Shown here piece by piece: positions 1-64,000 of a stretch of 64,000 bases of DNA. The stretch is taken from positions 1,152,001 through 1,216,000 of the forward strand of contig OZ242221.1 of assembly GCA_965206845.1 (NCBI GenBank), given 5' to 3'. The first letter of the stretch is position 1; every line of letters begins with the position of its first letter. The position numbers were made by a program, and so were the translations under genes. The notes beneath the pieces were generated by a model that saw only the letters and a program-made list of their open reading frames with translations, searched no databases and was not told where the DNA came from. This stretch comes from Cenarchaeum sp. (GTDB lineage: Archaea > Thermoproteota > Nitrososphaeria > Nitrososphaerales > Nitrosopumilaceae).

Positions 1-2
1 CC

Positions 3-3000
3 GTGGCCTCCGCAGAGGTGACCGGCGACACGGCACTTGGCGGGGCGTGGTTCGTCAACTACGATACACATGTGGCCACGCTAGCGGTAACAGATACCAA
101 CACCACGGTTGCCATAACGCTGACAGAGGAGCAGCTGGAACGGCTCAAGGACAACGGCGCACAGAGCCACTATGTACACTACTCCAGCACCTTTGCTGCC
201 ACCACCGATGCCCAACTCGCAGGTTCTGACGGCACCATTGCCATAGCAAACGGCATAACGGCAATAGACGTGGCAGATGGCGCCGACGGCAGGTTCAACG
301 TGACGTTTACCGCACCCGAGTCGGTGTTTACCATGGACAATATGAATCGGAACGCGGATCTGCGGAGCGCCGTAGCGGATGCCGAGAGAGATATTGCCAT
401 AGACGGGGCCACCGCCGGTACCGTCAAGATGGCCGCAAGCGGACTGCGGCTTGATGACGCCGTCTCTGTCTCCATTAATGCCATCGACACTGACGTCTTT
501 GACACCCCCGAATCCGTCCTTGAGGAGATCAGGAGGATCATTGGCGACAACCTCGTTACCGCCGAGGCCACGATCGTGGCGGACATCTTCACCTTTGGGG
601 CAGACGCAAACCACGCAATCTACAGGGCGCTGCTGGAGGAGACCGGTCCCGGTTCCGCCGTGTTTGAGGGAACGATCGAGTACAAGATGCTCAACCAGAT
701 CAATGCAGATGACCCCGGGACGCACGCAGACATTGCGGCCGTGGGAGACGAGCTGGTCGTCATACTGGACGGGGACTATACCGGCACCGGCGCACCGACG
801 GTAGCATACGGCGGCGACCACGTGAGGGAGGACGCGCCGACGCACACAGGCGAGGTCAGCTTTGATGCCGGCGCCTACACGGTGGCAGACGAGGTGACCG
901 TGACCCTGGTGGATCCCGACCTGAACGTAGAGTCCGACGGGATCGACATATACAGGGTTGATGCCGCAAGCGAGGATGCCGCAGACACCCTGCTGCACAT
1001 TGAGATGGCCGACGGCTGCACGCCGGGCGACCTTGCGGCGTTCTCGCTGCGCGAGTCTGCCGACGGCAGCTTTGTGGGGACGTTTGACGTTCCAAGGGTG
1101 TGCGGCGGCGCTACGACGACAGGCAAGGGCCTCTCGGTCACCTACTATGACTTTAGGGACGGATACGGCGGAATGGCCGAATGGAGGGACTCGGTCACGG
1201 TGCGCGCAGATACCGGCTCTGTCAGCCTTGACAGGGCGGTCTATCCGGTGCCTGCCGGTGACTCTAGGGTTGTCGTGCATGTGTCGGTTCGAGACGCAGA
1301 TTTTGACGAGTCGTCCTCCAGCGTGGAGAGCATCAGGCTTGCCAGCGATGAGCCGCCGGTAATTGTGAGGATAGGGACGCAGACGGTCGCCGAGCTCGGC
1401 ACCGTGGACAACCCGCTCTCAGAGATCTCTGGCGACTCTGGCGTCTTTGAGGCCTCCGTGGAGATCGGGGGCGACGACGCCATAGGGCAGGGAAGCGTCA
1501 TTACGGTATCGTACACGGATCCGACGGGCGCCTCGGGCAGCGAGAACACGGTGACCGACTCTGCCGTGTTTGACCTGAGAAGCGCCACACTGCAATCAGA
1601 CAAGTCAAGCTACGTGATAGGCCAGGATGCGCTCCTGACGCTGATAGAGCCGGATCTCAACCTTGACTCTGCCGACCGGGAGTCCGTTCCCCTGGATCTA
1701 ATCGGCTGGGACTCTGAGGCGGGCAAGGCGGACCTTGGCGATGCGGCGTTTGGGGCGGTGCCGCAGGCGCTCAGGGAGACCGGCCCTGACACCGGGGTCT
1801 TCCAGGTCGTCATCACCACTCCAAAGGCGATCAACGGCAACGCCTTGGAGCGCGGCGAGCCAATCACACTCACATATGTGGACAAGGGGCCGTCGGGCGC
1901 CGATACCGTGGGCGACGGCGAGAGGGACATCAAGCTCTTCATTGCGACCTCGGATCTCGGCGCGGCCATAGAGCTTGACCGGGACGCCTACACGTGGACC
2001 GACAAGGTCTTCGTCACCATCGTGGCGCCGGACTACAACTTTGACTCTGATGTGATCGACGAGATCGGCGGCAAGGGCGACGGCGAGGTCACCGTCAGGA
2101 CAAGGGCCGCCAAGATCGACGGGTACCGGCTTGCCGAGACGGGCCCCGACACGGGCGTATTTGCCGGCGAGGTGACGCTCACCGGCTTCACATACGGCAA
2201 GATACACACCAGCATCGAGACCGGCGGCAGCGGGCCGACCGACGGCACCCTAAGAACGAACAACGAGGACGGGCTCAGTGTCTCATTCGAGTACTCCGAT
2301 TCAGAAGCCCCGCTTGTGGCCTCTGCTACCATCCGATGGAACGTCGGCGAGGTGCAGTGGCTTGAGGCAGATTATGCGGCGACCGGCTCCGGCGTGGTGA
2401 GGGTGACCGATCCCGACATGAACACCAATCCGGACGCGGTCGACGATATCGGTATCGTCGTCTACTCTGATACGTCCCTGGGGGGCGTCGATCTCACGGC
2501 GACTGAGACGCAGGAGTCGTCCGGCGTCTTTGAGGGGGTGGTGGAGTTTGACCCCCATGCCGCCTCGCAGGGGCACAGGCTTCAGGTTTCGGAGGGCGAC
2601 ATAGTCACCGCCGCGTACGACGATGAGACGCTTCCAAAGCCCGACGGCAGGGGCGACAGCCTCGCGGTTACGGCGACTGCACTGATCGGATCCGCCGTGC
2701 CACCGCTGGAGAGGGTGTCGGCCTCAAACCTGGCCATGGTGGATGCCTCGGGCAGCATGATGCCCTCGGTGTCGGCCGGCCAGCAGATCCAGATCACCGC
2801 CGACCTGACAAGCGGCCAGGACACAGACCAGTACACCACATACCTGGTTCTGGTGGAGGACGGGGACGGCGTACCGGTGCACATATCGTGGATCTCCGGC
2901 TCCCTTGGGGCGGGCAAGACGTTCAGCCCGTCGCAGTCATGGACGCCGGATGCGGCCGGCAGCTACGTGGTTACCGTATTCGTGTGGGAGTCAGTCACCA

Positions 3001-3050
3001 ACCCGACCGCACTGTCCCCACAACTCTCAATAACAATCGACGTAGCATAA
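3..3050 (+). CDS. S-layer-type large surface protein (5'-truncated by window edge)
   Basis: Acidic Ig-like repeats with recurring DPDLN / ETGPDTGVF motifs; C-terminal YVVTVFVWES...ALSP segment typical of thaumarchaeal S-layer proteins; frame open from the window start. Confidence 0.75.
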   Translation: MASAEVTGDTALGGAWFVNYDTHVATLAVTDTNTTVAITLTEEQLERLKDNGAQSHYVHYSSTFAATTDAQLAGSDGTIAIANGITAIDVADGADGRFNVTFTAPESVFTMDNMNRNADLRSAVADAERDIAIDGATAGTVKMAASGLRLDDAVSVSINAIDTDVFDTPESVLEEIRRIIGDNLVTAEATIVADIFTFGADANHAIYRALLEETGPGSAVFEGTIEYKMLNQINADDPGTHADIAAVGDELVVILDGDYTGTGAPTVAYGGDHVREDAPTHTGEVSFDAGAYTVADEVTVTLVDPDLNVESDGIDIYRVDAASEDAADTLLHIEMADGCTPGDLAAFSLRESADGSFVGTFDVPRVCGGATTTGKGLSVTYYDFRDGYGGMAEWRDSVTVRADTGSVSLDRAVYPVPAGDSRVVVHVSVRDADFDESSSSVESIRLASDEPPVIVRIGTQTVAELGTVDNPLSEISGDSGVFEASVEIGGDDAIGQGSVITVSYTDPTGASGSENTVTDSAVFDLRSATLQSDKSSYVIGQDALLTLIEPDLNLDSADRESVPLDLIGWDSEAGKADLGDAAFGAVPQALRETGPDTGVFQVVITTPKAINGNALERGEPITLTYVDKGPSGADTVGDGERDIKLFIATSDLGAAIELDRDAYTWTDKVFVTIVAPDYNFDSDVIDEIGGKGDGEVTVRTRAAKIDGYRLAETGPDTGVFAGEVTLTGFTYGKIHTSIETGGSGPTDGTLRTNNEDGLSVSFEYSDSEAPLVASATIRWNVGEVQWLEADYAATGSGVVRVTDPDMNTNPDAVDDIGIVVYSDTSLGGVDLTATETQESSGVFEGVVEFDPHAASQGHRLQVSEGDIVTAAYDDETLPKPDGRGDSLAVTATALIGSAVPPLERVSASNLAMVDASGSMMPSVSAGQQIQITADLTSGQDTDQYTTYLVLVEDGDGVPVHISWISGSLGAGKTFSPSQSWTPDAAGSYVVTVFVWESVTNPTALSPQLSITIDVA

Positions 3051-3060
3051 TGCTAGAAAA

Positions 3061-3084
3061 ATTTCTTTTTTCTTTTTTTATTTT
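3061..3084 (+). terminator. Oligo-T archaeal terminator
   Basis: atttctttttttctttttttatttt immediately after the stop codon. Confidence 0.6.
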
Positions 3085-3220
3085 GGGCAACTAGGCTAAC
3101 CTGCGCACGGCTTTAGTGTCCGGCGTGCCGTATATCCTCGGATCCAAACCCGTGACTCCTAGATATCTAGATCAAGCCAGCCAAACCACACATATATCTC
3201 CCGGCAGCCACAAGCAACCG

Positions 3221-4033
3221 ATGCAAAGCGACAGTGCCCGGAGCAAAAAACTCGTCATAGCCGCATGGAAGACCTACCTGACCCTGACAGAGTCAAAAAA
3301 CCTTGCAAGGGAGATCAGGGACTGGGTCGCAAAGAACCCCACAAGCTGCGAGATCGTGTTGGCCCCCTCGTTCCCGCACATAGTCCCGGTAAGGCACACC
3401 ATTGGCACCGCCGTAGGCATAAGCGCGCAGAACGTGGATCTGGCAGGCCGCGGGGCCTATACGGGGCACACCCCACCGCAGATGCTCTCTGATGCCGGGT
3501 GCAACTATGTGCTTCTCGGGCACTCTGAGCTGAGAAAGTACAAAAAAGAGACGGACCTGCTCCTAAAAAAGAAGGCAGAGGTGGTGCTGGCAGAGTCAGA
3601 CATGGGTGTGGTGCTCTGCATAGGCGAGAGCTACAGGCAGAAGACCGGAGGCAGGACGCTGGACACGCTGGAGTCACAGCTGAGAACAGGTCTGGGAGGC
3701 ATTCCCGGAGTCGATGTGGATGGCAGACTGGATATTGCCTACGAGCCGGTGTGGGCCATAAGCTCCGAGAATCCGCAAAGCCCGCCGGAGCCACAGGATG
3801 TCGATGCGATCCACGGGAGGATCAAAAGCGTCCTAGTGCAGCTCTTCGGTGAGCAGATCGCCAAAAAAATCAGAGTCCTCTACGGGGGCAGCGTAAGTCC
3901 CTCCAACGTGGGCAGCTATGTCAGGCAGCCCAACATCGACGGCGTCCTAGTGGGCAGCGCCAGCACAAAGTTTCCGGGAGTCATAGACCTGCTAAAGGCG
4001 GTAGAAGACTCGATCAGATCAGAATCCCCATAA
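3221..4033 (+). CDS. tpiA: Triosephosphate isomerase family protein, bacterial-type length
   Basis: Motifs AWK, AQNV, GAYTG, LGHSE, AYEPVWAI, YGGSV; TATA-like catatat at ~3191 supports ATG 3221. Confidence 0.85.
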   Translation: MQSDSARSKKLVIAAWKTYLTLTESKNLAREIRDWVAKNPTSCEIVLAPSFPHIVPVRHTIGTAVGISAQNVDLAGRGAYTGHTPPQMLSDAGCNYVLLGHSELRKYKKETDLLLKKKAEVVLAESDMGVVLCIGESYRQKTGGRTLDTLESQLRTGLGGIPGVDVDGRLDIAYEPVWAISSENPQSPPEPQDVDAIHGRIKSVLVQLFGEQIAKKIRVLYGGSVSPSNVGSYVRQPNIDGVLVGSASTKFPGVIDLLKAVEDSIRSESP

Positions 4034-4304
4034 GTCCGCAACGGCAGATGTCCTACATGCTACAGCCGCCGGTATGGCGGCGGCACCTTGAACGCAATAC
4101 TAGGCAGTCAGGTCAGAGCCCAAACCAAAACATAGCGCAAAAAGAAGCGGCACCCCGTCCCGCATCCTCCTGATGCGCCGGGCCCCCACATGCACCATCC
4201 CCGCATACGGGGCCGCAAGACGCGAATTGGCTGTTCCGTGCGGCCCCCAGCGAAGCCCATTCCACAGGCAACCCTAAATTATGCCATGTGTGGTATACCT
4301 CCCA

Positions 4305-4925
4305 GTGAGGCTGCTCAAGCGGGGTGCCGAGGGGGATCTCTTTGAATCCACATGGAACCAAAAGAGATGCGTCATCAAGGAGCGCAGGCCAAAGGCCTAC
4401 AGGAATCCCCAGCTCGACTACAGGATACGGAGGGGCAGGACGATCCGCGAGTCTGCGATCATACGCCAGGTCAAGGAGCTGGGCATCCGGGCGCCCTTGG
4501 TCTACTTTGCGGATGCCGCCAGATGCCGGCTATACCTGCAGTATATGGACGGCCCTACCGTGCAGAGCCTGCCGGCGCGGCAGCTGGCAGCCGCCTGCAG
4601 GGGCATAGGGAACATCACTGCCACGATGCACTGCAACTCGATAATGCACGGTGACCTGACCACGTCCAACTTTATCCTGCAGCACGACAGGATATGCGCC
4701 ATAGACTTTGGGCTGTCGCAGCGGACAGCCAAGCCGGAGGATCACGCAATCGATCTCCGCCTCTTCAAGGAGATACTGGGAAGCGCCCACACGGAGTCGA
4801 TGGAACATGCATGGGGCAGCTTCCTGGAGGGGTACGGGGGCGCAGTGGGGCAGGCCAGGTTCGAGAGAATCACAAGGCTCGTCTCGGTGATCGAGTCAAG
4901 GGGGAGGTATGCCAGCGTCGTCTAG
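4305..4925 (+). CDS. bud32: KEOPS kinase Bud32
   Basis: GAEG, KER..KAYR, HGDLTTSN, IDFGL; start GTG 4305 (or ATG 4281). Confidence 0.9.
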   Translation: MRLLKRGAEGDLFESTWNQKRCVIKERRPKAYRNPQLDYRIRRGRTIRESAIIRQVKELGIRAPLVYFADAARCRLYLQYMDGPTVQSLPARQLAAACRGIGNITATMHCNSIMHGDLTTSNFILQHDRICAIDFGLSQRTAKPEDHAIDLRLFKEILGSAHTESMEHAWGSFLEGYGGAVGQARFERITRLVSVIESRGRYASVV

Positions 4926-5475
4926 CGTGCTCTTTGCATCCTCCAACGGGCACAAGTTCGCCGAGGCAAGGGAGATACTGGCGGGGTTTGGGATAGACGC
5001 AGTCCACTTTCCATGCGACATAGATGAGGTGCAGTCAGATGACATCGAGACGATCGCGGGAAAAAAATCCGTTGCCGCCTTTGGGATGTGCCAGAGGCCC
5101 GTCATCGTAGAGGACGCGGCGCTGCACGTAGAGGCGCTGGGCGGGTTTCCGGGACCCTACTCGTCATATATCTTTGGCACCCTGGGAAACGGCGGCATAC
5201 TAAAGCTGGTGGGCCAGAACCGGAAGGCCACATTCACCTCGGTCGTATCATACTGCGACCGCACGCTAAAGCCCAGGAAGTTTCGCGCACAGGTGCCAGG
5301 GACCATATCCCGAGAGATACGCGGCCAGGGCTGGGGATACGATCCCATCTTCATTCCAGACGGGAGGACAGAGACGTACGCCCAGATCCCGGACAAGAAC
5401 CAAGTCTCCCACAGGTATGCGGCGCTGCAAAGCTTCGCTACGTGGTCAGGTACGCGGGAATCCAGCGATCGGTGA
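4909..5475 (+). CDS. rdgB: Non-canonical purine NTP pyrophosphatase (RdgB/HAM1)
   Basis: FASSN.HK, VED..L, GFPGPYS, GWGYDPIF, SHR. Confidence 0.92.
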   Translation: MPASSSVLFASSNGHKFAEAREILAGFGIDAVHFPCDIDEVQSDDIETIAGKKSVAAFGMCQRPVIVEDAALHVEALGGFPGPYSSYIFGTLGNGGILKLVGQNRKATFTSVVSYCDRTLKPRKFRAQVPGTISREIRGQGWGYDPIFIPDGRTETYAQIPDKNQVSHRYAALQSFATWSGTRESSDR

Positions 5476-6456
5476 ACCTGCGCCGGTTCTGCAGCACGAC
5501 AATCCTGGAGATGTAGCTCTCATCCATCACCGAGAACTCGCCGCGTGCGGATACCGTATCCGCAAAGGCGCGGACCTCCTCCATCTCCAGCATGCTCTCC
5601 CTCTCCAGCCTGTTGGTGGACCTGCCTATGTGCATGTATGACTTGATCTCGACAAAGTGGGGGGATGCGGAGTCAAACATGGCCGCAAAGGCGCGCGCGA
5701 GCCGCCGCCCGTGTTGTACCCGCGAATCAGGGTGACCCGCATGACCGTCCTGGTCTCCAGCCTCCCCAGCATCTTCAGGGTCCTGCTCCACCTATTCCAG
5801 GCGTCGTCGTACCGGGGCTGGTTTATCCTCATGAATGAGTCATAGTCTGCCGCATTGGCCGACAGGTACAGCTGCGTGGGCAGCGCGTCCTCGTCTGCCA
5901 GTCTCTGGATCATCTCCGGCTCCTGGCCGTTGGTTACCAGGAATACGGACTTTGTGGACTCCAGCGACTTGAGGTATCTGATGAGCTGCGGCAGCTTTGG
6001 GTACATCGTGGGCTCGCCGGAGAGCGATATCGCGTAGTGGCTTGGAAGCTGCGACTCGTCCAGCTTCTGCCGGTCGCACCTCTCGTCGCCGTAGTGGCCC
6101 ATTATCAGCCTTCTCCGCTCCTCCATTAGCGATGCGAGGATCTCCTGCGGCTCGGCCACCCGCTGCGGTTCCATCTTCATGGACTCGTAGAACTCCATGG
6201 GCCGCCAGCAGTACACGCAGCGGTTCTGGCAGTGCATTCCCGCAGGGGAGAACTCCATGCACCGGTGGGTCGAGATCCCGTAGAACCGGTTCTTGTAGCA
6301 GCTGCCCTCCCCCCGGAAGGACTTTTTTGTCCAGTGGCACAGCTCGACTGTGGAGTGATCCGAGACCCCGTACTTTGCCTTCTTCAGCTGCATCATGACA
6401 CCCGGCTTGATCCGGATCAGCCCGTCCTCGTCCACGGTCTCGCCGGAGCAGCTCAT
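5438..6456 (-). CDS. taw1: 4-demethylwyosine synthase Taw1/TYW1 (radical SAM), split by a 1-nt frameshift near 5700
   Basis: CQNRCVYC, SLSGEPT, VTNG in ORF 5626-6456; conserved C-terminus (FVEIKSYMHIGRS..RL, SRIVVL) continues in ORF 5438-5791. Confidence 0.85.
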
Positions 6457-6631
6457 ACCAGCAAGCCGCGAAATTTGTTTAAAAACCGTTCGCAGCCTCC
6501 CCGGCGCAAGATCCCCACACTCCCCACCCGGCCTGCCGCGCAGGGCCCGGCCACTTCGGATCTACCCTGATTGGCACCAGACAAACCACCAGTAACAGGC
6601 CTGATCGGGTGCCTGTAGCTCGGCGGTGTAA

Positions 6632-6649
6632 TTACAGTGGGGTTTAATA
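6632..6649 (+). promoter_or_regulatory. Promoter motif (TTACAGTGGGG + TTTAATA box) shared with the second TSP3 gene
   Basis: 16/18 match to 11601-11618; both lie about 25-30 nt upstream of the start. Confidence 0.6.
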
Positions 6650-6672
6650 ACAGGATCCATAACGTATGACTG

Positions 6673-9600
6673 GTGCTAAAAAAATCCAGACTTGCTGTAG
6701 CGTTTTTACTGGTGGCTATTATGACGAGCCTTCCCGTATACCCTGCGCACTCACAGGTGGATCTTGACGGGGACGGCTATGCGGGCGACGCGGATCTGTG
6801 CCCCCACCTTCCCGAGGACAACGCAGGCAAGCTGGACGGATGCCCGTCTGACTTTGTGCCCTGGTACGACCAAGATCGTGACGGGATACGCGATCGCCTA
6901 GATGACTGCCCAGCCCTGCCAGAGGCATACAACAACTTTCTGGACTCTGACGGCTGTCCCGATGTAGTAGCGGGAGGCACGGGTGCAGGGGCGCCAGACT
7001 CGGACTCTGACGGCATACCCGACGTGATAGACAGGTGCCCCAACGAGCCTGAGACGTTCAACGGCGTGCTTGACTACGACGGCTGCCCCGACGAATCCAG
7101 ATACGGCCCCGACTTTGACTCGGACGGCATTCCCGACGCAGACGACCAGTGCGTCTCGGAGGGCGAGGTGTTCAACAACTTTGAGGACACCGACGGTTGC
7201 CCCGATGACATAACCGAGTTCCGGCCCAACGACGTGGACTCGGACGGCATTCCCAATGATTCTGATTTCTGCATTACGGCGCCCGAGACGCACAACGGGT
7301 ACCTTGACGAGGACGGCTGCCCGGACTCTCTGGGAGACAGCATATTCTTTGACTCTGACGGCGACGGCATAGATGACCGCTATGACTCCTGCCCGGAGCA
7401 GCCCGAGACCTTTAACAATTTTGCAGACTATGACGGCTGCCCGGACGTCCTGTCCACATCTGACCGTCCCCTTGATACCGACGGCGACCTGATACCGGAC
7501 ACCGAGGACGAGTGCCCGCTGGAGCTTGAGCGATACAACAAGTTTGAGGATGACGACGGCTGCCCGGACATGCCGCCACACCAGCCCGACGGTGATCCGG
7601 ACATGGACGGGCTTTTCACCTCCGTGGACGCATGCCCCCTGGTAGCGGAGACGTTTAACAATCACCAGGATGACGACGGCTGCCCGGACTATCTCGGCAC
7701 GGAGAGGGAGATCCCAGACTCTGACGGCGACGGGTTCCCCGACTTTGCGGACTCGTGTCCCAGCGAGCCTGAGACGTTCAACGGCATACTGGACACTGAC
7801 GGCTGCCCAGACCGGGAGATCACCCGGGACAGCGACCGCGACGGGATAGCCGACGGTTTTGACGCGTGCCCCAGGAGTCCCGAGACCTACAACAGGTTCC
7901 AGGATCTGGACGGCTGCCCTGACAGCATACTAGACACCAACCTTGCCGACGAGGACGATGACGGCATACCAAACTCCTTTGACCAGTGCGTGCTGAACCC
8001 CGAGACATACAACGCGTATAGGGATCTTGACGGCTGTCCCGATCACCTGCCCACTACAGATGCCGACCGCGACGGCGTAGCCGACGGGGTCGACCTGTGC
8101 CCAGACGAGCCCGAGACCCGCAACGGCTACAACGATCACGACGGGTGCCCAGACGCCCCGGTCAGTGTGGATATGCTCCGCGTGTACTTTACAGAGCCGC
8201 CCATACTGGACAGCGACCGGGACGGAATCATAGACTCGCAGGACACATGCCCGCTGATATCTGAGACATTCAACAGGTTCCTAGACGAGGACGGCTGCCC
8301 CGACTCTGTCGGCCAGTTCAGGGAGATTCCGGACTCTGACTCGGACGGCTTCCCCGACTATGCCGACTCGTGCCCCAGCGAGCCTGAGACGTTCAACGGC
8401 GTGCTTGACTACGACGGCTGCCCCGACTTGGACACCTTTAATGACTCTGACACGGACGGAATATCCAACGAGTTTGACTCGTGTCCGGAGGATGCAGAGA
8501 CGTACAACTTATTTGAGGATACCGACGGATGCCCAGACGAGCCGCCGGGTGCAGCACCGGCGGACCACGACGGTGACGGCATAGCCGACATGCGCGACCG
8601 GTGCCCGACGGTACCCGAGACGTCCAACGGGTACCTTGACGAGGACGGATGTCCTGACTCACTGCCGGCAACCGACACGGACGGGGACTTTGTGCCGGAT
8701 CACCTGGATCTGTGCAGCGACGAACCGGAGAACTGGAACAACTATCTGGATTATGACGGGTGCCCAGACGACCCCACAGGCAACGACGCGGACTTTGACG
8801 GGATACCCAATGCAGACGACCAGTGCCCGCAGGAGCGCGAGAGGCACAACGGCTACGAGGACGAGGACGGGTGCCCAGATATCCCGCCGTACCTGATAGT
8901 CGTGGACTCTGACTATGACGGCATCATGGATCCGGATGACGCGTGCCCGTCGGTACCTGAGGTCTTCAACAACTTCCAGGACGAGGACGGCTGCCCCGAC
9001 TCTGTGGAGCAGGGTACGAGCATTCCCGACTCTGACGGCGACGGGTTCATAGACTCTGCTGACCTGTGCCCCAACCAGCCCGAGACATTCAACAACATAC
9101 TTGACCTGGACGGGTGCCCCGACGATGTAGTGGGGCTTGCGGATACTGACAGTGACGGATACCCAGACGGCGCGGACTCGTGCCCGGAGATGGCCGAGAA
9201 CTTTAACGGGTTCCAGGACTCCGACGGGTGCCCTGATGTAATCGAGGTGCCCGTGTTCAACGATGCCGACGGCGACGGGGTGGAGAACAGCTCTGACGCG
9301 TGTCCCTTTGAGGCGGAGGTCGTAAACGGCCTGCAGGACGACGACGGATGCCCCGACGAGCTGGTGCTGGGGCCCGACTCTGACGGCGACGGCGTACCCG
9401 ACTACAGGGACTGGTGCCCCGACCACCTGGAGGTCATAAACCGCTATCTTGACACCGACGGATGCCCAGACGTAATCCCGACGCCGTCACACAGGACCGA
9501 CAGCGACGGCGATGCCATATATGACGATGTGGACATGTGCCCCGACGAGCCTGAGACATGGAACAAGTACAGCGACTCTGACGGGTGCCCAGACATCTTC

Positions 9601-9726
9601 CCCGGACTGTCCAGGTACTCAAATGACATGGACCTTGACAACGTGCTAAACAGCGTGGATGCGTGCCCTGCAGACCCAGAGGACTATGACGGCGACCGCG
9701 ACACCGACGGCTGTCCGGATCCATAG
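6673..9726 (+). CDS. Secreted thrombospondin type-3 (Ca-binding) repeat protein, ~25 repeats
   Basis: Signal peptide, then repeats of DxDxDG(I/V)PD..D.CP..PE..N...D.DGCPD. Confidence 0.9.
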   Translation: MLKKSRLAVAFLLVAIMTSLPVYPAHSQVDLDGDGYAGDADLCPHLPEDNAGKLDGCPSDFVPWYDQDRDGIRDRLDDCPALPEAYNNFLDSDGCPDVVAGGTGAGAPDSDSDGIPDVIDRCPNEPETFNGVLDYDGCPDESRYGPDFDSDGIPDADDQCVSEGEVFNNFEDTDGCPDDITEFRPNDVDSDGIPNDSDFCITAPETHNGYLDEDGCPDSLGDSIFFDSDGDGIDDRYDSCPEQPETFNNFADYDGCPDVLSTSDRPLDTDGDLIPDTEDECPLELERYNKFEDDDGCPDMPPHQPDGDPDMDGLFTSVDACPLVAETFNNHQDDDGCPDYLGTEREIPDSDGDGFPDFADSCPSEPETFNGILDTDGCPDREITRDSDRDGIADGFDACPRSPETYNRFQDLDGCPDSILDTNLADEDDDGIPNSFDQCVLNPETYNAYRDLDGCPDHLPTTDADRDGVADGVDLCPDEPETRNGYNDHDGCPDAPVSVDMLRVYFTEPPILDSDRDGIIDSQDTCPLISETFNRFLDEDGCPDSVGQFREIPDSDSDGFPDYADSCPSEPETFNGVLDYDGCPDLDTFNDSDTDGISNEFDSCPEDAETYNLFEDTDGCPDEPPGAAPADHDGDGIADMRDRCPTVPETSNGYLDEDGCPDSLPATDTDGDFVPDHLDLCSDEPENWNNYLDYDGCPDDPTGNDADFDGIPNADDQCPQERERHNGYEDEDGCPDIPPYLIVVDSDYDGIMDPDDACPSVPEVFNNFQDEDGCPDSVEQGTSIPDSDGDGFIDSADLCPNQPETFNNILDLDGCPDDVVGLADTDSDGYPDGADSCPEMAENFNGFQDSDGCPDVIEVPVFNDADGDGVENSSDACPFEAEVVNGLQDDDGCPDELVLGPDSDGDGVPDYRDWCPDHLEVINRYLDTDGCPDVIPTPSHRTDSDGDAIYDDVDMCPDEPETWNKYSDSDGCPDIFPGLSRYSNDMDLDNVLNSVDACPADPEDYDGDRDTDGCPDP

Positions 9727-10062
9727 TCCCAGATCTTTAATCCCGTATTGTATACCATGACCGGGCTGCTGCACGAAGTGACAATCTTCCCGATGGGCGG
9801 GATCTGCACCACGTGCAGGTCGATAAAAGGATCGGAGCTGTCCGGAGCCGCCGCGCAGATACATATCTGACCTACATCCCATGGTAGCCATGGCAAAAGA
9901 CGGCGGCGCGGCGCGGATTTACGGCTCGGGAGGATTACCTGCCGTTCCTGCAGGGGTTCCTGGAGCCGGAAGGTGCATAGAGCGCATAGGCGCCGGCACC
10001 CCACAGGGGTGCACCGACATCGCAGGCCGCCGCGTGGGGGGCGCGCAGGCCAGGCTGCCGAC

Positions 10063-11052
10063 ATGAAGGCCATACTTTTGACACTTGCAGTCGTCCTTTG
10101 TGCGGGCTTTGGCTACGCGTACTCGTCTGGCGAGCCGATACCTGCGTGGATCAAGCAGGTGGCCGGATTCTGGGCAGAGGACAAGATAACAGATTCGGAG
10201 TTTGTCGCGGCGCTGGAGTTTCTGATAAGGCAGGGCGCCATTCAGGTCGATGACTCTGAAAGAGTGTTTGAGCTAAAGGAGAAGAACCGGGTGCTGCGCG
10301 AGAGGATAGCGCTGCTCGAATCAGGTGGCACACACCCCGGAGAGGCATCCGGGAGCACTGCGATCTTTGCGCGCGGCGTCCTGCTCGCAATCGACGAACT
10401 GCCGGACATCCAGAACGCGACAATTCCCGCAAACGCCATCAAAAGGGCGACAGCCACATGGGAGCAAGTCAACCCCCGCATGAGCATCAAGGATGTGAAC
10501 ACGGTCCGGATCCTGTGGTCTGTCGGCATCCCGACCGAGCATGTGGGTCTCGCGTTATGCACGGCCTCCGGCACCTGCGTACTCGAAATCTGGCTGGGCG
10601 GCTATGACTGCAACGGAGACTTTGTGCAGTACGACGAGGATTCTGTAACCAACACAATCATGCACGAGATCGGGCACACTATGGGACTCAACCACACAAG
10701 TGATGAGCAGCACCTCATGTACGGCACGGATTATGTGCAGGATGATTTTGACACGCTTGGGTACGTCATTCCAGACCGGCTTGATGGCTGGTTTGTCGGG
10801 CAGGAGGAGATCGTCAGCACGCTGGACGGGCTGGACGTCCAGATCGGTACCCTGAAGTCCGAATGGGGCGAGCTCAATGTAGAATACGAACCGTACGTGA
10901 ACAAGAGCCAGCCCCTTGTATCTAGGGAATACACGAGGGCAATGGAGCTGTACGACCGGCTGAACCAAATTGCCGACGAGCTGGATCTCCTAATCGTACG
11001 CTACAACGAACTATTTGACCTGTACGGCTGCTATCCAAATCCGGGCGCCTAG
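10063..11052 (+). CDS. Secreted matrixin-like zinc metalloprotease with thaumarchaeal IPxWIK domain
   Basis: Signal peptide; IPAWIKQVAGFWAED.I.DSEFV; HEIGHTMGLNH and Met-turn HLMY. Confidence 0.8.
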   Translation: MKAILLTLAVVLCAGFGYAYSSGEPIPAWIKQVAGFWAEDKITDSEFVAALEFLIRQGAIQVDDSERVFELKEKNRVLRERIALLESGGTHPGEASGSTAIFARGVLLAIDELPDIQNATIPANAIKRATATWEQVNPRMSIKDVNTVRILWSVGIPTEHVGLALCTASGTCVLEIWLGGYDCNGDFVQYDEDSVTNTIMHEIGHTMGLNHTSDEQHLMYGTDYVQDDFDTLGYVIPDRLDGWFVGQEEIVSTLDGLDVQIGTLKSEWGELNVEYEPYVNKSQPLVSREYTRAMELYDRLNQIADELDLLIVRYNELFDLYGCYPNPGA

Positions 11053-11600
11053 AGGCCGTACCTTGCAGGCATGCGCTATCCCACAGACCGCAGGATACGG
11101 CGGTCGGCTGATCACGGTACCGCCAAATGACAGCTGCATGCCATTGACGATTGTGTTTGCAGGTGGGATGACCATCGCGATACTAGGCGAATTGCCGGTG
11201 ACAGTTGCACAGGCAGGAACGCTTAGTGCCTCGGCCACCGGATCATTCGACGATCCACAGATACTTGAGATTGCAGACGATCCGTCAAGAGACTCCGTTA
11301 ATGAGGATGCCTGTCTCTTGCGAAGTTCACTATTAATGGAGCGATTTTGCGACACTATACCAACGAGTCAACATACTAATGACGATCGCCTGCCTGCCAA
11401 ATGTCGCAGGCGGCCTGCAAGACGCATCCGCCCCGTTCCATGCTATCCCCATGGAACATCTTCTGGGATCAAAGCCCCACGGCTGCGGCACGTCCGCAGG
11501 CGGTCCGGCGCCGAAGGATACCGGCCGGCCCTACACCGGACGGAGAGGCATCCATGGGGTGGGAACGGCAAGTTCCACCCGCGCCCGCGGGAAAATCCAC

Positions 11601-11618
11601 TTACCGTGAGGTTTAATA
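11601..11618 (+). promoter_or_regulatory. Promoter motif (TTACCGTGAGG + TTTAATA box)
   Basis: Near-identical to 6632-6649. Confidence 0.6.
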
Positions 11619-11646
11619 GAGACAGCTTGAAAGATTGATACGGGAT

Positions 11647-14427
11647 ATGAGAGTACATTATCTTCTTGGGTTTTTGCTGATTATGGCTTCCGTTGCAGGT
11701 ACCACGCATACCCTTGCCGCAGAGAACGATCTGGACGACGACGGCGTTGCGGACAACGTGGATGCCTGCCCGTTTGTAAGGGAGGACTTTGCAGGTATAC
11801 TGGACGGCTGCCCGTCTGACTTTGTGCCCTGGTACGACGCCGATAGCGACGGAATCGAGGACAACCTGGACTTCTGCCCCGTGGCAAGGGAGAACTACAA
11901 CCTGTTCCAGGACGAGGACGGCTGCCCGGACGTGGCTCCCGGTGACGGCACCGGGGCGCTGCCCGACTCTGACGGTGACGGGTTTATAGATTATCTGGAC
12001 TTGTGCCCCTCGGAGCCTGAGACCTTCAACGGCATCCTGGATCGGGACGGCTGCCCTGACAGCTATCTGCCCTTCCTGGACCAGGATCAGGACGGCGTAC
12101 CCAACGCAGTGGACCTGTGCCCGCTGGATCAGGAGGTGTACAACTTTTACCAGGATACCGACGGGTGTCCGGATGAGGTAGCCGAGGAGACGGACCGGTT
12201 CGAGTTCCCCGACACCGACGGCGACGGGCTAGATGACCGGTGGGACCAGTGCCTGGACGTGGCCGAGAACTTTAACAATTACCTTGACTGGGACGGCTGC
12301 CCCGACATACCGGGAGTGACGCTGGGCGGGGAGCGCGATGCGGACTTTGACACGATTCCTGATCTGTTGGATCAGTGCCCGGAGGTGGCCGAGAACTTTA
12401 ACAGGTTTGAGGATGACGACGGGTGCCCAGACACGGTTGTCATCACCAGGGTAGGGGATCTCGACGGTGACTTTGTGCCAGATGACGTGGATCAGTGCCC
12501 GCTGAGCGCAGAGATATACAACCGGTTCCTTGACACGGACGGCTGCCCCGACTATGTGAACCTGAGGACTGCTGGTCCTGCCGACTCTGACGGCGACGGC
12601 ATCAACGACTATATCGACCAGTGCCCGACAGAGGCCGAGACGTTCAACGGCATCCTGGATGCCGACGGCTGCCGCGACGACTACACCCCGCTGCATGATG
12701 GCGACGGCGACGGCATACCAAACAACCTGGATGCGTGCCCTGACGAGCGCGAGGTGCACAACGGCTTTGAGGATGACGACGGATGCCCGGATGCGGTTGA
12801 CGAGGACACCTCTGCCACCTTTACGTTCCCCGACACCGACGGCGACGGGCTGGATGACAGGCGGGATCAGTGCGTGGATGTGCCCGAGAACTTTAACGAT
12901 TACCTTGACTGGGACGGCTGTCCCGACGTGCCCGGATTCAACCTGGGCGCCGTGGTTGACACCGACGGCGACGGGATACTGGACGGCGCCGACCTGTGCC
13001 CGACCATAGGCGAGAGGTACAACAACTACTTTGACGAGGACGGCTGCCCGGACGTGATCGATCTGGAGTACAGCGGTGACCGGGACAGCGACGGGGTTCC
13101 CGACGGCCTGGACCAGTGCCCGCAGGTGCGGGAGACCTACAACAGGTTCCAGGACGAGGACGGCTGCCCCGATGTAGTGCCACCGGGGATAGCCAGGCCT
13201 GTCGACTCTGACGGCGACGGCATCAGCGACCTCTTGGATCTGTGCCCCACGGAGCTTGAGACCTTCAACGGCATCCTGGACCGGGACGGCTGCCGCGACG
13301 ACTACTCCTTGACGCAGGACTCTGACGGCGACGGCATTGAAAACAGTGTGGATTCGTGCATTTACGAGCGGGAGGTATACAACAACTTCCAGGATAACGA
13401 CGGATGTCCCGACGCAGTCGATGCGGGCGTGACCGAGTTCACGTTCCCCGACACCGACGGCGACGGGCTGGATGACAGGTGGGACCAGTGCGTGGACATA
13501 CCCGAGAACGTCAACGGCTACCTTGACTGGGACGGTTGCCCGGACACGCCAGGCGTGGTGTCCCCGGCCTTGATAAACGACTCTGACGGTGACGGCATCA
13601 TTGACGAAAACGACCTGTGCCCCGACATAGGCGAGAGGTACAACAGCTATCTGGACGAGGACGGCTGCCCAGACCTGATACCGGTCCTCCGCGACGGCGA
13701 CTCGGACACCGACGGAATAGCGGACTCGCTTGACGCCTGCCCGCAGATTGCCGAGACGTATAACGGCTTTGAGGATGACGACGGCTGCCCCGACTATATC
13801 GGAGGTGTGGGCGGCATTCCGGACAGTGACATAGACGGAATAATCGACGTTCTGGACCTGTGCCCGCTGGCCCCCGAGACCTACAACGGCGTGCTTGACC
13901 ACGACGGCTGCCCCGACAGGGTGCTGAGCAGCCTGGATGCAGATGACGACGGCATACCGGATCCCCTGGACCAGTGTGTTGACGAGGCAGAGGTGTACAA
14001 CAGGTTCCAGGACTCTGACGGCTGCCCAGACTCTGTCATCACGGGACAGACCGACTTTGAGTTCCCAGACACAGACGGAGACGGCCTGGATGACAGGTGG
14101 GATCAGTGCCTGCTCGAGCCAGAGGAGTTCAACGGATACCTGGATCACGACGGCTGCCCAGATGTCATACCGGAGGAGGCCAGCTACGAGTCCGAGGGTG
14201 ACATCGACGGCGACGGCTTCATAAACGAGGCCGACTCGTGCCCCACGGAGCCTGAGACCTGGAACAAGTACCGGGACTACGACGGATGTCCGGACGCACT
14301 GCCGAGCCAGCCCAGGGTTACACCCGATAGCGACGGCGACGGCATTCCGGACAGCGTAGACGCGTGTCCAAGCGAGGCCGAGAACTATGACGGCGACCGC
14401 GACACCGACGGCTGTCCCGACCCGTAG
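11647..14427 (+). CDS. Secreted thrombospondin type-3 repeat protein, ~22 repeats
   Basis: Signal peptide; same repeat; shares LDGCPSDFVPWYD near the N-terminus and YDGDRDTDGCPDP at the C-terminus with 6673-9726. Confidence 0.9.
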   Translation: MRVHYLLGFLLIMASVAGTTHTLAAENDLDDDGVADNVDACPFVREDFAGILDGCPSDFVPWYDADSDGIEDNLDFCPVARENYNLFQDEDGCPDVAPGDGTGALPDSDGDGFIDYLDLCPSEPETFNGILDRDGCPDSYLPFLDQDQDGVPNAVDLCPLDQEVYNFYQDTDGCPDEVAEETDRFEFPDTDGDGLDDRWDQCLDVAENFNNYLDWDGCPDIPGVTLGGERDADFDTIPDLLDQCPEVAENFNRFEDDDGCPDTVVITRVGDLDGDFVPDDVDQCPLSAEIYNRFLDTDGCPDYVNLRTAGPADSDGDGINDYIDQCPTEAETFNGILDADGCRDDYTPLHDGDGDGIPNNLDACPDEREVHNGFEDDDGCPDAVDEDTSATFTFPDTDGDGLDDRRDQCVDVPENFNDYLDWDGCPDVPGFNLGAVVDTDGDGILDGADLCPTIGERYNNYFDEDGCPDVIDLEYSGDRDSDGVPDGLDQCPQVRETYNRFQDEDGCPDVVPPGIARPVDSDGDGISDLLDLCPTELETFNGILDRDGCRDDYSLTQDSDGDGIENSVDSCIYEREVYNNFQDNDGCPDAVDAGVTEFTFPDTDGDGLDDRWDQCVDIPENVNGYLDWDGCPDTPGVVSPALINDSDGDGIIDENDLCPDIGERYNSYLDEDGCPDLIPVLRDGDSDTDGIADSLDACPQIAETYNGFEDDDGCPDYIGGVGGIPDSDIDGIIDVLDLCPLAPETYNGVLDHDGCPDRVLSSLDADDDGIPDPLDQCVDEAEVYNRFQDSDGCPDSVITGQTDFEFPDTDGDGLDDRWDQCLLEPEEFNGYLDHDGCPDVIPEEASYESEGDIDGDGFINEADSCPTEPETWNKYRDYDGCPDALPSQPRVTPDSDGDGIPDSVDACPSEAENYDGDRDTDGCPDP

Positions 14428-14588
14428 GGATATGATGCCTGCGGCATCGCGCCGGGCGTGAGTGTTATTCTGGATATGTGTGTCTAGGCTTTGCCTGCGC
14501 GGCCGTACCTGTCCGGTAACGCATGCCTTCGGAGAGCAGTCTGGATGCGAGTGGCACCATGCCGGCAGCTGCGGGGCTGCGTCCGGCC

Positions 14589-15596
14589 TTAGCTGCTCAG
14601 CCAGCCAAGCCTCTTAAAGTAGGCAAACATTATTCCTGCGGGAATCACCGAGGCCAGTATCACTATGATAAACGTGGTATAGTCCCCGTTCTGGGTTATC
14701 CCGCCGGGCAGGCTGACGTTCATGCCGTAAAAGGTCCCTATCACCGTGGCGGGTATGGCCAGCGTGAATATTATCGTGAGCAAGGCAAGCACCTGGTTTG
14801 TCTTCTCGGTGCTCAGCATGTAGTCGGTATCCTTGTATATCTCCATGGTCTCCCGGGACTCCTCCAGGGTCTCGATCACCTTGTCTATGTGGTCTATTAT
14901 GTCGTCAAAGTACAGGATGAGATCCTCCGTTGCAGAGAACTTGGGCAGGTGCTTTGCCGTCTCCACCGTTATCCTCTTCAGCGGGGTTACGATCCTCCTT
15001 AGCATGGTAATCTCCCGCCGCAGCCTGGCGATCTTCTTTGCGATGGATCTCCGCTCGTCAAAGGCCCCGTCCTCGACGTCGTCGATGTTGGCTATGATGC
15101 GGCGCATGGTGTGGAGCAGGTCGTCCACTAGGACGTCTATTATCTCGTACAGCAAGACGCCGGTGGAACGCTGCAGCAGGCGCCGGCTTCTCTCGGAATC
15201 GGTGCCATTCCTGCACATGTCCGCCAGATCCACCAGTGGCTTTAGGTCGCCCTGGTGCACCGTGATGAGAAAGTCCTTTCCCACAAAGATGGACAGCTGG
15301 CTGTACTTTGGCATGTGGGACTTTGAGGACAGGGGGGGAAAGTGCAGTATGAGAAAGACGTGGTCGTCGTAGCTGTCCAGCTTGGCAAGCTCGAACTTTG
15401 CCAGGCAGTCCTCCACGTTGAGCGAGTTGAGGTTGTAGCGCTTTGCAAGCTGCTCCATGTACTGCCTGTCGGGATTCTGCAGGTTCAGCCACGTAAACCC
15501 GTTCCCGCGAACCTCCTCCATCTTCTGGGACGTTGCCGCCTCCTCTGCGGGCTTGCGCCCGTGGAGCAGCTTCTTGGGTATGGTTACTTTCTTCAT
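14589..15596 (-). CDS. corA: CorA family Mg/Co transporter
   Basis: YGMN signature after TM1; two C-terminal TM helices. Confidence 0.93.
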   Translation of the reverse strand: MKKVTIPKKLLHGRKPAEEAATSQKMEEVRGNGFTWLNLQNPDRQYMEQLAKRYNLNSLNVEDCLAKFELAKLDSYDDHVFLILHFPPLSSKSHMPKYSQLSIFVGKDFLITVHQGDLKPLVDLADMCRNGTDSERSRRLLQRSTGVLLYEIIDVLVDDLLHTMRRIIANIDDVEDGAFDERRSIAKKIARLRREITMLRRIVTPLKRITVETAKHLPKFSATEDLILYFDDIIDHIDKVIETLEESRETMEIYKDTDYMLSTEKTNQVLALLTIIFTLAIPATVIGTFYGMNVSLPGGITQNGDYTTFIIVILASVIPAGIMFAYFKRLGWLSS

Positions 15597-15703
15597 TTTG
15601 AGATGTTCCTGTGGTTCAAATATAAAACTGATCATGTGCGGTGCCCGACACCCGGGCTATGCCGCAGAGTTGTGCTCCTGCCTGGCGCAGGGGGCCGGCC
15701 GCG

Positions 15704-16003
15704 TCACGGGGAGACGGCCTTTGCCACGGCCTCCTGCAGCTCCTTTCTGTGCACCTGTATCCTTGCGCGTATCTCAAAGGGATCCATGAGGTTGCTGGCG
15801 GATGCGCGGGTGGCCTTTAGGAGATAGTGCAGCGCCCCCTCCTCCAGCCTGCCGACGTAGTACCCGTACAGAAAGTCCAGGTTGCTGCCGCACCCCCACG
15901 CCTTCGTGTTTGGGAATGCTTGCGCCGCCTCGCCGGGAATCTCCCGTATCCTTCTTCTGATGTATATGTCCAGGGATCTCTCGATGCTGGAATCTCGCAT
16001 CAT
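15704..16003 (-). CDS. Hypothetical protein
   Basis: 3' part of ORF 15704-16441 (MMRDSSIERSLD...DFLYGYYVG) fills the gap between corA and uppP. Confidence 0.6.
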   Translation of the reverse strand: MMRDSSIERSLDIYIRRRIREIPGEAAQAFPNTKAWGCGSNLDFLYGYYVGRLEEGALHYLLKATRASASNLMDPFEIRARIQVHRKELQEAVAKAVSP

Positions 16004-16045
16004 ACCCAAAGTGATAAGAGTCCCATGTAATTCAAGTTTGCTGGC

Positions 16046-16840
16046 GTGAGTCTTGGGGAGTCGGTTCTGCTGGGTATGCTGCAGGGGGTGCTGGAGTGGC
16101 TGCCGGTCTCTAGCACTGGCGGGCTCGTCATAGTAATGGTGGAGTTCCTCGGGTATGCGGCAGAGCGGGCCACGTCGCTCTCGTTCTTCTTGCACCTTGG
16201 CACTGCGCTCTCCGCGGTGCTGTACTTTCGGCGGGACGTCCGGGACATACTTGCCGGCCTCGGGAGATACCGGCCGGGCTTTGCCGGCGGCAACGGCCTG
16301 GTCTCGTTTCTGATCCTCACCAGCCTGATCAGCGGCGCCCTGGGTTTTGCGGTCTATGCCGTATCGGCAGAGTACGCGGTATCCGGGGAGCTGCTGCTGG
16401 GCATGGTGGGCGTGGCGCTCATAGCCACGGGGCTGGTCCAAAGGTTTGTCCGGCAGACCGGGCTCCGGTCCTCTGCGGACTTGAGCCTCCGGGACTCGGT
16501 GCTGCTGGGGGTGGTCCAGGCGTTCTCTGCCATTCCCGGCCTGTCACGGTCCGGCGTCACGATATCGGCGCTGCTCCTTCGCGGCTACCGGGCGCAGGAC
16601 GCACTGCGGCTGTCCTTTCTTATGGGGATTCCGGCGGTGCTTGGGGCGCAGGCGGGTCTGGTTGCCGTGGGCGGGATTCCGGACGTGCCTGCGGCGGACC
16701 TGGCCGCCGGCCTGGCGGCCTCCTTTGCTGCGGGATACCTATCCATAGGGATCCTGCTGAGGATCGCGGGGCGGGTAAGGTTCTGGCTGTTTGCCGTAAT
16801 CATGGGCTCGGTGGCCCTGCTGTCACTTGTGAATCTCTAG
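16046..16840 (+). CDS. uppP: Undecaprenyl-diphosphate phosphatase (UppP/BacA family)
   Basis: QG.LEWLPVSS.G and PGLSRSG.T motifs; polytopic membrane protein. Confidence 0.9.
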   Translation: MSLGESVLLGMLQGVLEWLPVSSTGGLVIVMVEFLGYAAERATSLSFFLHLGTALSAVLYFRRDVRDILAGLGRYRPGFAGGNGLVSFLILTSLISGALGFAVYAVSAEYAVSGELLLGMVGVALIATGLVQRFVRQTGLRSSADLSLRDSVLLGVVQAFSAIPGLSRSGVTISALLLRGYRAQDALRLSFLMGIPAVLGAQAGLVAVGGIPDVPAADLAAGLAASFAAGYLSIGILLRIAGRVRFWLFAVIMGSVALLSLVNL

Positions 16841-17184
16841 AATATGCCGAACTTGCTTGACTCCATCTCTTCCTTTATGGCAAGCTTGAACCGGGGCGAG
16901 CCGGCCTCCACCCTCTGCGTCAGCCACGCAATAAACTTCTTGTCCATGCCCCTGCCCTTTATCCTCTCAAAGTCGGGCCCCATCTGCTCTGCCAGCTTCT
17001 CAACCAGCTCCCTGTTTACGCTGACCACGAAGAAGTGCCAGCCGAACGCAAACTCCGAATCGGTCACCGCAAACTCCTCCTGAGAGTGCACCATCTCCTC
17101 CAGGCTTCCGAGTACCGAGATGATCGCCATGCTTGTCTTGTCATAGTCCACCGCGGACACGTTGATGTTGATCCTGCTCTGCAT
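16837..17184 (-). CDS. Hypothetical protein
   Basis: MQSRININVSAVDYDK... natural composition; abuts the uppP stop. Confidence 0.7.
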   Translation of the reverse strand: MQSRININVSAVDYDKTSMAIISVLGSLEEMVHSQEEFAVTDSEFAFGWHFFVVSVNRELVEKLAEQMGPDFERIKGRGMDKKFIAWLTQRVEAGSPRFKLAIKEEMESSKFGIF

Positions 17185-17321
17185 GATACCAGATTGCTCC
17201 CTGCAAGATAAAAGGGTTATAGGCCCGTTCCGGACATGGTGCCAGGCCGCCCCGGCGCCCCCGCAGGGCGCCTGCGTCGGGCATGGCCGGGCATCTGCAT
17301 CCATTCCGGCAGGCGCGCCGC

Positions 17322-18065
17322 CTACTCCAGCAGGTGCTCCACTTCTATGTCAAAGAAGGTGCGCAGTATCCCCATGTACGTCCGTATGGACTCCGGTATC
17401 TCCTCGGTGCACGTGACGCCCAGGTTCCTTGCGTTGATCCACATGGTCACCGACTGGAGTATGGTGAGGAACCGGTCGTTCTTTGCGTCCGGCGACCCTA
17501 TCGCCCGGGTGTAGCGCTCCGAGTACTCCCAGGCGGTGACAAAATCGATGCACTTTACGCCAAACACCGCCCGCAGCTGCTCCTGCAGGCTTGACGCCCG
17601 CAAGAACGGCGCCTGGCTCACAATGTACGGAAAGTCCACCAGGGTGGGGAGGCATCCCGGCAGCGGGCTCCACACCGTGACCACCCTGCAGCCCTCCTTT
17701 AGTCCCTCAAACTTTGGCATCATCGCGTCTGTGATGCCCTCATCGGCAAACCAGAACAGGACCACCGTTGCATCCGACAGGTCGGCATCCCGCACGTCGC
17801 CGCACACAAACTCCACGTTACCCTGAATGCCCCCTGCGGACTCGATCTTGCTCCGGTCGGTGTCTATGCCCACGGATCTCCTGGCGCCATACCCTGACGC
17901 AATCCTGACCCCCGAGCCGTCACCGCACCCCAGGTGGTAAAAGACGTCCCTCTCCCCCAGCCCCACAAGATCAAAGATGCTCCGCAGCGAGCTCTCGGTA
18001 AGCTGGACCTGTTCCCCGGAGATTATCTCGCCCGGAAGCGAGTCGATGTACTCCTCGATTCTCAA
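17322..18065 (-). CDS. SAM-dependent methyltransferase
   Basis: FYHLGCGDG motif I, VGID, DADLSDATVV; probable TTG start at 18065. Confidence 0.8.
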   Translation of the reverse strand: MRIEEYIDSLPGEIISGEQVQLTESSLRSIFDLVGLGERDVFYHLGCGDGSGVRIASGYGARRSVGIDTDRSKIESAGGIQGNVEFVCGDVRDADLSDATVVLFWFADEGITDAMMPKFEGLKEGCRVVTVWSPLPGCLPTLVDFPYIVSQAPFLRASSLQEQLRAVFGVKCIDFVTAWEYSERYTRAIGSPDAKNDRFLTILQSVTMWINARNLGVTCTEEIPESIRTYMGILRTFFDIEVEHLLE

Positions 18066-18115
18066 CCTGTCTATTTCTGGGGCTGGTAAATTTATGTCTA
18101 GATGGCGGTACGGCC

Positions 18116-18382
18116 CTAGTCCTTGATGCCTTCCAGCTTGGCCACGGCCTGCCATATGGTGGTCCGGACAAAGGACGGCATGTTGGGATCCTGGGTGATG
18201 TCCTCGAGGGCGCTCATGGCGTTTGCGGCGCGCACGGCCATCGAGTACTCGCCGCTCTCAAGATCCGAGACCATGTCCGCGATGCTCTTCTTGATGGTCT
18301 TTGGCGTCGCCGGGCTTGAGGCTATCTGGCTGAGCGTGGCTATGGACTCTGTCAGTGTCCCCTTGTTCTTCTCCTTTGCCAT
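18116..18382 (-). CDS. UPF0147 family protein
   Basis: VRAANA...L..I.QDPNMP.FVRT.IW motif. Confidence 0.85.
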   Translation of the reverse strand: MAKEKNKGTLTESIATLSQIASSPATPKTIKKSIADMVSDLESGEYSMAVRAANAMSALEDITQDPNMPSFVRTTIWQAVAKLEGIKD

Positions 18383-18386
18383 TCCC

Positions 18387-18695
18387 CTACACCTCTACGA
18401 AGACGTTCCCTGACTCTACGGTCACCTTGTACTGTTGCAGATCCTTTATGGCAACGGGAAACTTTGCAAGCTTGCCGGTCGTGCAGTCAAACTCCGCGCC
18501 GTGCCAGCCGCAGACCACGCTGGTTCCGTCCAGCGTCCCCTCCGAAAGGCTGGAGCCTGCATGGGTGCATGTGTCGTCAACCGCATGGTAGGTTCCGTCC
18601 AGGTTTACAACCATGACGTCCCTGCCGTCAACGGTGACCTTGTGGAGGCTTCCGGGGGCCATGTCTGATGCCTTGCCAGCTATAACTCTTCCCAT
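18387..18695 (-). CDS. Rieske-type 2Fe-2S ferredoxin
   Basis: CTH...CGWH ligands. Confidence 0.9.
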   Translation of the reverse strand: MGRVIAGKASDMAPGSLHKVTVDGRDVMVVNLDGTYHAVDDTCTHAGSSLSEGTLDGTSVVCGWHGAEFDCTTGKLAKFPVAIKDLQQYKVTVESGNVFVEV

Positions 18696-18836
18696 GAAAT
18701 CCATCGGCGGCCCATTCTTAATAGTTTTTACATTTTGGGTGAGCGTTTGCAACCCCCGTCACGACCCGCGCCTGCGCCCGGTCGCGGGTTATGGCGCAAT
18801 TCCCATATTCTTATACGCGCGGCGGTGCAATACGTG

Positions 18837-19391
18837 ATGATGACAGAGCAGCCGCAGCCCTTGGGCGCCCACGACGCCATCATGCTGACGATGACTGCCA
18901 AGGGAGACAATCCCATTGGGAGGACCGCGCTGCAAAAGATAATCTATTTCGAGTCCCTCAAGGTTCCGGCCAGCATATCCTACAGGTCCCACTACTTTGG
19001 CCCCTTCAGCAAGGATGTGGCGGCCGCGCTGGAGGATCTCATAGTGGCCGACTGCATCGATGAGAGGGTAACACTGGCATACGACCACGAGTCGTACTCC
19101 TACAACCTGACTAAGGAATGGGTGGAGCTGGCCAGGGAGGACAGCAGGAGAAGCCCGCACTACGCAGCCATAAAGGACGTCGTAGACGGATGCGACGAGT
19201 TCTGCCGGCTGCGGCCCAGGGAGCTCTCCCACGCCGCCAAGGCGCATTACATTCTAAGCGCAAGCCGCAGCAAAGGCGCGATCACGCGCAGCGACGTCAA
19301 GAAGGCCGGCGAGGGCCTTGGGTGGACGATATCTGAGAATAATGCGGACAGGGGCTTTGAGCTCCTTTCACGGTTGGGCCTTGTCACGTAA
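18837..19391 (+). CDS. YwgA/SocA-like (DUF4065-like) protein
   Basis: GRTALQKIIYF and Y..HYFGPFS motifs. Confidence 0.65.
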   Translation: MMTEQPQPLGAHDAIMLTMTAKGDNPIGRTALQKIIYFESLKVPASISYRSHYFGPFSKDVAAALEDLIVADCIDERVTLAYDHESYSYNLTKEWVELAREDSRRSPHYAAIKDVVDGCDEFCRLRPRELSHAAKAHYILSASRSKGAITRSDVKKAGEGLGWTISENNADRGFELLSRLGLVT

Positions 19392-20748
19392 CACCGGACA
19401 CGACTTTCGGTACAAGTCCATCAGGGATCCACTCTATGGGTTTGTGGGCCTCTCCCGGGAGGAGACCAAATTGATCGACACGGATATCTTCGGCAGGCTG
19501 CGGAGGATCAAGCAGCTGTCGCACGCCTATGTGGCGTACCCCTCGGCGGTGCATACCCGGTTTGAGCATTCGCTTGGGGCGGCCCACATCGCCGGCAGGA
19601 TGTGCGACGAGCTGGATCTCGATGTGGAGCAGAAGCGGCTTGTCAGGATGGCGGCCCTTCTGCACGATGTAGGGCACGGCCCGTTCTCCCACCTGTTCGA
19701 GCATGTCCTCCGGTGGGCCAATCCCGGGATGTCAGATATCCACGAGCGCATAACCCGGCTGATCGTCGAGGAAGACGGGGAGATCGGCGACATCCTGGGG
19801 GACGACAGGAGGAGGATCGTCGATCTCCTGGACGGCAGGGCTGACACCACCGGCGACATCCGGGAGTTCTCGCTGCTCTCGCAGATCATCTCAAGCGGAC
19901 TGGATGCCGACAGGCTGGACTACCTCAGGCGCGACTCGTACCATGTGGGCGCCGCATACGGGACCTTTGACCTGGAGAGGATACTCTACACGCTGAGAAG
20001 GACCCCTGGCAGGGAGCCGCTGCTGGCGGTGGACGCAAAGAGCGCGGGGGCCGTGGAGAACTACCGGATTGCGCGATACCTGATGCATGCCCTGGTCTAC
20101 GGGCACCACGCGCACCTTGCGGCGGACCGCATGTTCCTGCATGCGATGCATGCCGCAATCTACGACGAGGGGATCATCGACCGGAACCGTCTCAGGATGG
20201 ACTCGCCGGGGAGATTCCTCCCCTTTTACAGGAGCCTGGATGACGACTCCGTCAACGATCTAGTCATAAACGATCCCAAGGCGGGCCTGTCAAGGGAGAT
20301 ACTGAACCAGATCCGCCGGCGCAAGCTGCTAAAGCGCTCCTGCCAGTTTAGGGTGCAAAGGACACTGCCCCTGAGGGACGCGGGGCAGGCCGGCGAGATG
20401 CAGCGCCTGCGGTCCAAGAAGCGGATAGTCGAGATGCCGCAGCGCGAGCTGGACTCTGTGGCAGCAGAGGTGGCCGGGGATCTCGGCCTCGGCGTCCACG
20501 AGATCGTACTCCACAGGTTTGACACGGAGACAAAACTGTTCGGCGAGATGGACATCCTGCTGCTGGACGACGGCCAGGTTCACGACATGAAGGCGATGTC
20601 GCCCATATCTGCCCACGTGGGGTACGTCAAGTTCTACGCGTTCGGCCCGGAGGACGGCGCCGTCCGCAAGAGGATTGCCCAAAAGATCGCCGAGAGGCTG
20701 GAGATCGACGCGTCCGTGCTTGGGCTGGCAGCGGATCGGGCGCCGTAG
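19381..20748 (+). CDS. HD-domain phosphohydrolase, SAMHD1/YwfO-like dNTP triphosphohydrolase family
   Basis: IRDPLYG, RLRRIKQL, HTRFEHSLG, LLHDVGHGPFSH, DADRLDYL.RDS; TTG start overlaps the upstream stop. Confidence 0.88.
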   Translation: MSRNTGHDFRYKSIRDPLYGFVGLSREETKLIDTDIFGRLRRIKQLSHAYVAYPSAVHTRFEHSLGAAHIAGRMCDELDLDVEQKRLVRMAALLHDVGHGPFSHLFEHVLRWANPGMSDIHERITRLIVEEDGEIGDILGDDRRRIVDLLDGRADTTGDIREFSLLSQIISSGLDADRLDYLRRDSYHVGAAYGTFDLERILYTLRRTPGREPLLAVDAKSAGAVENYRIARYLMHALVYGHHAHLAADRMFLHAMHAAIYDEGIIDRNRLRMDSPGRFLPFYRSLDDDSVNDLVINDPKAGLSREILNQIRRRKLLKRSCQFRVQRTLPLRDAGQAGEMQRLRSKKRIVEMPQRELDSVAAEVAGDLGLGVHEIVLHRFDTETKLFGEMDILLLDDGQVHDMKAMSPISAHVGYVKFYAFGPEDGAVRKRIAQKIAERLEIDASVLGLAADRAP

Positions 20749-20808
20749 CCCGGCGGTACCCGCCAAAGACGCCGACACTCTTTTGTATGCGTCTGCCACA
20801 GACGGGGC

Positions 20809-20985
20809 ATGAAGGTATCATGGGATGAGAAGATCTGCATTCACTCAGGCAAGTGCGTACAGAACCTTCCGTCCGTGTTTCGCGTGCAGGACGGCCGGTT
20901 TGTCATAACCCAGGACGGCGCAGACCCAGGGGAGATCAAAAGGGTGGTAGGGTTGTGCCCGTCCGGAGCCCTAAAGATAGAGTGA
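20809..20985 (+). CDS. Small divergent 4Fe-4S mono-cluster protein (YjdI-like), 58 aa, absent from ORF track
   Basis: Manual translation: MKVSWDEKICIHSGKCVQNLPSVF...VVGLCPSGALKIE. Confidence 0.8.
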   Translation: MKVSWDEKICIHSGKCVQNLPSVFRVQDGRFVITQDGADPGEIKRVVGLCPSGALKIE

Positions 20986-20986
20986 G

Positions 20987-21058
20987 GGCCTCCGGGGGGA
21001 ATCGAACTCCCGTCCGGGGATCCACAGTCCCCTATACTCACCACTATACGACGGAGGC
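20987..21058 (-). tRNA. tRNA-His (GTG)
   Basis: Acceptor GCCTCCG/CGGAGGC; anticodon arm GGGGA-CTGTGGA-TCCCC; TTCGA loop; C discriminator. Confidence 0.93.
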
Positions 21059-21275
21059 CACAAGATTCACGGCAATGCATTCCAGTATTAATCTTTGAGA
21101 TCGCCCCCGGAATATGCGGCGCGCCTGACATGGTACAGCAGGTAGCCATACGGCACCCTGACACCCAGATGCCCGGACAGCCGTGACCCGACGCCTACCG
21201 CATAGGCGCATGCGGAGCTTGCGCCGCGGCGGCTCCGACTCTAGGTTTATTATTAACTGCATCAAAAAATCGGGC

Positions 21276-21359
21276 ATGAGGCGCTACTGGTGGATTACCA
21301 TGGCCGTTGCCGCTGCGCTGACCTACGTGGGCATGGTCTATTACCTTCCCTGGAAGTAG
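21276..21359 (+). CDS. Putative 27-aa single-pass membrane peptide
   Basis: MRRYWWITMAVAAALTYVGMVYYLPWK; TTTATTAT box about 25-30 nt upstream. Confidence 0.45.
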   Translation: MRRYWWITMAVAAALTYVGMVYYLPWK

Positions 21360-21400
21360 CGTCACACCCTGACGATCCGGGGCCCGCGGGTGGCTTGCGC

Positions 21401-22261
21401 CTAGGGGTCGTCAAACCGCACCACATTCGAGATGGCTCCCAGCCCCTGGATCTCCATGTCTATCCTGTCGCCGTCCTTCAGAAACCCAAAGCGGGAGCTC
21501 TTCAGCGCAACGCCCGCGGGCGTGCCGGTGGAGATGACGTCGCCCCGCTCCAGGGTCATCCCGCGGCTGAGCCTTGATATTATCTGCGGTATCCTCACGG
21601 ACATGCCGGCGGTGGTGGCGTCCTGCCTTGTCTGGCCGTTGACCCTGGTCACAAGCTTCAGGCTGTGGGGGTCTGCTATCTCGTCTGCGGTGGTGATCCA
21701 GGGCCCGCATGGCGCAAAGGTGTCCATGCCCTTTGCCCGGCCAAACTGCCCGTCCTTAAACTGGATGTCCCGGGCTGTCACGTCGTTGAGTATCATGTAT
21801 CCTGCCACCGCACCCATGGCCTCGTCCTCGGATACGTTCCTGCACTCCCTGCCCATCACAAAGGCAAGCTCGATCTCATAGTCCAGCTCCCTCACAAAGC
21901 CCGGGCACCTGATGTCTGCGTACGGCCCGGTCAGGGCGGTGCGGGGCTTGAAGACTATGACGGGGCCATCAGATACCGCGACATTCTGCTCTGATGCGTG
22001 ATCATAATAGTTGAAGGCAAGGCATATGATCTTGGGCGGCGCATCGATGGGCGCAAGGACCGTAAACCCGTCCAGATCCTGCTCGTATGATATCCCCTTT
22101 GTGCGTATCTCCTCCAGCCAGCCGTCAAAGAGAAAGCTCTTGACGCTGGCAGGCACCGGCACGCCGGTCTGGCGCGCCATGTCCTCCATGGTGGCCACCA
22201 TGCCGTCCCTTACCACGCCATACGTGTTGACGCCCCCGCTGCAAAGCCGTGCCACCCTCAT
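21401..22261 (-). CDS. Fumarylacetoacetate hydrolase family protein
   Basis: KIIC..NY.DH, DYEIEL, NDVTARD, GDVISTGTPAGV. Confidence 0.92.
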   Translation of the reverse strand: MRVARLCSGGVNTYGVVRDGMVATMEDMARQTGVPVPASVKSFLFDGWLEEIRTKGISYEQDLDGFTVLAPIDAPPKIICLAFNYYDHASEQNVAVSDGPVIVFKPRTALTGPYADIRCPGFVRELDYEIELAFVMGRECRNVSEDEAMGAVAGYMILNDVTARDIQFKDGQFGRAKGMDTFAPCGPWITTADEIADPHSLKLVTRVNGQTRQDATTAGMSVRIPQIISRLSRGMTLERGDVISTGTPAGVALKSSRFGFLKDGDRIDMEIQGLGAISNVVRFDDP

Positions 22262-22267
22262 GATATC

Positions 22268-23998
22268 CTACCTGTGGGTCATGATCGCCCGGTACCCGGA
22301 CTCCTTCCTGCAGTAGCCAAACCTGACAAACTGGATCTCCGTGTCGTCGGCAAGCTCGAGATAGTGCGGCTCGACTGCCACCTCCTCCACCACCAGGCTG
22401 TCCTCGTTGAACTTGCCGTCCACAAAGAGGCGGTTGGTGATTATGAGATTTATCTTGTGCGCCACCCTCCGGGGAACCCACTGCACTATGGGGTAGCCCT
22501 TCATCTCGTCCCCCGAGTACTCCCCTGCCAGGCGGCCTTCGGATGTGATCCTCACGTTGCCCAGCCCCATGAGCCGGATGCAGTCTCCCCGGGACAGCCT
22601 CTCCGCATCGTCGCCAGAGATGAGCACGGTGTCATCGGTTGCCAGCATGCGGCTGCCCAGGTCAGCAGACGGGTGGTTTGCAAGCCTTACCGGGGATGCG
22701 GGCATGCCCCCGACTGCCAGCTCCGTGGGCCTTCTTGCCATGTGCAGCCTGATGCTTGTGGCATCCACCGCCTTGCGGTTAAACGCCTCGAGCGCCCCAA
22801 AGGGCGCCAGCGTGTTTGACTTGGTGAACCCCAGGGACAGGATGAACCTCCTTATGGCCTCGGGCCTTATGCCGCGCCTCCTCATGGCCTCCAGCGTGGG
22901 AAGCCGCGGGTCGTCGTACCACGCGACCTTTTGCTCCTCGATCAGCGGCCGCAGTATCCTCTTGGACACGGGCATGCCCTCAAACTCCAGCCGGGCAAAC
23001 TCCAGCAGGACGGGCTTTCTCATGCCCAGGTCGTCCAGTATGGAACAGTACAGTTGGTCCCTCAGCTCGTACTCCTTGGTCCTGAAGGCGTGCGTGACGC
23101 CGTCGGAGCTGTCCTCAATCGCCACCGCAAAGTCGTAACCCGGCCAGACCCGGTACCGGTCAAGCGTCAGGGGGTGCCGGGCGTCGATTATCCTGAATAT
23201 GATGGGATCCCTCATCACCGTGTTCTCCGAACCCATGTCGCCCCGGTACCTGGCAACGGCCTCGCCGGGCTTGTACTTCTCAAACATCCTCTCCCACATG
23301 TCGTGGTTCTTTCCGGGCTCTGCCCTGCTGCACCTGCAGGGCGCCTTTCTCTGGCGGTTCCTGCTGATCTCGTCCCGCTTGCATGTGCAGACGTACGCGT
23401 GGTTTGTCCTTATCATCTCGGCGCCCTTGGCGTACAGCAGCCCCATGTCGTCTGACGTGTTCTTGATTACGTCGTACCGTATGCCCAGCCACTCCAGGCC
23501 CACCTTTATGGCCGCATAGTACTCGAGCCGCTCCCCCTCGGGGTTGGTGTCGTCCATCCTGAGGATCTTCTTTCCGCCATACCTGTCGACGTACCACTCG
23601 TTTATGATGGCGGCCTTTGCGTGTCCTATGTGCGGGTAGCCGCTTGGCTCCGGCGGAAACCTCGTCACCACGCCGCCGTCCTGCGCGCCCTCAAGGGGCG
23701 GAAGCGCCTGCCCGGTGGAGTAGCCCGCATCTGTGGGGGCGTCCCCTGCGGCATCGCCGGGGCCCGGCTTGGCCGCGTCCTGGTACTCTGCCAGGGCGGC
23801 CCCCTGCTGCTCTGCTGACATGCCGTTGATCTCTGCCACCATATCTGCAATCTCGCCCATGATCTCCTTTGCCTGGCCCCTGTACTCGGGCCTTGCGCCC
23901 AGCAGCTTTGCCAGGACGATCCCGTCGCGGGTCCTGCCGCCGTGCGCGGCGGCATTCTGCAGGGCTATCCTCCTGATGTCGTCTGCGGGCGCTGCCAA
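22268..23998 (-). CDS. gltX: Glutamate--tRNA ligase (archaeal type)
   Basis: RFPPEPSGYPHIGH, RMDDTNP, VSKR, DDPRLPT, QFVRFGY. Confidence 0.95.
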   Translation of the reverse strand: MAAPADDIRRIALQNAAAHGGRTRDGIVLAKLLGARPEYRGQAKEIMGEIADMVAEINGMSAEQQGAALAEYQDAAKPGPGDAAGDAPTDAGYSTGQALPPLEGAQDGGVVTRFPPEPSGYPHIGHAKAAIINEWYVDRYGGKKILRMDDTNPEGERLEYYAAIKVGLEWLGIRYDVIKNTSDDMGLLYAKGAEMIRTNHAYVCTCKRDEISRNRQRKAPCRCSRAEPGKNHDMWERMFEKYKPGEAVARYRGDMGSENTVMRDPIIFRIIDARHPLTLDRYRVWPGYDFAVAIEDSSDGVTHAFRTKEYELRDQLYCSILDDLGMRKPVLLEFARLEFEGMPVSKRILRPLIEEQKVAWYDDPRLPTLEAMRRRGIRPEAIRRFILSLGFTKSNTLAPFGALEAFNRKAVDATSIRLHMARRPTELAVGGMPASPVRLANHPSADLGSRMLATDDTVLISGDDAERLSRGDCIRLMGLGNVRITSEGRLAGEYSGDEMKGYPIVQWVPRRVAHKINLIITNRLFVDGKFNEDSLVVEEVAVEPHYLELADDTEIQFVRFGYCRKESGYRAIMTHR

Positions 23999-23999
23999 G

Positions 24000-24967
24000 T
24001 CAAAGGCTCCTCTTTACGACAAAGTCCAGCAGGGACTCCAGCTCGTCTTTTGCGGCGCCCGAGTACGCGCCCAGGCGGGTGCGCGCCCTCTTGGCGTACC
24101 GGTTCGAGCGGAGCCTGACGGCATCCTCTATCCCCAGATCCCGGATCACGCTCACCGCCGCGTCTAGGTCCTCCTTTGTGGCGCCGGGGTTTCCAAAGCA
24201 CTTCAGTATGGCGTCCCGGTCGTCCCCGTCGCCCCGTCAATCGCCGCCAGTATGGGCAGGGACTTTTTGCCCTCCCGCAGGTCGTTTCCCACGGGCTTCT
24301 TTGTGAGGCCAGGATCCCCCATCACGCCGATGAGGTCGTCAGTTATCTGGAATGTGATGCCAAGGTTCTTCCCGAATGCGGACATGTTCGAGATGTCATC
24401 CCGCCCGGCGCCGGCGCAGATGGCGCCCATGGAGCACGAGACGTCAAAGAGGGCCGCGGTCTTTTTGCTGATCATCCTGACGTACTCCCTCTGCGACGGT
24501 ATCCTGCTGCTCTGGGACATGGCTATGTCCAGCTGCTGGCCCTCGCATATGTCGACGCACCCCCCTGCCAGCCTGCCCATGAGCTCCGTTGCCATATCCT
24601 GTGGGGCAAGGCTCGCTATCACCTGGTACGCCTTTGAGAAGAGCACGTCGCCTGCCAGGATCGCCAGCGGAACCCCAAACTTGCTGTGGGTGGTGGGGAC
24701 GCCGTGCCTGACCTCGTCGTTGTCCATTATGTCGTCGTGCACCAAAGAGAAGTTGTGGATCATCTCGACTGCGGCGGCAGCTGGCATGGCGTCTGCCGGC
24801 TTGCCTCCCAGGAGCTGGCAGCTCTTCAACACCATGTACGGCCGGAGCCTCTTTCCGCCGTTCCTGATCAGGTGCGATGCCGCCACATACAGGCTGTCGG
24901 GGCTCCCCCGTAGCCTTGCAAGGAGGTACCGGTTTACAGCGCCGGCGCTCTTCTGCGGCCCACTCAC
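24000..24967 (-). CDS. Polyprenyl (geranylgeranyl) diphosphate synthase, 1-nt frameshift in a G run near 24225
   Basis: GGKRLRP, HDDIMD, FQITDD, DLREGKKS; adding one G gives ...DDRDAILKCFG...LLDFVVKRSL* ending next to the gltX start. Confidence 0.85.
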
Positions 24968-25602
24968 CTGACCAGCCTCCAGTTGCCGTCGGGGATGTGC
25001 TTCCGTATGGACTTTGCCAGCTGCTCCCTCATGGCAGGCCCGGACCACTCCTCCAGGACGCTGCCGTACTTTTCCCGCGCCCCGGCGTCGGACTCCGGAA
25101 GGAGGTATAGCGCGATGAGCATCCAGGGGCAGTACATCATGACGTCCTCCCTCATGCCTGCCAGCAGCTCGCCGGGGGACACCGTGGCGACCTCGCTTAT
25201 CTCGCCTGCGTCCACGCCAAACCTCTCATTCTGGTCCACCAGCCCGATTACGGTTCCGCAGACCTCGTTCTCGGATCCCACGTCCATGTACGGCACGTGG
25301 TACTCGAACTTGAAGAGGTAGTCCATCTTGCAGGCCGCCCCCATCTCCTCGGGCATCCTCCTCTCTGCGGACGAGACATACGTCTCAGACTCCCGCGGGT
25401 GGCTGGCAAACGTCCCGTCCCATATGCCGGGCCACAGCATCTTGGTGGGGCTCCGCCGCGCCAGGACCAGCCTGCCGTCCGCGTCAAAGAGCAGCGCGGT
25501 GAACGCGCGGTGCAGCCTTCCGTGGGGCAGGTGGCACCTTACCTTCTCGTCCGTGCCGGTCCGGCGATCGTCCCCGTCTACCAGAACTAGATACTCAGTC
25601 AT
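24964..25602 (-). CDS. idi: Isopentenyl-diphosphate isomerase, type 1 (Nudix fold)
   Basis: LHRAF, RRSP.K.LWPG.WD, SHP, ENEVC, PW. Confidence 0.9.
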   Translation of the reverse strand: MTEYLVLVDGDDRRTGTDEKVRCHLPHGRLHRAFTALLFDADGRLVLARRSPTKMLWPGIWDGTFASHPRESETYVSSAERRMPEEMGAACKMDYLFKFEYHVPYMDVGSENEVCGTVIGLVDQNERFGVDAGEISEVATVSPGELLAGMREDVMMYCPWMLIALYLLPESDAGAREKYGSVLEEWSGPAMREQLAKSIRKHIPDGNWRLVR

Positions 25603-25603
25603 C

Positions 25604-26362
25604 TTACCTGCCTCTGAATAGGGTGCCCCGGAATTTCTTTCTTTTTACCGCGTCTGCGATGCGCCCGGGGTCGTGGCCGTTTACAAAGAACACGTCGTGG
25701 CCCATACCGGATATCTGCATGGCCTCCTGCACCTTTCGCGCCATTCCGCCGGTGACGTCCATTCCGTTATCAGACGTGCGGAAGCTCTGGCCGTCCACCA
25801 CGTCTATGACGGACTCGGACTCGGGATCCCGGTACAGGCCGTCCACGTCCGTGGCAAATATGCAGAGCCGCGGCTTTAGCGTCCGGGCCATCATGCCCAC
25901 GATGCGATCCCCCGAGAGTATGTACGATGCGCCCCGGCCGTGCCAGAGGGCGTCGCCGTACGTCACCGGGGTCATGCCGGACTCGGCTATGTCCCCAGCC
26001 TCCCTTATGCCTGCGGGGGCGGCCCTGCCCCCCCTGACAAAGCCCGCCGGCGGCAGGCAGTACGGGCTCATGCCGCACCGAAGAAGCGAGTCCAGGATTA
26101 TCTTGTTCAGCTCTACCATCGAGTTCTTTACGGTGGCCACGCCCCGGGCGTCATGCCTCTCGGGCCTTGTGTGCATGTCGTACTTTACAGACCAGTGGTG
26201 CCCAAAGGAGCCGCCCCCGTGCACTATGACCAGCGGCTCGCCGAGATCCGCCAGGACATCTGCCATGCCGTCTATGGTTTTGTGCCTGGGCGTCAGCGGC
26301 TTGCCCTTGTCGGTGATTATCGAGCCGCCCATCTTTAGGATTATCATGATATCATCCTGCAT
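25604..26362 (-). CDS. ipk: Isopentenyl phosphate kinase
   Basis: KMGGSIITDK, VHGGGSFGH, SGD, DVTGGM. Confidence 0.92.
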   Translation of the reverse strand: MQDDIMIILKMGGSIITDKGKPLTPRHKTIDGMADVLADLGEPLVIVHGGGSFGHHWSVKYDMHTRPERHDARGVATVKNSMVELNKIILDSLLRCGMSPYCLPPAGFVRGGRAAPAGIREAGDIAESGMTPVTYGDALWHGRGASYILSGDRIVGMMARTLKPRLCIFATDVDGLYRDPESESVIDVVDGQSFRTSDNGMDVTGGMARKVQEAMQISGMGHDVFFVNGHDPGRIADAVKRKKFRGTLFRGR

Positions 26363-26386
26363 ATTTTCATGCAGTTAAAGGTATTC

Positions 26387-26755
26387 GGGAATTATATGCC
26401 TGGTTAGCGACCATGCCTTTTTCTGGCGCTCTCTCCGGCACTTGGCTCTCGTGCCTTGTTAACGGAGCGCATGGGAGCAATCCCATGCTGGAATCTCGCG
26501 CCTTGGGACGACATTCCCTGCCGCCCTGTTGCCCAAATGGCAACTTGTATGCGGCATTGACGTCCGCGTTGTCTGCACATCCACATTTGTCATTCGTGCA
26601 TTTGAACTCCGCCTGCGCGGACTGTCTGTCGGATATGGGACTCCATGACGGTATTCCTTCAGTCAGCTCAATCAACAGCGCAGGAGAGCCAAGTGTGGGA
26701 TGGATCGCAGGAACGTCAGAAAAAGGCCTGGTTGCTAATCAAGTATATGGTTCCC
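26387..26755. mobile_element. Internally deleted TnpB-family element (MITE-like) with long inverted ends and ATTC duplication
   Basis: Ends GGGAA.../...TTCCC; ATTC at 26383-26386 and 26756-26759; tnpB C-terminal remnant FKCTNDKC..ADVNAA on the minus strand; ends homologous to those of 36041-37926. Confidence 0.82.
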
Positions 26756-27689
26756 ATTCCAGTCCTGGGCAGTCTATCTGGCTTGACATGTGCTCCTCGG
26801 GGCCAGTCCAGCGAGCGGCGCCCCTGTCTGTCAGCGCGATTATGCAGCCGCCGCCCCCGGCGCCGGTTATCTTGGAGCCGTAGGTGTGCCTGTCCGCTGA
26901 CGATACCATGCGGCGGAGCGTATCGTTTGATGCCCCTATTCTGGCAAGGTTCCTCTGGTTCTCGCTCATGCACCGGCCCAGCTCCCTCAGGTCGCCTGCC
27001 TTGAGCGCGGGCATGATGGCGCCTGCCAGCGCCTCTTGGGCGCGCATCATACCTGCGAATGCCTCGGGGTTGTCCCTCTGGTACCTTGCCACCCTGTCCA
27101 CTACGTCTGCCGTGGAGCGCTCCTGCCCCGAGTTTATGATCAGTACCGTGATGTCGCGGTTCGCCTCCACCCTCTTGATGCCGGCGCCGGTGCTGTACTC
27201 GATGGTTCCGCCCCGCGCGGACACGGCCGTGTCTATTCCAGATGCGCGGGGAAATATGGTCCTCTCGGCGTCCACTGCCACCTCGATGATGCGATCCGTG
27301 CCCATCCTTGGCCTGCCGGCCATCCCGGCATACATCCCGGATACCGCGGCGGCTGCCGCAACGCAGCATGCAGAGGACGAGCCGAGTCCCGCACCAGGGG
27401 GAATCTGCGAGGCTATGGAGATTCTGGCGCCGTACTCCGAGCCGTACTCCTCTCGCATCCTCTCTGCCATGTAGACAAAGGGCCTGATCTCCCGGCGCGC
27501 CTCGCCGTCTGCATGCCCGTGCTCCAGGGTACCGAACATGCCGGTCACCGTGGTCTTTTGCTCCTTCTGCTCCCCTGCTGATACCGTGACCCGCAGGTCT
27601 ACCGCGGTGGCCACCGCCCGTCCGCCGTACACCACAAAGTGCTCCCCGAACAGGATCACCTTGCCCGGAGCTGACACTGCCACCCTCAT
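26739..27689 (-). CDS. mvk: Mevalonate kinase (last codons supplied by the inserted element)
   Basis: APGKVILFGEH, PPGAGLGSSSA, SGID, KITGAGGGG. Confidence 0.95.
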   Translation of the reverse strand: MRVAVSAPGKVILFGEHFVVYGGRAVATAVDLRVTVSAGEQKEQKTTVTGMFGTLEHGHADGEARREIRPFVYMAERMREEYGSEYGARISIASQIPPGAGLGSSSACCVAAAAAVSGMYAGMAGRPRMGTDRIIEVAVDAERTIFPRASGIDTAVSARGGTIEYSTGAGIKRVEANRDITVLIINSGQERSTADVVDRVARYQRDNPEAFAGMMRAQEALAGAIMPALKAGDLRELGRCMSENQRNLARIGASNDTLRRMVSSADRHTYGSKITGAGGGGCIIALTDRGAARWTGPEEHMSSQIDCPGLEWEPYT

Positions 27690-28510
27690 ACGAACACCAC
27701 AGAACCGTACCCTACGACAGAGTCCATGTCTCCTGTGACATCACCGCTTGTGGCGTATTTTAGCAGCTCCCCCCGAGTGGCCCCCAGCTCCCGGGACGCG
27801 ACCATGGTGGCGGCAACTGCGCCATACCCGCATGCGCTGACCTGCCGCTCCTCCAGTATGTCATAGAACCGGTGCACGTCAAGCTCCAGCACCGCCCCGA
27901 TCAGCGCCATGTCCTGCTCGCGGGCGCGCCCCTCCGGCTCATAGTGCGTAAAGTCAGACGAGCCTATCACCATCATGCCGGCATCGTGCATCCGGGCCAC
28001 CGCCATGCCGAGCCCGATGGCCGCCGCCTTAGTCTGGTCGATCATCGCAACGGGCAGTATCCTAAAGTCCGAGAACGCCTGCTGTATCATGGGGATCTGG
28101 ACCTCGATGCTGTGCTCCCTAGAGTGGGAGAAGAAGTCGATCTCCACGTCCGATGTTCCCGCCAGGCGGCGCGCCGCCTGCGAGTCGACCTCGACGCCCC
28201 CCAGCGGGGTCTCCCAGAGGCAGTCCGCGGGAGCCGCCATGTTGCGGCCCACCCCCCAGTGGTTGGGGCCTATCACGACAAACGTGTTGTACCTGTTGCC
28301 GGACATGGCGTGAAACGAGTGGCACGCCACGGGCCCGGAGTATACGTATCCCGCATGGGGGCAGATCGCGCCGTATATCTTTCGTGGCTCTGCCGGGGGC
28401 ATGCTGCCAGGACCGAGCCGGTGCAGGTATGACTCCTCGATAGCTCTTCTGAGACTGCTTGCGTCAGCGGGATAGAACGCCCCCGCTACCGCGGGTGTCC
28501 TTGTGCGCAT
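27686..28510 (-). CDS. MEMO1 family protein
   Basis: PAVAG.FYP, PHAGY.YSG, EHSIEVQ, SSDFTHY, VVGY. Confidence 0.92.
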   Translation of the reverse strand: MRTRTPAVAGAFYPADASSLRRAIEESYLHRLGPGSMPPAEPRKIYGAICPHAGYVYSGPVACHSFHAMSGNRYNTFVVIGPNHWGVGRNMAAPADCLWETPLGGVEVDSQAARRLAGTSDVEIDFFSHSREHSIEVQIPMIQQAFSDFRILPVAMIDQTKAAAIGLGMAVARMHDAGMMVIGSSDFTHYEPEGRAREQDMALIGAVLELDVHRFYDILEERQVSACGYGAVAATMVASRELGATRGELLKYATSGDVTGDMDSVVGYGSVVFV

Positions 28511-29133
28511 TACTCGATTGCCTCTTCGGTGCTCTTGGTCTCAAAGTCGTCTATGTCGTACTTTATGGACTCGCCGGCCTTGAGATCGCCGCGATCCATC
28601 AGGATCTCCTGGGCCAAGAGCCAGTACACCGCCGCCAGCGCCTTGCGGCCCCGGTTGTTTGCGGGTATCACCAGGTCGATCTTTGAGGTGATGTTGTCGG
28701 TGTCTGACATCCCGATGATGGGGATTCCCGCGTTGGTGGCCTCGGTGATCGTCTGCCCGTCCACCGCCGGATCCGTTATCACCACCAGCTTGGGCTCGAT
28801 ATAGTACGGGAGTGACGGGTTGGTCAGCGTGCCGGGCATGAACCTGCCCAGCTTTGCCATTGCGCCTGTCACCTCGCAGAACTTTTCAATGGGCGTGGTC
28901 GCGTTTATCCTTCCGGAGCAGACTATCATGTTCTCTATGCCTACCCTGTTGATGAACCGCGCCGCGATGCCGATCCTGTCCAGGGTGATGGTGAGATCCA
29001 GCATGTAGAGGCCGTCGGGGTCGGGCTTTGTGATGAACGGCTTCATGAACTTGGTCTTTACCGGTGTGCCGACCCTGATGCCCGTGGTGAGGATCCTCTT
29101 TCTTATCTCAGTAAACTCCTGCTGCTGGCTCAT
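28510..29133 (-). CDS. rps2: 30S ribosomal protein S2
   Basis: GRFMPGTLTN, DTDN, IPANNRG. Confidence 0.95.
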   Translation of the reverse strand: MSQQQEFTEIRKRILTTGIRVGTPVKTKFMKPFITKPDPDGLYMLDLTITLDRIGIAARFINRVGIENMIVCSGRINATTPIEKFCEVTGAMAKLGRFMPGTLTNPSLPYYIEPKLVVITDPAVDGQTITEATNAGIPIIGMSDTDNITSKIDLVIPANNRGRKALAAVYWLLAQEILMDRGDLKAGESIKYDIDDFETKSTEEAIE

Positions 29134-30383
29134 GTTTGATCTCTGATTCTTGCCATACCACATATTAAGTCATGCTCCTCGAGCCGCAGCAGCTCGTTGA
29201 GCTTGGCCACCCGCTCGCCGCCCACTATGCCCACCTTGAGGAGCTTGGATCCCGTGGCTATGCCGATGTGGGAGATCTGGCTGTCAGTGGACTCGCCGGA
29301 CCTGTGGGACGTGATCAGCGATATGCCGTTCCGGTCTGCCAGCCGGGCAAACTCCATGGCATCCTGCAGGCTGCCTGCCTGGTTCACCTTCAGGATGGCG
29401 GCGTTGCAGGAGCCGCAGTCTATGGCCCTCTGCAGTATCGTGGCATTGGTCACCGTGAGGTCGTCGCCGGTTATCATGACGCCGGGGAACCTCCTGGCAA
29501 GCTCGGACATCTGCTCGAACGCCTCCTCGTGCACTGCGTCCTCTGCGTATGCCAGCTTGTACTTCTTTATTATATCCGAGGCAAACTCGATCTGCTCTCC
29601 GGCGTCGTTCTCAAAGCCGCCCCTCCTGTAGTCGTATGTGTTGCCGTTCCACTGCGTGGATGCCGCAAAGTCCACGCCCAGGGAGACCTCCCTGCCGGGG
29701 GTGTATCCCAGCCTCTCGCATGCACGGGTTGCCATCTCCAGCGCCCCGTAGTTGTCCGTCTCCGGGGCCCATCCGCCCTCGTCCCCCCTGCCGCCGGAGA
29801 ATCCCGGGTCGCGCTCCAGTATGACGCGCCCAAGCTCCCGGTGTATGGCAAGGTTTGTCTCCACCGCCTCCCGGACGGACTTTGCGCCCGTTGCGGCGAT
29901 CAAGATCTCCTGGATGTCCGGAGTCCCGGGGCCCGCATGCGCGCCTCCTCCCAGTATGTTTCCCAGAGGGTAGGGGAACCAGAACGTGTCGGCGCCTGAG
30001 AGCAGCCTGAAGAGGGGCATGTCGTGCGCCCTTGCGGCCGAGTCTGCGGCAGCTATGGTGACGGCGTATGCCACAGAGCCGCCGATCATGCCATAGTCTG
30101 CCGAGCCGTCTATGGCGCGCACCGCAGCGTGGACCGACTCCAGATCCCCGGCGTCCAGCCCGACGAATTTCCCTGCGTTTACCTTGAGAATCTCCAGGCT
30201 CTTTTCGGGCCCGCCTTCCGGAAAGCTTTGGGCCTCGTACTTTCCAACGCTTGCGCCCGACGGGGCGCACGCCCTTCCGAGGTGGGTGCCGTCTGACATG
30301 ACGTCAACCTCGATGGTCTTGCTGCCGCGGCTGTTGTGTATGATGCGGCCCGTTATGGATGTGATCGAGGGCAACTCATTCAA
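29130..30383 (-). CDS. eno: Enolase
   Basis: PSGAS.G..EA, GDEGG, GDDL, LKVNQ.G, SHRSGE. Confidence 0.95.
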   Translation of the reverse strand: MNELPSITSITGRIIHNSRGSKTIEVDVMSDGTHLGRACAPSGASVGKYEAQSFPEGGPEKSLEILKVNAGKFVGLDAGDLESVHAAVRAIDGSADYGMIGGSVAYAVTIAAADSAARAHDMPLFRLLSGADTFWFPYPLGNILGGGAHAGPGTPDIQEILIAATGAKSVREAVETNLAIHRELGRVILERDPGFSGGRGDEGGWAPETDNYGALEMATRACERLGYTPGREVSLGVDFAASTQWNGNTYDYRRGGFENDAGEQIEFASDIIKKYKLAYAEDAVHEEAFEQMSELARRFPGVMITGDDLTVTNATILQRAIDCGSCNAAILKVNQAGSLQDAMEFARLADRNGISLITSHRSGESTDSQISHIGIATGSKLLKVGIVGGERVAKLNELLRLEEHDLICGMARIRDQT

Positions 30384-30612
30384 GCTCGTGCTCGATCTCT
30401 AGGTGTCTCTTCTGAATCGCCTCGTAGAATGGGACAATCTGCTGTATGGTCTCCACGGTTGTGAGCAGCATGCGCCGGCAGCAGTACCTGCTGACTCCCA
30501 GCGAGTCCAGAACCGTTGCGGCGTCCTCGTCTGCGCTTACCCTGGCCTTGTAACTCTCAAACTTGTCTGCGATGAGGTTGCCGCAGGTAAAACATCTGAC
30601 TGGAATTAGCAC
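30376..30612 (-). CDS. rpoN: RNA polymerase subunit Rpo10 (N)
   Basis: IPVRCFTCG and RYCCRRML. Confidence 0.97.
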   Translation of the reverse strand: MLIPVRCFTCGNLIADKFESYKARVSADEDAATVLDSLGVSRYCCRRMLLTTVETIQQIVPFYEAIQKRHLEIEHELE

Positions 30613-30663
30613 AGATTCGCAGGGTAATCAAGGATTATAAAAACCCTGCATGGATTGTTGGAT

Positions 30664-30748
30664 GCGGGCGTCGCCCAGCCTGGCCAAAGGCGCTAGCTTG
30701 AGGGGCTAGTCTCTAAGGAGTTCGTGGGTTCAAATCCCATCGCCCGCA
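30664..30748 (+). tRNA. tRNA-Leu (GAG)
   Basis: GCGGGCG/CGCCCGC acceptor; CTAGC-TTGAGGG-GCTAG anticodon arm; long variable arm; TTCAAAT loop. Confidence 0.95.
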
Positions 30749-30814
30749 CTACCTGCTTTATGGCTATGATGTGGTCGGTCTTGTGCGGGAATCCAAATGG
30801 TGTGGCATCGCAGG

Positions 30815-31420
30815 CTACTTGCCCATGGCCCGGATGAGGTCTGACCGGCGGATCTCCTCCGTGACTGCCGCGCGGGTGCCCTCCAAGAGCGACCTGTTAA
30901 CATCCAGCTTTCTCCTGACGTCCCTTAGCACCTTGTCGTACGTGGCAAAGGGGTACAGCATGTTGTAGATCTCCTCCATGGTGGAGAAGGTTCTCTCGGC
31001 CTTCTCGGCCCTGCCGCGGCGGATCATGTCGTATGTCATGCGCTTGAGCTCCCCTATGCAGTCCAGGAGGCCCAGAATGTATGACTCGCCGGAGACCTTT
31101 AGCTCCTTGTGGTCCGGCACCGGCCTGTCCTCTGCCAGCGCAATCAGGCAGAGCGCCTCGACCAGCTCCTGCCCAGGCACTGCCAGGTATCTTGACAGGG
31201 CACCACTCGTCCCCTCCCGGTATGACTCCAGGAGATCCTGGGCCTTGCCGGCCTTGGACTTTGCCGCCTCCAGATCGCCTCCGTGCACCGCAATTATGGC
31301 CTGGCTGCAGAGTATGACCACGTCCCGGGTACCCCTGATGAGGTGCTCCCGGGACTCGTGCGCCTCCTTCAGGCCTTCCTCTATCGTCTCAAGTGATGAT
31401 CTGATGCCTTCCAATAACAT
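30815..31420 (-). CDS. Translin family RNA-binding protein
   Basis: QELVEA, YILGLLDCIGELKR, RRKLD. Confidence 0.85.
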   Translation of the reverse strand: MLLEGIRSSLETIEEGLKEAHESREHLIRGTRDVVILCSQAIIAVHGGDLEAAKSKAGKAQDLLESYREGTSGALSRYLAVPGQELVEALCLIALAEDRPVPDHKELKVSGESYILGLLDCIGELKRMTYDMIRRGRAEKAERTFSTMEEIYNMLYPFATYDKVLRDVRRKLDVNRSLLEGTRAAVTEEIRRSDLIRAMGK

Positions 31421-31628
31421 GCTGCTTGTAGTGTGTCGCGTTCCGTGATAAAGCCGTTTTGCCTAGCTTAGGCGCCCGGCTATGATACAGCACCAACAAA
31501 TGTTCAGCTGTGTCCTATAGCGACACGCAAAAATTCGTGCAGTGTGTAAGCAGACCGTAAGACTTTGATACGCTCAAAAATCCACTTATGGAATCAAATC
31601 CTTCATGAAATACACTGTTTTCTTTTGA

Positions 31629-31830
31629 CTATAGCGCCGACTAAAAGTTCTTGCAGAATCCACGAATCATTTCAGTCAGGCTTCCCTGCAAAGCCACATA
31701 CCAGAACGTTATGTATGCCAAGATTAGGAACGGATTAGGCGGCAATTGTCAATGGCTGGTGTCCATGTTTGAGACAAACGTGATCGAAGCCAGCGACATA
31801 CTCTGCAGGAACTTTCGATCGGCGCTATAG
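31629..31830. mobile_element. IS630/Tc1-type MITE
   Basis: ~29-bp imperfect TIRs (CTATAGCGCCGA...AAAGTTC.TGCAGA); TA duplication in a reconstructed CTAG site; no ORF. Confidence 0.72.
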
Positions 31831-31951
31831 CAGCAGGTTGTCTGAAACACTCATTTATTGTTCCGTTCTAATTTTGATCCCTTCCCCCAATGATCCTTTT
31901 GCGTTGACTAGATCAGCAACTCTTATTTTATGTGCAAGACCCGCACAATTG

Positions 31952-32593
31952 ATGGAGATATCAGTCAGGCAGATGTATGACATAGAGGAGAACGGCCACA
32001 AGATGGGCTTTCTCAAAAAGTTCATGATGGAGAATGCGGGCGCCGCCGCCGTGCGCAGACTGTGTGAGAGGGTACCGGATATCGCCTCAAAGGAGGTGCT
32101 GATCCTTGCTGGAATGGGAAACAACGGCGGCGACGGCCTGGTGATGGCAAGGCACCTAGCGGGGCACGGGGCCCGGGTCACGGTGATACTGCTGGGCACC
32201 CACGACAGGATAAGGACCGAGGAGAGCAGCTGGAACTGGTCCATACTCAAAAAGATGCCTTCGGTAAGGCTGATGGAGGGATGTGACTCCTACCCAAGAC
32301 CGGACGTGATGATCGACGCCGTCTTGGGCACCGGGATTGCAGGCGACATAAGGGAGCCCTACGCGTCGGCCATCCGGCACATCAATGGCACCGAATGCTT
32401 TACGATGGCAGTCGATGTGCCATCGGGCCTGAACCCAGAGACCGGCCTGGCGGCGACCCCGTCCGTCCGGGCCGACGTCACCGTCACCTTTCACAAGATG
32501 AAGCGGGGAATCCCACAGAGACCTGATCTGACAGGACGCGTGTACGTGGAAAAGATCGGGATACCGCCCGAGGCCGAGGAGGGAGTCCTGTGA
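31952..32593 (+). CDS. nnrE: NAD(P)H-hydrate epimerase (YjeF-N)
   Basis: MENAG, GNNGGDG, DAVLGTG, DVPSG. Confidence 0.93.
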   Translation: MEISVRQMYDIEENGHKMGFLKKFMMENAGAAAVRRLCERVPDIASKEVLILAGMGNNGGDGLVMARHLAGHGARVTVILLGTHDRIRTEESSWNWSILKKMPSVRLMEGCDSYPRPDVMIDAVLGTGIAGDIREPYASAIRHINGTECFTMAVDVPSGLNPETGLAATPSVRADVTVTFHKMKRGIPQRPDLTGRVYVEKIGIPPEAEEGVL

Positions 32594-33201
32594 AGGTTCA
32601 CCAGATACAGGTGGGCGGCATGCTCAACTTCACATACGTCATTGAGGACGAGAAGACCGGCCAGGCGATCCTGCTGGATCCCTCCTGGGATCTGGACAAG
32701 GTAAAGGAGGTCATAACCCGCAACTCCCTGGAGATAAAATACATCATAAACACGCACCACCACTTTGACCACACCATGGGAAACGAGACCATGGCAAGGC
32801 ACACGGGCGCAAAGATAGTGCAGCACGAGGAGTCGGAGCTGCACCACGACATGGCGGTAAAAGACGGCGATACCATACAGTTTGGCGACTCGCAGCTTCT
32901 TGTGCACCACACGCCGGGCCACTCCCGGGACAGCATCTGCCTGACAGGCGACGGCAAGATCTTCTCCGGCGACACCCTCTTTGTGGGCAACTGCGGACGG
33001 GTGGATCTTCCCGGCGGCAGCGCGCAGGAGCTCTACCACAGCCTCTTTGGCGTGCTGTACGCAATGCCCGACGATCTGGAGCTCTTCCCGGGCCACAACT
33101 ACGGCTCTGTCGAGACCTCGACACTGGGCCGGGAGAAGAGGGTGAACCCCGTGATGCGGCGCATACCGGAGCAAGAGTTCGTATCCATGATGGGGCAGTA
33201 G
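32590..33201 (+). CDS. MBL-fold hydrolase (glyoxalase II-like)
   Basis: THHHFDH, TPGH, SGDTLF..CGR.D, PGH. Confidence 0.9.
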   Translation: MKVHQIQVGGMLNFTYVIEDEKTGQAILLDPSWDLDKVKEVITRNSLEIKYIINTHHHFDHTMGNETMARHTGAKIVQHEESELHHDMAVKDGDTIQFGDSQLLVHHTPGHSRDSICLTGDGKIFSGDTLFVGNCGRVDLPGGSAQELYHSLFGVLYAMPDDLELFPGHNYGSVETSTLGREKRVNPVMRRIPEQEFVSMMGQ

Positions 33202-33203
33202 CC

Positions 33204-34238
33204 TTGGAGGGAATCAGGGCCTACGGCGCAGAAGAGTTTGCCAAAAGCCTGGAGGGGAAGCGGTTTCTGTTCTCCCTTGTCATGTCGTACACCCGTACCT
33301 GCGAGATACCCGGCATCACCGTTGCCGGCGCAAACCCGGACATGCTAAAGTTCACGCCGCCGGCAGACGCAGAGTTCATCCGCTACGGGCGCTGCAGGTG
33401 CATCGACGCCATACCAATGACGCCAGACGGCAAGCCCACGCCGGCGCTCTTCACCCGCGTGGCGCTAAACGCAGCCGACATCCCCTTTGTCGCAATAGAC
33501 GCAGGCGGCGTCATAGAGCCGCAGATGCCCTTCATTCAGACAGGACTCAAACCGGGCGGGGACATCTCCCGGGAGCCGGCAATGTCCAAACCCTCCCTCC
33601 TGAGGGCCATAGAGTACGGCAAGGCGACGGGCCAGATGCTGGCGCCGCTGACTGACTGCCTGGTGATAGGGGAGAGCCTTCCGGGGGGGACCACCACGGC
33701 GCAGGCGGTGATGAGGGGACTGGGAATCGACGCCCGGTCAAGCTCCAGCATGCCCAAAAACCCCGTGTTCCTGAAGGAGAAGGTCGTAGCGGCCGCGCTG
33801 GACAGGCTGCATTCCAGCGACCCGCAAGACATAATATCACAGCTGGCAGACCCCATGATCCCGTTTGTTGCTGGCATGCTCTCATCGGCATCCCGGACCG
33901 CCCGCGTCATGCTTGCCGGGGGAACGCAGATGGCAGCCGTTCTGGCAGTCGCCAGATCCCTGAACCTTGGGATAAGGAGCACCGCCATAGGGACCACCAG
34001 GTACATCACAGACGACAGGACCGCCAACCTCCTGGACATGGCAGACGTGCCCGTGCTGGCAGTGGATCCAGGCGTCTCAGGCTCCCACATAGGCGGGCTC
34101 CGGGCGTTCTCCGAGGGCTTTGCCAAGGAGGGCGCCGGCGCCGGCGGCAGCATGATATCTGCCGTCCTCAAGGCGGGCATCACAACATCACGCCTGCGCA
34201 CCCTCGCAGAGGCCGAGTACGCCCGGATATCTACCTGA
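33204..34238 (+). CDS. cobT: Archaeal nicotinate-nucleotide:benzimidazole phosphoribosyltransferase
   Basis: GES.PGGTTTA, LAGGTQM, KEGAGAGG. Confidence 0.85.
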   Translation: MEGIRAYGAEEFAKSLEGKRFLFSLVMSYTRTCEIPGITVAGANPDMLKFTPPADAEFIRYGRCRCIDAIPMTPDGKPTPALFTRVALNAADIPFVAIDAGGVIEPQMPFIQTGLKPGGDISREPAMSKPSLLRAIEYGKATGQMLAPLTDCLVIGESLPGGTTTAQAVMRGLGIDARSSSSMPKNPVFLKEKVVAAALDRLHSSDPQDIISQLADPMIPFVAGMLSSASRTARVMLAGGTQMAAVLAVARSLNLGIRSTAIGTTRYITDDRTANLLDMADVPVLAVDPGVSGSHIGGLRAFSEGFAKEGAGAGGSMISAVLKAGITTSRLRTLAEAEYARIST

Positions 34239-35991
34239 CGGTGACTGACTTTGCAAGGTTTCTGGGCCGGTCGGGGTTCGTATCCCTCTCCAGGGCGGTA
34301 TAGTACGAGAGCAGCTGAATCGGGACTATCTCCACTATGGGGTATATGGACTCGTGCAGCTTTGGAATCCGGATCCAGTGATCGTACAGATCGCTGGGGC
34401 GGTCCGATACGCCGATTATCCTGGCGCCCCGGGCCTTGATCTCGCTTGTGCTGTTTATCATGTCCTGGTATGTCTCGTCATCTGGATTTATCACGATTAC
34501 ATGCGTGCCGGGGCCCATCAGCGCCAGCGGCCCGTGCTTGAGCTCGCCACCGGGAATGCCCTCGGCATGTATGTAGGAGAGCTCCTTGAGCTTCAGGGCG
34601 GCCTCGGCGGCGATCGGGTGGTGGACGCCCCTTCCCAGCACGTAGATGTCTGATGAGTCCCTAAGCTCCGAGGCAATCTTCCTTATCTTGTGATAGTCTG
34701 CCAGTATGCCGCTTATGGCATGGGATATCTCCCCAAAGTCCACCTTCAGGCACCCGTGGCACAGCCTGTCGACGATCTGGTATATGACCGCCAGCTGCGC
34801 GGTGAAACTCTTGGTGGCCGCCACGCCGATCTCGGGCCCGCAGTTCATGGCCAGCACCTGCGACGACTCCTGCGCCAGGGACGAGAGGAGCATGTTGACG
34901 ATGGAGATGACTCTGGCGCCCGACCTCTTTGCTATGCGCACAGCTTCTAAGACGTCGGCGCTCTCGCCGCTCTGGGATATTGCGATCAGCACCGAGCCCG
35001 GATCGATGGATCCTGGCGTAAACGGCATCTCGCTGGATATTATGGGCTCAAGCCGCACCCCTGCATACTTTGAGAGCAGGTATCTTGCCACCAAGGCGGC
35101 ATTGTAGCTGGTGCCGCTGCCTGTTATGTATGCGGACCCGGCATTCCGGATTAAGGTGGCGGCATGCTCTATGGCGTCTGCGGCCCCCTCGCCGGACCGG
35201 AGCACCGTGTCTGGCTGCTCGGATATCTCCTTTTGCGTAAAGTGGGCAAACTCGCCCCTGTACACGTCGGCAAACTCCTTTGAGACCTTGGTCAGCGGCC
35301 TCCTGACCCGGTTCCCCTCAAAGTCGTAGATGTCCAGACCCGCGTCCCCGATGACTGCCACGTCCCCGCTGTCCATGTATATGGCGTCATCGGTCTTCTC
35401 GATGAATCCCAATACGTCGCTTGACAGAAAGTGCGCGCCGCCCCTGACACCTATGATCAGCGGCACGTGAAGCCTGGCGGCTGCCAGCGTGCCGTCCTCA
35501 AACATGGCCACAAACGCATAGTCGCCACGTATCCTGCGCACGGTCCTGAGCACGGCCTCCAGGATGTCGCCCGCATCGTCATAGTTCTTCTGGAGCAGGT
35601 TTGCCAGCACCTCGGTGTCAGTCTCCGACTCGAATGTAAACCCGCAGGACAGCAGCTCCTCCTTGAGCTCCTTGTGGTTCTCGACTATGCCGTTGTGCAC
35701 CAGGGCCAGGCCGCCGGTGCTGCTAGAGTGGGGGTGCGCGTTGATATCCGTTATGCCACCGTGGGACGCCCATCGGGTGTGGCCTATTCCGATGGTGCCT
35801 TTCATCGAGTCCAGCCCGACGGACTTGTTTACGGCGGACACCCCGCCGACGCCCTTCCTTACCTGAATCCTGCCCCGGCTCCGGGTGGCCACGCCGACGC
35901 TGTCGTACCCGCGATACTCCATGCGCTTCAGTCCGTGCACCAGGATGGGGGCCGCGACGCCGCGCCCGCGATAGCCGATTATCGAACACAT
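34231..35991 (-). CDS. glmS: Glutamine--fructose-6-phosphate aminotransferase
   Basis: N-terminal MC, EYRGYDS, GHTRWA, SQSGE, KHGP, PRNLAKSVTV. Confidence 0.96.
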   Translation of the reverse strand: MCSIIGYRGRGVAAPILVHGLKRMEYRGYDSVGVATRSRGRIQVRKGVGGVSAVNKSVGLDSMKGTIGIGHTRWASHGGITDINAHPHSSSTGGLALVHNGIVENHKELKEELLSCGFTFESETDTEVLANLLQKNYDDAGDILEAVLRTVRRIRGDYAFVAMFEDGTLAAARLHVPLIIGVRGGAHFLSSDVLGFIEKTDDAIYMDSGDVAVIGDAGLDIYDFEGNRVRRPLTKVSKEFADVYRGEFAHFTQKEISEQPDTVLRSGEGAADAIEHAATLIRNAGSAYITGSGTSYNAALVARYLLSKYAGVRLEPIISSEMPFTPGSIDPGSVLIAISQSGESADVLEAVRIAKRSGARVISIVNMLLSSLAQESSQVLAMNCGPEIGVAATKSFTAQLAVIYQIVDRLCHGCLKVDFGEISHAISGILADYHKIRKIASELRDSSDIYVLGRGVHHPIAAEAALKLKELSYIHAEGIPGGELKHGPLALMGPGTHVIVINPDDETYQDMINSTSEIKARGARIIGVSDRPSDLYDHWIRIPKLHESIYPIVEIVPIQLLSYYTALERDTNPDRPRNLAKSVTVR

Positions 35992-36037
35992 ATGTCTACT
36001 TTATCCAGTACTGGCATATTTACAGATACTTGCGCGG

Positions 36038-37687
36038 TTACGGGGAATTATATACATGAGTACGCAGTACCCTGCCTTTTTGTGGCGCTCTTGCAATCCC
36101 TCCCACGCGTGGCTCTTGCGTGTTGTTTGCGGAGCGTCCGGAAGCAATCCCGGCCTGGAATCTTACGCCTTTGGACGACGATCCCCGCCGCCCTGCCGCC
36201 ATGGCTGTCGCCTTGGAGGCAATGTTATGCGCCGCGTTTATGTCGGCGTTGATGTCATTGTCACACTTGTCATTGGTGCAGTGGAACTTTCCCTGCGATA
36301 TGCGGGAGTCCCTGTCTTTGTGGCCGCACATGTGGCATGTGATGCTCGTGCCACTTGGGTCGACCGTGATGACCGCAACGCCCATGTTTTCGCATGTCTG
36401 CTCAATCTGGCTCAGGAACGTCCTCGGGCGCGAGTATGCCATCTCGCGGTTGAGGCCGGTCTTGGCGGAGCTTCCCTTGCCTTTGCCCCTGGCCGTCATG
36501 TTCCTGATGTTCAGGTCCTCGATGACAACCGTGCCGGCGCCGTCGGCTATCCTCTTGGACGCGTGTCGCTCCCAGTTGGTCTGCTTGTTGGCAATCTTCT
36601 CACGCTTCTTGCGGATCCTCCTTTGCAGATCCTTGTAGCTGCGGGACTTGGGGTTCCTGGACCTATTCCTGTTGCTGCCGTTCGTGTTTTTGCCCCCGTC
36701 GTTTGCGCCACCATTGCGAGCCTTGATCCTCCTGCTGCCGCTGCCTCCCCCCTTTCGTGAGAGCTCCGCATACATCTTCGATATGTCGTCGTTCTTCGTC
36801 CTCTTGCTGCCGTCCGGGATGTCGTGGAACTCGGCGTAGCCGGTATCAAGGTCGACGGTGGTGGCGTTGTGAACTATGCCCATGTCGACCCCCCTGATGA
36901 CATCTGACGTTTCGGGCTTTGGCGCCTCCATCCCGACCTGTATGTGAAGCCTGTACGTCCTGTTGTGTTTTTCGGTGAGCCTAGTGGTCTTCTTGGTCGT
37001 CTCCACCAACTGGAAGGATCGCATGTCCAATCCCTCAACGTCATCATGCACCTTCACGGTACCGATGCCGGGAAGCATCACCATGCCGTTGCCCTTGGAC
37101 ACCGGCTTCTCGAACACGGAGAGGGACCGCATTTTTCCCTTCCTCTTGAACAGGTCGCCCCTGTGGCTCCACTTGTTCTTTTTGTTGCTCCATTTGTTGG
37201 ATGGTAAATTTGCCGCCGTGTCAACATCCTCAACTCCCTCCTTTTCCCTGTAGCGCCTGGCCAGGTGTTTCCACAGTGCGTTGTTGCGGCGCTTTTTCCC
37301 GTTGGATTCTATGAACTTCTTTACCGCGTCCAGGCCCTGGCGGAGCCCTACCCTCTGAACCCTGCTGTCGCAGGCCTCCCTGATCCCGGCAGTCCGCGCA
37401 TAGTCATCATGGACCAGCCACGCCTTCGCGTTCCTCCATTTCGTGAGCATCCTGCAGAGGTCATAGAATGTTACGTCAGGGCTTCTGAGCGCCTCCTGGA
37501 CGGCCATGTTGAACGCCCACCTCTGTTGATCCATGTGACGCGATATGAGGACGGAAAGATCACCGGACTGGTCAAAGTCCGCCTTTATGGTGCGGATCAT
37601 CGTGTCTGGCGTAGCCGCCGTGGCGGATTTCGCTTTCGCTTCTGGCTCTGGCGCGGCTGCCGTTGCCACCATATCGATTGATTTCAT
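36038..37687 (-). CDS. tnpB: TnpB family RNA-guided endonuclease, ~550 aa, RuvC triad intact
   Basis: RuvC-I GVDMG, RuvC-II VIEDL, zinc finger CHMC...CTNDKC, RuvC-III ADINAA.NI; TTTTAT box near 37715 fits ATG 37687. Confidence 0.92.
   Translation of the reverse strand: MKSIDMVATAAAPEPEAKAKSATAATPDTMIRTIKADFDQSGDLSVLISRHMDQQRWAFNMAVQEALRSPDVTFYDLCRMLTKWRNAKAWLVHDDYARTAGIREACDSRVQRVGLRQGLDAVKKFIESNGKKRRNNALWKHLARRYREKEGVEDVDTAANLPSNKWSNKKNKWSHRGDLFKRKGKMRSLSVFEKPVSKGNGMVMLPGIGTVKVHDDVEGLDMRSFQLVETTKKTTRLTEKHNRTYRLHIQVGMEAPKPETSDVIRGVDMGIVHNATTVDLDTGYAEFHDIPDGSKRTKNDDISKMYAELSRKGGGSGSRRIKARNGGANDGGKNTNGSNRNRSRNPKSRSYKDLQRRIRKKREKIANKQTNWERHASKRIADGAGTVVIEDLNIRNMTARGKGKGSSAKTGLNREMAYSRPRTFLSQIEQTCENMGVAVITVDPSGTSITCHMCGHKDRDSRISQGKFHCTNDKCDNDINADINAAHNIASKATAMAAGRRGSSSKGVRFQAGIASGRSANNTQEPRVGGIARAPQKGRVLRTHVYNSP
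36041..36169 (-). ncRNA. Putative omega/reRNA scaffold overlapping the tnpB 3' end (left TIR)
   Basis: Canonical position for a TnpB guide scaffold; hairpins CCGGGA-TTGC-TTCCGG and GGGTAC-TGC-GTACTC; transcription is inferred, not shown. Confidence 0.55.
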
Positions 37688-37796
37688 TACCGCATTCAAT
37701 ATTCCACATCGCATAAAAGCGCCGATGCAACACTGTCATTAGTATGCAGACCATGCAGACTGTCAATACCGTAATGGCCATTTTTGCCACTGGTCG

Positions 37797-37926
37797 GGCG
37801 CGAGACTCCGGCGCGGGATTGCTCCCGCGCGTTCCGTGAATCAAACGCGAGAACCAAGCGTTGGAGGGATTGCAAGAGCGCCACAAAAAGGCAGGGGTAC
37901 TGCGTACTCATGTATATAATTCCCCG
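37797..37926 (+). ncRNA. Second, inverted copy of the putative scaffold (right TIR)
   Basis: Hairpin GCGCGGGA-TTGC-TCCCGCGC at 37811-37830 with compensatory changes relative to the left copy. Confidence 0.5.
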
Positions 37927-37927
37927 G

Positions 37928-38476
37928 TTACGCCTCTACGATTGCCACGTCGGGCGCAGGCGCCTCTTCTGCGGGAGCCTTCTTTAGGATGTCGCCAAAC
38001 GACGAGCCCGGCGTAAGCCCGATCCCGTCCTCCTCCGCCACTGTCACGATATACGACGGAATGTCAATTACCCTGTCCCCGATTGATATGTGCCCGTGCA
38101 CCACGGCCTGCCGTGCCTGGTATGCCGTCTTGAAGCCCATCCTCTTTACGATTATGGTCTGCAGCCTCCTCTGCAGCAGGTCGGTCACCTGCAGGTTCAG
38201 CACGTCATCCAGCGTTGACTCGGCCTGTATGAGGCCTATGCGCGCAAGCGAGCTGAGCAGTATCGGCTCCCGTTCCTGCCTCTCCTCCTGCCTCAGCGCT
38301 AGGAGAGCGCGGGCCTGCTTTCTTAGCCTTGAGAGCTCGGTGTGCGTCTTCCAGAGCTCCCTCTTGGTTCTGAGCCCAAAGTCGCCCAAGGTCTTGAGCT
38401 CCTCCACCTTTAGATCATAATTGAGCGGGCGCTTTGGCTTTCTCCAGTTCTTTCTTGGCAGCTTTGGATCTCCCAT
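37928..38476 (-). CDS. rps4: 30S ribosomal protein S4
   Basis: MGDPK, GL..KRELW, RRLQT, QARQ.V.HGHI. Confidence 0.96.
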   Translation of the reverse strand: MGDPKLPRKNWRKPKRPLNYDLKVEELKTLGDFGLRTKRELWKTHTELSRLRKQARALLALRQEERQEREPILLSSLARIGLIQAESTLDDVLNLQVTDLLQRRLQTIIVKRMGFKTAYQARQAVVHGHISIGDRVIDIPSYIVTVAEEDGIGLTPGSSFGDILKKAPAEEAPAPDVAIVEA

Positions 38477-38485
38477 GGTATCACC

Positions 38486-38968
38486 CTATTTGGATCCCCC
38501 GGACTTTGCCGGTTGAATCTTTCCGCCCTTGGCCACCCCGACGGCTCCGCCTCTCCTTCCGGCGGTGCGGGTGCGCTGGCCTCTTACCTTGAGGCCGTAC
38601 ATGTGGCGGTAGCCCCTCCAGCTGCCGCTGATCCTCTCCCTCTCCACGTCATTGCGTATGGTAAACTCGATATCGGAGTTGAAGATGTGCTTGTTCTCCC
38701 CGGTCTCCGCATCCTTGCGCCTGTTGAGGAACCATGTGGGAATGTCGGCAGCCTTAGGATCCTGCAGGATCTTCTCGATGGACTCCACCTGCGGCTCGGT
38801 CAGGTATCCGATGTGCGAGCTGGGGCGTATGCCGGTCATATCAAGGATCGCTGTGGAAAAGCTGCGGCCCACGCCGCGGATCTGGGTCATGCCCACAAGT
38901 ATTGTCTTGTCTCCGGGGATGTCATTGCCGAGAATCCTCACTATATGTCTGTACTCCTGGTCGGCCAA
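38486..38968 (-). CDS. rps13: 30S ribosomal protein S13
   Basis: [25 protein letters not shown]; probable TTG start at 38968. Confidence 0.95.
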
Positions 38969-39186
38969 GTATGCAAAATTCAAGATATCCCTGATAAAAA
39001 CCATTGCTGGGGCAGTCGCGATCGGGCTCCTGCCTGCCGCGCCCCGATATGGGCCCGGATCCCGCACGGCAACCCGGACGGACGTGGCAGCGGGGCCCGG
39101 CTCAGCTGCGTGTGGCCGGTATGGCCAGGCGTGGTGTCGGCCCTCATCTTACCTGCGCGCCTAAACCCGGAGCGGCCGTGAAGGAG

Positions 39187-40143
39187 TCATTTCAGGAACA
39201 TCCGTCCGTCGTTCTTTGTCCAGAGCCACTCGTCCTCTGGGTTGTGGTTCTCGATCTCCTGGAGGATGCCCTTGATTTTGGCGCTGATGTTGTCTATGTG
39301 GTGCAGCGCCACGGCCTCTGCAAACTTGGGCACTACCGGGGAGCCCCATTCCCGCTTGCCGTGGTGGCTCAGTATCATGTGGAGGATCTTCTGGCGCAGA
39401 ATCTCCGGAGTGCCTAACCTCTCCATCCTGTCGGCGACCATCTTGTAGCCTATGCTGATGTGGCCCAGCAGCTCCCCCTCCCTGGTAAAGCCAATGGTGG
39501 CCCCGATCTTGTATTCTACAACCTTCCCGATGTCGTGAAGGATGCACCCGGCAACAAGCAGACCGCGATCCAGTTCCGGATGAACAGCGACCACGCCGTT
39601 GGCCAAGTGCACCATGTCAAGCACATGCTCCAAGAGCCCGCCCGCATAGTTGTGATGGTGTATTATTGCAGCAGGGGCCTGCGCATACCTGTTGAAGAAC
39701 TCTGCATCCTCGACAAAGCTCGCCAGTAGCCTGTTCAGGTCGTGGTTGCCGATCTCCACAATAACCGATACAAGCTCTTTCTTCATCTCTTCAATGTCCC
39801 TAGTGGATGTCTTGAGAAAGTCCTTGGCGTCGTGCCCGCCCGATTTTGAGATTCTTCCAGCCGGGGGATTGATTGAAATCTGCGGCTTGTTCAGATATGA
39901 GCTGACTCTTCCATTGGTGACTTCGATGACATCCCCTTCGTCAAACGAGCGGTACACCTGGTTTACCTCCGTCTCGTTGCTTCCGCCCCAGTACTTGAGT
40001 TCGATCTCGCCCGTCCTGTCAGAGATATTTAGTACAAACGAGTATCCGTTCTTGTATGTTCGTGGAGCCTCCTTCTTTGTTACGCCAAAATGGGAATACA
40101 CACGATCCCCGTCCCTTAGATCGCCAACAAACTGCTTTTTCAT
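39187..40143 (-). CDS. YhaM/Cbf1-like 3'-5' exoribonuclease (OB fold + HD)
   Basis: N-terminal OB fold (SDRTGEI..KYW), APAA..HHH..GGLLEH, LHDIGK, LLGHI, SHHG..EWGSP. Confidence 0.88.
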   Translation of the reverse strand: MKKQFVGDLRDGDRVYSHFGVTKKEAPRTYKNGYSFVLNISDRTGEIELKYWGGSNETEVNQVYRSFDEGDVIEVTNGRVSSYLNKPQISINPPAGRISKSGGHDAKDFLKTSTRDIEEMKKELVSVIVEIGNHDLNRLLASFVEDAEFFNRYAQAPAAIIHHHNYAGGLLEHVLDMVHLANGVVAVHPELDRGLLVAGCILHDIGKVVEYKIGATIGFTREGELLGHISIGYKMVADRMERLGTPEILRQKILHMILSHHGKREWGSPVVPKFAEAVALHHIDNISAKIKGILQEIENHNPEDEWLWTKNDGRMFLK

Positions 40144-40297
40144 GATGTGGCTTGGCCTCTCTGATTTATTTTATTATCGGTTTGTGTGCGTGGATGCCTG
40201 CCTGCCAAGTCAGGCGCAGAGGTCTGCCAAGGCAAAGCGGAGCTGGCCCCCCCAGCCCATGGAATGCTAATAAATCCCCGTATGCCACACCGAACAG

Positions 40298-41926
40298 TTG
40301 CCCGAAAGTCACAGGAGTATAGTTGAGCAGAGCTACTCGTCTGCGCCCGCATACAAGGAGGTCATGGCGGGGCAGCCGGAGAACTACCGGGTGATCAAGA
40401 CCCTGGGGGACCTGCTGTCGGCAAACTACAAGGTGGTGAACTCTAGGGAACAGATGCGCAACAACCTGGCGTCCCTCCTGGGGTCGGGCCGGCAGGCATT
40501 CCCCGGGATTGTGGGGTACGACGACGACGTGCTGCCAGCCATGTGCCGATCCATCCTGGCAGGCCACGACATGCTCCTGATCGGGCAGATGGGGCAGGCC
40601 AAGACGCGGCTTGTGCAGACGGCAGCCGAGACGCTGCTCTCGCCCATGCCAGTCATTAGGCAGGGCCTCACCAACGACTGTCCCATGGACCTGCCGGCAC
40701 CGGAGCTGATCGCCCTGCTTGACGATACGGCACCCGAGAGGCCGAGCCCGAACTTCTTCATAAGCCCAGAGAGCGCGTCTGTGATCCGCGACAACGGGCT
40801 TGACACCCGCATATCCTGGGCAGACGGCTCCTCCAGGTTCCGGTACGTTCTGGCCACGCCGGACATATCGGTAAAGGACCTGGTGGGCTACATCGACGCC
40901 ATAAAGATCGCCAAGCAGGGAACAGAGATGTACAAGATCGAGTCCTACTCCCCCGGCCAGCTCATGCAGGCAAAGCACGGCGTTATATGCATCGACGAGC
41001 TGCCGGTGCTGGATCCGAGAAAGCAGGTGGCGCTGCTCTCCGTACTGCAGGAGGGCCGTTTCACCACCGGGGCGTATCCGGTAGTCTTTGAGCCCAGGAC
41101 GGTCTTCTTTGCGACCGCCAACCCCGTGGACTATACCCACTCCGGCAAGGTGATCGAGCCGCTCTACGACAGGCTGAAGAGCCACATCCACACGCACTAT
41201 CCGGGCACCGTGGAGGACGAGATGATGATAATCATGCAGGAGGCGCAGATATCGCAGGCGCGCGTCCCGGCCGTTGTGCTGCGCATGCTGGCGCAGGTGG
41301 TCCACAAGATGCGCGCGTCCCAGCAGATAAACCAGGAGCGGGGGGTGAGCGTAAGGCTGGGGATTCACGGCCTGGAGCTCCTGGCAGGCGAGGCCCACAG
41401 GTGCCGTGCGCCGCCACCCGGCGCCCCGCTGGTTCCGCGCCCCGCAGACATGTACTGCCTGGAGCAGGTGGCAAAGTTCGAGCTGACGGATCTTGACGAC
41501 GGCATATCTGCCAGACGCCAGGTCTTCTCTGACCTGCTGGCAGAGTCGATGCGGGACGCCTGCCTTGAGGTTCTCTCGGGAGCGGAGAAGGCCCAGCTCG
41601 AGTCCGTCGGCGCAGAGTTTGCGGACAGGACCTTTCACGTGTCACAGCAGATGCGGTGGAGCGGCGCCGCGTCCTACGAGTCCCAGCTGGCAGACTTTGG
41701 GGCGCTGCGTAGCCTGGTGCACTCGTGCAGGGACGCCTTTGTGTCATACCAGGAGGATACGGCCGCAAGGGCCGCAAGGCACGGCATAGGGGGCGATCCG
41801 CTTGCCTTTCCTCCCGAGTGCCAGTCCGAGCTGCTTTCTGTGCTTGTGGAGATGGTGCTTGAGGGCCTCCGCTGGTCGACGCCCAAGATTCTGGAGAGAA
41901 GGGATGCCGGATACGTCTCGGCCTAG
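40298..41926 (+). CDS. MoxR/Mg-chelatase-like AAA+ ATPase
   Basis: Walker A variant GQMGQAKT, Walker B CIDE, ATANP.DYT, L.DR. Confidence 0.85.
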   Translation: MPESHRSIVEQSYSSAPAYKEVMAGQPENYRVIKTLGDLLSANYKVVNSREQMRNNLASLLGSGRQAFPGIVGYDDDVLPAMCRSILAGHDMLLIGQMGQAKTRLVQTAAETLLSPMPVIRQGLTNDCPMDLPAPELIALLDDTAPERPSPNFFISPESASVIRDNGLDTRISWADGSSRFRYVLATPDISVKDLVGYIDAIKIAKQGTEMYKIESYSPGQLMQAKHGVICIDELPVLDPRKQVALLSVLQEGRFTTGAYPVVFEPRTVFFATANPVDYTHSGKVIEPLYDRLKSHIHTHYPGTVEDEMMIIMQEAQISQARVPAVVLRMLAQVVHKMRASQQINQERGVSVRLGIHGLELLAGEAHRCRAPPPGAPLVPRPADMYCLEQVAKFELTDLDDGISARRQVFSDLLAESMRDACLEVLSGAEKAQLESVGAEFADRTFHVSQQMRWSGAASYESQLADFGALRSLVHSCRDAFVSYQEDTAARAARHGIGGDPLAFPPECQSELLSVLVEMVLEGLRWSTPKILERRDAGYVSA

Positions 41927-43244
41927 AGTGAAGAACCTGGTGTACTTTGCCAGTGGTAGAAAGGCGCAGCCAAAGCAGGGCCCTTCCCAGGAGGAGCTCC
42001 GCCACATACTTGAGACCGTGGGGCGGCAGGCCGTCAGGGAGCGGGCACCGGACCTGAAGGAGCTGGAGTCGATACTGCAGGACTCGCTCCGCCGGTTCCA
42101 GGACGGGCAGGAGGCCGAGTCCCGGGAGCTGGATCACGGCGACGGCTCGGCCTCGATCACAAAGATGCTCCAGGACCGCGGCTACCTCCGGAACAAGAAA
42201 AAGTGGCTTACCGACGCGGGGTTCCTCCTCATCGGCTCCAAGATACTCAGGGACGCCCTGAGGGACATGGGCGCAGGGGATCCTGGCCTGCACGAGACCA
42301 GGTTCCGCGGCGACGGCGACACCACCATCGACACCACGAAGAGGTTCGAGCCCGGCGACGACATCGCGCACCTGAACGTGCCCACAACCCTGCTCAACTC
42401 CGTCCTGCGGCTGGAGAGGGGGCGCGGCCGGGTGGACTTTCCGGTGGAGATCCTGCCGGAGGACCTGGAGGAGTCCGAGCGGCTGGATGACGTCAGGACC
42501 GCCATCGTGTACTGCATCGACCTCAGCTCCACCATGCGGTACAACCTGGCCGACGGCATGAGCAGGATCGAGGCCGCCAAGAGGGCGCTCTGGAGCCTGT
42601 ATGCCATGAACAGGAGGTTCTTTCCCAGCGACTCGGTCTCTGTAGTGGGCTTTGCGTCGATGGCATCCGTGGTGAAACCCCAGGACATCCCGTACCTCAA
42701 GACGTATGATGCCGGTGACGGCTTTCTCCACTATACCAACTACCAGGGCGCCCTGCACCTTGCAGGCAGGATACTCCGCAGGACGGCCGCCCGGAACAGG
42801 AGAATCGTCCTGATAACCGACGGGCAGCCGTCGGCGTGCTTTGTGGAGAACGAGCAGCAGAAGAGCGCGATAGTGTCCGAGAAGCCCTACTCGAACTTTT
42901 ACTCTGTTGATGGCGCCCTGCTGGCCAAGGTCAGGCGCGAGAAGGACATAAGGCTGGATGCCCGCCCCGGCAGGCTGGTGTACCTCTGCTACAGGTACAG
43001 GAAGGTGGATGCCCGCATAAGCCACCAAACGCTGCAGGAGGCCAAGAGGTGCCTGGGGGAGGGCATCAGCATCGACTCCATAGTGATCAGCGACGAGACC
43101 GAGCTGCTGGACTACATCCGGGGGTTTGAGGCGGCCCTCCACGGCAGGACGTACCACATCCAGGACTCCGGCATGAGCCGGGTCCTGATCGCAGACTATA
43201 TCTCCAACACCAGAAGAATTTTAAGATCCACGCAGAACCTGTGA
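41904..43244 (+). CDS. von Willebrand factor A domain protein
   Basis: MIDAS DLSSTM, TNYQ.AL, LITDGQP; overlaps the ATPase stop. Confidence 0.85.
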   Translation: MPDTSRPRVKNLVYFASGRKAQPKQGPSQEELRHILETVGRQAVRERAPDLKELESILQDSLRRFQDGQEAESRELDHGDGSASITKMLQDRGYLRNKKKWLTDAGFLLIGSKILRDALRDMGAGDPGLHETRFRGDGDTTIDTTKRFEPGDDIAHLNVPTTLLNSVLRLERGRGRVDFPVEILPEDLEESERLDDVRTAIVYCIDLSSTMRYNLADGMSRIEAAKRALWSLYAMNRRFFPSDSVSVVGFASMASVVKPQDIPYLKTYDAGDGFLHYTNYQGALHLAGRILRRTAARNRRIVLITDGQPSACFVENEQQKSAIVSEKPYSNFYSVDGALLAKVRREKDIRLDARPGRLVYLCYRYRKVDARISHQTLQEAKRCLGEGISIDSIVISDETELLDYIRGFEAALHGRTYHIQDSGMSRVLIADYISNTRRILRSTQNL

Positions 43245-43247
43245 CAC

Positions 43248-43553
43248 ATGGAATACGACGCAGAGAAGATCGTGGCGTGCATGTTTGATCCCGTCACCTC
43301 TGAGATAATGGCCATGCTGGAGCACGGCCCCAGAGCGCTGTCGCAGCTGGCAGAGGACTCGGGGGTGTCCTCTGATGCGGTGCTTGAGCAGCTCTCATAC
43401 CTTGTGCAGCACGGCTTTGTCATCAAGACCGTGGAGGGTTCGGCCGTCATGATATCTGCAGATGCAGAGAAGCTCGCATCTGCCATTGAGGGCAGCGGAA
43501 GCTTTGACGGCGCGGTGGACGGCCTTGAGACGATGGACAGCTACCTCAACTGA
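43248..43553 (+). CDS. ArsR-like winged-helix protein
   Basis: DPV..EI...L.HGP..LS.LA..G.S...V..L..L...GFV pattern. Confidence 0.6.
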   Translation: MEYDAEKIVACMFDPVTSEIMAMLEHGPRALSQLAEDSGVSSDAVLEQLSYLVQHGFVIKTVEGSAVMISADAEKLASAIEGSGSFDGAVDGLETMDSYLN

Positions 43554-44041
43554 CGCTTTCTCTTTATCGCGTATATGGTCATCACGACCATGGCGGCAAG
43601 GCCTGCCAGCAGGATGTAGAACCCGGTGAACCCTATCGAGAACGCCTCCGTGCCGGGCATGTGGCCTAGCAGGGCCACCACCTCGGTCGCCTGGCCCGTG
43701 TTGCTGATGGTCAGAGTGTACGGGCCGGCATCTGTAATCTCAAACCTGGACTCGTAGGAGTCGCGGTCGATGTCCGTCTTCTCTATCTGGGTGCCCAGGG
43801 GATCCGCTATGTTGGCAGAGACCTGTGAGCCCTCAAGGCTCATGACCTGCACGACATACACGGCGGTGCCGGCCACCCCGGGATCCAGCTCCACCGTAAT
43901 CCTCATGGATTGCTCGGGGCCTGCGATCCCGGTCTCGGTGATCAGTCCCTCGGTGACCACCTGCGATCCGTAAAACGACAGGACCAGACCCACAGCCAGG
44001 AGCCCCGTTGCCGTCAACAGCATAACTGGCAGCTTGTTCAC
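43541..44041 (-). CDS. Hypothetical membrane protein (N- and C-terminal TM helices)
   Basis: Two hydrophobic segments around a beta-rich domain; TTTATA box near 44068 fits GTG 44041. Confidence 0.7.
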   Translation of the reverse strand: MNKLPVMLLTATGLLAVGLVLSFYGSQVVTEGLITETGIAGPEQSMRITVELDPGVAGTAVYVVQVMSLEGSQVSANIADPLGTQIEKTDIDRDSYESRFEITDAGPYTLTISNTGQATEVVALLGHMPGTEAFSIGFTGFYILLAGLAAMVVMTIYAIKRKRQLR

Positions 44042-44100
44042 GGGTAGGAGATGGCACCACGCCAATATAAAGCGCCAAATGCGGCCAGTCCCGCATGTCC

Positions 44101-45264
44101 CTAGACTAGGATGCTGGTCAGGTACATGACCAGCATGCCAACGGCAATGCCTGCCACCACCGGGGCGCCCGAGAGACTGCTGTCTTTCTCACTTCGCATC
44201 CACTTGAGCATTATCACGATGACTTGGAAGATGGCGCCGGCCCCCACGGACAGGAAGATTACGGTGGCAAAGGGCGAGTACGCAAAGCCCCCCGCCCAGG
44301 CGCCAAAGATCGCCGGGGTTCCGGCGATGGCCGCCATCAGGCCCAGCCGGATTATCGGCGCCTTTGTCCGCGACAGGGGGGCGGCGATGGCAAGCCCCTC
44401 GGTGGTGTTGTGCAGCGCAAAGCCCACTATGAGAAACGCCGAGAAGGCGGCAGAGCCCAGCCCGACGGCGGCCCCTATCGCAAGCCCCTCGCCAAAGTTG
44501 TGCAGCCCGATTCCCACGGCCACCATCAGCGCCATCGCGGCCGGCTGGATGGCTCCCTTCCCGGCCAGGCGGCCGGCGCTGTAGTACAGCCCCATAAAGG
44601 CGAGCACCACGACGGTGGCCACAAGCAGGGCCCCGTTGAAGCTGCCTGCGAGGTTCTGACCTGCCACGTCCAGCGCCTCCTCTATGGAGTCGATTCCCAG
44701 AAAGAGCAGCAGGCCGGCCGTCAGCGCAAGAAAGAACCGGTACTTGTCCCTTGATATCCTCCTGATGAAGGGCAGCCACAGCATTCCGATCACCACGGGA
44801 ATCACCCCCACGTACGTGCCGATGACGGCAAACGTGGCGGCCAGGCCCCACCCGGGCTCCAGAACCGGAGCCGCGGACTGGATCTGCCTCTCAAACCGCG
44901 TTCCGTCGTCTGTGGTGATCCCCACCGTGTAGGGCTCCCCCACGTTCCACGCAAAGGGTACCCTGACCACCGCCGTCTCGTATCGCTCTAGGAAGCGGTC
45001 CGGCTCTATGGCCGCCGGCTGTATCCGGTCGTTGATGTCGGCTACGGCTATGCTCACAGCCATCGGGCCCGTGTTGCGGATCGTGGCCCGGATCTCCGAG
45101 TCCGCAAAGTCGACCCGCTCTATCGTTATCTCCGGAAGCGGCTCGCCCAAGTCAAACAGGTTGGATCCCGGTCCGGAGACGTACGCTATCAGAACCGCCA
45201 CGAGAAGGAGCGGCACCGCTCCGCTGGCTACCAGCTTTGCCCCTGACGCCCCGCCGCCCGGCAA
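44101..45264 (-). CDS. ZIP family divalent metal transporter with N-terminal extracellular domain
   Basis: LHNFGEGLAIG and LHNTTEGLA. Confidence 0.9.
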   Translation of the reverse strand: MPGGGASGAKLVASGAVPLLLVAVLIAYVSGPGSNLFDLGEPLPEITIERVDFADSEIRATIRNTGPMAVSIAVADINDRIQPAAIEPDRFLERYETAVVRVPFAWNVGEPYTVGITTDDGTRFERQIQSAAPVLEPGWGLAATFAVIGTYVGVIPVVIGMLWLPFIRRISRDKYRFFLALTAGLLLFLGIDSIEEALDVAGQNLAGSFNGALLVATVVVLAFMGLYYSAGRLAGKGAIQPAAMALMVAVGIGLHNFGEGLAIGAAVGLGSAAFSAFLIVGFALHNTTEGLAIAAPLSRTKAPIIRLGLMAAIAGTPAIFGAWAGGFAYSPFATVIFLSVGAGAIFQVIVIMLKWMRSEKDSSLSGAPVVAGIAVGMLVMYLTSILV

Positions 45265-45265
45265 G

Positions 45266-46294
45266 TCATGCCTCCGGCTCTTTCACCAGGAATGTGCCTG
45301 TCCATCCCTTCTCAGAGAACTCCACCTTGTGCGCGTGGAACAGGTACTTGCCGGGAAACTGGTACTCGAACTCCAGTATTCCCCTCTCGGTCTGCGACAA
45401 CGTGATCATATCCGTGTAGAACGACGGCACGGTGTCTGTTCCCGTGGGGTAGTAGTGGTATAGGTTGCCGTGCAGGTGCAGGTTGTTTATTGAGTCAAAC
45501 TCGACCATGTTCACCACGTACACCCTGATCAGCTCGTCGGCATTGATCTGAATCGGGTGGTGCTGGTAGTAGAACGGAATCGTGTTTGCCGCGTAAAAGT
45601 TGTTCTCCAGGTCAAAGTCCGTGTCCATGGCGTTCAGGACCATCACCATCTCGTCTGCCGGCGGCCGCGGCTCTGCGGGATCCACAATGTACACGCCGTA
45701 CAGTCCGTGGGCAATGTGCTCCTCTAGCGGCATCACATGGCAGTGGTACGGGTGGACCCCGACGGGATCCGCCACAAACTCGTATGTGAACCGCCCGCCT
45801 CCGCCTCCCACGATCTCAAAGACACCGTCCATGACGGCGGTGTGGATTCCGTGAAAGTGCATCGTGTGGGACTTGGAGCCGTTGTTGATGAAGTGTATCC
45901 TTACCAGGTCGCCCTCAGTAGCCCTTATGGTCGGGCCGGGCACCGTCCCGTTGAACGTCCACACATTGAAGAAGACGCCGGGGGAGATCTCCTGCACCAG
46001 GTGATCCTCTGCCACTATGGTAAACTCCCGCAGCGTCGTGCCGTCCTCCATTATGGACGTCTTGCCGTAGTGAAATTCCCTGAGGAACTGGCTGGGATCA
46101 AACTCCACCTCCGATACGGCGTACATCGGATCCAGGACATCGCCGGTGGTTTTTATCACCCCGCCCGAGTGGGTAAAGAACGTCTTCTCTTGGTCCTGCG
46201 CCTCAGATGCCGGGGCCAGAACAAAGAGCAGTGAGCCGGCAGCAGCTGCCGCAAGCACCGTAACCATCATGGTCGATGTCTTGGTGTTCCTCAA
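45266..46294 (-). CDS. Two-domain multicopper oxidase
   Basis: PGPTIR, HTMHFHG, YHCH....H...G, LHLHG, FHAH; signal peptide. Confidence 0.9.
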   Translation of the reverse strand: MRNTKTSTMMVTVLAAAAAGSLLFVLAPASEAQDQEKTFFTHSGGVIKTTGDVLDPMYAVSEVEFDPSQFLREFHYGKTSIMEDGTTLREFTIVAEDHLVQEISPGVFFNVWTFNGTVPGPTIRATEGDLVRIHFINNGSKSHTMHFHGIHTAVMDGVFEIVGGGGGRFTYEFVADPVGVHPYHCHVMPLEEHIAHGLYGVYIVDPAEPRPPADEMVMVLNAMDTDFDLENNFYAANTIPFYYQHHPIQINADELIRVYVVNMVEFDSINNLHLHGNLYHYYPTGTDTVPSFYTDMITLSQTERGILEFEYQFPGKYLFHAHKVEFSEKGWTGTFLVKEPEA

Positions 46295-46328
46295 GTCATC
46301 TGTATTGTGCCGCCCGTTTATATAAAAT

Positions 46329-46361
46329 TTAGCCTAGTCTAACTTTTTTGCACATGGCTAA
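46329..46361. promoter_or_regulatory. DtxR/MntR-like operator pair next to the MCO TATA box
   Basis: TTAG-CCTAGT-CTAA at 46329-46342 and imperfect TTGC-ACATGG-CTAA at 46348-46361; TATA at ~46317-46326. Confidence 0.6.
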
Positions 46362-46510
46362 TTTTTGCCGGGCATAAACGCAGCATCTGGCTGCCTGCCT
46401 ACGCGGTACTGGGGATATGCACCCGAGGGATCCCTTGCGCTCGGCCAGCATGCTGCACCGTGCGGCACAGTATTGTTATCTACCAGAAGGATCAACCAAT
46501 ACCCGTGAGG

Positions 46511-49500
46511 ATGTTAGTCGTGTCGCTTGTGCTGCTGGCGTCCCTTGCCGTGCCGGCGGCGTCGGCCCAGCAGTCAAACGACCACCTGTACGTCTCAGCG
46601 GAGAGCAACACCTTTGGGAACAGCTTTGCCGGCTCCGTGGTAGTCGAGGTGATCGTCCGGGATCCGCTAAAGCAGGACATAAGCCAGCGCGTGGGCGAGC
46701 CCGAGGTAACAGTAGACGAGCGCCGCCTGAAGATGGTCCAGGGGACAAACGGCAACTGGTATGCATACTTTGCCGACGTGGATGCGGCGCTGGCGGCAGA
46801 CGGGATTGCCGGAGGCGCGCCGGGCGAGGGGCTGGACTTTGGCATGTTCTGCGGCCCGGCTACCGACATGACGGTTCTGGGAATGGACATATCGCGTACC
46901 GAGGGCGTGGCGGTTCCCGGCATGGGGCTGGAAGGGCCGTTTGGCGGCGGGGGCGACATACCGCCCTGCACCGAACAATTTGTGCCATCACAAGCAAGCA
47001 ACGTGGTCCGGAACCCCAGATCAATCGTTGACGGCCAGATCGAACCCGATGCGTGGCCTATTGTGCAGCTCTTCTCCCTTGATGACGACGTGGAGGTGTG
47101 GTACGGGAGGTACACCGGGGCGGAGACGGTCAGCCTGCGGTACGGCAGCGTATCTGGCATCTCCATGGTCTTTGACCGCGAGTCGTACCCCGCGGGCGCC
47201 GAGGTGATTCTTGAGGTGAGCGATGCGCAGCTGAACCAGGATCCGACCTCCCGGGACTCGTGGAGCTTTGGTGTGAGCCGGCCCCAGGCCACGTTCTACA
47301 TGGCCTTTGATGAGGACGGCAACAGGGCAGCCGACGGCGGCCTGGGCCTGGTAAACCTGGCCGCCAGCCTGCCGCGCTTGGGATTTGAGGACAACGGCAT
47401 CCTGTCCATGGACGAGAACCCCGTCATCCTCCTGAAGACAAACGACCACCAGCCGGCCACCTCCGTCACCGACGGATCCACCGTCTACCGCGACATAGTC
47501 ACCCTGCTTGAGACGCGCCCAAACTCTGGGGTCTTCTCCAGCTACGGCTCCAAGATGTCTGTGATCGGCACTGCACATGGTGCCCCCCGCAACAACGTGG
47601 CCAACTTTGAGTACAACGACGAGAACACCTCGGTTCTGTCCGGCACGTCGCCCGCCTCACTTGAGGTGGTCTCCACGCTCCGGCCCGGAACCTCGATTCC
47701 GGTGCGCATCACAGATGTGGATCAGAACACGGACTCGCAGAGGCGCGACACCCTGGACGTCTTTAGGAGCTCTGCCATAATCCCGACGATGCGCCTGGAG
47801 AGTCCGGTGACGCTGGCATCGGCCTCAGATGCGCGCCTTTATGCGTCTGCTGACTCCTATTCCCCGTCACTTGACCTGGACCGGAACTCCGACCGGCTCC
47901 TTGTGGACTCGAGGCGGGCTCCAGACGGCTTTGTCTTTGATACTCTCTCGCTACGGCTTGGCGTGTCGGCAGAGGACCTTGCGGACTCGCTCATTGATGT
48001 CCGGGAGCCGCGGTCCCGTGGAACCAACTGGTTCAACTATGACCTGCGGTCCCTTTCCCAGCTGGGTCTTGACCTTTCACAGACTGCCGCACGCCTGTAC
48101 GCCGGACTGGACGACGGCTCGCCGGTGACGATACTGGAGCGGGACGGTTCATCCGGACAGGGGCTTGTGCGGATCCAGGATGGCGCCGTGGTCGCGCTGG
48201 CCTCAAAGTCCGGCGACCTGTACCTTGTGTTTGACTTTGACTCACAGGGTAACGGGGTCCGTGGAGTCATCTCCAACGAGACGGACGTGCAGCCCATAGT
48301 GTCTGACTTTTTCTCCTTTGGCATCAAGGATAGCGAGAGCGTCGGCAGCGCGATCTACCGGTTCGAGCTGGAGGAGACCGAGACCGACTCGGGCGTCTTT
48401 GCAGGTACCGTCGAGTATGCGGTGCCCAACCAGCTCAACGTGGACGATCCGGACCTGATAAGGTCGCTGCGGGTCATAGACGAAGATGTAAGGTTCCTGG
48501 CAACAGGCAGGGTATCGGCAGATGACATCCGAATAACCTACCAGGATGCCCAGGGCTCGGGTACGGTGCAGCAGTCGATCTCCGCCTTTGACGGGCCGCC
48601 CCCGGACGTGACCCACTCCGGCTCGGTAAGCCTTGACGGCGCCCCGTTCCGCTTTGGCCGGGATGTGGTGGTCAGGCTGTACGATCCGGACCTCAACACG
48701 GGACACGACAGCATCGAGGTGTACCGGGTGGTGAACGATCCCGCATCACAGTTTGTGGATACGGTGGGCGACACCCGGGGCGGACTGCTGCTGGACGTCC
48801 TGCTCAAGGGCGTGCGGTACCAGCGCTGCACCGTGGCAGGCGAGGCCCACGGCGGTTTGGGATCTACGAACTTTGCGCTGGTGGAGACCGCGCCCGGCTC
48901 GGGAACCTTTGAGGGCCGCTTCAAGCTGCCTACTTGGATATGCAACGAGGCCGGGACCGGGCTGATGTCCACTGCAGGGGGCAGCGTGGTGGCGTTCTAC
49001 CACGACTACCAGGACGACTCTGGTCATCCAAACGTCTTTACGACCAAGACGGCGAGTGCCGAGCGTGCGGTACCAATGCCGCGGCTGGATGCCCTGGAGC
49101 TTGAGGTGCCGCCTCCATGGCAGTCTGCCACGAACACCATACGCGGCGTGATACCCGACTATCGGCGCGGGGCCGTAGTGGATGTTACAGTAACCGATCC
49201 CGCGGGTCTGGCGCAGACCTGGCATGTGCTGCCATCAGGACAGGGGGCCTATCAGGCGCCTGTTGCCATCGGTCCGGGGGCCAATCTCGGAACATACATG
49301 GTCACTGTGCGCTATCTGGGTGCCGTGATCGGCGAGCTCTTCTTTGATGTGACAGAGGAGAGGATGCCCTCCTGGATGAGGGATCTTGCCGGTCAGTGGG
49401 CGCAAGATCGGGCCTCCGATGACGAGTTTGCCGCGGGAATAGGATACCTGATAGAGAAGGGCGTGCTGCCAGAACTCCCGCAGGACGGCGCGCAGCAGGT

Positions 49501-49612
49501 GCCCCGGTGGGTAAAGCAGGTTGCCAGCTGGTGGGCCCAGGGTGACATTACGGATGACGAGTTTGTCGGGTCGCTGCAGTTCCTTATCGCATCCGGCGTA
49601 GTCCGGGTGTGA
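46511..49612 (+). CDS. Large secreted S-layer-related protein with two C-terminal PxW.. thaumarchaeal repeats
   Basis: Signal peptide; DPDLN and ETETDSGVF motifs as in 3-3050; PSWMR..W..DDEF and PRWVK..WW..ITDDEF. Confidence 0.75.
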   Translation: MLVVSLVLLASLAVPAASAQQSNDHLYVSAESNTFGNSFAGSVVVEVIVRDPLKQDISQRVGEPEVTVDERRLKMVQGTNGNWYAYFADVDAALAADGIAGGAPGEGLDFGMFCGPATDMTVLGMDISRTEGVAVPGMGLEGPFGGGGDIPPCTEQFVPSQASNVVRNPRSIVDGQIEPDAWPIVQLFSLDDDVEVWYGRYTGAETVSLRYGSVSGISMVFDRESYPAGAEVILEVSDAQLNQDPTSRDSWSFGVSRPQATFYMAFDEDGNRAADGGLGLVNLAASLPRLGFEDNGILSMDENPVILLKTNDHQPATSVTDGSTVYRDIVTLLETRPNSGVFSSYGSKMSVIGTAHGAPRNNVANFEYNDENTSVLSGTSPASLEVVSTLRPGTSIPVRITDVDQNTDSQRRDTLDVFRSSAIIPTMRLESPVTLASASDARLYASADSYSPSLDLDRNSDRLLVDSRRAPDGFVFDTLSLRLGVSAEDLADSLIDVREPRSRGTNWFNYDLRSLSQLGLDLSQTAARLYAGLDDGSPVTILERDGSSGQGLVRIQDGAVVALASKSGDLYLVFDFDSQGNGVRGVISNETDVQPIVSDFFSFGIKDSESVGSAIYRFELEETETDSGVFAGTVEYAVPNQLNVDDPDLIRSLRVIDEDVRFLATGRVSADDIRITYQDAQGSGTVQQSISAFDGPPPDVTHSGSVSLDGAPFRFGRDVVVRLYDPDLNTGHDSIEVYRVVNDPASQFVDTVGDTRGGLLLDVLLKGVRYQRCTVAGEAHGGLGSTNFALVETAPGSGTFEGRFKLPTWICNEAGTGLMSTAGGSVVAFYHDYQDDSGHPNVFTTKTASAERAVPMPRLDALELEVPPPWQSATNTIRGVIPDYRRGAVVDVTVTDPAGLAQTWHVLPSGQGAYQAPVAIGPGANLGTYMVTVRYLGAVIGELFFDVTEERMPSWMRDLAGQWAQDRASDDEFAAGIGYLIEKGVLPELPQDGAQQVPRWVKQVASWWAQGDITDDEFVGSLQFLIASGVVRV

Positions 49613-49705
49613 CGGTTGCGTCCTGAATAACATTTTCAGACAACAAAGTCAGCTTTTCTTCTACCTACCACATTAAATACACTTGCCATGTGAAAAAATC
49701 AGTAA

Positions 49706-50701
49706 ATGAAGAAGATTGGATACCTTGGAGTGACCATATTGTTATTCTCCATACTTACTTATGGCATACCTGGAGCGGCGCATGCGCAGGGGACAGAGTA
49801 CCCGATCTCGATAATTACCGACAGGATCCAGTATGATGACGGTGACATCATGACGATATCCGGAAAGATAAGGGATCTGGGCCCTGCAGGCTTTGTTACA
49901 GATGTCACGATTCAGATCCTCACCCCAGGCGCAAGCGGCAGGCTTGCAATTGAGCAGGTTCCCACAGACCCTGACGGGAATTACTTTGTATCGCTCACTG
50001 TCGGAGGCCCCCTGTGGAAGGAGTCCGGCGAGTACGGAATACTGGTAGCTTATGGCTCGCAAAAGGCAACCGGCGCCTTTAACTTTACAGCAGCCACTAT
50101 AACTACGCCTCCTACACCTGTAGAACCGCCGGTGACAGAACCGGAACAGGTTACAACGCCGGAACCAGTTTCAACGCCCGAACCGACATCAGAACCGGCT
50201 CCAGAGCCCAAACCGGAACCAGCTCCAGAGCCCGAACCAGAACCAGAGCCCGAACCGACTCCTGCACCGGCACCCGAACCAGCGCCTGCTCCGGCACCCG
50301 ATCCAGACGATGGCGGCGGATGCCTAATCGCAACGGCGGCTTATGGCTCCGAGCTTGCGCCACAGGTACAGGCACTCCGGGAGATTCGCGACAGCACACT
50401 GCTCAGTACGGCATCGGGATCTGCATTCATGGCGGGATTCAACCAGGCGTACTACTCGTTCTCACCAACTATAGCAGACTGGGAGAGGGAGAGTCCCGTA
50501 TTCCGTGAGGTAGTAAGGGCACTCATCACACCGATGGTCTCGACGCTGTCCATAATGAGCATGGCTGACGAGGGCTCCGAGTCGCAGGTACTGGGACTTG
50601 GTGTGGCAGTAATCGCGCTCAACCTGGGAATGTATGTGGCAGCACCGACTGTGGGTATATTCATACTCAGGCGGCACTTTAGAAGACAAGTGCCTGCCTA
50701 G
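49706..50701 (+). CDS. Surface protein with Pro/Glu linker and CFI-box-CTERM domain
   Basis: Signal peptide; (PE)n linker; GGCLIATAAYGSELAPQVQ; C-terminal TM plus basic tail. Confidence 0.85.
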   Translation: MKKIGYLGVTILLFSILTYGIPGAAHAQGTEYPISIITDRIQYDDGDIMTISGKIRDLGPAGFVTDVTIQILTPGASGRLAIEQVPTDPDGNYFVSLTVGGPLWKESGEYGILVAYGSQKATGAFNFTAATITTPPTPVEPPVTEPEQVTTPEPVSTPEPTSEPAPEPKPEPAPEPEPEPEPEPTPAPAPEPAPAPAPDPDDGGGCLIATAAYGSELAPQVQALREIRDSTLLSTASGSAFMAGFNQAYYSFSPTIADWERESPVFREVVRALITPMVSTLSIMSMADEGSESQVLGLGVAVIALNLGMYVAAPTVGIFILRRHFRRQVPA

Positions 50702-50932
50702 GACGCAACCTACTCTGGACTATGTAGTTTCTGTGTGACTGGCGTTCTGCGCGGCAGCCTCCGGCGGCATGCCCGTTGCTGACATGCGCCGGCTCTGCGG
50801 ATTGCCTCTAATGCAGGTTCTGCCGCCGTTGTTTCATCTGCGGCACCGCCGGGCCCGAACCGCAGGCCCCTGGCCTGCCTTGGTAGCATCTACGCATAAA
50901 CTCTATTATACCGTGACTGGATATGCTGATCA

Positions 50933-51256
50933 ATGCGTATAGAGTATGAGGAGTTTGATGCCATTGAAGACGTCTTCTTGTACATGTCGTCTGCTGCTCC
51001 GCCCATGAAGAACACCATGCCTGTCAACTCGTACAAGGGGTATGTGCTGGCGCTTATTCCACTGAGTCCTGCAACCGGCGAAACATACCTGATGATATAT
51101 GCCAAGGGTGAGCTTGAGCCGGGAATCTACGAGTTTGACTTTGGCACAAAGTCATACAAGAAGGTAAACACCATTGAGCGCGCCGACAGGGTCTACTTTG
51201 TGTCCCTGACACCTGTAAGAAACACGATCGCCGACGCGGCGCTGGCAACACTATAG
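50933..51256 (+). CDS. Hypothetical protein
   Basis: Clean 107-aa ORF with AT-rich upstream region; converges on the radical SAM gene. Confidence 0.7.
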   Translation: MRIEYEEFDAIEDVFLYMSSAAPPMKNTMPVNSYKGYVLALIPLSPATGETYLMIYAKGELEPGIYEFDFGTKSYKKVNTIERADRVYFVSLTPVRNTIADAALATL

Positions 51257-52837
51257 TTTTTTGGTCTCGATTCTGGGGGCAGATACGGATCTGCTTCTGT
51301 CATACTTTTCGATGATCTCGTCCGGGGTTCTTCCGTTGAAGAGATCCTTGCAGAGCCCCCGCAGGTACCTCATGATGGCCCAGGTTCCTGCCTTGATGAT
51401 TCCGTACATGAACACCTTCATGGCGGGGCCGTAGGTCTTGTTGCGGAGTATGATGGGAATTATGTCATTGATTACCTGGAGGTTGTTCTCCCAGCATCTC
51501 CAGAACAGCGTGAACTGGGCCTCGTTGAGGTTGCCAAAGTGCATCGAGTTTCTCTCTCCAAAGTCCTGGTAGAGCAGTGGCGCCACGAGTCCCCTAAAGT
51601 CCATGGCCTTAAAGTCCTTGGTCATGTTTATGGTGTCCTGGACATCCTCGGGCGTCTCGTCGGGCCAGCCTATAATGATGGTTGCCGCCGGGAACCAGTG
51701 GTTGCGGTTCAGTATCTCTGCGCCTTCCAGAACCACGCTTCCCCACTCCTCTGGCGCAAAGGGCTTCGTCTTGACCCCCAGGTGCTTCTTTACCATCTTT
51801 GGGGCCACGGTCTCGATGCCCAGATTGGTGGCAAGCCACCGGCCGGTCTCGTGCTGCCTGTTGATGGCTGATATGTCGTGCATCAGATCCGGGTCTGCCG
51901 CTACCGCCGAGAAGGTCATGTGGGTGGTGCCCACAAAGTTTGCACCCAGGCCCTTGAGCCCCCGCCAGAGATCCGTGATGGCCTCCCGGTTGGGCCTAAA
52001 GTCCCTGTTGTCACACCCGTAGAGTAGCATCTCGTCGGAGTGGAGCCAGATCGAGTCAAACCCATAGTCCAGGTTTACCTTGGCCTCCCTCTGCAGCCTG
52101 TCCAGAGGAAGATCCTTCTTTGATCTCTTGTTTACATCGCAAAAGTCACAGCCCCTGCCGCAGCCACGCATGGCCTCTATGAGCGAGTTTACGGTCGGTC
52201 CATTGATGACTGGGATGTTCTGTATGTTCTTGACAAAGCAGTGCATCAGCTCCGGCGCGTCGCCCCTCTCCAGATCGTTGAACAGGTCCAAGGCCAGCTC
52301 GTCGGCCTCGCCCACCACTACGGTGTCGATTCCGTGAACGCGCATCCTGTCCGTCTTTGCCAGCTCCCAGGCGCCGTTTCCGCCTACCACCACGCGAAAG
52401 CCGTACTGTTTCTTCAGCTGGATGATCCTTGCACACATCTTCTTGAATTTCATGGCCACGTAGGAGAGCTTCTCTGGCGACATCGTCGTCGTGACCGGTG
52501 CCATGCCCAGGGGATCCATTACATTGATTCCCACCACCTTGGTGTCGGATCCCACGGATTTCTCGATATAGTCTGGGTTTGCCACGAACACCTCGTTCTT
52601 GTCGTACCCTTGGAGGAGGGCGCTCTCGACCCTTCTCAGTCCTACCTGGGCCACCTTGGCCTCGCCGGTTACCGGGTCGGTCTCCACCGGAGGACAGAAA
52701 ACCCTGTCAAAGACCCACTCGGGCAGCACCTCGTAGGGGCCGCAGGCAATAAAACCGTAAAGGAAATTTCCGCGATAGTTTGTCATCAGACTGCGATCCG
52801 CAGTCAGGACTATTCGTTTGCCTGCCAATATAACCAT
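51251..52837 (-). CDS. B12-binding-domain / radical SAM protein
   Basis: RGCGRGCDFC; VVVGG and VVVGEAD in the N-terminal domain. Confidence 0.85.
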   Translation of the reverse strand: MVILAGKRIVLTADRSLMTNYRGNFLYGFIACGPYEVLPEWVFDRVFCPPVETDPVTGEAKVAQVGLRRVESALLQGYDKNEVFVANPDYIEKSVGSDTKVVGINVMDPLGMAPVTTTMSPEKLSYVAMKFKKMCARIIQLKKQYGFRVVVGGNGAWELAKTDRMRVHGIDTVVVGEADELALDLFNDLERGDAPELMHCFVKNIQNIPVINGPTVNSLIEAMRGCGRGCDFCDVNKRSKKDLPLDRLQREAKVNLDYGFDSIWLHSDEMLLYGCDNRDFRPNREAITDLWRGLKGLGANFVGTTHMTFSAVAADPDLMHDISAINRQHETGRWLATNLGIETVAPKMVKKHLGVKTKPFAPEEWGSVVLEGAEILNRNHWFPAATIIIGWPDETPEDVQDTINMTKDFKAMDFRGLVAPLLYQDFGERNSMHFGNLNEAQFTLFWRCWENNLQVINDIIPIILRNKTYGPAMKVFMYGIIKAGTWAIMRYLRGLCKDLFNGRTPDEIIEKYDRSRSVSAPRIETKKL

Positions 52838-52859
52838 CTGACTGGTGCATTCTATATAT

Positions 52860-53283
52860 CATTTCCGAGTCAGATGGCGTTGTCCATTTCCGCAAATGTC
52901 ATCCTACCTGATCCACTTGCGCTTCCTCGACTTTGCCGGGGAGTCGACGACTAGGCCGTGGGATTTCATTATCTGGTATACGCGGGAGCGGCTTATATCA
53001 TGTCCTTCCTTCTTGAGTGTCTTGGCCGTCCGCACCACGCCCTCCGGCCTGGGTGGTGGGCATCTAGCACCATCTGGACTTCCTCGTCAGACAGTGCAGG
53101 GCTCTTCGGCCGACCGGCGAGGCGCTGGATATGTGCGGTCTCTGTCTTGAGATGCTCCGCCCACAACCGCCGGACATGCCGCTGCGTCACATCAATCTCC
53201 CCTGCCGCCACCTTGGTGTCCCTGCCCCCCTCCAGCTGCCTGATGAGGCATCGAATGGATATGTCCGACAGCTTTGGCCTTAT
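52860..53283 (-). pseudogene. IS481-like transposase remnant (HTH region only)
   Basis: KLSD..IR..IRQ...VTQRHVRRLW...GRP, frameshift near 53050, then ISRSRVYQIMK..GL....KSRKRKWIR*; start appears mutated to ATA; no DDE core. Confidence 0.65.
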
Positions 53284-53420
53284 CGTCCCCTTTGATCTAT
53301 GCAGCTTAAGGTAATCTTCCAGCGTACGCTTGACTGCACCTATACGACATGATTCTTGGACAATAGAAAAGTCTGTTTTGCATAAATATGTTTATTAACG
53401 CCACAATTCTAGGGTTATAG

Positions 53421-56258
53421 ATGAAGTACGGAATCACCGGCGTGTTTGCTCTTGCAGTAATTGTGGCCGGTACCATGGGCGTCGGCGCGTACGCGCAGGA
53501 CGGCTCCGATTCCGGACTGTCCGGGGAGATCCGCCTTGGCTTGATCACGCCGCTCTCGGGCGACGTGGCCCAGTACGGGGAGGAGAACCTGGCGGCAACA
53601 AACCTTGCCGTAGATGACTTTAACAAGTACCTTGCCGACAAGGATGCCGGCTGGTCAATTGAACTTACGATAGAGGACTCGCAGACGCTTCCCACAGCAG
53701 CGCTGGAGAAGATCCAGTCGCTGCGCGCCAAGGGCATAAGCATAGTGCTCGGGCCCTGGTCCAGCGCGTCCCTGCAGAACGTAAAGGGGTACGCCGACTC
53801 CAACGAGATGCTGCTGTTCAGCTGCTGCTCCACATCACCGCTCATTGCCATCTCCGGGGACTCCGTCTTTAGGATGTCACCGGACGACTCCAACCAGGGC
53901 ACCGCAATAAGCAAGCTCTTCGATGACGCCGGAATCGAGGTCATGGTGCCGGTATGGCGCGAGGACGCATGGGGAACCGGACTCCAGGACGCCTCACGGC
54001 TGTCATTTGAGTCCCGGGGCGGCATAGTCGACGATGGCTTGGGCTACAACCCGGAGGTCAGCGAGTTCTCAGTCGAGGCCTCAATCCTGGCAGACACCGT
54101 GCAGGGATATGTTAATGATCACGGCGCCGACAAGGTGGGCGTGCTGTACGTCGGGTTCGGCGAGGTGCTTCTGTTCATGCAGGCCGCATCAGACTACGAG
54201 GTGCTCGGCGACGTAAGGTGGTTCGGCAGCGACGCCAACACAAAGGAGTCAAAGCTGGTGGAGGACTCCATCGGACTCGGGTTTGTGACTGACACAATGT
54301 ACACCACCGTGCAGGTGGCATCAGGCAAGAACGATCTCAGCCAGTATGTCGACAACTCCCTGAATGAGAGCATCGGACGGATACCAAGCACCTACGCAAG
54401 CTCCGCATACGACATGATGTGGCTGATGGGACTGACTATAGAGAGGGAGCAGAGCACCGATGTTGCGGTGCTGACCGCGGCGATACCCGAGGTTGCAGAG
54501 GAGTATGTTGGGGCCTTGGGCTCCTCGCGCCTCAATGACGCAGGCGACCTGGCCCAGACAAACTACGACGTCTGGGACATAAGGGACGGCTCATGGACGC
54601 TGGCCGGGACGTACTTTTCGGCATCAGACACCATAGAGTTTGAGGGCGCCATGATGAAGGACGGTCTGACCGGAGAGGTAGAGATAGGCTCGATCCTGCC
54701 GCTCACTGGCAGGCTCTCAAAGCACGGCGAGGAGAACTGGGTGGCCTCTGTCCTTGCCACGGTAGACTTTAACAAGTACCTGGCAGACAAGGGCGCAACC
54801 TGGACGCTCAGCGCCACAGTCGAGGACTCGCAGACGTCGCCCACGGTCGCACTTGAAAAGCTGCAGACGCTGCACGCCAAGAACATAAAGATCGTGCTGG
54901 GACCCGAGACCAGCTCCAACCTTCAGAACATAAAGGGATATGCGGATGCCAACGAGATACTGCTCTTCAGCTGCTGCTCCACGTCGCCGCTTCTTGCCAT
55001 ATCCGGTGATACCATATTCAGGATGGCGCCAGACGACACCAACCAGGGCACCGCGCTGAGCAAGATCTTCACCGAGGCAGGAATAGAGGCCGTGGTGCCG
55101 GTATGGCGCGAGGACGCGTGGGGCGTGGGACTTATAGGATCCATCCGTGACTCATTTGCGTCTAGGGGCGGCACGGTAGCCGACGGACTTGGATACAACC
55201 CAGAGGCCAGCGACTTTTCGGCCGAGACATCGCTCCTGGCGGAGATAGTGCAGGAGTATGTGGACGAGTACGGCCCAGACAAGGTGGCCGTGATGTACAT
55301 CGGGTTCGGCGAGGGCCTGCTGTTCATGCAGTCCGCATCGGGCCAGGAGATACTCCATGACGTGAGGTGGTTCGGCACCGACGGCAACACCCGGGATCCG
55401 ACATTCATCGACGATCCGATAGGGCTTGAATTTGTGACTGACACCAGCTACACCACCGTGCAGGTGGCATCAGGCAAGAACGAGATCAGCAAGCGCGTGG
55501 ACGAGGCGCTGGTGGCGGAGCTTGGAAGGGTGCCAAGCACGTATGCGAGCTCCGCATACGACGCGGTATGGGTTGTAGGCCTTGCGATAGACAGGGAGCA
55601 GAGCACGGACGTTGCGGTGCTGAGCCAGGCGATTCCCGAGATTGCCGCAGAGCACACGGGCGCACTGGGCTCGACACGCCTCAACGACTACGGCGACCTG
55701 GCCCAGACAAACTACGACGTCTGGGACATCAGGGACGGCTCATGGACGCTGGCCGGGACGTACTTTTCGGCATCAGACACCATCGCGCTAGAGGGCGCCA
55801 TGCCGGACATGCCTGACGAAGTAGTGCCGGACATGCCTGACGAAGTAGTGCCGGACATGCCTGACGAAACCACGCCCCCTGGCGGATGCCTGATTGCGAC
55901 CGCCGCATACGGCAGTGAGCTTGCACCGCAGGTCCAGTTACTGCGTGAGATCAGGGACAACACGCTGCTCTCGACTGACTCTGGGACGTCATTCATGACG
56001 GGCTTCAACCAGTTCTACTACTCGTTCTCCCCCGCTGTTGCAGACCTTGAGCGCGAGAACGCCATGTTCAGGGACGCCGTGAGGGTGGCGATAACGCCTG
56101 GACTGTACACGCTGAACATAATGACGCTTGCGGACCAGAACTCTGACGCCTCGGTCATCGCATTTGGCCTACTCGCGATTGCCGCCATGGCAGGCATCTA
56201 CGTGGCAGGACCGGTCCTGACGGTACACGCCATCCGCAAAAGAGCAAGGCGCGCATAA
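53421..56258 (+). CDS. ABC-type substrate-binding protein (LivJ-like), two tandem domains plus CFI-box-CTERM
   Basis: Two copies of G...PL.G / EDSQT.P / STSP / FRM.PDD..QG / AYD; C-terminal GGCLIATAAYGSE. Confidence 0.88.
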   Translation: MKYGITGVFALAVIVAGTMGVGAYAQDGSDSGLSGEIRLGLITPLSGDVAQYGEENLAATNLAVDDFNKYLADKDAGWSIELTIEDSQTLPTAALEKIQSLRAKGISIVLGPWSSASLQNVKGYADSNEMLLFSCCSTSPLIAISGDSVFRMSPDDSNQGTAISKLFDDAGIEVMVPVWREDAWGTGLQDASRLSFESRGGIVDDGLGYNPEVSEFSVEASILADTVQGYVNDHGADKVGVLYVGFGEVLLFMQAASDYEVLGDVRWFGSDANTKESKLVEDSIGLGFVTDTMYTTVQVASGKNDLSQYVDNSLNESIGRIPSTYASSAYDMMWLMGLTIEREQSTDVAVLTAAIPEVAEEYVGALGSSRLNDAGDLAQTNYDVWDIRDGSWTLAGTYFSASDTIEFEGAMMKDGLTGEVEIGSILPLTGRLSKHGEENWVASVLATVDFNKYLADKGATWTLSATVEDSQTSPTVALEKLQTLHAKNIKIVLGPETSSNLQNIKGYADANEILLFSCCSTSPLLAISGDTIFRMAPDDTNQGTALSKIFTEAGIEAVVPVWREDAWGVGLIGSIRDSFASRGGTVADGLGYNPEASDFSAETSLLAEIVQEYVDEYGPDKVAVMYIGFGEGLLFMQSASGQEILHDVRWFGTDGNTRDPTFIDDPIGLEFVTDTSYTTVQVASGKNEISKRVDEALVAELGRVPSTYASSAYDAVWVVGLAIDREQSTDVAVLSQAIPEIAAEHTGALGSTRLNDYGDLAQTNYDVWDIRDGSWTLAGTYFSASDTIALEGAMPDMPDEVVPDMPDEVVPDMPDETTPPGGCLIATAAYGSELAPQVQLLREIRDNTLLSTDSGTSFMTGFNQFYYSFSPAVADLERENAMFRDAVRVAITPGLYTLNIMTLADQNSDASVIAFGLLAIAAMAGIYVAGPVLTVHAIRKRARRA
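55801..55868 (+). repeat. 24-bp tandem repeat (~2.8 copies) encoding the PDMPDEVV linker
   Basis: tgccggacatgcctgacgaagtag repeated. Confidence 0.9.
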
Positions 56259-56589
56259 CATCCCACAGGCGCCAGCAGCAGCAGATGTCCTCTGATGCGC
56301 AGCTTAGCTATGGATCTGCATGCCTTTGGGCCTGCCGCGTGATGCCGGGCTGAATGCAAAGGTCACCTGCAATGTCTGTTTGTGTGATGCCGCATGTCTC
56401 ACCTGGCGGAACACGAAAGCCTGACCGCATGCACAAGCTCACACTTGCATGGTGCATCGCAACCTTGCCGTTCCGCAAGCAGCGCACAAGGGCCGTGTGT
56501 GGGACGAACTGCCCAATGTTTGGATCCTGCGGACTGAAAGATCTGCGCTTCCCATAACCTATATAGCAAAACCGCTTTGATTGGGAGCT

Positions 56590-57258
56590 ATGCAGCAGTG
56601 GATCTTTGAGATCAGATCCAGGCCATTTGTAGTACTTGCGGCGGCATTTTTGTTGGCGACTCTGCTGGCGGCCACCGCTGCAACCGAGGGGTTTGACCGG
56701 TGGGTCTCTGAGACGTTCCACTCAGTAGCGGGCAACCCGGTGCTGGATATATCCATGTGGGCCATAACCGAGGCGGGAGACATATACTACATGCTCGTCT
56801 TTGGGATAGCCCTCTTGATCATCCGTAGGACGCGCCGGATAGGGATAACGCTGATGATCTGCCTGGTTCTTGGAACTCTGGCAACGGGATACCTCAAGTG
56901 TGGAATAAGCCGTGATTCGCCCGATCTTGAATTTACAGGGGTTGACTTTCCAATTCCCAGCAGCATAGACACCTTCCCACTCTTCTGCCAGGGGGGCTAC
57001 AGCTCCTCGTTCCCCTCTGGGCATGCGGCCCGGGCGGCCGTCTTTGGTGTGATTCTCGGCTATGCGCTGTCTGAAAGGTTTCCGCGCGGGTGCTACCTGC
57101 TGCTGCTCTATCCGCTGCTGATGTCTGTAAGCCGGGTCTACGTCCTGCAGCACTTTCCAATGGACGTCATCGGCGGTACCATACTGGGGGTACTCATCGC
57201 AGGAGCCATCGGGCAGCGATCAAAGCTCTACCGGCTCTTTGCCAGCTCAAAGCTCTAG
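56590..57258 (+). CDS. PAP2 family membrane phosphatase
   Basis: SFPSGH and SRVY...HFP.DV.GG. Confidence 0.88.
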   Translation: MQQWIFEIRSRPFVVLAAAFLLATLLAATAATEGFDRWVSETFHSVAGNPVLDISMWAITEAGDIYYMLVFGIALLIIRRTRRIGITLMICLVLGTLATGYLKCGISRDSPDLEFTGVDFPIPSSIDTFPLFCQGGYSSSFPSGHAARAAVFGVILGYALSERFPRGCYLLLLYPLLMSVSRVYVLQHFPMDVIGGTILGVLIAGAIGQRSKLYRLFASSKL

Positions 57259-57558
57259 GCTCTCAAACACGTTGTTGCTGATCAGCACAATGGCATAGTG
57301 GTCGTCATCGTGGTGGTACGTCCAGTACCTCAGATCCCTGTGTTGGTTATCCTTTCTTAGCATGCTGCTCAGAGTGGTGGTCACCGTATAGCCTATTCTC
57401 TTTGCCACCTTCTTCTCTTTTGGCATCAGCACCCTGAATCCGTCGCTTCTGTTGCGGAACCCAACCCTCGCCATCTCTTCGGCTGCCTCTGCTGCCTGCC
57501 TTTCGTCCCTGATCTCAAACACCTTTGCAACCGGAATCTTTGATGGGTGAACGTCCAT
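57247..57558 (-). CDS. Hypothetical protein
   Basis: 103-aa ORF with TTATTAAT box upstream (~57583). Confidence 0.7.
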   Translation of the reverse strand: MDVHPSKIPVAKVFEIRDERQAAEAAEEMARVGFRNRSDGFRVLMPKEKKVAKRIGYTVTTTLSSMLRKDNQHRDLRYWTYHHDDDHYAIVLISNNVFESLEL

Positions 57559-57760
57559 CTCGTATAGTCGGGGACGGATTAATTAATAACCTTTACACGT
57601 GCCTGTCCATCGATCCTGCCGCAGTTACCGGCTTCAGAGGTCACCGGTCACCTCTAGGGGCATGAACATGCTCGGCGCGCCTCCTCTGCATCGCAAGATG
57701 GCGGGCCAGCCTGTGCAGATCAGAACTTATATTTTATGTTCTGCCACCTTATAGCTTCGT

Positions 57761-58351
57761 ATGCTGAGAAGGCGCGGGCCCATAATAGGTATAGCCGGGC
57801 TGGTAATTGCGGGAAGCACGTATCTGATACTGCTGTCCCTCTTCCCCTCGCTGGATCACTCGCCACTCGGCGGTGCGGTGCCGCTTCTCTCTGACAGGGC
57901 AACCACAACAGAGACGATCGGCCCCGGCGAATCGGCCACGTTCCAGTACGTCCCCTCGGGCTCGCGCACGCTGTCTGACTCTGTCTCTTCCTTCATGTGG
58001 GGGGCGCACATACCTGACTATGAGCCAGGCGATGGGGCGTCCATCGTTATGAGCGACTCGACAGGAAACGTGCTGGACACGGTAAGACTGCAGGGCTGGG
58101 AAGTGTTCGAACCCCACGTGGCAGAATCCCTCGACACCTACTACTTTGAGGTGACAAACATCGGCGACAGACCGTTCTCGGTGTTCATGACGTTTCTGGA
58201 CAGCTCAGATCTTGAGAGCGACTCGATACAGAAGATAATACACATCGGACTGGCTGGGGTGGTCTTCCTGGTGGGCGTGGTTGTAATCATTGTGGGCGCA
58301 GTAGTTACGCTGGTTGACTGGAAGAGTGAAAAGAGAACCGCCAGCTACTGA
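57761..58351 (+). CDS. Hypothetical membrane protein (two TM helices)
   Basis: Same architecture as 43541-44041; AT-rich box at ~57728. Confidence 0.7.
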   Translation: MLRRRGPIIGIAGLVIAGSTYLILLSLFPSLDHSPLGGAVPLLSDRATTTETIGPGESATFQYVPSGSRTLSDSVSSFMWGAHIPDYEPGDGASIVMSDSTGNVLDTVRLQGWEVFEPHVAESLDTYYFEVTNIGDRPFSVFMTFLDSSDLESDSIQKIIHIGLAGVVFLVGVVVIIVGAVVTLVDWKSEKRTASY

Positions 58352-58368
58352 ACCAGACGAGATCGGTG

Positions 58369-58389
58369 TGGGTGCAGTAGCTGCACCCA
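58369..58389. terminator. Perfect 9-bp hairpin between convergent genes
   Basis: TGGGTGCAG-TAG-CTGCACCCA. Confidence 0.4.
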
Positions 58390-58473
58390 GTTGGCTGAAA
58401 AAACGAACCTGAAGCTGCCGGGAACTTGATAAAATTAAGTGACAGGATCAAAAATATAGCCCTGCTCACGGGA

Positions 58474-58779
58474 TTATTGAGGGTTTATCTCGAGCTTGCC
58501 GTATTTGCCTATTGAAAGTCCAACCTCGCCCCTGAAGGGTTTGGTGTAGCCGTTTGTGACTCTTACTGTGTCTCCGTCGCTGACCTTCTCTATCTCGTCG
58601 CCCCATAGGGTAAGTTTGATTTCGCCATCTTCACTGTCTTGCAGCAACATGTCGCATACCTCTGTGGTGCCTCCGGTTCGTAGGTTGACTGTTCTGGGTT
58701 CTTGTTTGTCTTTTATCTTTCCCTCGATGTTGATGTTACTTCTCAGGTTTTTTGCCTGTTCAGCTGTTACCATGCTCAT
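58474..58779 (-). CDS. ssb: Single-stranded DNA-binding protein (single OB fold)
   Basis: EPRTV, GEIKLTLW, V.NGY...FRG...L.IGKYG. Confidence 0.85.
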   Translation of the reverse strand: MSMVTAEQAKNLRSNINIEGKIKDKQEPRTVNLRTGGTTEVCDMLLQDSEDGEIKLTLWGDEIEKVSDGDTVRVTNGYTKPFRGEVGLSIGKYGKLEINPQ

Positions 58780-58824
58780 AAAGATCTCAACTTCTACTCC
58801 GATTATAAAGTTTTAGATGTGGCG

Positions 58825-60032
58825 GGGGTTGGTGCGTAATTCTCTGAACCGCCTAGACCAGTCCGATACGTTCAATGATCCGCGATCTCCCGCACGCGGC
58901 AATGAGCGAACACAGCAGACGGGAAGGATACTGGCAGTACTATGAACTGGCAAAGGAAGTCGAGGCACCCAGCCTGAAGAGGGAGCTGATCGAGATAATC
59001 CGGGAGAACCCTTGCCCGCGCCGAGAAAACGGCAACAGGGGCCGTCCCCCGGTTCACTCCAAGGAGAAACTGGACTTTGCCTGTCTGCTGATGATGGCAG
59101 GCAACAACACCTATCGCGGAGTCGAATCGGACCTGCGAGGCATGCGGACACCATGGGACAACGAGCCCGTCCCGGACCATACCACACTGGTCAGGCACCT
59201 CCAGACGATACCGGCAGACTGGCTCGATCTGATCGTGGCCGAGACGGCCCGCCGTTGCATCAAAGAGGCGGACGAGGCGACGGGCCCGCTGGGAGCCGAC
59301 AGCAGCGCGGCGGAGACCACTAGGTACGAATACGTCGAGAGGCCAAGCAGGAAGGAGCGCGACTTCGTCGAGACACGCCAAAAGACCTACTGGAAATACC
59401 ACATAACGGCCATCTTGGGCCTGCAGATCGTGCTGGCGGCGTTCACCACGCCCAGCAACATCAACGACACGACCATGCTTCCAGTCATGCTGGCTGAGAT
59501 CAGGCGTCGCGGGTTTGACTTTGCGGGGAACTTCTTTGACGGGGACAAGGGGTACGACTCTGACTACAACTGCGAGCTGCTGTTCTGGATGGGCATGATC
59601 CCCAACATCAAGCAACGGAAGGATGCCGTCAACCGTGGCAAGTCGCACAGGAGGAAGGCAGCCGGCATGTTCAGCGATAGCGAGTACAGAAAGAGGGCCC
59701 TGATAGAGGGCATCTTCGGGGCCGAGGAGACCCGGCGGCACCAGCTGCACTGCCGGTTCGTCCGGGAGGACAACCGGCGCCGGTTCGCCAAGGGAAGGGC
59801 GATCGCTTGGAACATCCGGGTCCTCAACCGGTTCGAGTGCGCCAACCGGCTAAACATGCCGATACCCTCCTACGGTGGCATGGCGCACGTGGAGTGCGCC
59901 TGATGATCCGACCCGTCAGTAGCTGATCACGGCGTGCGGGCAACAAAGCCCGACACACACCAAAGCACCGCCGGTGAAGATGCGGTGGGAGACACACATG
60001 AGCAGGACGGAGCAGAATTACGCACCAACCCC
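58825..60032 (+). mobile_element. IS5-like insertion sequence, 1208 bp
   Basis: Perfect 19-bp TIR GGGGTTGGTGCGTAATTCT (58825-58843 / 60014-60032); 9-bp TSD GATGTGGCG (58816-58824 / 60033-60041). Confidence 0.93.
58875..59903 (+). CDS. DDE transposase (IS5-like)
   Basis: PDHTTL, ADSS, KYH, GDKGYDS, YRKRALIEG.F (YREK-type). Confidence 0.88.
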   Translation: MIRDLPHAAMSEHSRREGYWQYYELAKEVEAPSLKRELIEIIRENPCPRRENGNRGRPPVHSKEKLDFACLLMMAGNNTYRGVESDLRGMRTPWDNEPVPDHTTLVRHLQTIPADWLDLIVAETARRCIKEADEATGPLGADSSAAETTRYEYVERPSRKERDFVETRQKTYWKYHITAILGLQIVLAAFTTPSNINDTTMLPVMLAEIRRRGFDFAGNFFDGDKGYDSDYNCELLFWMGMIPNIKQRKDAVNRGKSHRRKAAGMFSDSEYRKRALIEGIFGAEETRRHQLHCRFVREDNRRRFAKGRAIAWNIRVLNRFECANRLNMPIPSYGGMAHVECA

Positions 60033-60268
60033 GATGTGGCGTGGATATGGGATCGCGTCTTTTCCCCCATCCGGGCACGAGGACGCACGCCCGGAGAGGC
60101 CTCTGCGCCTGGCCCAAGGCAGCAGGTGATCCCTGTACTGGCGTGGCATGTGGGCTCATCTGCCGTACCAAACCCGGTGGAGAGCCTCCCGGGTATGCGA
60201 TACGGCTTGGCGCTCCCGCATCTGCACGGCGCGGGCGGATCCGGTGACGGCTCGTAGCCGGTACAGTA

Positions 60269-60371
60269 TGGTGCAGAAGGTGGGATTCGAACCCACGAAC
60301 CCCTAAGGGAAAGGATCGCCCATGAACTGATCTTGAGTCCTTCTCGGTTGGCCGGGCTTCGGTACTTCTGC
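60269..60371 (-). tRNA. tRNA-Leu (CAA) with 15-nt intron (~60317-60331) and encoded CCA
   Basis: GCAGAAG/CTTCTGC acceptor; AAGGA-CTCAAG[intron]A-TCCTT; long variable arm; TTCGAAT loop. Confidence 0.9.
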
Positions 60372-60517
60372 ATGGTGGGTTCACACGCTCCTTTATTTCT
60401 CAATTGCGGCTCCCCTGGGTGCGGGCGCGCACGCCCCGGCCGGATCGCCGCGCCTGGCCGGCGCGGCAGACACCGGAGCTACTCAAGAATTTTAACTCGG
60501 TGAAAAAGACCCTTGGT

Positions 60518-61717
60518 ATGAACATCCTGACCCTTGACAGCTTTGATCTGCGCGGCAAGACCGTATTTCTCCGGGTGGATATGAACTGCCCAATGGATCC
60601 AACAACCATGAAGATCGCAGGACTTGGAAGGATCGAGGAGGCCTGCGAGACCATAAGGTGCCTTGGTGACGCAAAGGTCGTGGTGGCCTCCCACCAGGGA
60701 AGGGTGGGCAACAGAGACTACACCGGGATGCGCGAGCATGCCTTGGCGCTAGAGGATCTTCTTGGAAAGGAGATAAAGTATGTCGAGGACACCATCGGCC
60801 AAGCGGCGCAGAAGGAGATCAAGAGCCTGCACAACGGAGAGATCCTGCTGCTGGACAACCTCCGACTCTGCGCAGAGGAGAACTACGAGTTCTCCCCAAA
60901 GGCTGCAGCCAAGACCATAATGGTAAGGAGGCTGGCGGGCCTCTTTGATCTGTGCATACTGGACTCGTTTCCGAGCGCCCACAGATCCCATCCCTCAATA
61001 GTGGGATTCCCACAGGTGCTGCCCGCCTGCGCAGGCAGGATCGTCGAGAGGGAGGTCCGCCGTCTGGATGAAATAATTACCGTTGCCAAGGCGCCCCACG
61101 TCATAGTCTTGGGAGGATCCAAGGTGGGCGACAGGCTGGAGTCCATCAAGATGCTGATCAGGACCGGCAGGGCGGATCACGTGCTGCTCACAGGAGTCAT
61201 AGGAAATGTCTTCATGAGGGCACAGGGCAGGATAAAGTCCCCCCTGGGAATCAAACACGAGGACGAGGCAGTGGCCAAGGCGCACGCCCTCATCGGCGAG
61301 TACCCTGATGTCTTCTCTACCCCGGTGGATGTGGCAGTAGACCATGCAGGCAGAAGGGTGGAGATGGATGTCCGCGAGCTGGACCGCGATGACAAGATCC
61401 TGGATCTCGGGCCCAAGACGGTAAGGCACTACAGCAGACTGATTGCCGGCGCCGGCACCGTCTTCATCAGCGGGCCTGCAGGGCTATTCGAGAACGAGCA
61501 GTTCAGCTTTGGAACCAAGTCGCTACTGGAGGGCGTGGCATCATCCATTGCTACCACCATAGTGAGCGGGGGCCATCTCACGTCGGCGCTAAAAAGGTAC
61601 GGCCTGATAGACAAGATAGACCATGTTAGTACCGCCGGGGGCGCGCTTGTGCTCTACCTGACGGGTCAGAGGCTTCCCATGATGGAGGCCCTGGAAGACG
61701 CGGCAAGACGGCACTAG
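60518..61717 (+). CDS. pgk: Phosphoglycerate kinase
   Basis: RVDMN.P, SHQGR, LLDNLR, LGGSK, D.GP.T, GGH, HVSTAGGA. Confidence 0.95.
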   Translation: MNILTLDSFDLRGKTVFLRVDMNCPMDPTTMKIAGLGRIEEACETIRCLGDAKVVVASHQGRVGNRDYTGMREHALALEDLLGKEIKYVEDTIGQAAQKEIKSLHNGEILLLDNLRLCAEENYEFSPKAAAKTIMVRRLAGLFDLCILDSFPSAHRSHPSIVGFPQVLPACAGRIVEREVRRLDEIITVAKAPHVIVLGGSKVGDRLESIKMLIRTGRADHVLLTGVIGNVFMRAQGRIKSPLGIKHEDEAVAKAHALIGEYPDVFSTPVDVAVDHAGRRVEMDVRELDRDDKILDLGPKTVRHYSRLIAGAGTVFISGPAGLFENEQFSFGTKSLLEGVASSIATTIVSGGHLTSALKRYGLIDKIDHVSTAGGALVLYLTGQRLPMMEALEDAARRH

Positions 61718-62004
61718 AGTGGCCCGTCGCAGCCAGGACACACCTTCTGCTCGCCTGTTCCTAGGTGTACGTCGCCGCAGCCACCGCAGTGCGCCTTCTC
61801 CATGGTGTCAAAGAGCTTGAACCAGATGGTGGTAAAGTTCTCACCGATGTCCCTGACCAGGCCACGGTCTCGGATCTCCCGAAAGTGTGGCTCTATGTCG
61901 TCTATTGTGATCGCGTCATCGATGTACCCCTCCTCCCTGAGCACCTCCAGTATCTGGTCGTTACTGAACCGGATCTCCATGTCGTTGAACCGCTCGTATA
62001 TCAC
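61714..62004 (-). CDS. Hypothetical protein with C-terminal zinc ribbon
   Basis: CGGC...CPGC; co-oriented with the SUF genes; true start uncertain. Confidence 0.65.
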   Translation of the reverse strand: MIYERFNDMEIRFSNDQILEVLREEGYIDDAITIDDIEPHFREIRDRGLVRDIGENFTTIWFKLFDTMEKAHCGGCGDVHLGTGEQKVCPGCDGPL

Positions 62005-62035
62005 GCGGCGGATCTGCAGCTGGACCGGTGTCTTG

Positions 62036-62473
62036 TCAGTAAAGATTTGCCGCCTCTTCCTTTAGTTTGTCGGCATCGCCCTCGGCGATGTGCTTTGCCA
62101 GGTACGTGTATAGCGCGTACTTGAGCGCCTTGAGCGAGAGCAGGGCGCACTTGATGCGGACGGCCTGTAGGTGTTCCAGGCCCAGCTCCGAGAGGATATC
62201 CCCCTTTGCAATGTCCCTTACCTTGTCGATATCCTTTCCCTTTGCAATTTCGGTAAGGACGGACGAGCAGGCCATGCAGATGGCGCACCCCTTGCCGTGA
62301 AACTTGATGTCTGTCAGCCTGTTCCCGTCTATCTTGAGGTCGATGTCGATGCTGTCGCCGCACAGGGGGTTGGCGTCGTGGTGCGTTGCGTCCGGCTTCT
62401 CGATCCTGCCAAAGTTCAGCGGATACCGGGAGTAGTCCACTATCATCTCGTGGTAGATGCCCGCATTGCTCAT
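62036..62473 (-). CDS. sufU: Fe-S cluster scaffold SufU/IscU family
   Basis: NPLCGD, GCAICMA, RIKCALL. Confidence 0.9.
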   Translation of the reverse strand: MSNAGIYHEMIVDYSRYPLNFGRIEKPDATHHDANPLCGDSIDIDLKIDGNRLTDIKFHGKGCAICMACSSVLTEIAKGKDIDKVRDIAKGDILSELGLEHLQAVRIKCALLSLKALKYALYTYLAKHIAEGDADKLKEEAANLY

Positions 62474-63714
62474 ATCTTAAACACCCTTGCCACGTTCTCA
62501 AGCGATTCTATCATGGCATCCACGTCCTGCCTTGTGTTGTATATGTAAAAGCTGGCCCGGGAGGTGGCGGCAACATCCAGCCGTTCCATGAGAACCTGGG
62601 CGCAGTGGTGGCCTGATCTTATGGCGATGCCGTCGTCGTCTAGCAACTGGGCCACATCGTGGGGGTGTACGTCATGAAAGTTAAACGAGATTACCCCTCC
62701 CCTCTTCTTCATATCTGGAGTGCCGTAGATCTCAACCCCCTTTATGGCAGACATCCTCCCCAGGGCGTACTCTGTCAGCTCCATCTCGTGGCGCCTCATA
62801 TTCTCCATTCCTATTCCAGTCAGGTAGTCGATCGCGGCTCCCAGTCCCACCACATCGGCTATGTTCGGCGTTCCGGCCTCGAACTTGTAGGGAAGATCGT
62901 TCCATGTGGTCTCGTGTTTGTGCACCTCGCGGATCATGTCGCCGCCGCCCTGGAACGGCACCATGGTATCCAGAACGTCCCTTCGGGCCCAGAGCACTCC
63001 GACACCAGTGGGTCCCATCATCTTGTGTCCTGAGAAGGCAAAAAAGTCGCATCCCAGCCGCTGCATGTCCACCGGCATGTGCGGGACTGCCTGCGCGCCG
63101 TCCACCAGCACAAGCGCGCCAGCCTTTTTGCACATGGGTATTATCCTGTCCGCGTCTGAGATGGTTCCCAGTACGTTTGACATCAGGCTGAATGCGACCA
63201 GTCTTACCCTGCCCGTGGCCAGGTGCCTCTCCAGATCCTCAAGTACGAGCTCGCCGTCGTCATCAACCCCGATGTACTCTAGCCTGGCGCCGGTCTCCTG
63301 AGCCAGCAGCTGCCACGGGACTATGTTGCTGTGGTGCTCGTACTCTGTGACTACAATGATGTCATCCTTTTTGATGTGTGGGCGGCCCCAGGAGTAGGCG
63401 ACTAGGTTGATGGCCTCGGTGGTTCCCCGGACAAAGATGATCTCCTCCCGATTCCGTATGTTGAGGAACTCGGCCACCTTGTCCCGTGTCTTCTCGTACT
63501 CGGCGGTGGCCTCCTCTGCCAGCGCGTAGACCGCTCGGTGTATGTTTGCGTTGTACCCCTTGTAGTACTCTGTGATCTTCTCGATTACGCTCAGGGGCTT
63601 TTGGGTGGTGGACGCGTTGTCAAGGTATACCAGCGGCTTGTTATTCCTGACGCGGCGCGCCAGTATGGGAAAGTCATCCCTGATATTCTCAAACTGTGTC
63701 TCGGTTCTCTGCAA
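62470..63714 (-). CDS. sufS: Cysteine desulfurase (SufS type)
   Basis: YLDNASTTQKP, EHHSN, DGAQ, SGHKM, RSGHHCA. Confidence 0.95.
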   Translation of the reverse strand: MQRTETQFENIRDDFPILARRVRNNKPLVYLDNASTTQKPLSVIEKITEYYKGYNANIHRAVYALAEEATAEYEKTRDKVAEFLNIRNREEIIFVRGTTEAINLVAYSWGRPHIKKDDIIVVTEYEHHSNIVPWQLLAQETGARLEYIGVDDDGELVLEDLERHLATGRVRLVAFSLMSNVLGTISDADRIIPMCKKAGALVLVDGAQAVPHMPVDMQRLGCDFFAFSGHKMMGPTGVGVLWARRDVLDTMVPFQGGGDMIREVHKHETTWNDLPYKFEAGTPNIADVVGLGAAIDYLTGIGMENMRRHEMELTEYALGRMSAIKGVEIYGTPDMKKRGGVISFNFHDVHPHDVAQLLDDDGIAIRSGHHCAQVLMERLDVAATSRASFYIYNTRQDVDAMIESLENVARVFKI

Positions 63715-63717
63715 TCG

Positions 63718-64000
63718 CTAAACCTCCACATGGATCCGGCCGTCCGCTATTTTAACATTGAACGTGCGCAACGGCAGCTCTGCCGGTGGGTTCTGCGGGG
63801 CTCCGCTCTCCAGATCAAAGACGGAAAGGTGCAGCGGGCACCGGACGCCCTCTGGCGTGAGAAATCCCGTGGACAGGTCGGCCTCTGCATGGGTGCAGAT
63901 GAGGTCGGTTGCAAATACGCGATCCCCCAACCTGGCAAGAAGTATCCTGTCATCGCCGCTGCCGATGCAGCGCATCTGGCCGTCCGGCAGATCGTCTAGA
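63718..64000 (-). CDS. Rieske-type ferredoxin (5'-truncated by window edge)
   Basis: CTH...CPLH ligands. Confidence 0.85.
   Translation of the reverse strand, partial: LDDLPDGQMRCIGSGDDRILLARLGDRVFATDLICTHAEADLSTGFLTPEGVRCPLHLSVFDLESGAPQNPPAELPLRTFNVKIADGRIHVEV

What the first reader, a model, noticed from the sequence alone, without database searches (positions are those of the whole stretch)
36041..37926. Transposase-free TnpB element with ~130-bp terminal inverted repeats and a target-site duplication
Seen: 36041-36169 is the reverse complement of 37797-37926. The outer 63 bp are identical apart from one extra G; the inner 66 bp match 47/66 without gaps (hand count). The flanks duplicate GTTA (4 bp), or CGGTTACG (8 bp) if the ends are drawn 2 nt further in. 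The only cargo is a tnpB with an intact D-E-D triad. Established: IS200/IS605 (Y1 TnpA) and IS607 (serine TnpA) elements, the usual prokaryotic TnpB carriers, have asymmetric ends with no long TIRs and make no TSDs. Inference: this is a distinct TnpB element class, moved in trans by a different enzyme or by a TnpB-dependent route.
Basis: partly seen in the sequence, partly recalled or inferred. Interest (0 to 1): 0.9.

Follow-up and report, generated by a model that had tools for sequence, protein, structure and literature searches.

The report
TnpB gene riding IS1595-type transposon ends
This is a mobile element that carries only an RNA-guided nuclease gene (tnpB) and its guide-RNA scaffold, but it has the inverted ends and 8-bp target duplications of a cut-and-paste (IS1595-type) transposon, so a transposase encoded elsewhere most likely moves it.

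Summary
The element is window 36043-37924 (1882 bp), flanked by an 8-bp duplication, CGGTTACG. One public contig joins the flanks exactly, leaving a single CGGTTACG.

It is one of about 17 tnpB copies in this 1.65-Mb archaeal genome. All end in GGGAATTATATAC...; 10 of 16 end pairs have perfect 8-bp duplications. A ~99% identical contig gives two exact filled/empty site pairs.

The ~130-bp inverted repeat is specific to this copy; 12-33 nt is usual. Its inner part is the 3' half of a covarying omegaRNA-like scaffold that overlaps the tnpB 3' end.

The genome has no Y1 or serine transposase. The same terminus heads a broken IS1595-family transposase gene, and one intact IS1595 gene exists. In a related genome, two composite elements (IS1595 transposase + tnpB) each have their own perfect 8-bp duplication.

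Best reading: a non-autonomous IS1595-type element carrying TnpB/omegaRNA, mobilised in trans. DDE-associated TnpBs with inverted ends are already published (PMC10691335). I found no text naming IS1595 as a partner. I rate it a new variant of a known kind.

The parts
36043..37924 (-). Whole element (1882 bp): LE, tnpB, omegaRNA-like scaffold, RE. tnpB reads on the minus strand, so the right end (RE) is at the low-coordinate side.
   Evidence: Conserved terminus GGGAATTATATAC at both ends. A contig in run X1 joins 36034 to 37925, skipping 1890 nt.
36035..36042 (.). Target-site duplication, copy next to the RE: CGGTTACG
   Evidence: Read directly. The 8/8 flank match is listed.
37925..37932 (.). 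Target-site duplication, copy next to the LE: CGGTTACG
   Evidence: The empty-site joint keeps one copy.
36043..36171 (-). Right end (RE): terminal inverted repeat plus the 3' half of the omegaRNA-like scaffold. It overlaps the C-terminal tail of the tnpB ORF.
   Evidence: Found at 78-88% identity at the 3' end of tnpB in the other copies. Synonymous divergence falls to 0.14 here against 0.73-0.75 elsewhere, with dN/dS 1.18.
36043..36250 (-). omegaRNA-like structured region, 8 helices; the putative guide would continue into the flank at 36042 and below.
   Evidence: RNAalifold on 17 copies: 47 pairs, 10 with compensatory changes. 97.9% of cells are paired against 36-50% when partners are slid; 50 compensatory cells against 17.3 +/- 2.9 in shuffles. 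No Rfam match.
36038..37714 (-). tnpB ORF, 558 aa. Its stop codon lies in the flanking duplication because of a 1-nt indel in the RE.
   Evidence: PF07282 E=8.3e-16 and PF01385 E=4.4e-9. NF040570 guided_TnpB 130 bits against a cut-off of 100. D277/E399/D491 invariant. dN/dS 0.18-0.24 across 66 pairs.
37797..37924 (+). Left end (LE): the terminal 13-20 nt shared by the family, plus an unusually long inverted copy of RE sequence that is specific to this copy.
   Evidence: The LE is 92% identical to the REs of the copies at genome 750072 and 872715, but 85% to its own RE.
34231..35991 (-). Flanking gene glmS (not part of the element)
   Evidence: SIS and GATase domains. Directly follows rps4 in 4 of 5 relatives.
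37928..38476 (-). Flanking gene rps4 (not part of the element)
   Evidence: S4 domain and Ribosomal_S4 N-terminal domain.

Best explanation
The element is a non-autonomous member of an IS1595-type (DDE transposase) transposon lineage in Nitrosopumilaceae. Between the transposon ends the cargo is tnpB plus an omegaRNA-like scaffold. Shown: it inserts with exact ends GGGAATT...AATTCCC and an 8-bp target duplication, it is polymorphic between near-identical strains, and its tnpB is under purifying selection. Inferred: an IS1595-family transposase encoded elsewhere binds the shared 13-20-nt termini and moves it. This genome has one intact 309-aa copy and one broken copy that carries the same terminus. 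Also inferred, by analogy with IS605/IS607 TnpB: the scaffold ends at the right terminus, so the guide is transcribed from the flank (the 8-bp duplication plus downstream DNA). TnpB would then cut the empty allele (flank, single duplication, flank) and favour its repair from a filled copy. The base just 5' of the LE-side duplication is G in all 17 copies of this subfamily, which makes it a candidate minimal TAM. The ~130-bp inverted repeat of this copy is a secondary feature: its LE has acquired RE/omegaRNA sequence from another copy.
For: Ends and duplications:
- 24 exact GGGAATTATATAC sites in the genome, almost all at tnpB element ends.
- 10 of 16 end pairs have 8/8 flank duplications, 2 have 7/8, 1 has 6/8, 1 has 5/8, and 2 have none.

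Mobility:
- Contig L062 is ~99% identical to the genome over 10 kb.
- L062 lacks the element at genome 972386-974566 and has a single AATCACAA there. It carries another copy (TSD TAACGTAG) at a site that is empty in this genome.
- An empty rps4-glmS joint is seen in run X1.

Not IS605 or IS607:
- 0 matches to PF01797 and PF00239 in a genome that is 99.99% complete; both controls were positive.
- None of 10 other multi-copy IS families has these ends.

Link to IS1595:
- The exact 13-mer lies 46 nt upstream of a broken IS1595 transposase gene. Its first 20 nt match three LEs at 19/20.
- An intact IS1595 transposase is present: PF12762 E=8e-34, NF033547 E=6e-47.
- 15 of 22 IS1595 homologue loci in the family have GGGAATTAT[A/C] 54-104 nt upstream of the gene. 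5 complete elements have 8/8 duplications.
- In G163, two composite elements (IS1595 left end, transposase, internal right end, tnpB, RE) have different perfect duplications, GATACCGG and TCGCGGTA.
- An IS1595-family member is reported to make A/T-rich 8-bp direct repeats (PMC12561309, passages read).

omegaRNA and TnpB:
-.

Clade:
- 30 of 36 rows in one Nitrosopumilaceae TnpB clade have these ends, against 0 of 49 rows outside it.
Against: - No transposase lies inside this element, and no experiment shows that the IS1595 enzyme acts on it.
- The one intact IS1595 gene in this genome has a diverged left end (18/23 by my hand count of the and 42 sequences). No matching right end was found within about 4 kb, so it may be inactive or may not recognise these ends.
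- Its N-terminus is only 65% identical to that of the broken copy that carries the exact terminus.
- Only the outer 13-20 nt are shared with IS1595 elements.
- The composite elements are in another genus and carry a TnpB subfamily of about 450 aa.
- The homing and TAM part is inference only. The flanking G is found in 10 of 14 elements of other subfamilies, 0 of 2 composites, and 4 of 6 TnpB-less IS1595 ends. It could therefore be a target preference of the transposase.
- One covariation measure was not significant: number of pairs with a change on both sides, 10 against 8.3, reached by 79 of 500 shuffles. The structure was also derived from the same alignment it was tested on.
- The RNA evidence consists of contigs only.
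Confidence: 0.78

Rival explanations
1. An ordinary IS200/IS605 (IS1341-group) or IS607 tnpB-only element, in which the inverted repeat and the flank repeat are coincidental.
For: tnpB-only elements are common in archaea, and their ends are hard to define (PMC3119063, passages read). The TnpB matches IS200 and IS607 TnpB models weakly.
Against: 8-bp duplications of varying sequence in 10 of 16 pairs. Exact empty sites. The same inverted termini in all copies. No Y1 or serine recombinase in the complete genome. Those families have no TIRs and make no TSDs (PMC13565253, sections 5.1-5.2, passages read).
Confidence: 0.02
2. A TIR/TSD element moved by some other DDE (or other) transposase that is not in this genome or not recognised. 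On this reading the similarity to IS1595 ends reflects shared ancestry or chance.
For: Only 13-20 nt are shared. The intact IS1595 copy here has a diverged end and no detectable partner end. Other families such as IS66 also make 8-bp duplications: an IS66-like element nested in L062 shows about 8-10 bp.
Against: The expected number of chance exact 13-mers is about 0.05 in the genome (my arithmetic), yet one sits in the correct orientation 46 nt before an IS1595 start codon. 15 of 22 homologues have the terminus. Two composite IS1595+tnpB elements moved as units with their own duplications. The 10 other IS families have different ends.
Confidence: 0.12
3. TnpB itself, with its RNA, moves the element (a TnpB-dependent route). 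On this reading the 8-bp duplication comes from staggered TnpB cuts.
For: There is no transposase in the element. TnpB is intact and under purifying selection.
Against: The guide is copied from the current flank and so cannot specify new, unrelated target sites. TnpB-less IS1595 elements with the same terminus make the same 8-bp duplications. Short derivatives of 369 bp and 706 bp without tnpB exist. TnpB is not required for IS605 transposition (PMC13565253, passage read).
Confidence: 0.03
4. The long (~130-bp) inverted repeat is functional: the LE copy gives a second, outward-reading guide RNA, so the element targets both flanks.
For: The LE carries about 121 nt of RE-like sequence, including the last helices. 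One RNA-library contig joins 36165 and 37802 on opposite strands.
Against: Only 2 of 15 full-size copies have long repeats. The LE copy lacks the upstream half of the scaffold (helices 1-4). The LE is closer to the REs of other copies (92%) than to its own RE (85%), which suggests recombination. The RNA contig has mismatches and may come from another copy.
Confidence: 0.05

Closest known systems
DDE-transposase-associated TnpB branches (DDE-1 to DDE-6) of Altae-Tran et al. 2023, PNAS (PMC10691335; section 9 read in full, other passages by search)
   Same: TnpB inside elements with inverted terminal repeats. The tnpB 3' end lies within 250 bp of a transposon end. Solo TnpBs with the same ends are inferred to move in trans. 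Composite transposase+tnpB forms exist.
   Different: The main text names only IS630 as a partner, and a 2026 review names ISL2, IS630 and IS1031 (PMC13565253). IS1595 appears in neither main text. Here nearly all copies are transposase-free, they are abundant (about 17 in 1.65 Mb, and 5 to 56 TnpB matches each in 5 related genomes (45, 35 and 56 in three of them; matches are not copy numbers)), and they are archaeal. I could not see the supplementary files, which may already list this group.
IS1595 family insertion sequences (for example ISApl4, PMC12561309)
   Same: Short terminal inverted repeats and A/T-rich 8-bp direct repeats. The terminus GGGAATTAT fits the end 'ggnnatTAT' that I recall for the ISNwi1 group in ISfinder (recalled, not checked with a tool).
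   Different: This element encodes no IS1595 transposase. Its cargo is tnpB plus an RNA scaffold, and it is 1.8-2.6 kb rather than about 0.7-1.3 kb.
IS200/IS605 IS1341-group (tnpB-only) elements and IS607
   Same: The cargo is tnpB with a structured RNA overlapping its 3' end and ending at the right end. The likely role is RNA-guided cleavage of the empty site.
   Different: Those have asymmetric ends with hairpins, no TIRs and no TSDs, insert next to a 4-5-nt motif, and use a Y1 or serine TnpA. None of these features is met here.
Fanzor1 / Fanzor2* in eukaryotic and viral TIR/TSD transposons (PMC10711439, passages read)
   Same: A TnpB-family nuclease as the only gene of a non-autonomous cut-and-paste element with TIRs and TSDs. 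The guide RNA 3' end has to cope with a TSD next to the end.
   Different: This is a prokaryotic host and a typical TnpB with a canonical D-E-D triad. Whether the TSD is read as guide or as scaffold here is unknown.
MITEs and other non-autonomous DDE elements
   Same: Ends and TSD length match an autonomous partner that is encoded elsewhere. Short deletion derivatives exist (369 bp and 706 bp).
   Different: This is a coding element whose gene is under purifying selection, not a short non-coding remnant.

Membership tests
TnpB / OMEGA effector | RuvC-like D-E-D triad and zinc finger; match to curated TnpB models | tested here: met
   NF040570 at 130 bits (cut-off 100); PF07282 and PF01385 above cut-off. 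D277, E399, D491 and four Cys invariant in 12 copies. PDB sequence hits to TnpB and Cas12f.
TnpB / OMEGA effector | Structured omegaRNA overlapping the tnpB 3' end and ending at the transposon right end | tested here: met
   8 helices, 97.9% of cells paired, 50 compensatory cells against 17.3 in shuffles. dS falls five-fold in the overlap. No Rfam family matched. Transcription was not shown.
TnpB / OMEGA effector | RNA-guided, TAM-dependent DNA cleavage | not testable with these tools
   Only indirect evidence: G 5' of the LE-side duplication in 17 of 17 copies.
IS200/IS605 (including the IS1341 group) | No terminal inverted repeats; asymmetric ends with subterminal hairpins | tested here: not met
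   The same 12-33-nt terminus is inverted at both ends in the family.
IS200/IS605 (including the IS1341 group) | No target-site duplication; insertion 3' of a fixed 4-5-nt motif | tested here: not met
   Variable 8-bp duplications in 10 of 16 pairs, plus exact empty sites.
IS200/IS605 (including the IS1341 group) | Y1 HUH TnpA in the element or in the genome | tested here: not met
   PF01797: 0 matches in the complete genome; the control matched in 6 of 14 known genomes.
IS607 | Serine recombinase TnpA; no TIRs or TSDs | tested here: not met
   PF00239: 0 matches; the control matched in 12 of 14 known genomes. TIRs and TSDs are present.
IS1595 family (as a non-autonomous derivative) | Element encodes a DDE_Tnp_IS1595 transposase | tested here: not met
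   None in this element or in any of the 15 full-size copies in this genome. One intact and one broken gene lie elsewhere. It is therefore not an autonomous member.
IS1595 family (as a non-autonomous derivative) | Terminal inverted repeats shared with IS1595 elements | tested here: met
   13/13 and 19/20 nt shared with the end of the broken IS1595 copy. 15 of 22 homologue loci have GGGAATTAT[A/C] at the expected place.
IS1595 family (as a non-autonomous derivative) | 8-bp target-site duplication | tested here: met
   Also found for TnpB-less IS1595 elements here and for ISApl4 in print.
IS1595 family (as a non-autonomous derivative) | The IS1595 transposase acts on the tnpB-side end | tested here: inconclusive
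   Two composite elements bounded by an IS1595 left end and a tnpB right end each have their own perfect 8-bp duplication. This is sequence evidence from another genome, not an assay.
DDE-associated TnpB branches (PMC10691335) | Inverted terminal repeats, with the tnpB 3' end within 250 bp of an end | tested here: met
DDE-associated TnpB branches (PMC10691335) | Falls in one of the published branches DDE-1 to DDE-6 | not testable with these tools

The most novel reading that the evidence does not exclude
A whole clade of archaeal TnpBs has become the standard passenger of IS1595-type DDE transposons, mostly as transposase-free copies. The OMEGA module has adapted to a transposase that has no fixed target motif and makes duplications. 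On this reading the guide starts with the 8-bp duplication, the TAM has shrunk to a single G (or BG) 5' of it, and only insertions that happen to create this TAM persist through homing on empty alleles. This would be a prokaryotic counterpart of the Fanzor-in-TIR-transposon arrangement and a natural source of near-TAM-less TnpBs.
Probability: 0.3. Interest if true: 0.75.

Novelty: new variant of a known kind. Interest (0 to 1): 0.6.

Why it matters
TnpB biology has been worked out for transposons that excise without a scar (IS605, IS607). A recent review calls the pairing of OMEGA with DDE transposases in prokaryotes rare and asks whether it can work at all (PMC13565253, passages read).

Here the pairing is abundant, diversified and recently active. 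There are polymorphic insertions between ~99% identical strains, exact empty sites, intact nuclease genes under purifying selection, and a covarying RNA scaffold that ends at the transposon terminus. This gives a concrete system for three questions: how a guide RNA copes with a target-site duplication, what TAM such a nuclease needs, and whether homing helps a cut-and-paste element.

It also matters for annotation. These genes would by default be labelled IS200/IS605 family, which is wrong for their mobility.

Tried and rejected
- Close relatives of the TnpB were not found at E<=1e-20 in the 40 related genomes searched. They were also not found with single-protein patterns in genome contigs.
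- The metagenome-contig scan returned only distant TnpBs (24-53% best-segment identity). 1 of those 80 loci has a near-match to the terminus, which I take as chance.
- The nucleotide-level empty rps4-glmS site could not be sought in relatives because their spacers do not align. Only synteny is shown: glmS follows rps4 in 4 of 5 relatives.
- Rfam gave 0 matches at E<=1 on the element.
- No right end was found for the intact IS1595 copy within about 4 kb.
- The ORFs near other motif hits (genome 976525, 1008018, 1064403, 1079757, 1300194) showed nothing transposase-like by eye. I did not scan them against Pfam.
- The IS66-like gene inside the L062 copy is a nested insertion with its own ends and duplication, not the mobilising enzyme.
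- RNA-library contigs (X16, X18, X19) touch the RE and LE regions with mismatches. As contigs, possibly from other copies or from DNA, they show neither transcription nor RNA ends. Stretches without cover there mean nothing.
- A maximum-likelihood tree with the default method did not finish, so I used FastTree instead. That tree has local support values only, a midpoint root, long branches, and rows chosen by similarity to my query.
- In the tree, TIR status came from a crude motif test, and I relabelled L159 and L164 by hand as TIR-bearing.
- I considered and rejected a TnpB-driven transposition route and a dual-guide role for the long repeat (see the rival explanations).
Supplementary files of papers were not opened. 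Additional Files 10-11 of PMC10691335 may bear on whether this IS1595 link is already catalogued.
- Print searches: 'IS1595'+'TnpB' gave 9 papers, none about an association judging by their titles and abstracts. 'TnpB'+'Nitrosopumilus' gave 0. 'TnpB'+'Thaumarchaeota'+'transposase' gave 0. 'IS1595 family'+'ISNwi1' gave 0.
Full report
**1. The observation**

The region holds a real inverted repeat. The outer ~63 nt are identical apart from one 1-nt indel, and the inner part has diverged. The only long ORF is a 558-aa tnpB on the minus strand, window 36038-37714. It lies between glmS (34231-35991) and rps4 (37928-38476).

The window is positions 1152001-1216000 of a single-contig genome of 1.65 Mb and 57% G+C, rated 99.99% complete.

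**2. A family with short inverted ends and 8-bp duplications**

- The ~130-nt end matches 24-25 places in the genome. tblastn with the TnpB finds about 17 loci at 58-72% identity.
- In every copy the conserved block lies at the 3' end of tnpB.
- Searching that 13-mer shows the same terminus, inverted, upstream of nearly every tnpB.
- Of 16 end pairs 0.7-2.7 kb apart, 10 have identical 8-bp flanks, 2 have 7/8, 1 has 6/8, 1 has 5/8, and 2 have none. One of the last two is a 706-bp deletion derivative.
- For this copy the duplication is CGGTTACG.
- 12 of 15 full-size copies keep an ORF of 543 aa or more.
- Typical inverted-repeat length is 12-33 nt. Only this copy (~121 nt) and one other (~126 nt) are long, and three are about 40-49 nt.
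- This copy's LE is 92% identical to the REs of two other copies but 85% to its own RE. I read the long repeat as acquired RE sequence.

**3. Mobility is shown by empty sites**

A public contig (L062) is ~99% identical to this genome over about 10 kb. Its record is labelled as a Dehalococcoidia MAG.

- L062 lacks the copy at genome 972386-974566 and has a single AATCACAA there.
- L062 carries another copy, flanked by TAACGTAG, at a place where this genome has a single TAACGTAG.
- For the element in question, one contig of run X1 joins window 36034 to 37925. It skips 1890 nt (1882 + 8), with 8 letters fitting either side, at depth 68 against about 230-250 for the flanks.
- Caveats on that joint: the shorter side is only 27 nt, and X1 may be the source sample.
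- In 4 of 5 relatives glmS follows rps4 directly. Their spacers do not align at the nucleotide level.

**4. The inner part of the 'repeat' is an RNA scaffold**

- An alignment of the last 230 nt of 17 copies folds into 8 helices with 47 pairs, 10 of which show compensatory changes.
- On the same structure, 97.9% of cells pair, against 36-50% when partners are slid.
- Compensatory cells number 50, against 17.3 +/- 2.9 in shuffles (0 of 500 shuffles reach the observed value), and 1-6 in the slid controls.
- One measure was not significant: the number of pairs with a change on both sides is 10 against 8.3, reached by 79 of 500 shuffles. The structure was also derived from this same alignment.
- Over 66 pairs of 12 intact genes, dN/dS is 0.24 (core) and 0.18 (RuvC and zinc-finger part).
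- In the tail (aa 501-548), which overlaps the RE, dS falls to 0.14 from 0.73-0.75 and dN/dS is 1.18. The tail is therefore conserved as nucleic acid, not as protein.
- No Rfam family matches.

**5. The protein**

It is a TnpB. D277, E399, D491 and the four zinc-finger cysteines are invariant in the 12 intact copies.

**6. Who moves it**

What is absent:
- The genome has no Y1_Tnp or Resolvase match, and both controls were positive.
- Ten other multi-copy IS families are present: several IS4/IS5-type, one rve-type, one IS110-type, and one unassigned. All have different ends.

What links it to IS1595:
- One of the few exact 13-mers not at a tnpB element lies 46 nt upstream of the start of a broken IS1595-family transposase gene. 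That gene has an in-frame stop and an IS insertion.
- The first 20 nt of that end match three LEs at 19/20.
- One intact 309-aa IS1595 transposase exists. Its upstream end is related but diverged, and I found no partner end for it.
- Homologues occur in 10 of 150 other genomes of the family. 15 of 22 loci have GGGAATTAT[A/C] 54-104 nt upstream of the gene. 5 complete elements have perfect 8-bp duplications.
- In G163, two composite elements have the order: IS1595 left end, transposase, internal right end, tnpB, RE. Each has its own perfect 8-bp duplication, GATACCGG and TCGCGGTA. In the second the transposase has decayed.
- These composites show that an IS1595 left end and a tnpB right end were used together in transposition.
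- In G083 an IS1595 right end and a tnpB LE lie 6 nt apart.
- An IS1595-family member is reported to make A/T-rich 8-bp repeats (PMC12561309, passages read).

**7. Distribution**

- Five other Nitrosopumilaceae genomes hold many TnpB matches: 5, 8, 35, 45 and 56 (matches are not copy numbers).
- Of the 30 loci fetched from them, 19 distinct pairs of the same terminus were found. 13 have 8/8 duplications and 1 has 7/8.
- In a FastTree of 85 TnpBs, one clade (local support 95) holds 36 Nitrosopumilaceae rows, 30 of which have these ends. None of the 49 rows outside the clade has them (caveats under Tried and rejected).
- The protein collection holds 147 relatives at E<=1e-10 among the candidates scored. 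None carries a name from its source.

**8. An orientation-specific G**

- In the tnpB orientation, the base just 5' of the LE-side duplication is G in 17 of 17 copies of this subfamily. The duplication itself starts with T in 13 of 17.
- The mirror position after the RE-side duplication is unbiased.
- In other subfamilies the base is G in 10 of 14 (my reading), in the composites 0 of 2, and at TnpB-less IS1595 left ends 4 of 6.
- It may be a minimal TAM or a bias of the transposase. I cannot tell which.

**9. Literature**

- IS200/IS605 and IS607 have no TIRs and make no TSDs (PMC13565253, passages read).
- Altae-Tran et al. 2023 describe six DDE-associated TnpB groups with inverted terminal repeats, and solo TnpBs with the same ends moved in trans (PMC10691335, section 9 read in full).
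- That main text names IS630 as a partner. The review names ISL2, IS630 and IS1031. IS1595 appears in neither main text.
- Fanzors sit in TIR/TSD elements, with the TSD forming part of the RNA scaffold (PMC10711439, passages read).
- The kind is therefore known. The IS1595 partner, the transposase-free abundance in Nitrosopumilaceae, and the activity evidence are what I could not find in print. The supplements remain unseen.

**10. Verdict**

Best explanation: a non-autonomous IS1595-type element carrying TnpB and an omegaRNA-like scaffold, mobilised in trans (confidence about 0.78). The homing and TAM steps are inferred, not shown.

Noticed in passing
window 26387-26755 (genome 1178387-1178755): A 369-bp MITE-like derivative whose two ends both resemble the tnpB right end (70-73% identity to the query end). 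It has no tnpB and no clear 8-bp duplication.
   Followed up: partly
window 58825-60033 (genome 1210825-1212033): A copy of a ~1.2-kb IS with a 342-aa DDE_Tnp_1 transposase and ends CGGGGTTGGTGCGTAATTCT. There are about 7 copies in the genome, one of them inserted inside the tnpB element at genome 870565-872715.
   Followed up: partly
whole genome G000: For 1.65 Mb, the genome is unusually rich in repeats. It has at least 10 multi-copy IS-like families, plus families of very long repeated ORFs of up to 2917 aa.
   Followed up: no
L062 (whole locus, 11853 nt): This public contig is labelled as a Dehalococcoidia MAG but is ~99% identical to this archaeal genome over about 10 kb. It is probably mis-binned.
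   Followed up: partly
L062 2737-4726 and 6363-6591: The tnpB element in L062 carries two nested insertions. One is an IS66-family element (443-aa transposase, own inverted ends, duplication of about 8-10 bp) in its LE. The other is a ~229-bp MITE that shares ends with an IS4-like family and interrupts tnpB. That MITE has several copies in G000.
   Followed up: partly
L106 5698-7030 (G041): A different 373-aa TnpB, bounded by a different ~27-nt inverted repeat (GGTTCTGTTGGGTTAACGGGTGTTGA), sits next to an IS1595 transposase gene. It falls outside the main clade on a long branch.
   Followed up: no
L111 / L119 (G118; the same loci were also fetched as L090 / L092): 2131-bp IS1595 elements with perfect 8-bp duplications carry about 1.1 kb of extra sequence beside the transposase gene. 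That sequence holds only a 93-aa ORF, and I did not assign it a function.
   Followed up: no
window 36038-36171: In most copies the tnpB frame stays open through the RNA scaffold and stops 5 nt inside the terminus. In this copy a 1-nt indel shifts the frame, so the stop falls in the flanking duplication.
   Followed up: partly

What the first reader, a model, noticed from the sequence alone, without database searches (positions are those of the whole stretch)
37797..37926. Both element ends look like omega-RNA scaffolds facing outward: possible dual-guide TnpB
Seen: the TIR is the region overlapping the tnpB 3' end, and its hairpins covary across copies. CCGGGA-TTGC-TTCCGG (36138-36153), GCGCGGGA-TTGC-TCCCGCGC (37811-37830) and GCATGGGA-TTGC-TCCCATGC (26469-26488) keep the TTGC loop while stem pairs change. 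An outer GGCG(C)/(G)CGCC stem, an A5 linker and a terminal hairpin (GGGTAC-TGC-GTACTC vs TGGT-CGCTA-ACCA) are also retained. Established: TnpB guide RNAs overlap the gene 3' end and take their guide from DNA just outside the element. Inference: two scaffolds would give two guides, one per flank on opposite strands, overlapping at the empty site. The AT-rich box at 37711-37720 could drive divergent transcription.
Basis: partly seen in the sequence, partly recalled or inferred. Interest (0 to 1): 0.85.

Follow-up and report, generated by a model that had tools for sequence, protein, structure and literature searches.

The report
Extra-long inverted repeat on archaeal TnpB transposon
The right end of this small archaeal jumping gene really is a mirror copy of its guide-RNA scaffold, but sister copies show that this is a rare, probably accidental duplication and not a built-in second guide; the transposon family itself is unusual because it has inverted ends and target duplications yet no known transposase.

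Summary
Observation confirmed. Window 36043-37924 is a 1,882-bp insertion sequence with only tnpB (minus strand), an 8-bp target duplication (CGGTTACG) and ~130-nt terminal inverted repeats. A contig in another run shows the precise empty site. The left arm overlaps the tnpB 3' end and is a covariation-supported omega-RNA-like scaffold: 35 pairs, 9 with compensatory changes, across 17 copies. The right arm (37797-37924, plus strand) keeps helices H1-H4 (28 of 29 pairs; 134 bits against 165-182 for true 3' ends) but lacks the first hairpin, H0.

Dual-guide interpretation not supported as a family feature. Of 15 tnpB-bearing copies in this 1.65-Mb genome, only this one has an intact 5' scaffold. 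One other is decayed (85 bits, 10 of 67 invariant columns broken). The remaining 13 keep weak partial matches or only the 13-26-nt terminal repeat. Nine related elements in two other Nitrosopumilaceae genomes have one scaffold each. The right arm is mosaic, 91-97% identical to the 3' ends of other copies, so the covariation was probably inherited. The AT-rich box is the conserved tnpB TATA box. No usable RNA evidence exists.

More notable: this TnpB-only family has TIRs, 8-bp duplications and an invariant G 5' of the duplication, and the genome has no TnpA.

The parts
36035..36042 (.). Left copy of the 8-bp target-site duplication, CGGTTACG
   Evidence: Identical 8 bp on both flanks. A contig in run X5 joins 36034 to 37925, skipping 1890 bases with 8 shared letters; this is the empty site.
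36043..37924 (-). Complete 1,882-bp TnpB-only insertion sequence, ends GGGAATTATATAC...GTATATAATTCCC
   Evidence: Termini shared by 17 paired copies in the genome. Single ORF. Absent as one unit in the empty-site contig.
36038..37714 (-). tnpB ORF as listed (558 aa, P0001). The probable start is the ATG at 37687, 28 nt downstream of the TATA box. The stop codon lies in the left target duplication.
   Evidence: Pfam PF07282 8e-16 and PF01385 4e-9. D277, E399, D491 and C460/C463/C479/C484 are invariant in 28 homologues. PDB profile hits are to Cas12f/TnpB.
36043..36191 (-). The inferred guide would continue leftward from 36042.
   Evidence: Covariance model 165.5 bits. Consensus structure of 35 pairs, 97.6% of cells paired, 9 pairs with compensatory change.
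37711..37719 (-).
   Evidence: Conserved as [CT]TTTTAT[AG][CT] in 9 of 15 copies at the same distance from the ATG (alignment).
37797..37924 (+). Right (tnpB-5') arm: outward-facing inverted copy of scaffold helices H1-H4. H1 37797-37801/37878-37882; H2 37811-37818/37823-37830; H3 37832-37835/37863-37866 and 37844-37848/37858-37862; H4 37891-37899/37905-37913. No H0.
   Evidence: Covariance model 134.1 bits. 28 of 29 H1-H4 pairs formed. 1 of 67 invariant columns changed. 91-97% identical to the 3' ends of copies E748142 and E870565.
37925..37932 (.). Right copy of the 8-bp target-site duplication. It contains the TAA stop of the ribosomal protein S4 gene (37928-38476, minus).
26387..26755 (-). 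369-bp MITE-like deletion derivative of the same family. It has a near-intact scaffold arm 26387-26524 (-) and a decayed inverted arm 26617-26755 (+).
   Evidence: Covariance model 134 and 54.3 bits. 32 of 35 and 24 of 35 pairs. 18 of 67 invariant columns broken in the decayed arm.

Best explanation
37797-37926 is the tnpB-proximal terminal inverted repeat of a 1.88-kb TnpB-only insertion sequence. The host is a Nitrosopumilaceae archaeon, and the element sits between the rpS4 and glmS genes.

The working guide-RNA gene is at the other end. The omega-RNA-like scaffold (36043-36191, minus strand) overlaps the tnpB 3' end. It would read out into the 8-bp target duplication and the flank beyond it, and the invariant G 5' of the duplication is a candidate minimal TAM.

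At the tnpB-proximal end the family needs only the terminal 13-26 bp. In this copy that end carries an inverted duplicate of scaffold helices H1-H4, without H0. The duplicate was acquired by recombination or gene conversion with the 3' end of another family member before the element inserted here. It is a by-product that lengthens the TIR, not a maintained second guide-RNA gene. Such duplicates arose more than once in the family and then decayed.

Shown: the anatomy, the covariation at 3' ends, the rarity and decay of 5' copies, the mosaic origin, and the mobility of the whole unit. Inferred: the RNA itself, the TAM role of the G, and the copying mechanism.
For: (1) Unit and mobility. There are 17 paired copies with the same termini. 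The target duplication is 8/8 identical in 10 of 17, 7/8 in 2, 6/8 in 1, 5/8 in 1 and 3/8 or less in 3. An empty-site contig removes exactly 36043-37924 plus one duplication copy.

(2) The 3' scaffold is under structural selection. On 17 sequences, 35 pairs give 97.6% of cells paired, against 90.6% when shuffled. The covariation score is 0.255 against 0.124, reached by 0 of 500 shuffles. Sliding the partners gives 37-54% paired. Many G-U pairs make the structure specific to the tnpB-sense strand.

(3) 5' arms are not maintained. End-to-end self-alignment spans 13-26 nt in 11 of 17 elements, about 48 nt in 2, 71-80 nt in 1, 82-90 nt in the MITE, and 126-128 nt in 2. Covariance-model scores for the 15 tnpB-bearing copies are 134, 85, 45, 36, 32, 29, 23, three near 12, and five with no hit at E<=1.

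(4) The other long 5' arms are decayed. E1049606 keeps 25 of 35 pairs and has 10 of 67 invariant columns broken. The MITE 5' arm keeps 24 of 35 pairs and has 18 of 67 broken.

(5) Copies with only short TIRs still have perfect duplications, so the inner hairpins are not needed at the 5' end for movement.

(6) Mosaic origin. The right arm is 97.5% (positions 1-40) and 91-92% (41-128) identical to the 3' ends of E748142 and E870565. The adjacent 5' UTR is 92% identical to E1049606. The copy's own 3' arm interior is 93% identical to E1049606 and E129358.

(7) In two other Nitrosopumilaceae genomes, 9 of 9 element loci have one scaffold hit, at the 3' end.

(8) The AT-rich box is the conserved tnpB TATA box.
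Against: The right arm is as intact as a working scaffold over H1-H4: 28 of 29 pairs, and 1 of 67 invariant columns changed against 0-3 for true 3' ends. Yet its closest 3' end in this genome differs at about 8% of positions. Either the donor is unsampled and the copy is young, or the arm has been under constraint.

In this copy the base after the duplication is C, so a G precedes the duplication on both strands. This is the geometry the dual-guide idea needs. It occurs in 3 of 13 copies overall and could be chance.

By eye, the E1049606 and MITE 5' arms share a re-paired outer H2 stem (rows). That could mean past constraint or inheritance from an unseen donor.

No transcript data of any kind bear on the right arm.
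Confidence: 0.62

Rival explanations
1. Dual guide. The right arm is transcribed outward on the plus strand and loaded into TnpB. Its guide is CGGTTACG plus the rpS4-side flank. The empty site would then be recognised from both strands, with the two guides overlapping in the 8-bp duplication.
For: The right arm has intact H1-H4 (28 of 29 pairs) and 1 of 67 invariant columns changed. Its G-U pairs are in the outward orientation. A G precedes the duplication on both strands in this copy. Archaeal TATA boxes can be bidirectional; this point is recalled, not tested.
Against: H0, which is invariant in sequence and covarying in 17 of 17 true scaffolds, is missing. No outward promoter was identified, and the only conserved box faces tnpB. 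Only 1 of 15 copies here and 0 of 9 elsewhere have an intact second scaffold, and the other long arms decay. The mosaic origin explains the covariation.
Confidence: 0.13
2. DNA-level role. The long inverted repeat, or its hairpins as extruded or single-stranded DNA, improves end recognition or synapsis by whatever enzyme moves the element.
For: Both ends of every copy share the terminal 13-26 bp. Seven 5' ends (clade A) keep the terminal hairpin H4 at 6 to 9 of 9 pairs, and four of these also keep H3b at 5 of 5 pairs.
Against: Eleven of 17 elements, most with perfect duplications, have only 13-26-nt TIRs, so inner hairpins are not required. The G-U pairs make the structure strand-specific, which fits RNA better than duplex or cruciform DNA. 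The clade-A 5' ends are related by descent, so their shared hairpins are not independent.
Confidence: 0.1
3. Regulatory antisense. Read-through from the upstream rpS4 gene (same strand as tnpB) would place the complement of the right arm on the tnpB transcript. That stretch could pair with the 3' scaffold and so dampen omega-RNA formation or TnpB expression.
For: rpS4 ends inside the right duplication and is co-oriented with tnpB. The arms are 81-90% complementary over about 130 nt.
Against: This depends on the insertion site, so it cannot explain the arm's origin. The element has its own promoter downstream of the arm. No data bear on it.
Confidence: 0.05
4. The right arm is a leftover 3' end of a different, older element next to which the present element landed (a nested or adjacent insertion).
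For: The arm resembles the 3' ends of other copies more than it resembles its own partner.
Against: The identical 8-bp duplication lies outside the arm. The empty-site contig lacks the arm together with the rest of the element. The arm therefore travelled as part of the unit.
Confidence: 0.02

Closest known systems
TnpB / omega-RNA (OMEGA) systems of IS200/IS605, e.g. ISDra2
   Same: A RuvC plus zinc-ribbon (TNB) nuclease with an invariant D-E-D triad. A structured RNA scaffold overlaps the tnpB 3' end and stops at the element boundary, so the guide would be flank DNA. There is an orientation-specific conserved base 5' of the target.
   Different: IS200/IS605 elements have no TIRs or target duplications and need a Y1 TnpA (passages read in PMC13565253 and PMC3627910). 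Here there are TIRs and 8-bp duplications, and the complete genome has no Y1 or serine TnpA. The first 8 nt of the inferred guide are the duplication. The TAM candidate is a single G rather than a 4-5-nt motif.
IS1341-group TnpB-only elements
   Same: tnpB is the only ORF. There are many diverged copies per genome with intact ORFs.
   Different: A passage in PMC3627910 states that TnpB-only elements lack TIRs and TSDs. This family has both.
Fanzor1 inside eukaryotic TIR/TSD transposons
   Same: A TnpB homologue carried by an element bounded by TIRs and target duplications. Copies that carry only the nuclease persist with intact ORFs (PMC3627910, abstract and passages).
   Different: Fanzor1 is eukaryotic or viral, and partner DDE or Helitron transposases are known. 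Here the host is an archaeon and no partner with matching ends was found. By sequence this protein is closer to Cas12f/TnpB than to the one Fanzor-like chain hit.
MITE / foldback-type long-TIR derivatives of DNA transposons
   Same: One end is copied in inverted orientation onto the other. Short non-coding derivatives exist (26387-26755; a 706-bp copy elsewhere in the genome).
   Different: The duplicated end here is also a guide-RNA scaffold, so the copy looks like a second RNA gene.
IS1595-family insertion sequences (8-bp duplications; recalled from ISfinder, not from a call)
   Same: 8-bp target duplication and short TIRs.
   Different: The genome's single IS1595-type transposase gene (genome 27524-28465) has unrelated flanks and no GGGAATTATATA termini.

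Membership tests
TnpB (OMEGA RNA-guided nuclease) | Split RuvC domain with a D-E-D catalytic triad | tested here: met
   PF01385 and PF07282 score above their cut-offs. D277, E399 and D491 are invariant in 28 homologues. PDB profile hits are to Cas12f/TnpB chains.
TnpB (OMEGA RNA-guided nuclease) | Zinc-ribbon / TNB domain (CxxC...CxxC) | tested here: met
   C460, C463, C479 and C484 are invariant. PF07282 matches residues 432-498.
TnpB (OMEGA RNA-guided nuclease) | Structured omega RNA overlapping the gene's 3' end, with the guide taken from the flank | tested here: inconclusive
   The conserved, covarying, strand-specific structure ends 11 nt before the element boundary. The RNA itself was not observed: only contigs were available and no Rfam family matches.
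TnpB (OMEGA RNA-guided nuclease) | TAM next to the target on the side away from the guide end | tested here: inconclusive
   In tnpB sense, the base immediately 5' of the duplication is G in 13 of 13 copies here and in 7 of 7 in two other genomes, against 1 of 7 in the opposite orientation. Its function as a TAM was not tested.
TnpB (OMEGA RNA-guided nuclease) | RNA-guided DNA cleavage | not testable with these tools
   Needs biochemistry.
IS200/IS605 (including the IS1341 group) | No terminal inverted repeats and no target-site duplication | tested here: not met
   TIRs of 13-128 nt and 8-bp duplications are present.
IS200/IS605 (including the IS1341 group) | Y1 (HUH) TnpA in cis or elsewhere in the genome | tested here: not met
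   PF01797 gives 0 matches in the 99.99%-complete single-contig genome, and the control genomes ring.
IS607 | Serine-recombinase TnpA | tested here: not met
   PF00239 gives 0 matches in the genome, and the control genomes ring.
Classical DDE cut-and-paste IS (autonomous or its non-autonomous derivative) | TIRs and a fixed-length target duplication | tested here: met
.
Classical DDE cut-and-paste IS (autonomous or its non-autonomous derivative) | A DDE transposase inside the element, or in a partner element with the same ends | tested here: not met
   tnpB is the only ORF. There are 46 DDE_Tnp_1 hits and 1 IS1595 hit in the genome, but the three DDE IS families examined and the IS1595 gene have other ends. 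The one DDE gene inside a copy is a nested 1.21-kb IS. Not all 46 DDE hits were inspected.
   1 of 15 copies here has an intact one, and it lacks H0. 0 of 9 elements elsewhere have one.
   Only assembled contigs were available.

The most novel reading that the evidence does not exclude
The right-arm scaffold copy is transcribed outward and used by TnpB. This element would then carry two guides that converge on the 8-bp duplicated target from opposite strands, each preceded by the G that is invariant 5' of the duplication. Long-TIR copies would be a recurrent, useful state of a TIR/TSD-type TnpB transposon family that has no TnpA, and whose movement may depend on TnpB itself or on an unknown enzyme.
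Probability: 0.1. Interest if true: 0.85.

Novelty: new variant of a known kind. Interest (0 to 1): 0.55.

Why it matters
The specific claim, a designed dual-guide TnpB, is weakened. The second scaffold is a rare and apparently unmaintained duplication.

The element family underneath is unusual. Prokaryotic TnpB is described only in IS200/IS605, IS607 and IS1341-type elements, which lack TIRs and target duplications (passages in PMC3627910 and PMC13565253). This Nitrosopumilaceae family differs in several ways:
- It has identical termini and 8-bp duplications.
- Its insertion is orientation-specific, next to a G.
- Its omega-RNA-like scaffold has a 3' tail that doubles as the TIR.
- The complete genome has no Y1 or serine TnpA.
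- One copy shows a filled/empty polymorphism.

The family therefore offers a prokaryotic parallel to Fanzor-in-TIR-transposon arrangements. It also makes an old question concrete and testable: can a TnpB-only element move, and by what enzyme? Searches of the held library for TnpB together with Nitrosopumilus or Thaumarchaeota found no paper.

Tried and rejected
- **Relatives by protein.** A genome-contig scan with P0001 found nothing. A sample of 60 other genomes of the same family gave 0 matches at E<=1e-20. A sample of 400 other genomes of the order gave 1 distant match. A metagenome-contig scan with alignment A1 returned 68 loci, all distant TnpBs at 25-53% identity. These were not used further.
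- **Relatives by DNA pattern.** This scan gave 6 loci. One (Ahrensia, L135) looks like chance and was dropped. L136 is a disrupted close relative and was used only for its 3' end.
- **Rfam.** No family matched at either threshold.
- **Single-sequence folding.** Not discriminating, with z-scores from +0.4 to -2.3.
- **AlphaFold model of P0001.** Too poor to search with (pLDDT 46.7). No fold search was run.
- **Autonomous partner.** The terminal 12-mer at 1 mismatch or less occurs only at TnpB elements, MITE-like copies and 11 solo sites. Three DDE IS families and the IS1595 gene have other ends. The remaining DDE hits were not inspected.
- **Sequencing runs.** All four laid runs are contigs. 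No contig covers 37583-37866, which includes most of the right arm, in any run. Short contigs in X2 and X3 (labelled 'RNA?', a guess) cover 36032-36258. Contigs cannot show transcription, so neither the gap nor the cover says anything about expression.
- **Nested-remnant origin of the right arm.** Rejected.
- **sigma-70 promoter scan.** Not run, because the host is an archaeon.
- **How each paper was seen.** PMC3119063, PMC13565253, PMC9956272 and PMC3627910 were seen as 'find' passages only. All others were seen as search listings only.

Full report
**What is there**

Window 36043-37924 is a discrete 1,882-bp element. Its ends read GGGAATTATATAC... and ...GTATATAATTCCC, and it is flanked by identical 8-bp copies of CGGTTACG.

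It has one ORF on the minus strand (36038-37714, 558 aa). The protein matches Pfam OrfB_IS605 and Cas12f1-like TNB. In an alignment of 28 homologues the RuvC residues D277, E399 and D491 and four zinc-ribbon cysteines are invariant. A profile search of the PDB hits Cas12f, TnpB and related chains, but only in the C-terminal half.

The element lies between a ribosomal protein S4 gene and glmS, both on the minus strand. The S4 stop codon is inside the duplication.

A contig in run X5 is more than 99% identical to both flanks. It joins 36034 to 37925 and skips 1,890 bases, with 8 letters shared between the two sides. X5 is an RNA library labelled sponge metagenome; DNA may be present in it. This is the precise empty site, so the whole stretch, right arm included, is one mobile unit.

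**Host**

The genome is a single 1.65-Mb contig with 57% G+C, rated 99.99% complete. It shares its GTDB family with a genome whose record title reads 'MAG: Nitrosopumilus sp.'. It is therefore a Nitrosopumilaceae archaeon.

The three hairpins are at the stated coordinates. The arms 36041-36169 and 37797-37926 are inverted repeats: 100 nt at 81% and 41 nt at 90%, and 130 nt at 84.6%. The left arm is the last ~130 nt of the tnpB ORF.

**The 3' end is a real RNA-type structure**

The genome holds 17 paired copies of the family: 15 with tnpB (one disrupted by a nested 1.21-kb DDE IS) and two MITE-like copies of 369 and 706 bp. It also holds a truncated copy (S755089) and solo ends. The proteins are only 57-74% identical to P0001, so the copies are well diverged.

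I aligned 17 tnpB-3' ends: 15 from full copies, S755089, and one close relative from another record. RNAalifold gives 35 pairs in six helices. I call them H0, H1, H2, H3 (two segments, H3a and H3b) and H4. Nine pairs show compensatory changes.

Counting gives 97.6% of cells paired, against 90.6% after shuffling. The covariation score is 0.255 against 0.124, and 0 of 500 shuffles reach it. Sliding the partners gives 37-54% paired. Several pairs are G-U in the tnpB-sense strand, for example 16 of 16, 17 of 17 and 15 of 17 at three positions. The fold is therefore strand-specific, as expected for an omega RNA made in the tnpB direction.

The structure ends 11 nt before the element boundary. A guide would thus begin with the 8-bp duplication and continue into the flank. 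No Rfam family matches.

**The right arm compared with true scaffolds**

A covariance model built from the 17 3' ends scores those ends at 165-182 bits and the right arm (37774-37924, +) at 134.1 bits. Threaded on the consensus, the right arm forms 28 of 29 pairs in H1-H4. It changes 1 of 67 columns that are invariant among the 3' ends; true 3' ends change 0-3 in a leave-one-out test.

It has no H0. That hairpin is present, nearly invariant in sequence and covarying (G-C 8, C-G 6, A-U 3 at its closing pair) in all 17 true scaffolds.

So in this copy both ends do look like outward-facing scaffolds, the right one incomplete.

**This is the exception, not the rule**

Self-alignment of the two ends of each element gives the following TIR lengths:

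| TIR length | Elements (of 17) |
|---|---|
| 13-26 nt | 11 |
| about 48 nt | 2 |
| 71-80 nt | 1 |
| 82-90 nt | 1 (the window's MITE) |
| 126-128 nt | 2 (this copy and E1049606) |

Covariance-model scores for the 5' ends of the 15 tnpB-bearing copies are as follows:

| Score | Copies (of 15) |
|---|---|
| 134 bits | 1 (this copy) |
| 85 bits | 1 (E1049606) |
| 23-45 bits | 5 (45, 36, 32, 29, 23) |
| about 12 bits | 3 |
| no hit at E<=1 | 5 |

The other long 5' arms are decayed. E1049606 keeps 25 of 35 pairs and breaks 10 of 67 invariant columns. The MITE's 5' arm keeps 24 of 35 pairs and breaks 18 of 67.

The 5' regions fall into three sequence clades. Only one of them carries a relic of the scaffold, with shared deletions.

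In two other Nitrosopumilaceae genomes a sister subfamily occurs: elements of 1.35-1.48 kb with the same termini. Perfect or 7/8 8-bp duplications were found in 7 of the 9 loci examined. All 9 loci have a single scaffold hit, at the tnpB 3' end.

Elements with only short TIRs have perfect duplications. The inner hairpins are therefore not needed at the 5' end for movement.

**Where the right arm came from**

The window copy is a mosaic:
- Positions 1-40 of the right arm are 97.5% identical, and positions 41-128 are 91-92% identical, to the 3' ends of copies E748142 and E870565.
- The adjacent 5' UTR is 92% identical to E1049606.
- The coding region is 76-81% identical to various copies.
- The interior of its own 3' arm is 93% identical to the 3' arms of E1049606 and E129358.

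The right arm is thus a 3' end of another lineage placed in inverted orientation, presumably by recombination or gene conversion between copies.

E1049606's 5' arm resembles its own 3' end instead. Such duplications have therefore happened more than once.

**What argues the other way**

The right arm differs from its nearest 3' end in this genome at about 8% of positions, yet breaks almost nothing. Either the donor is unsampled or the arm has been constrained. The family is large: one search listed 120 of its 150 homologue clusters, and most of the full-length ones are 56-74% identical. An unsampled donor is therefore plausible.

In this copy the base after the duplication is C, so a G precedes the duplication on both strands. 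This holds for 3 of 13 copies overall, and for E1049606, whose duplication is only 5/8.

I cannot exclude a functional second RNA in this copy and give it about 0.13.

**Promoter**

It lies 28 nt upstream of an ATG at 37687 and is conserved in 9 of 15 copies at that spacing. It is the tnpB TATA box. Nothing conserved points outward.

**RNA data**

Only assembled contigs were available. They cannot show starts, ends, strand or level.

**The family as such**

In tnpB sense, the base immediately 5' of the duplication is G in 13 of 13 copies with a duplication of 6/8 or better, and in 16 of all 17 copies. It is G in 7 of 7 elements of the sister subfamily, against 1 of 7 when those are read in the opposite orientation (strands, locus orientation checked). 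The base after the other duplication copy is unconstrained (T2, C3, G5, A3).

Insertion is therefore orientation-specific relative to an asymmetric target. That is expected for a TAM-type rule and unusual for a classical TIR transposase. The element end reads CCC where the empty site has the G, which would spare the filled site; this is inference.

The complete genome has no Y1 TnpA and no serine recombinase (controls ring). It has 46 DDE_Tnp_1 hits and one IS1595-type gene. The families I inspected have other ends, and no pair of family termini encloses anything but tnpB.

Passages I read state that IS200/IS605, IS607 and TnpB-only elements lack TIRs and TSDs (PMC3627910, PMC13565253). Library searches for TnpB with Nitrosopumilus or Thaumarchaeota returned no paper. 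How these elements move is open.

**Verdict**

It sits on a TnpB-only, TIR/TSD-type archaeal IS family that is itself a new variant of a known kind.

Noticed in passing
window 36035-37932, and 16 other loci of the genome; L139, L143-L149 in two other genomes: A TnpB-only IS family with identical termini (GGGAATTATATA...TATATAATTCCC) and 8-bp target duplications. In tnpB sense, an invariant G sits immediately 5' of the duplication. The complete genome has no Y1 or serine TnpA and no partner transposase with these ends. This contradicts the usual description of prokaryotic TnpB elements as lacking TIRs and TSDs.
   Followed up: partly
window 36034/37925 (run X5): A contig in another public run shows the precise empty site between rpS4 and glmS. 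The window copy is therefore a presence/absence polymorphism among close relatives, which means recent insertion or precise excision.
   Followed up: partly
window 36038-36045: In most copies (10 of 15) the tnpB ORF ends at the TAA inside the terminal ...TATATAATTCCC. In the window copy a 1-nt deletion in hairpin H4 shifts the frame, and the stop is the TAA of the flanking target duplication.
   Followed up: partly
window 26387-26755: A 369-bp MITE-like derivative with one near-intact scaffold arm (with H0) and one decayed inverted arm. It has no clear target duplication.
   Followed up: yes
window 58822-60034: A 1.21-kb DDE (DDE_Tnp_1) insertion sequence, present in at least 7 copies at 95-99% identity in the genome. 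One copy is nested in a TnpB element at genome 870565-872715, with loss of the tnpB 5' half.
   Followed up: partly
window 6673-9726 and 11635-14427: Two large ORFs (1017 and 930 aa) are built from dozens of ~120-nt repeats that match thrombospondin type 3 (calcium-binding) repeats. They are possible surface or adhesion proteins of a sponge-associated archaeon.
   Followed up: partly
genome C1:27524-28465 (outside the window): The single IS1595-type DDE transposase gene of the genome (313-aa open frame). I could find no recognisable inverted repeats around it.
   Followed up: partly
window 60272-60371 and 30664-30748: These tRNA matches are 100 and 85 nt long, longer than a plain tRNA, and may carry an intron or a long variable arm. 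ARAGORN was not run.
   Followed up: no
X2 contig at window 36033 (table 7): One short contig follows the 3' scaffold 10 nt past the element end and then continues with 11 unrelated letters. It could be a strain difference or an assembly branch. I did not interpret it.
   Followed up: no
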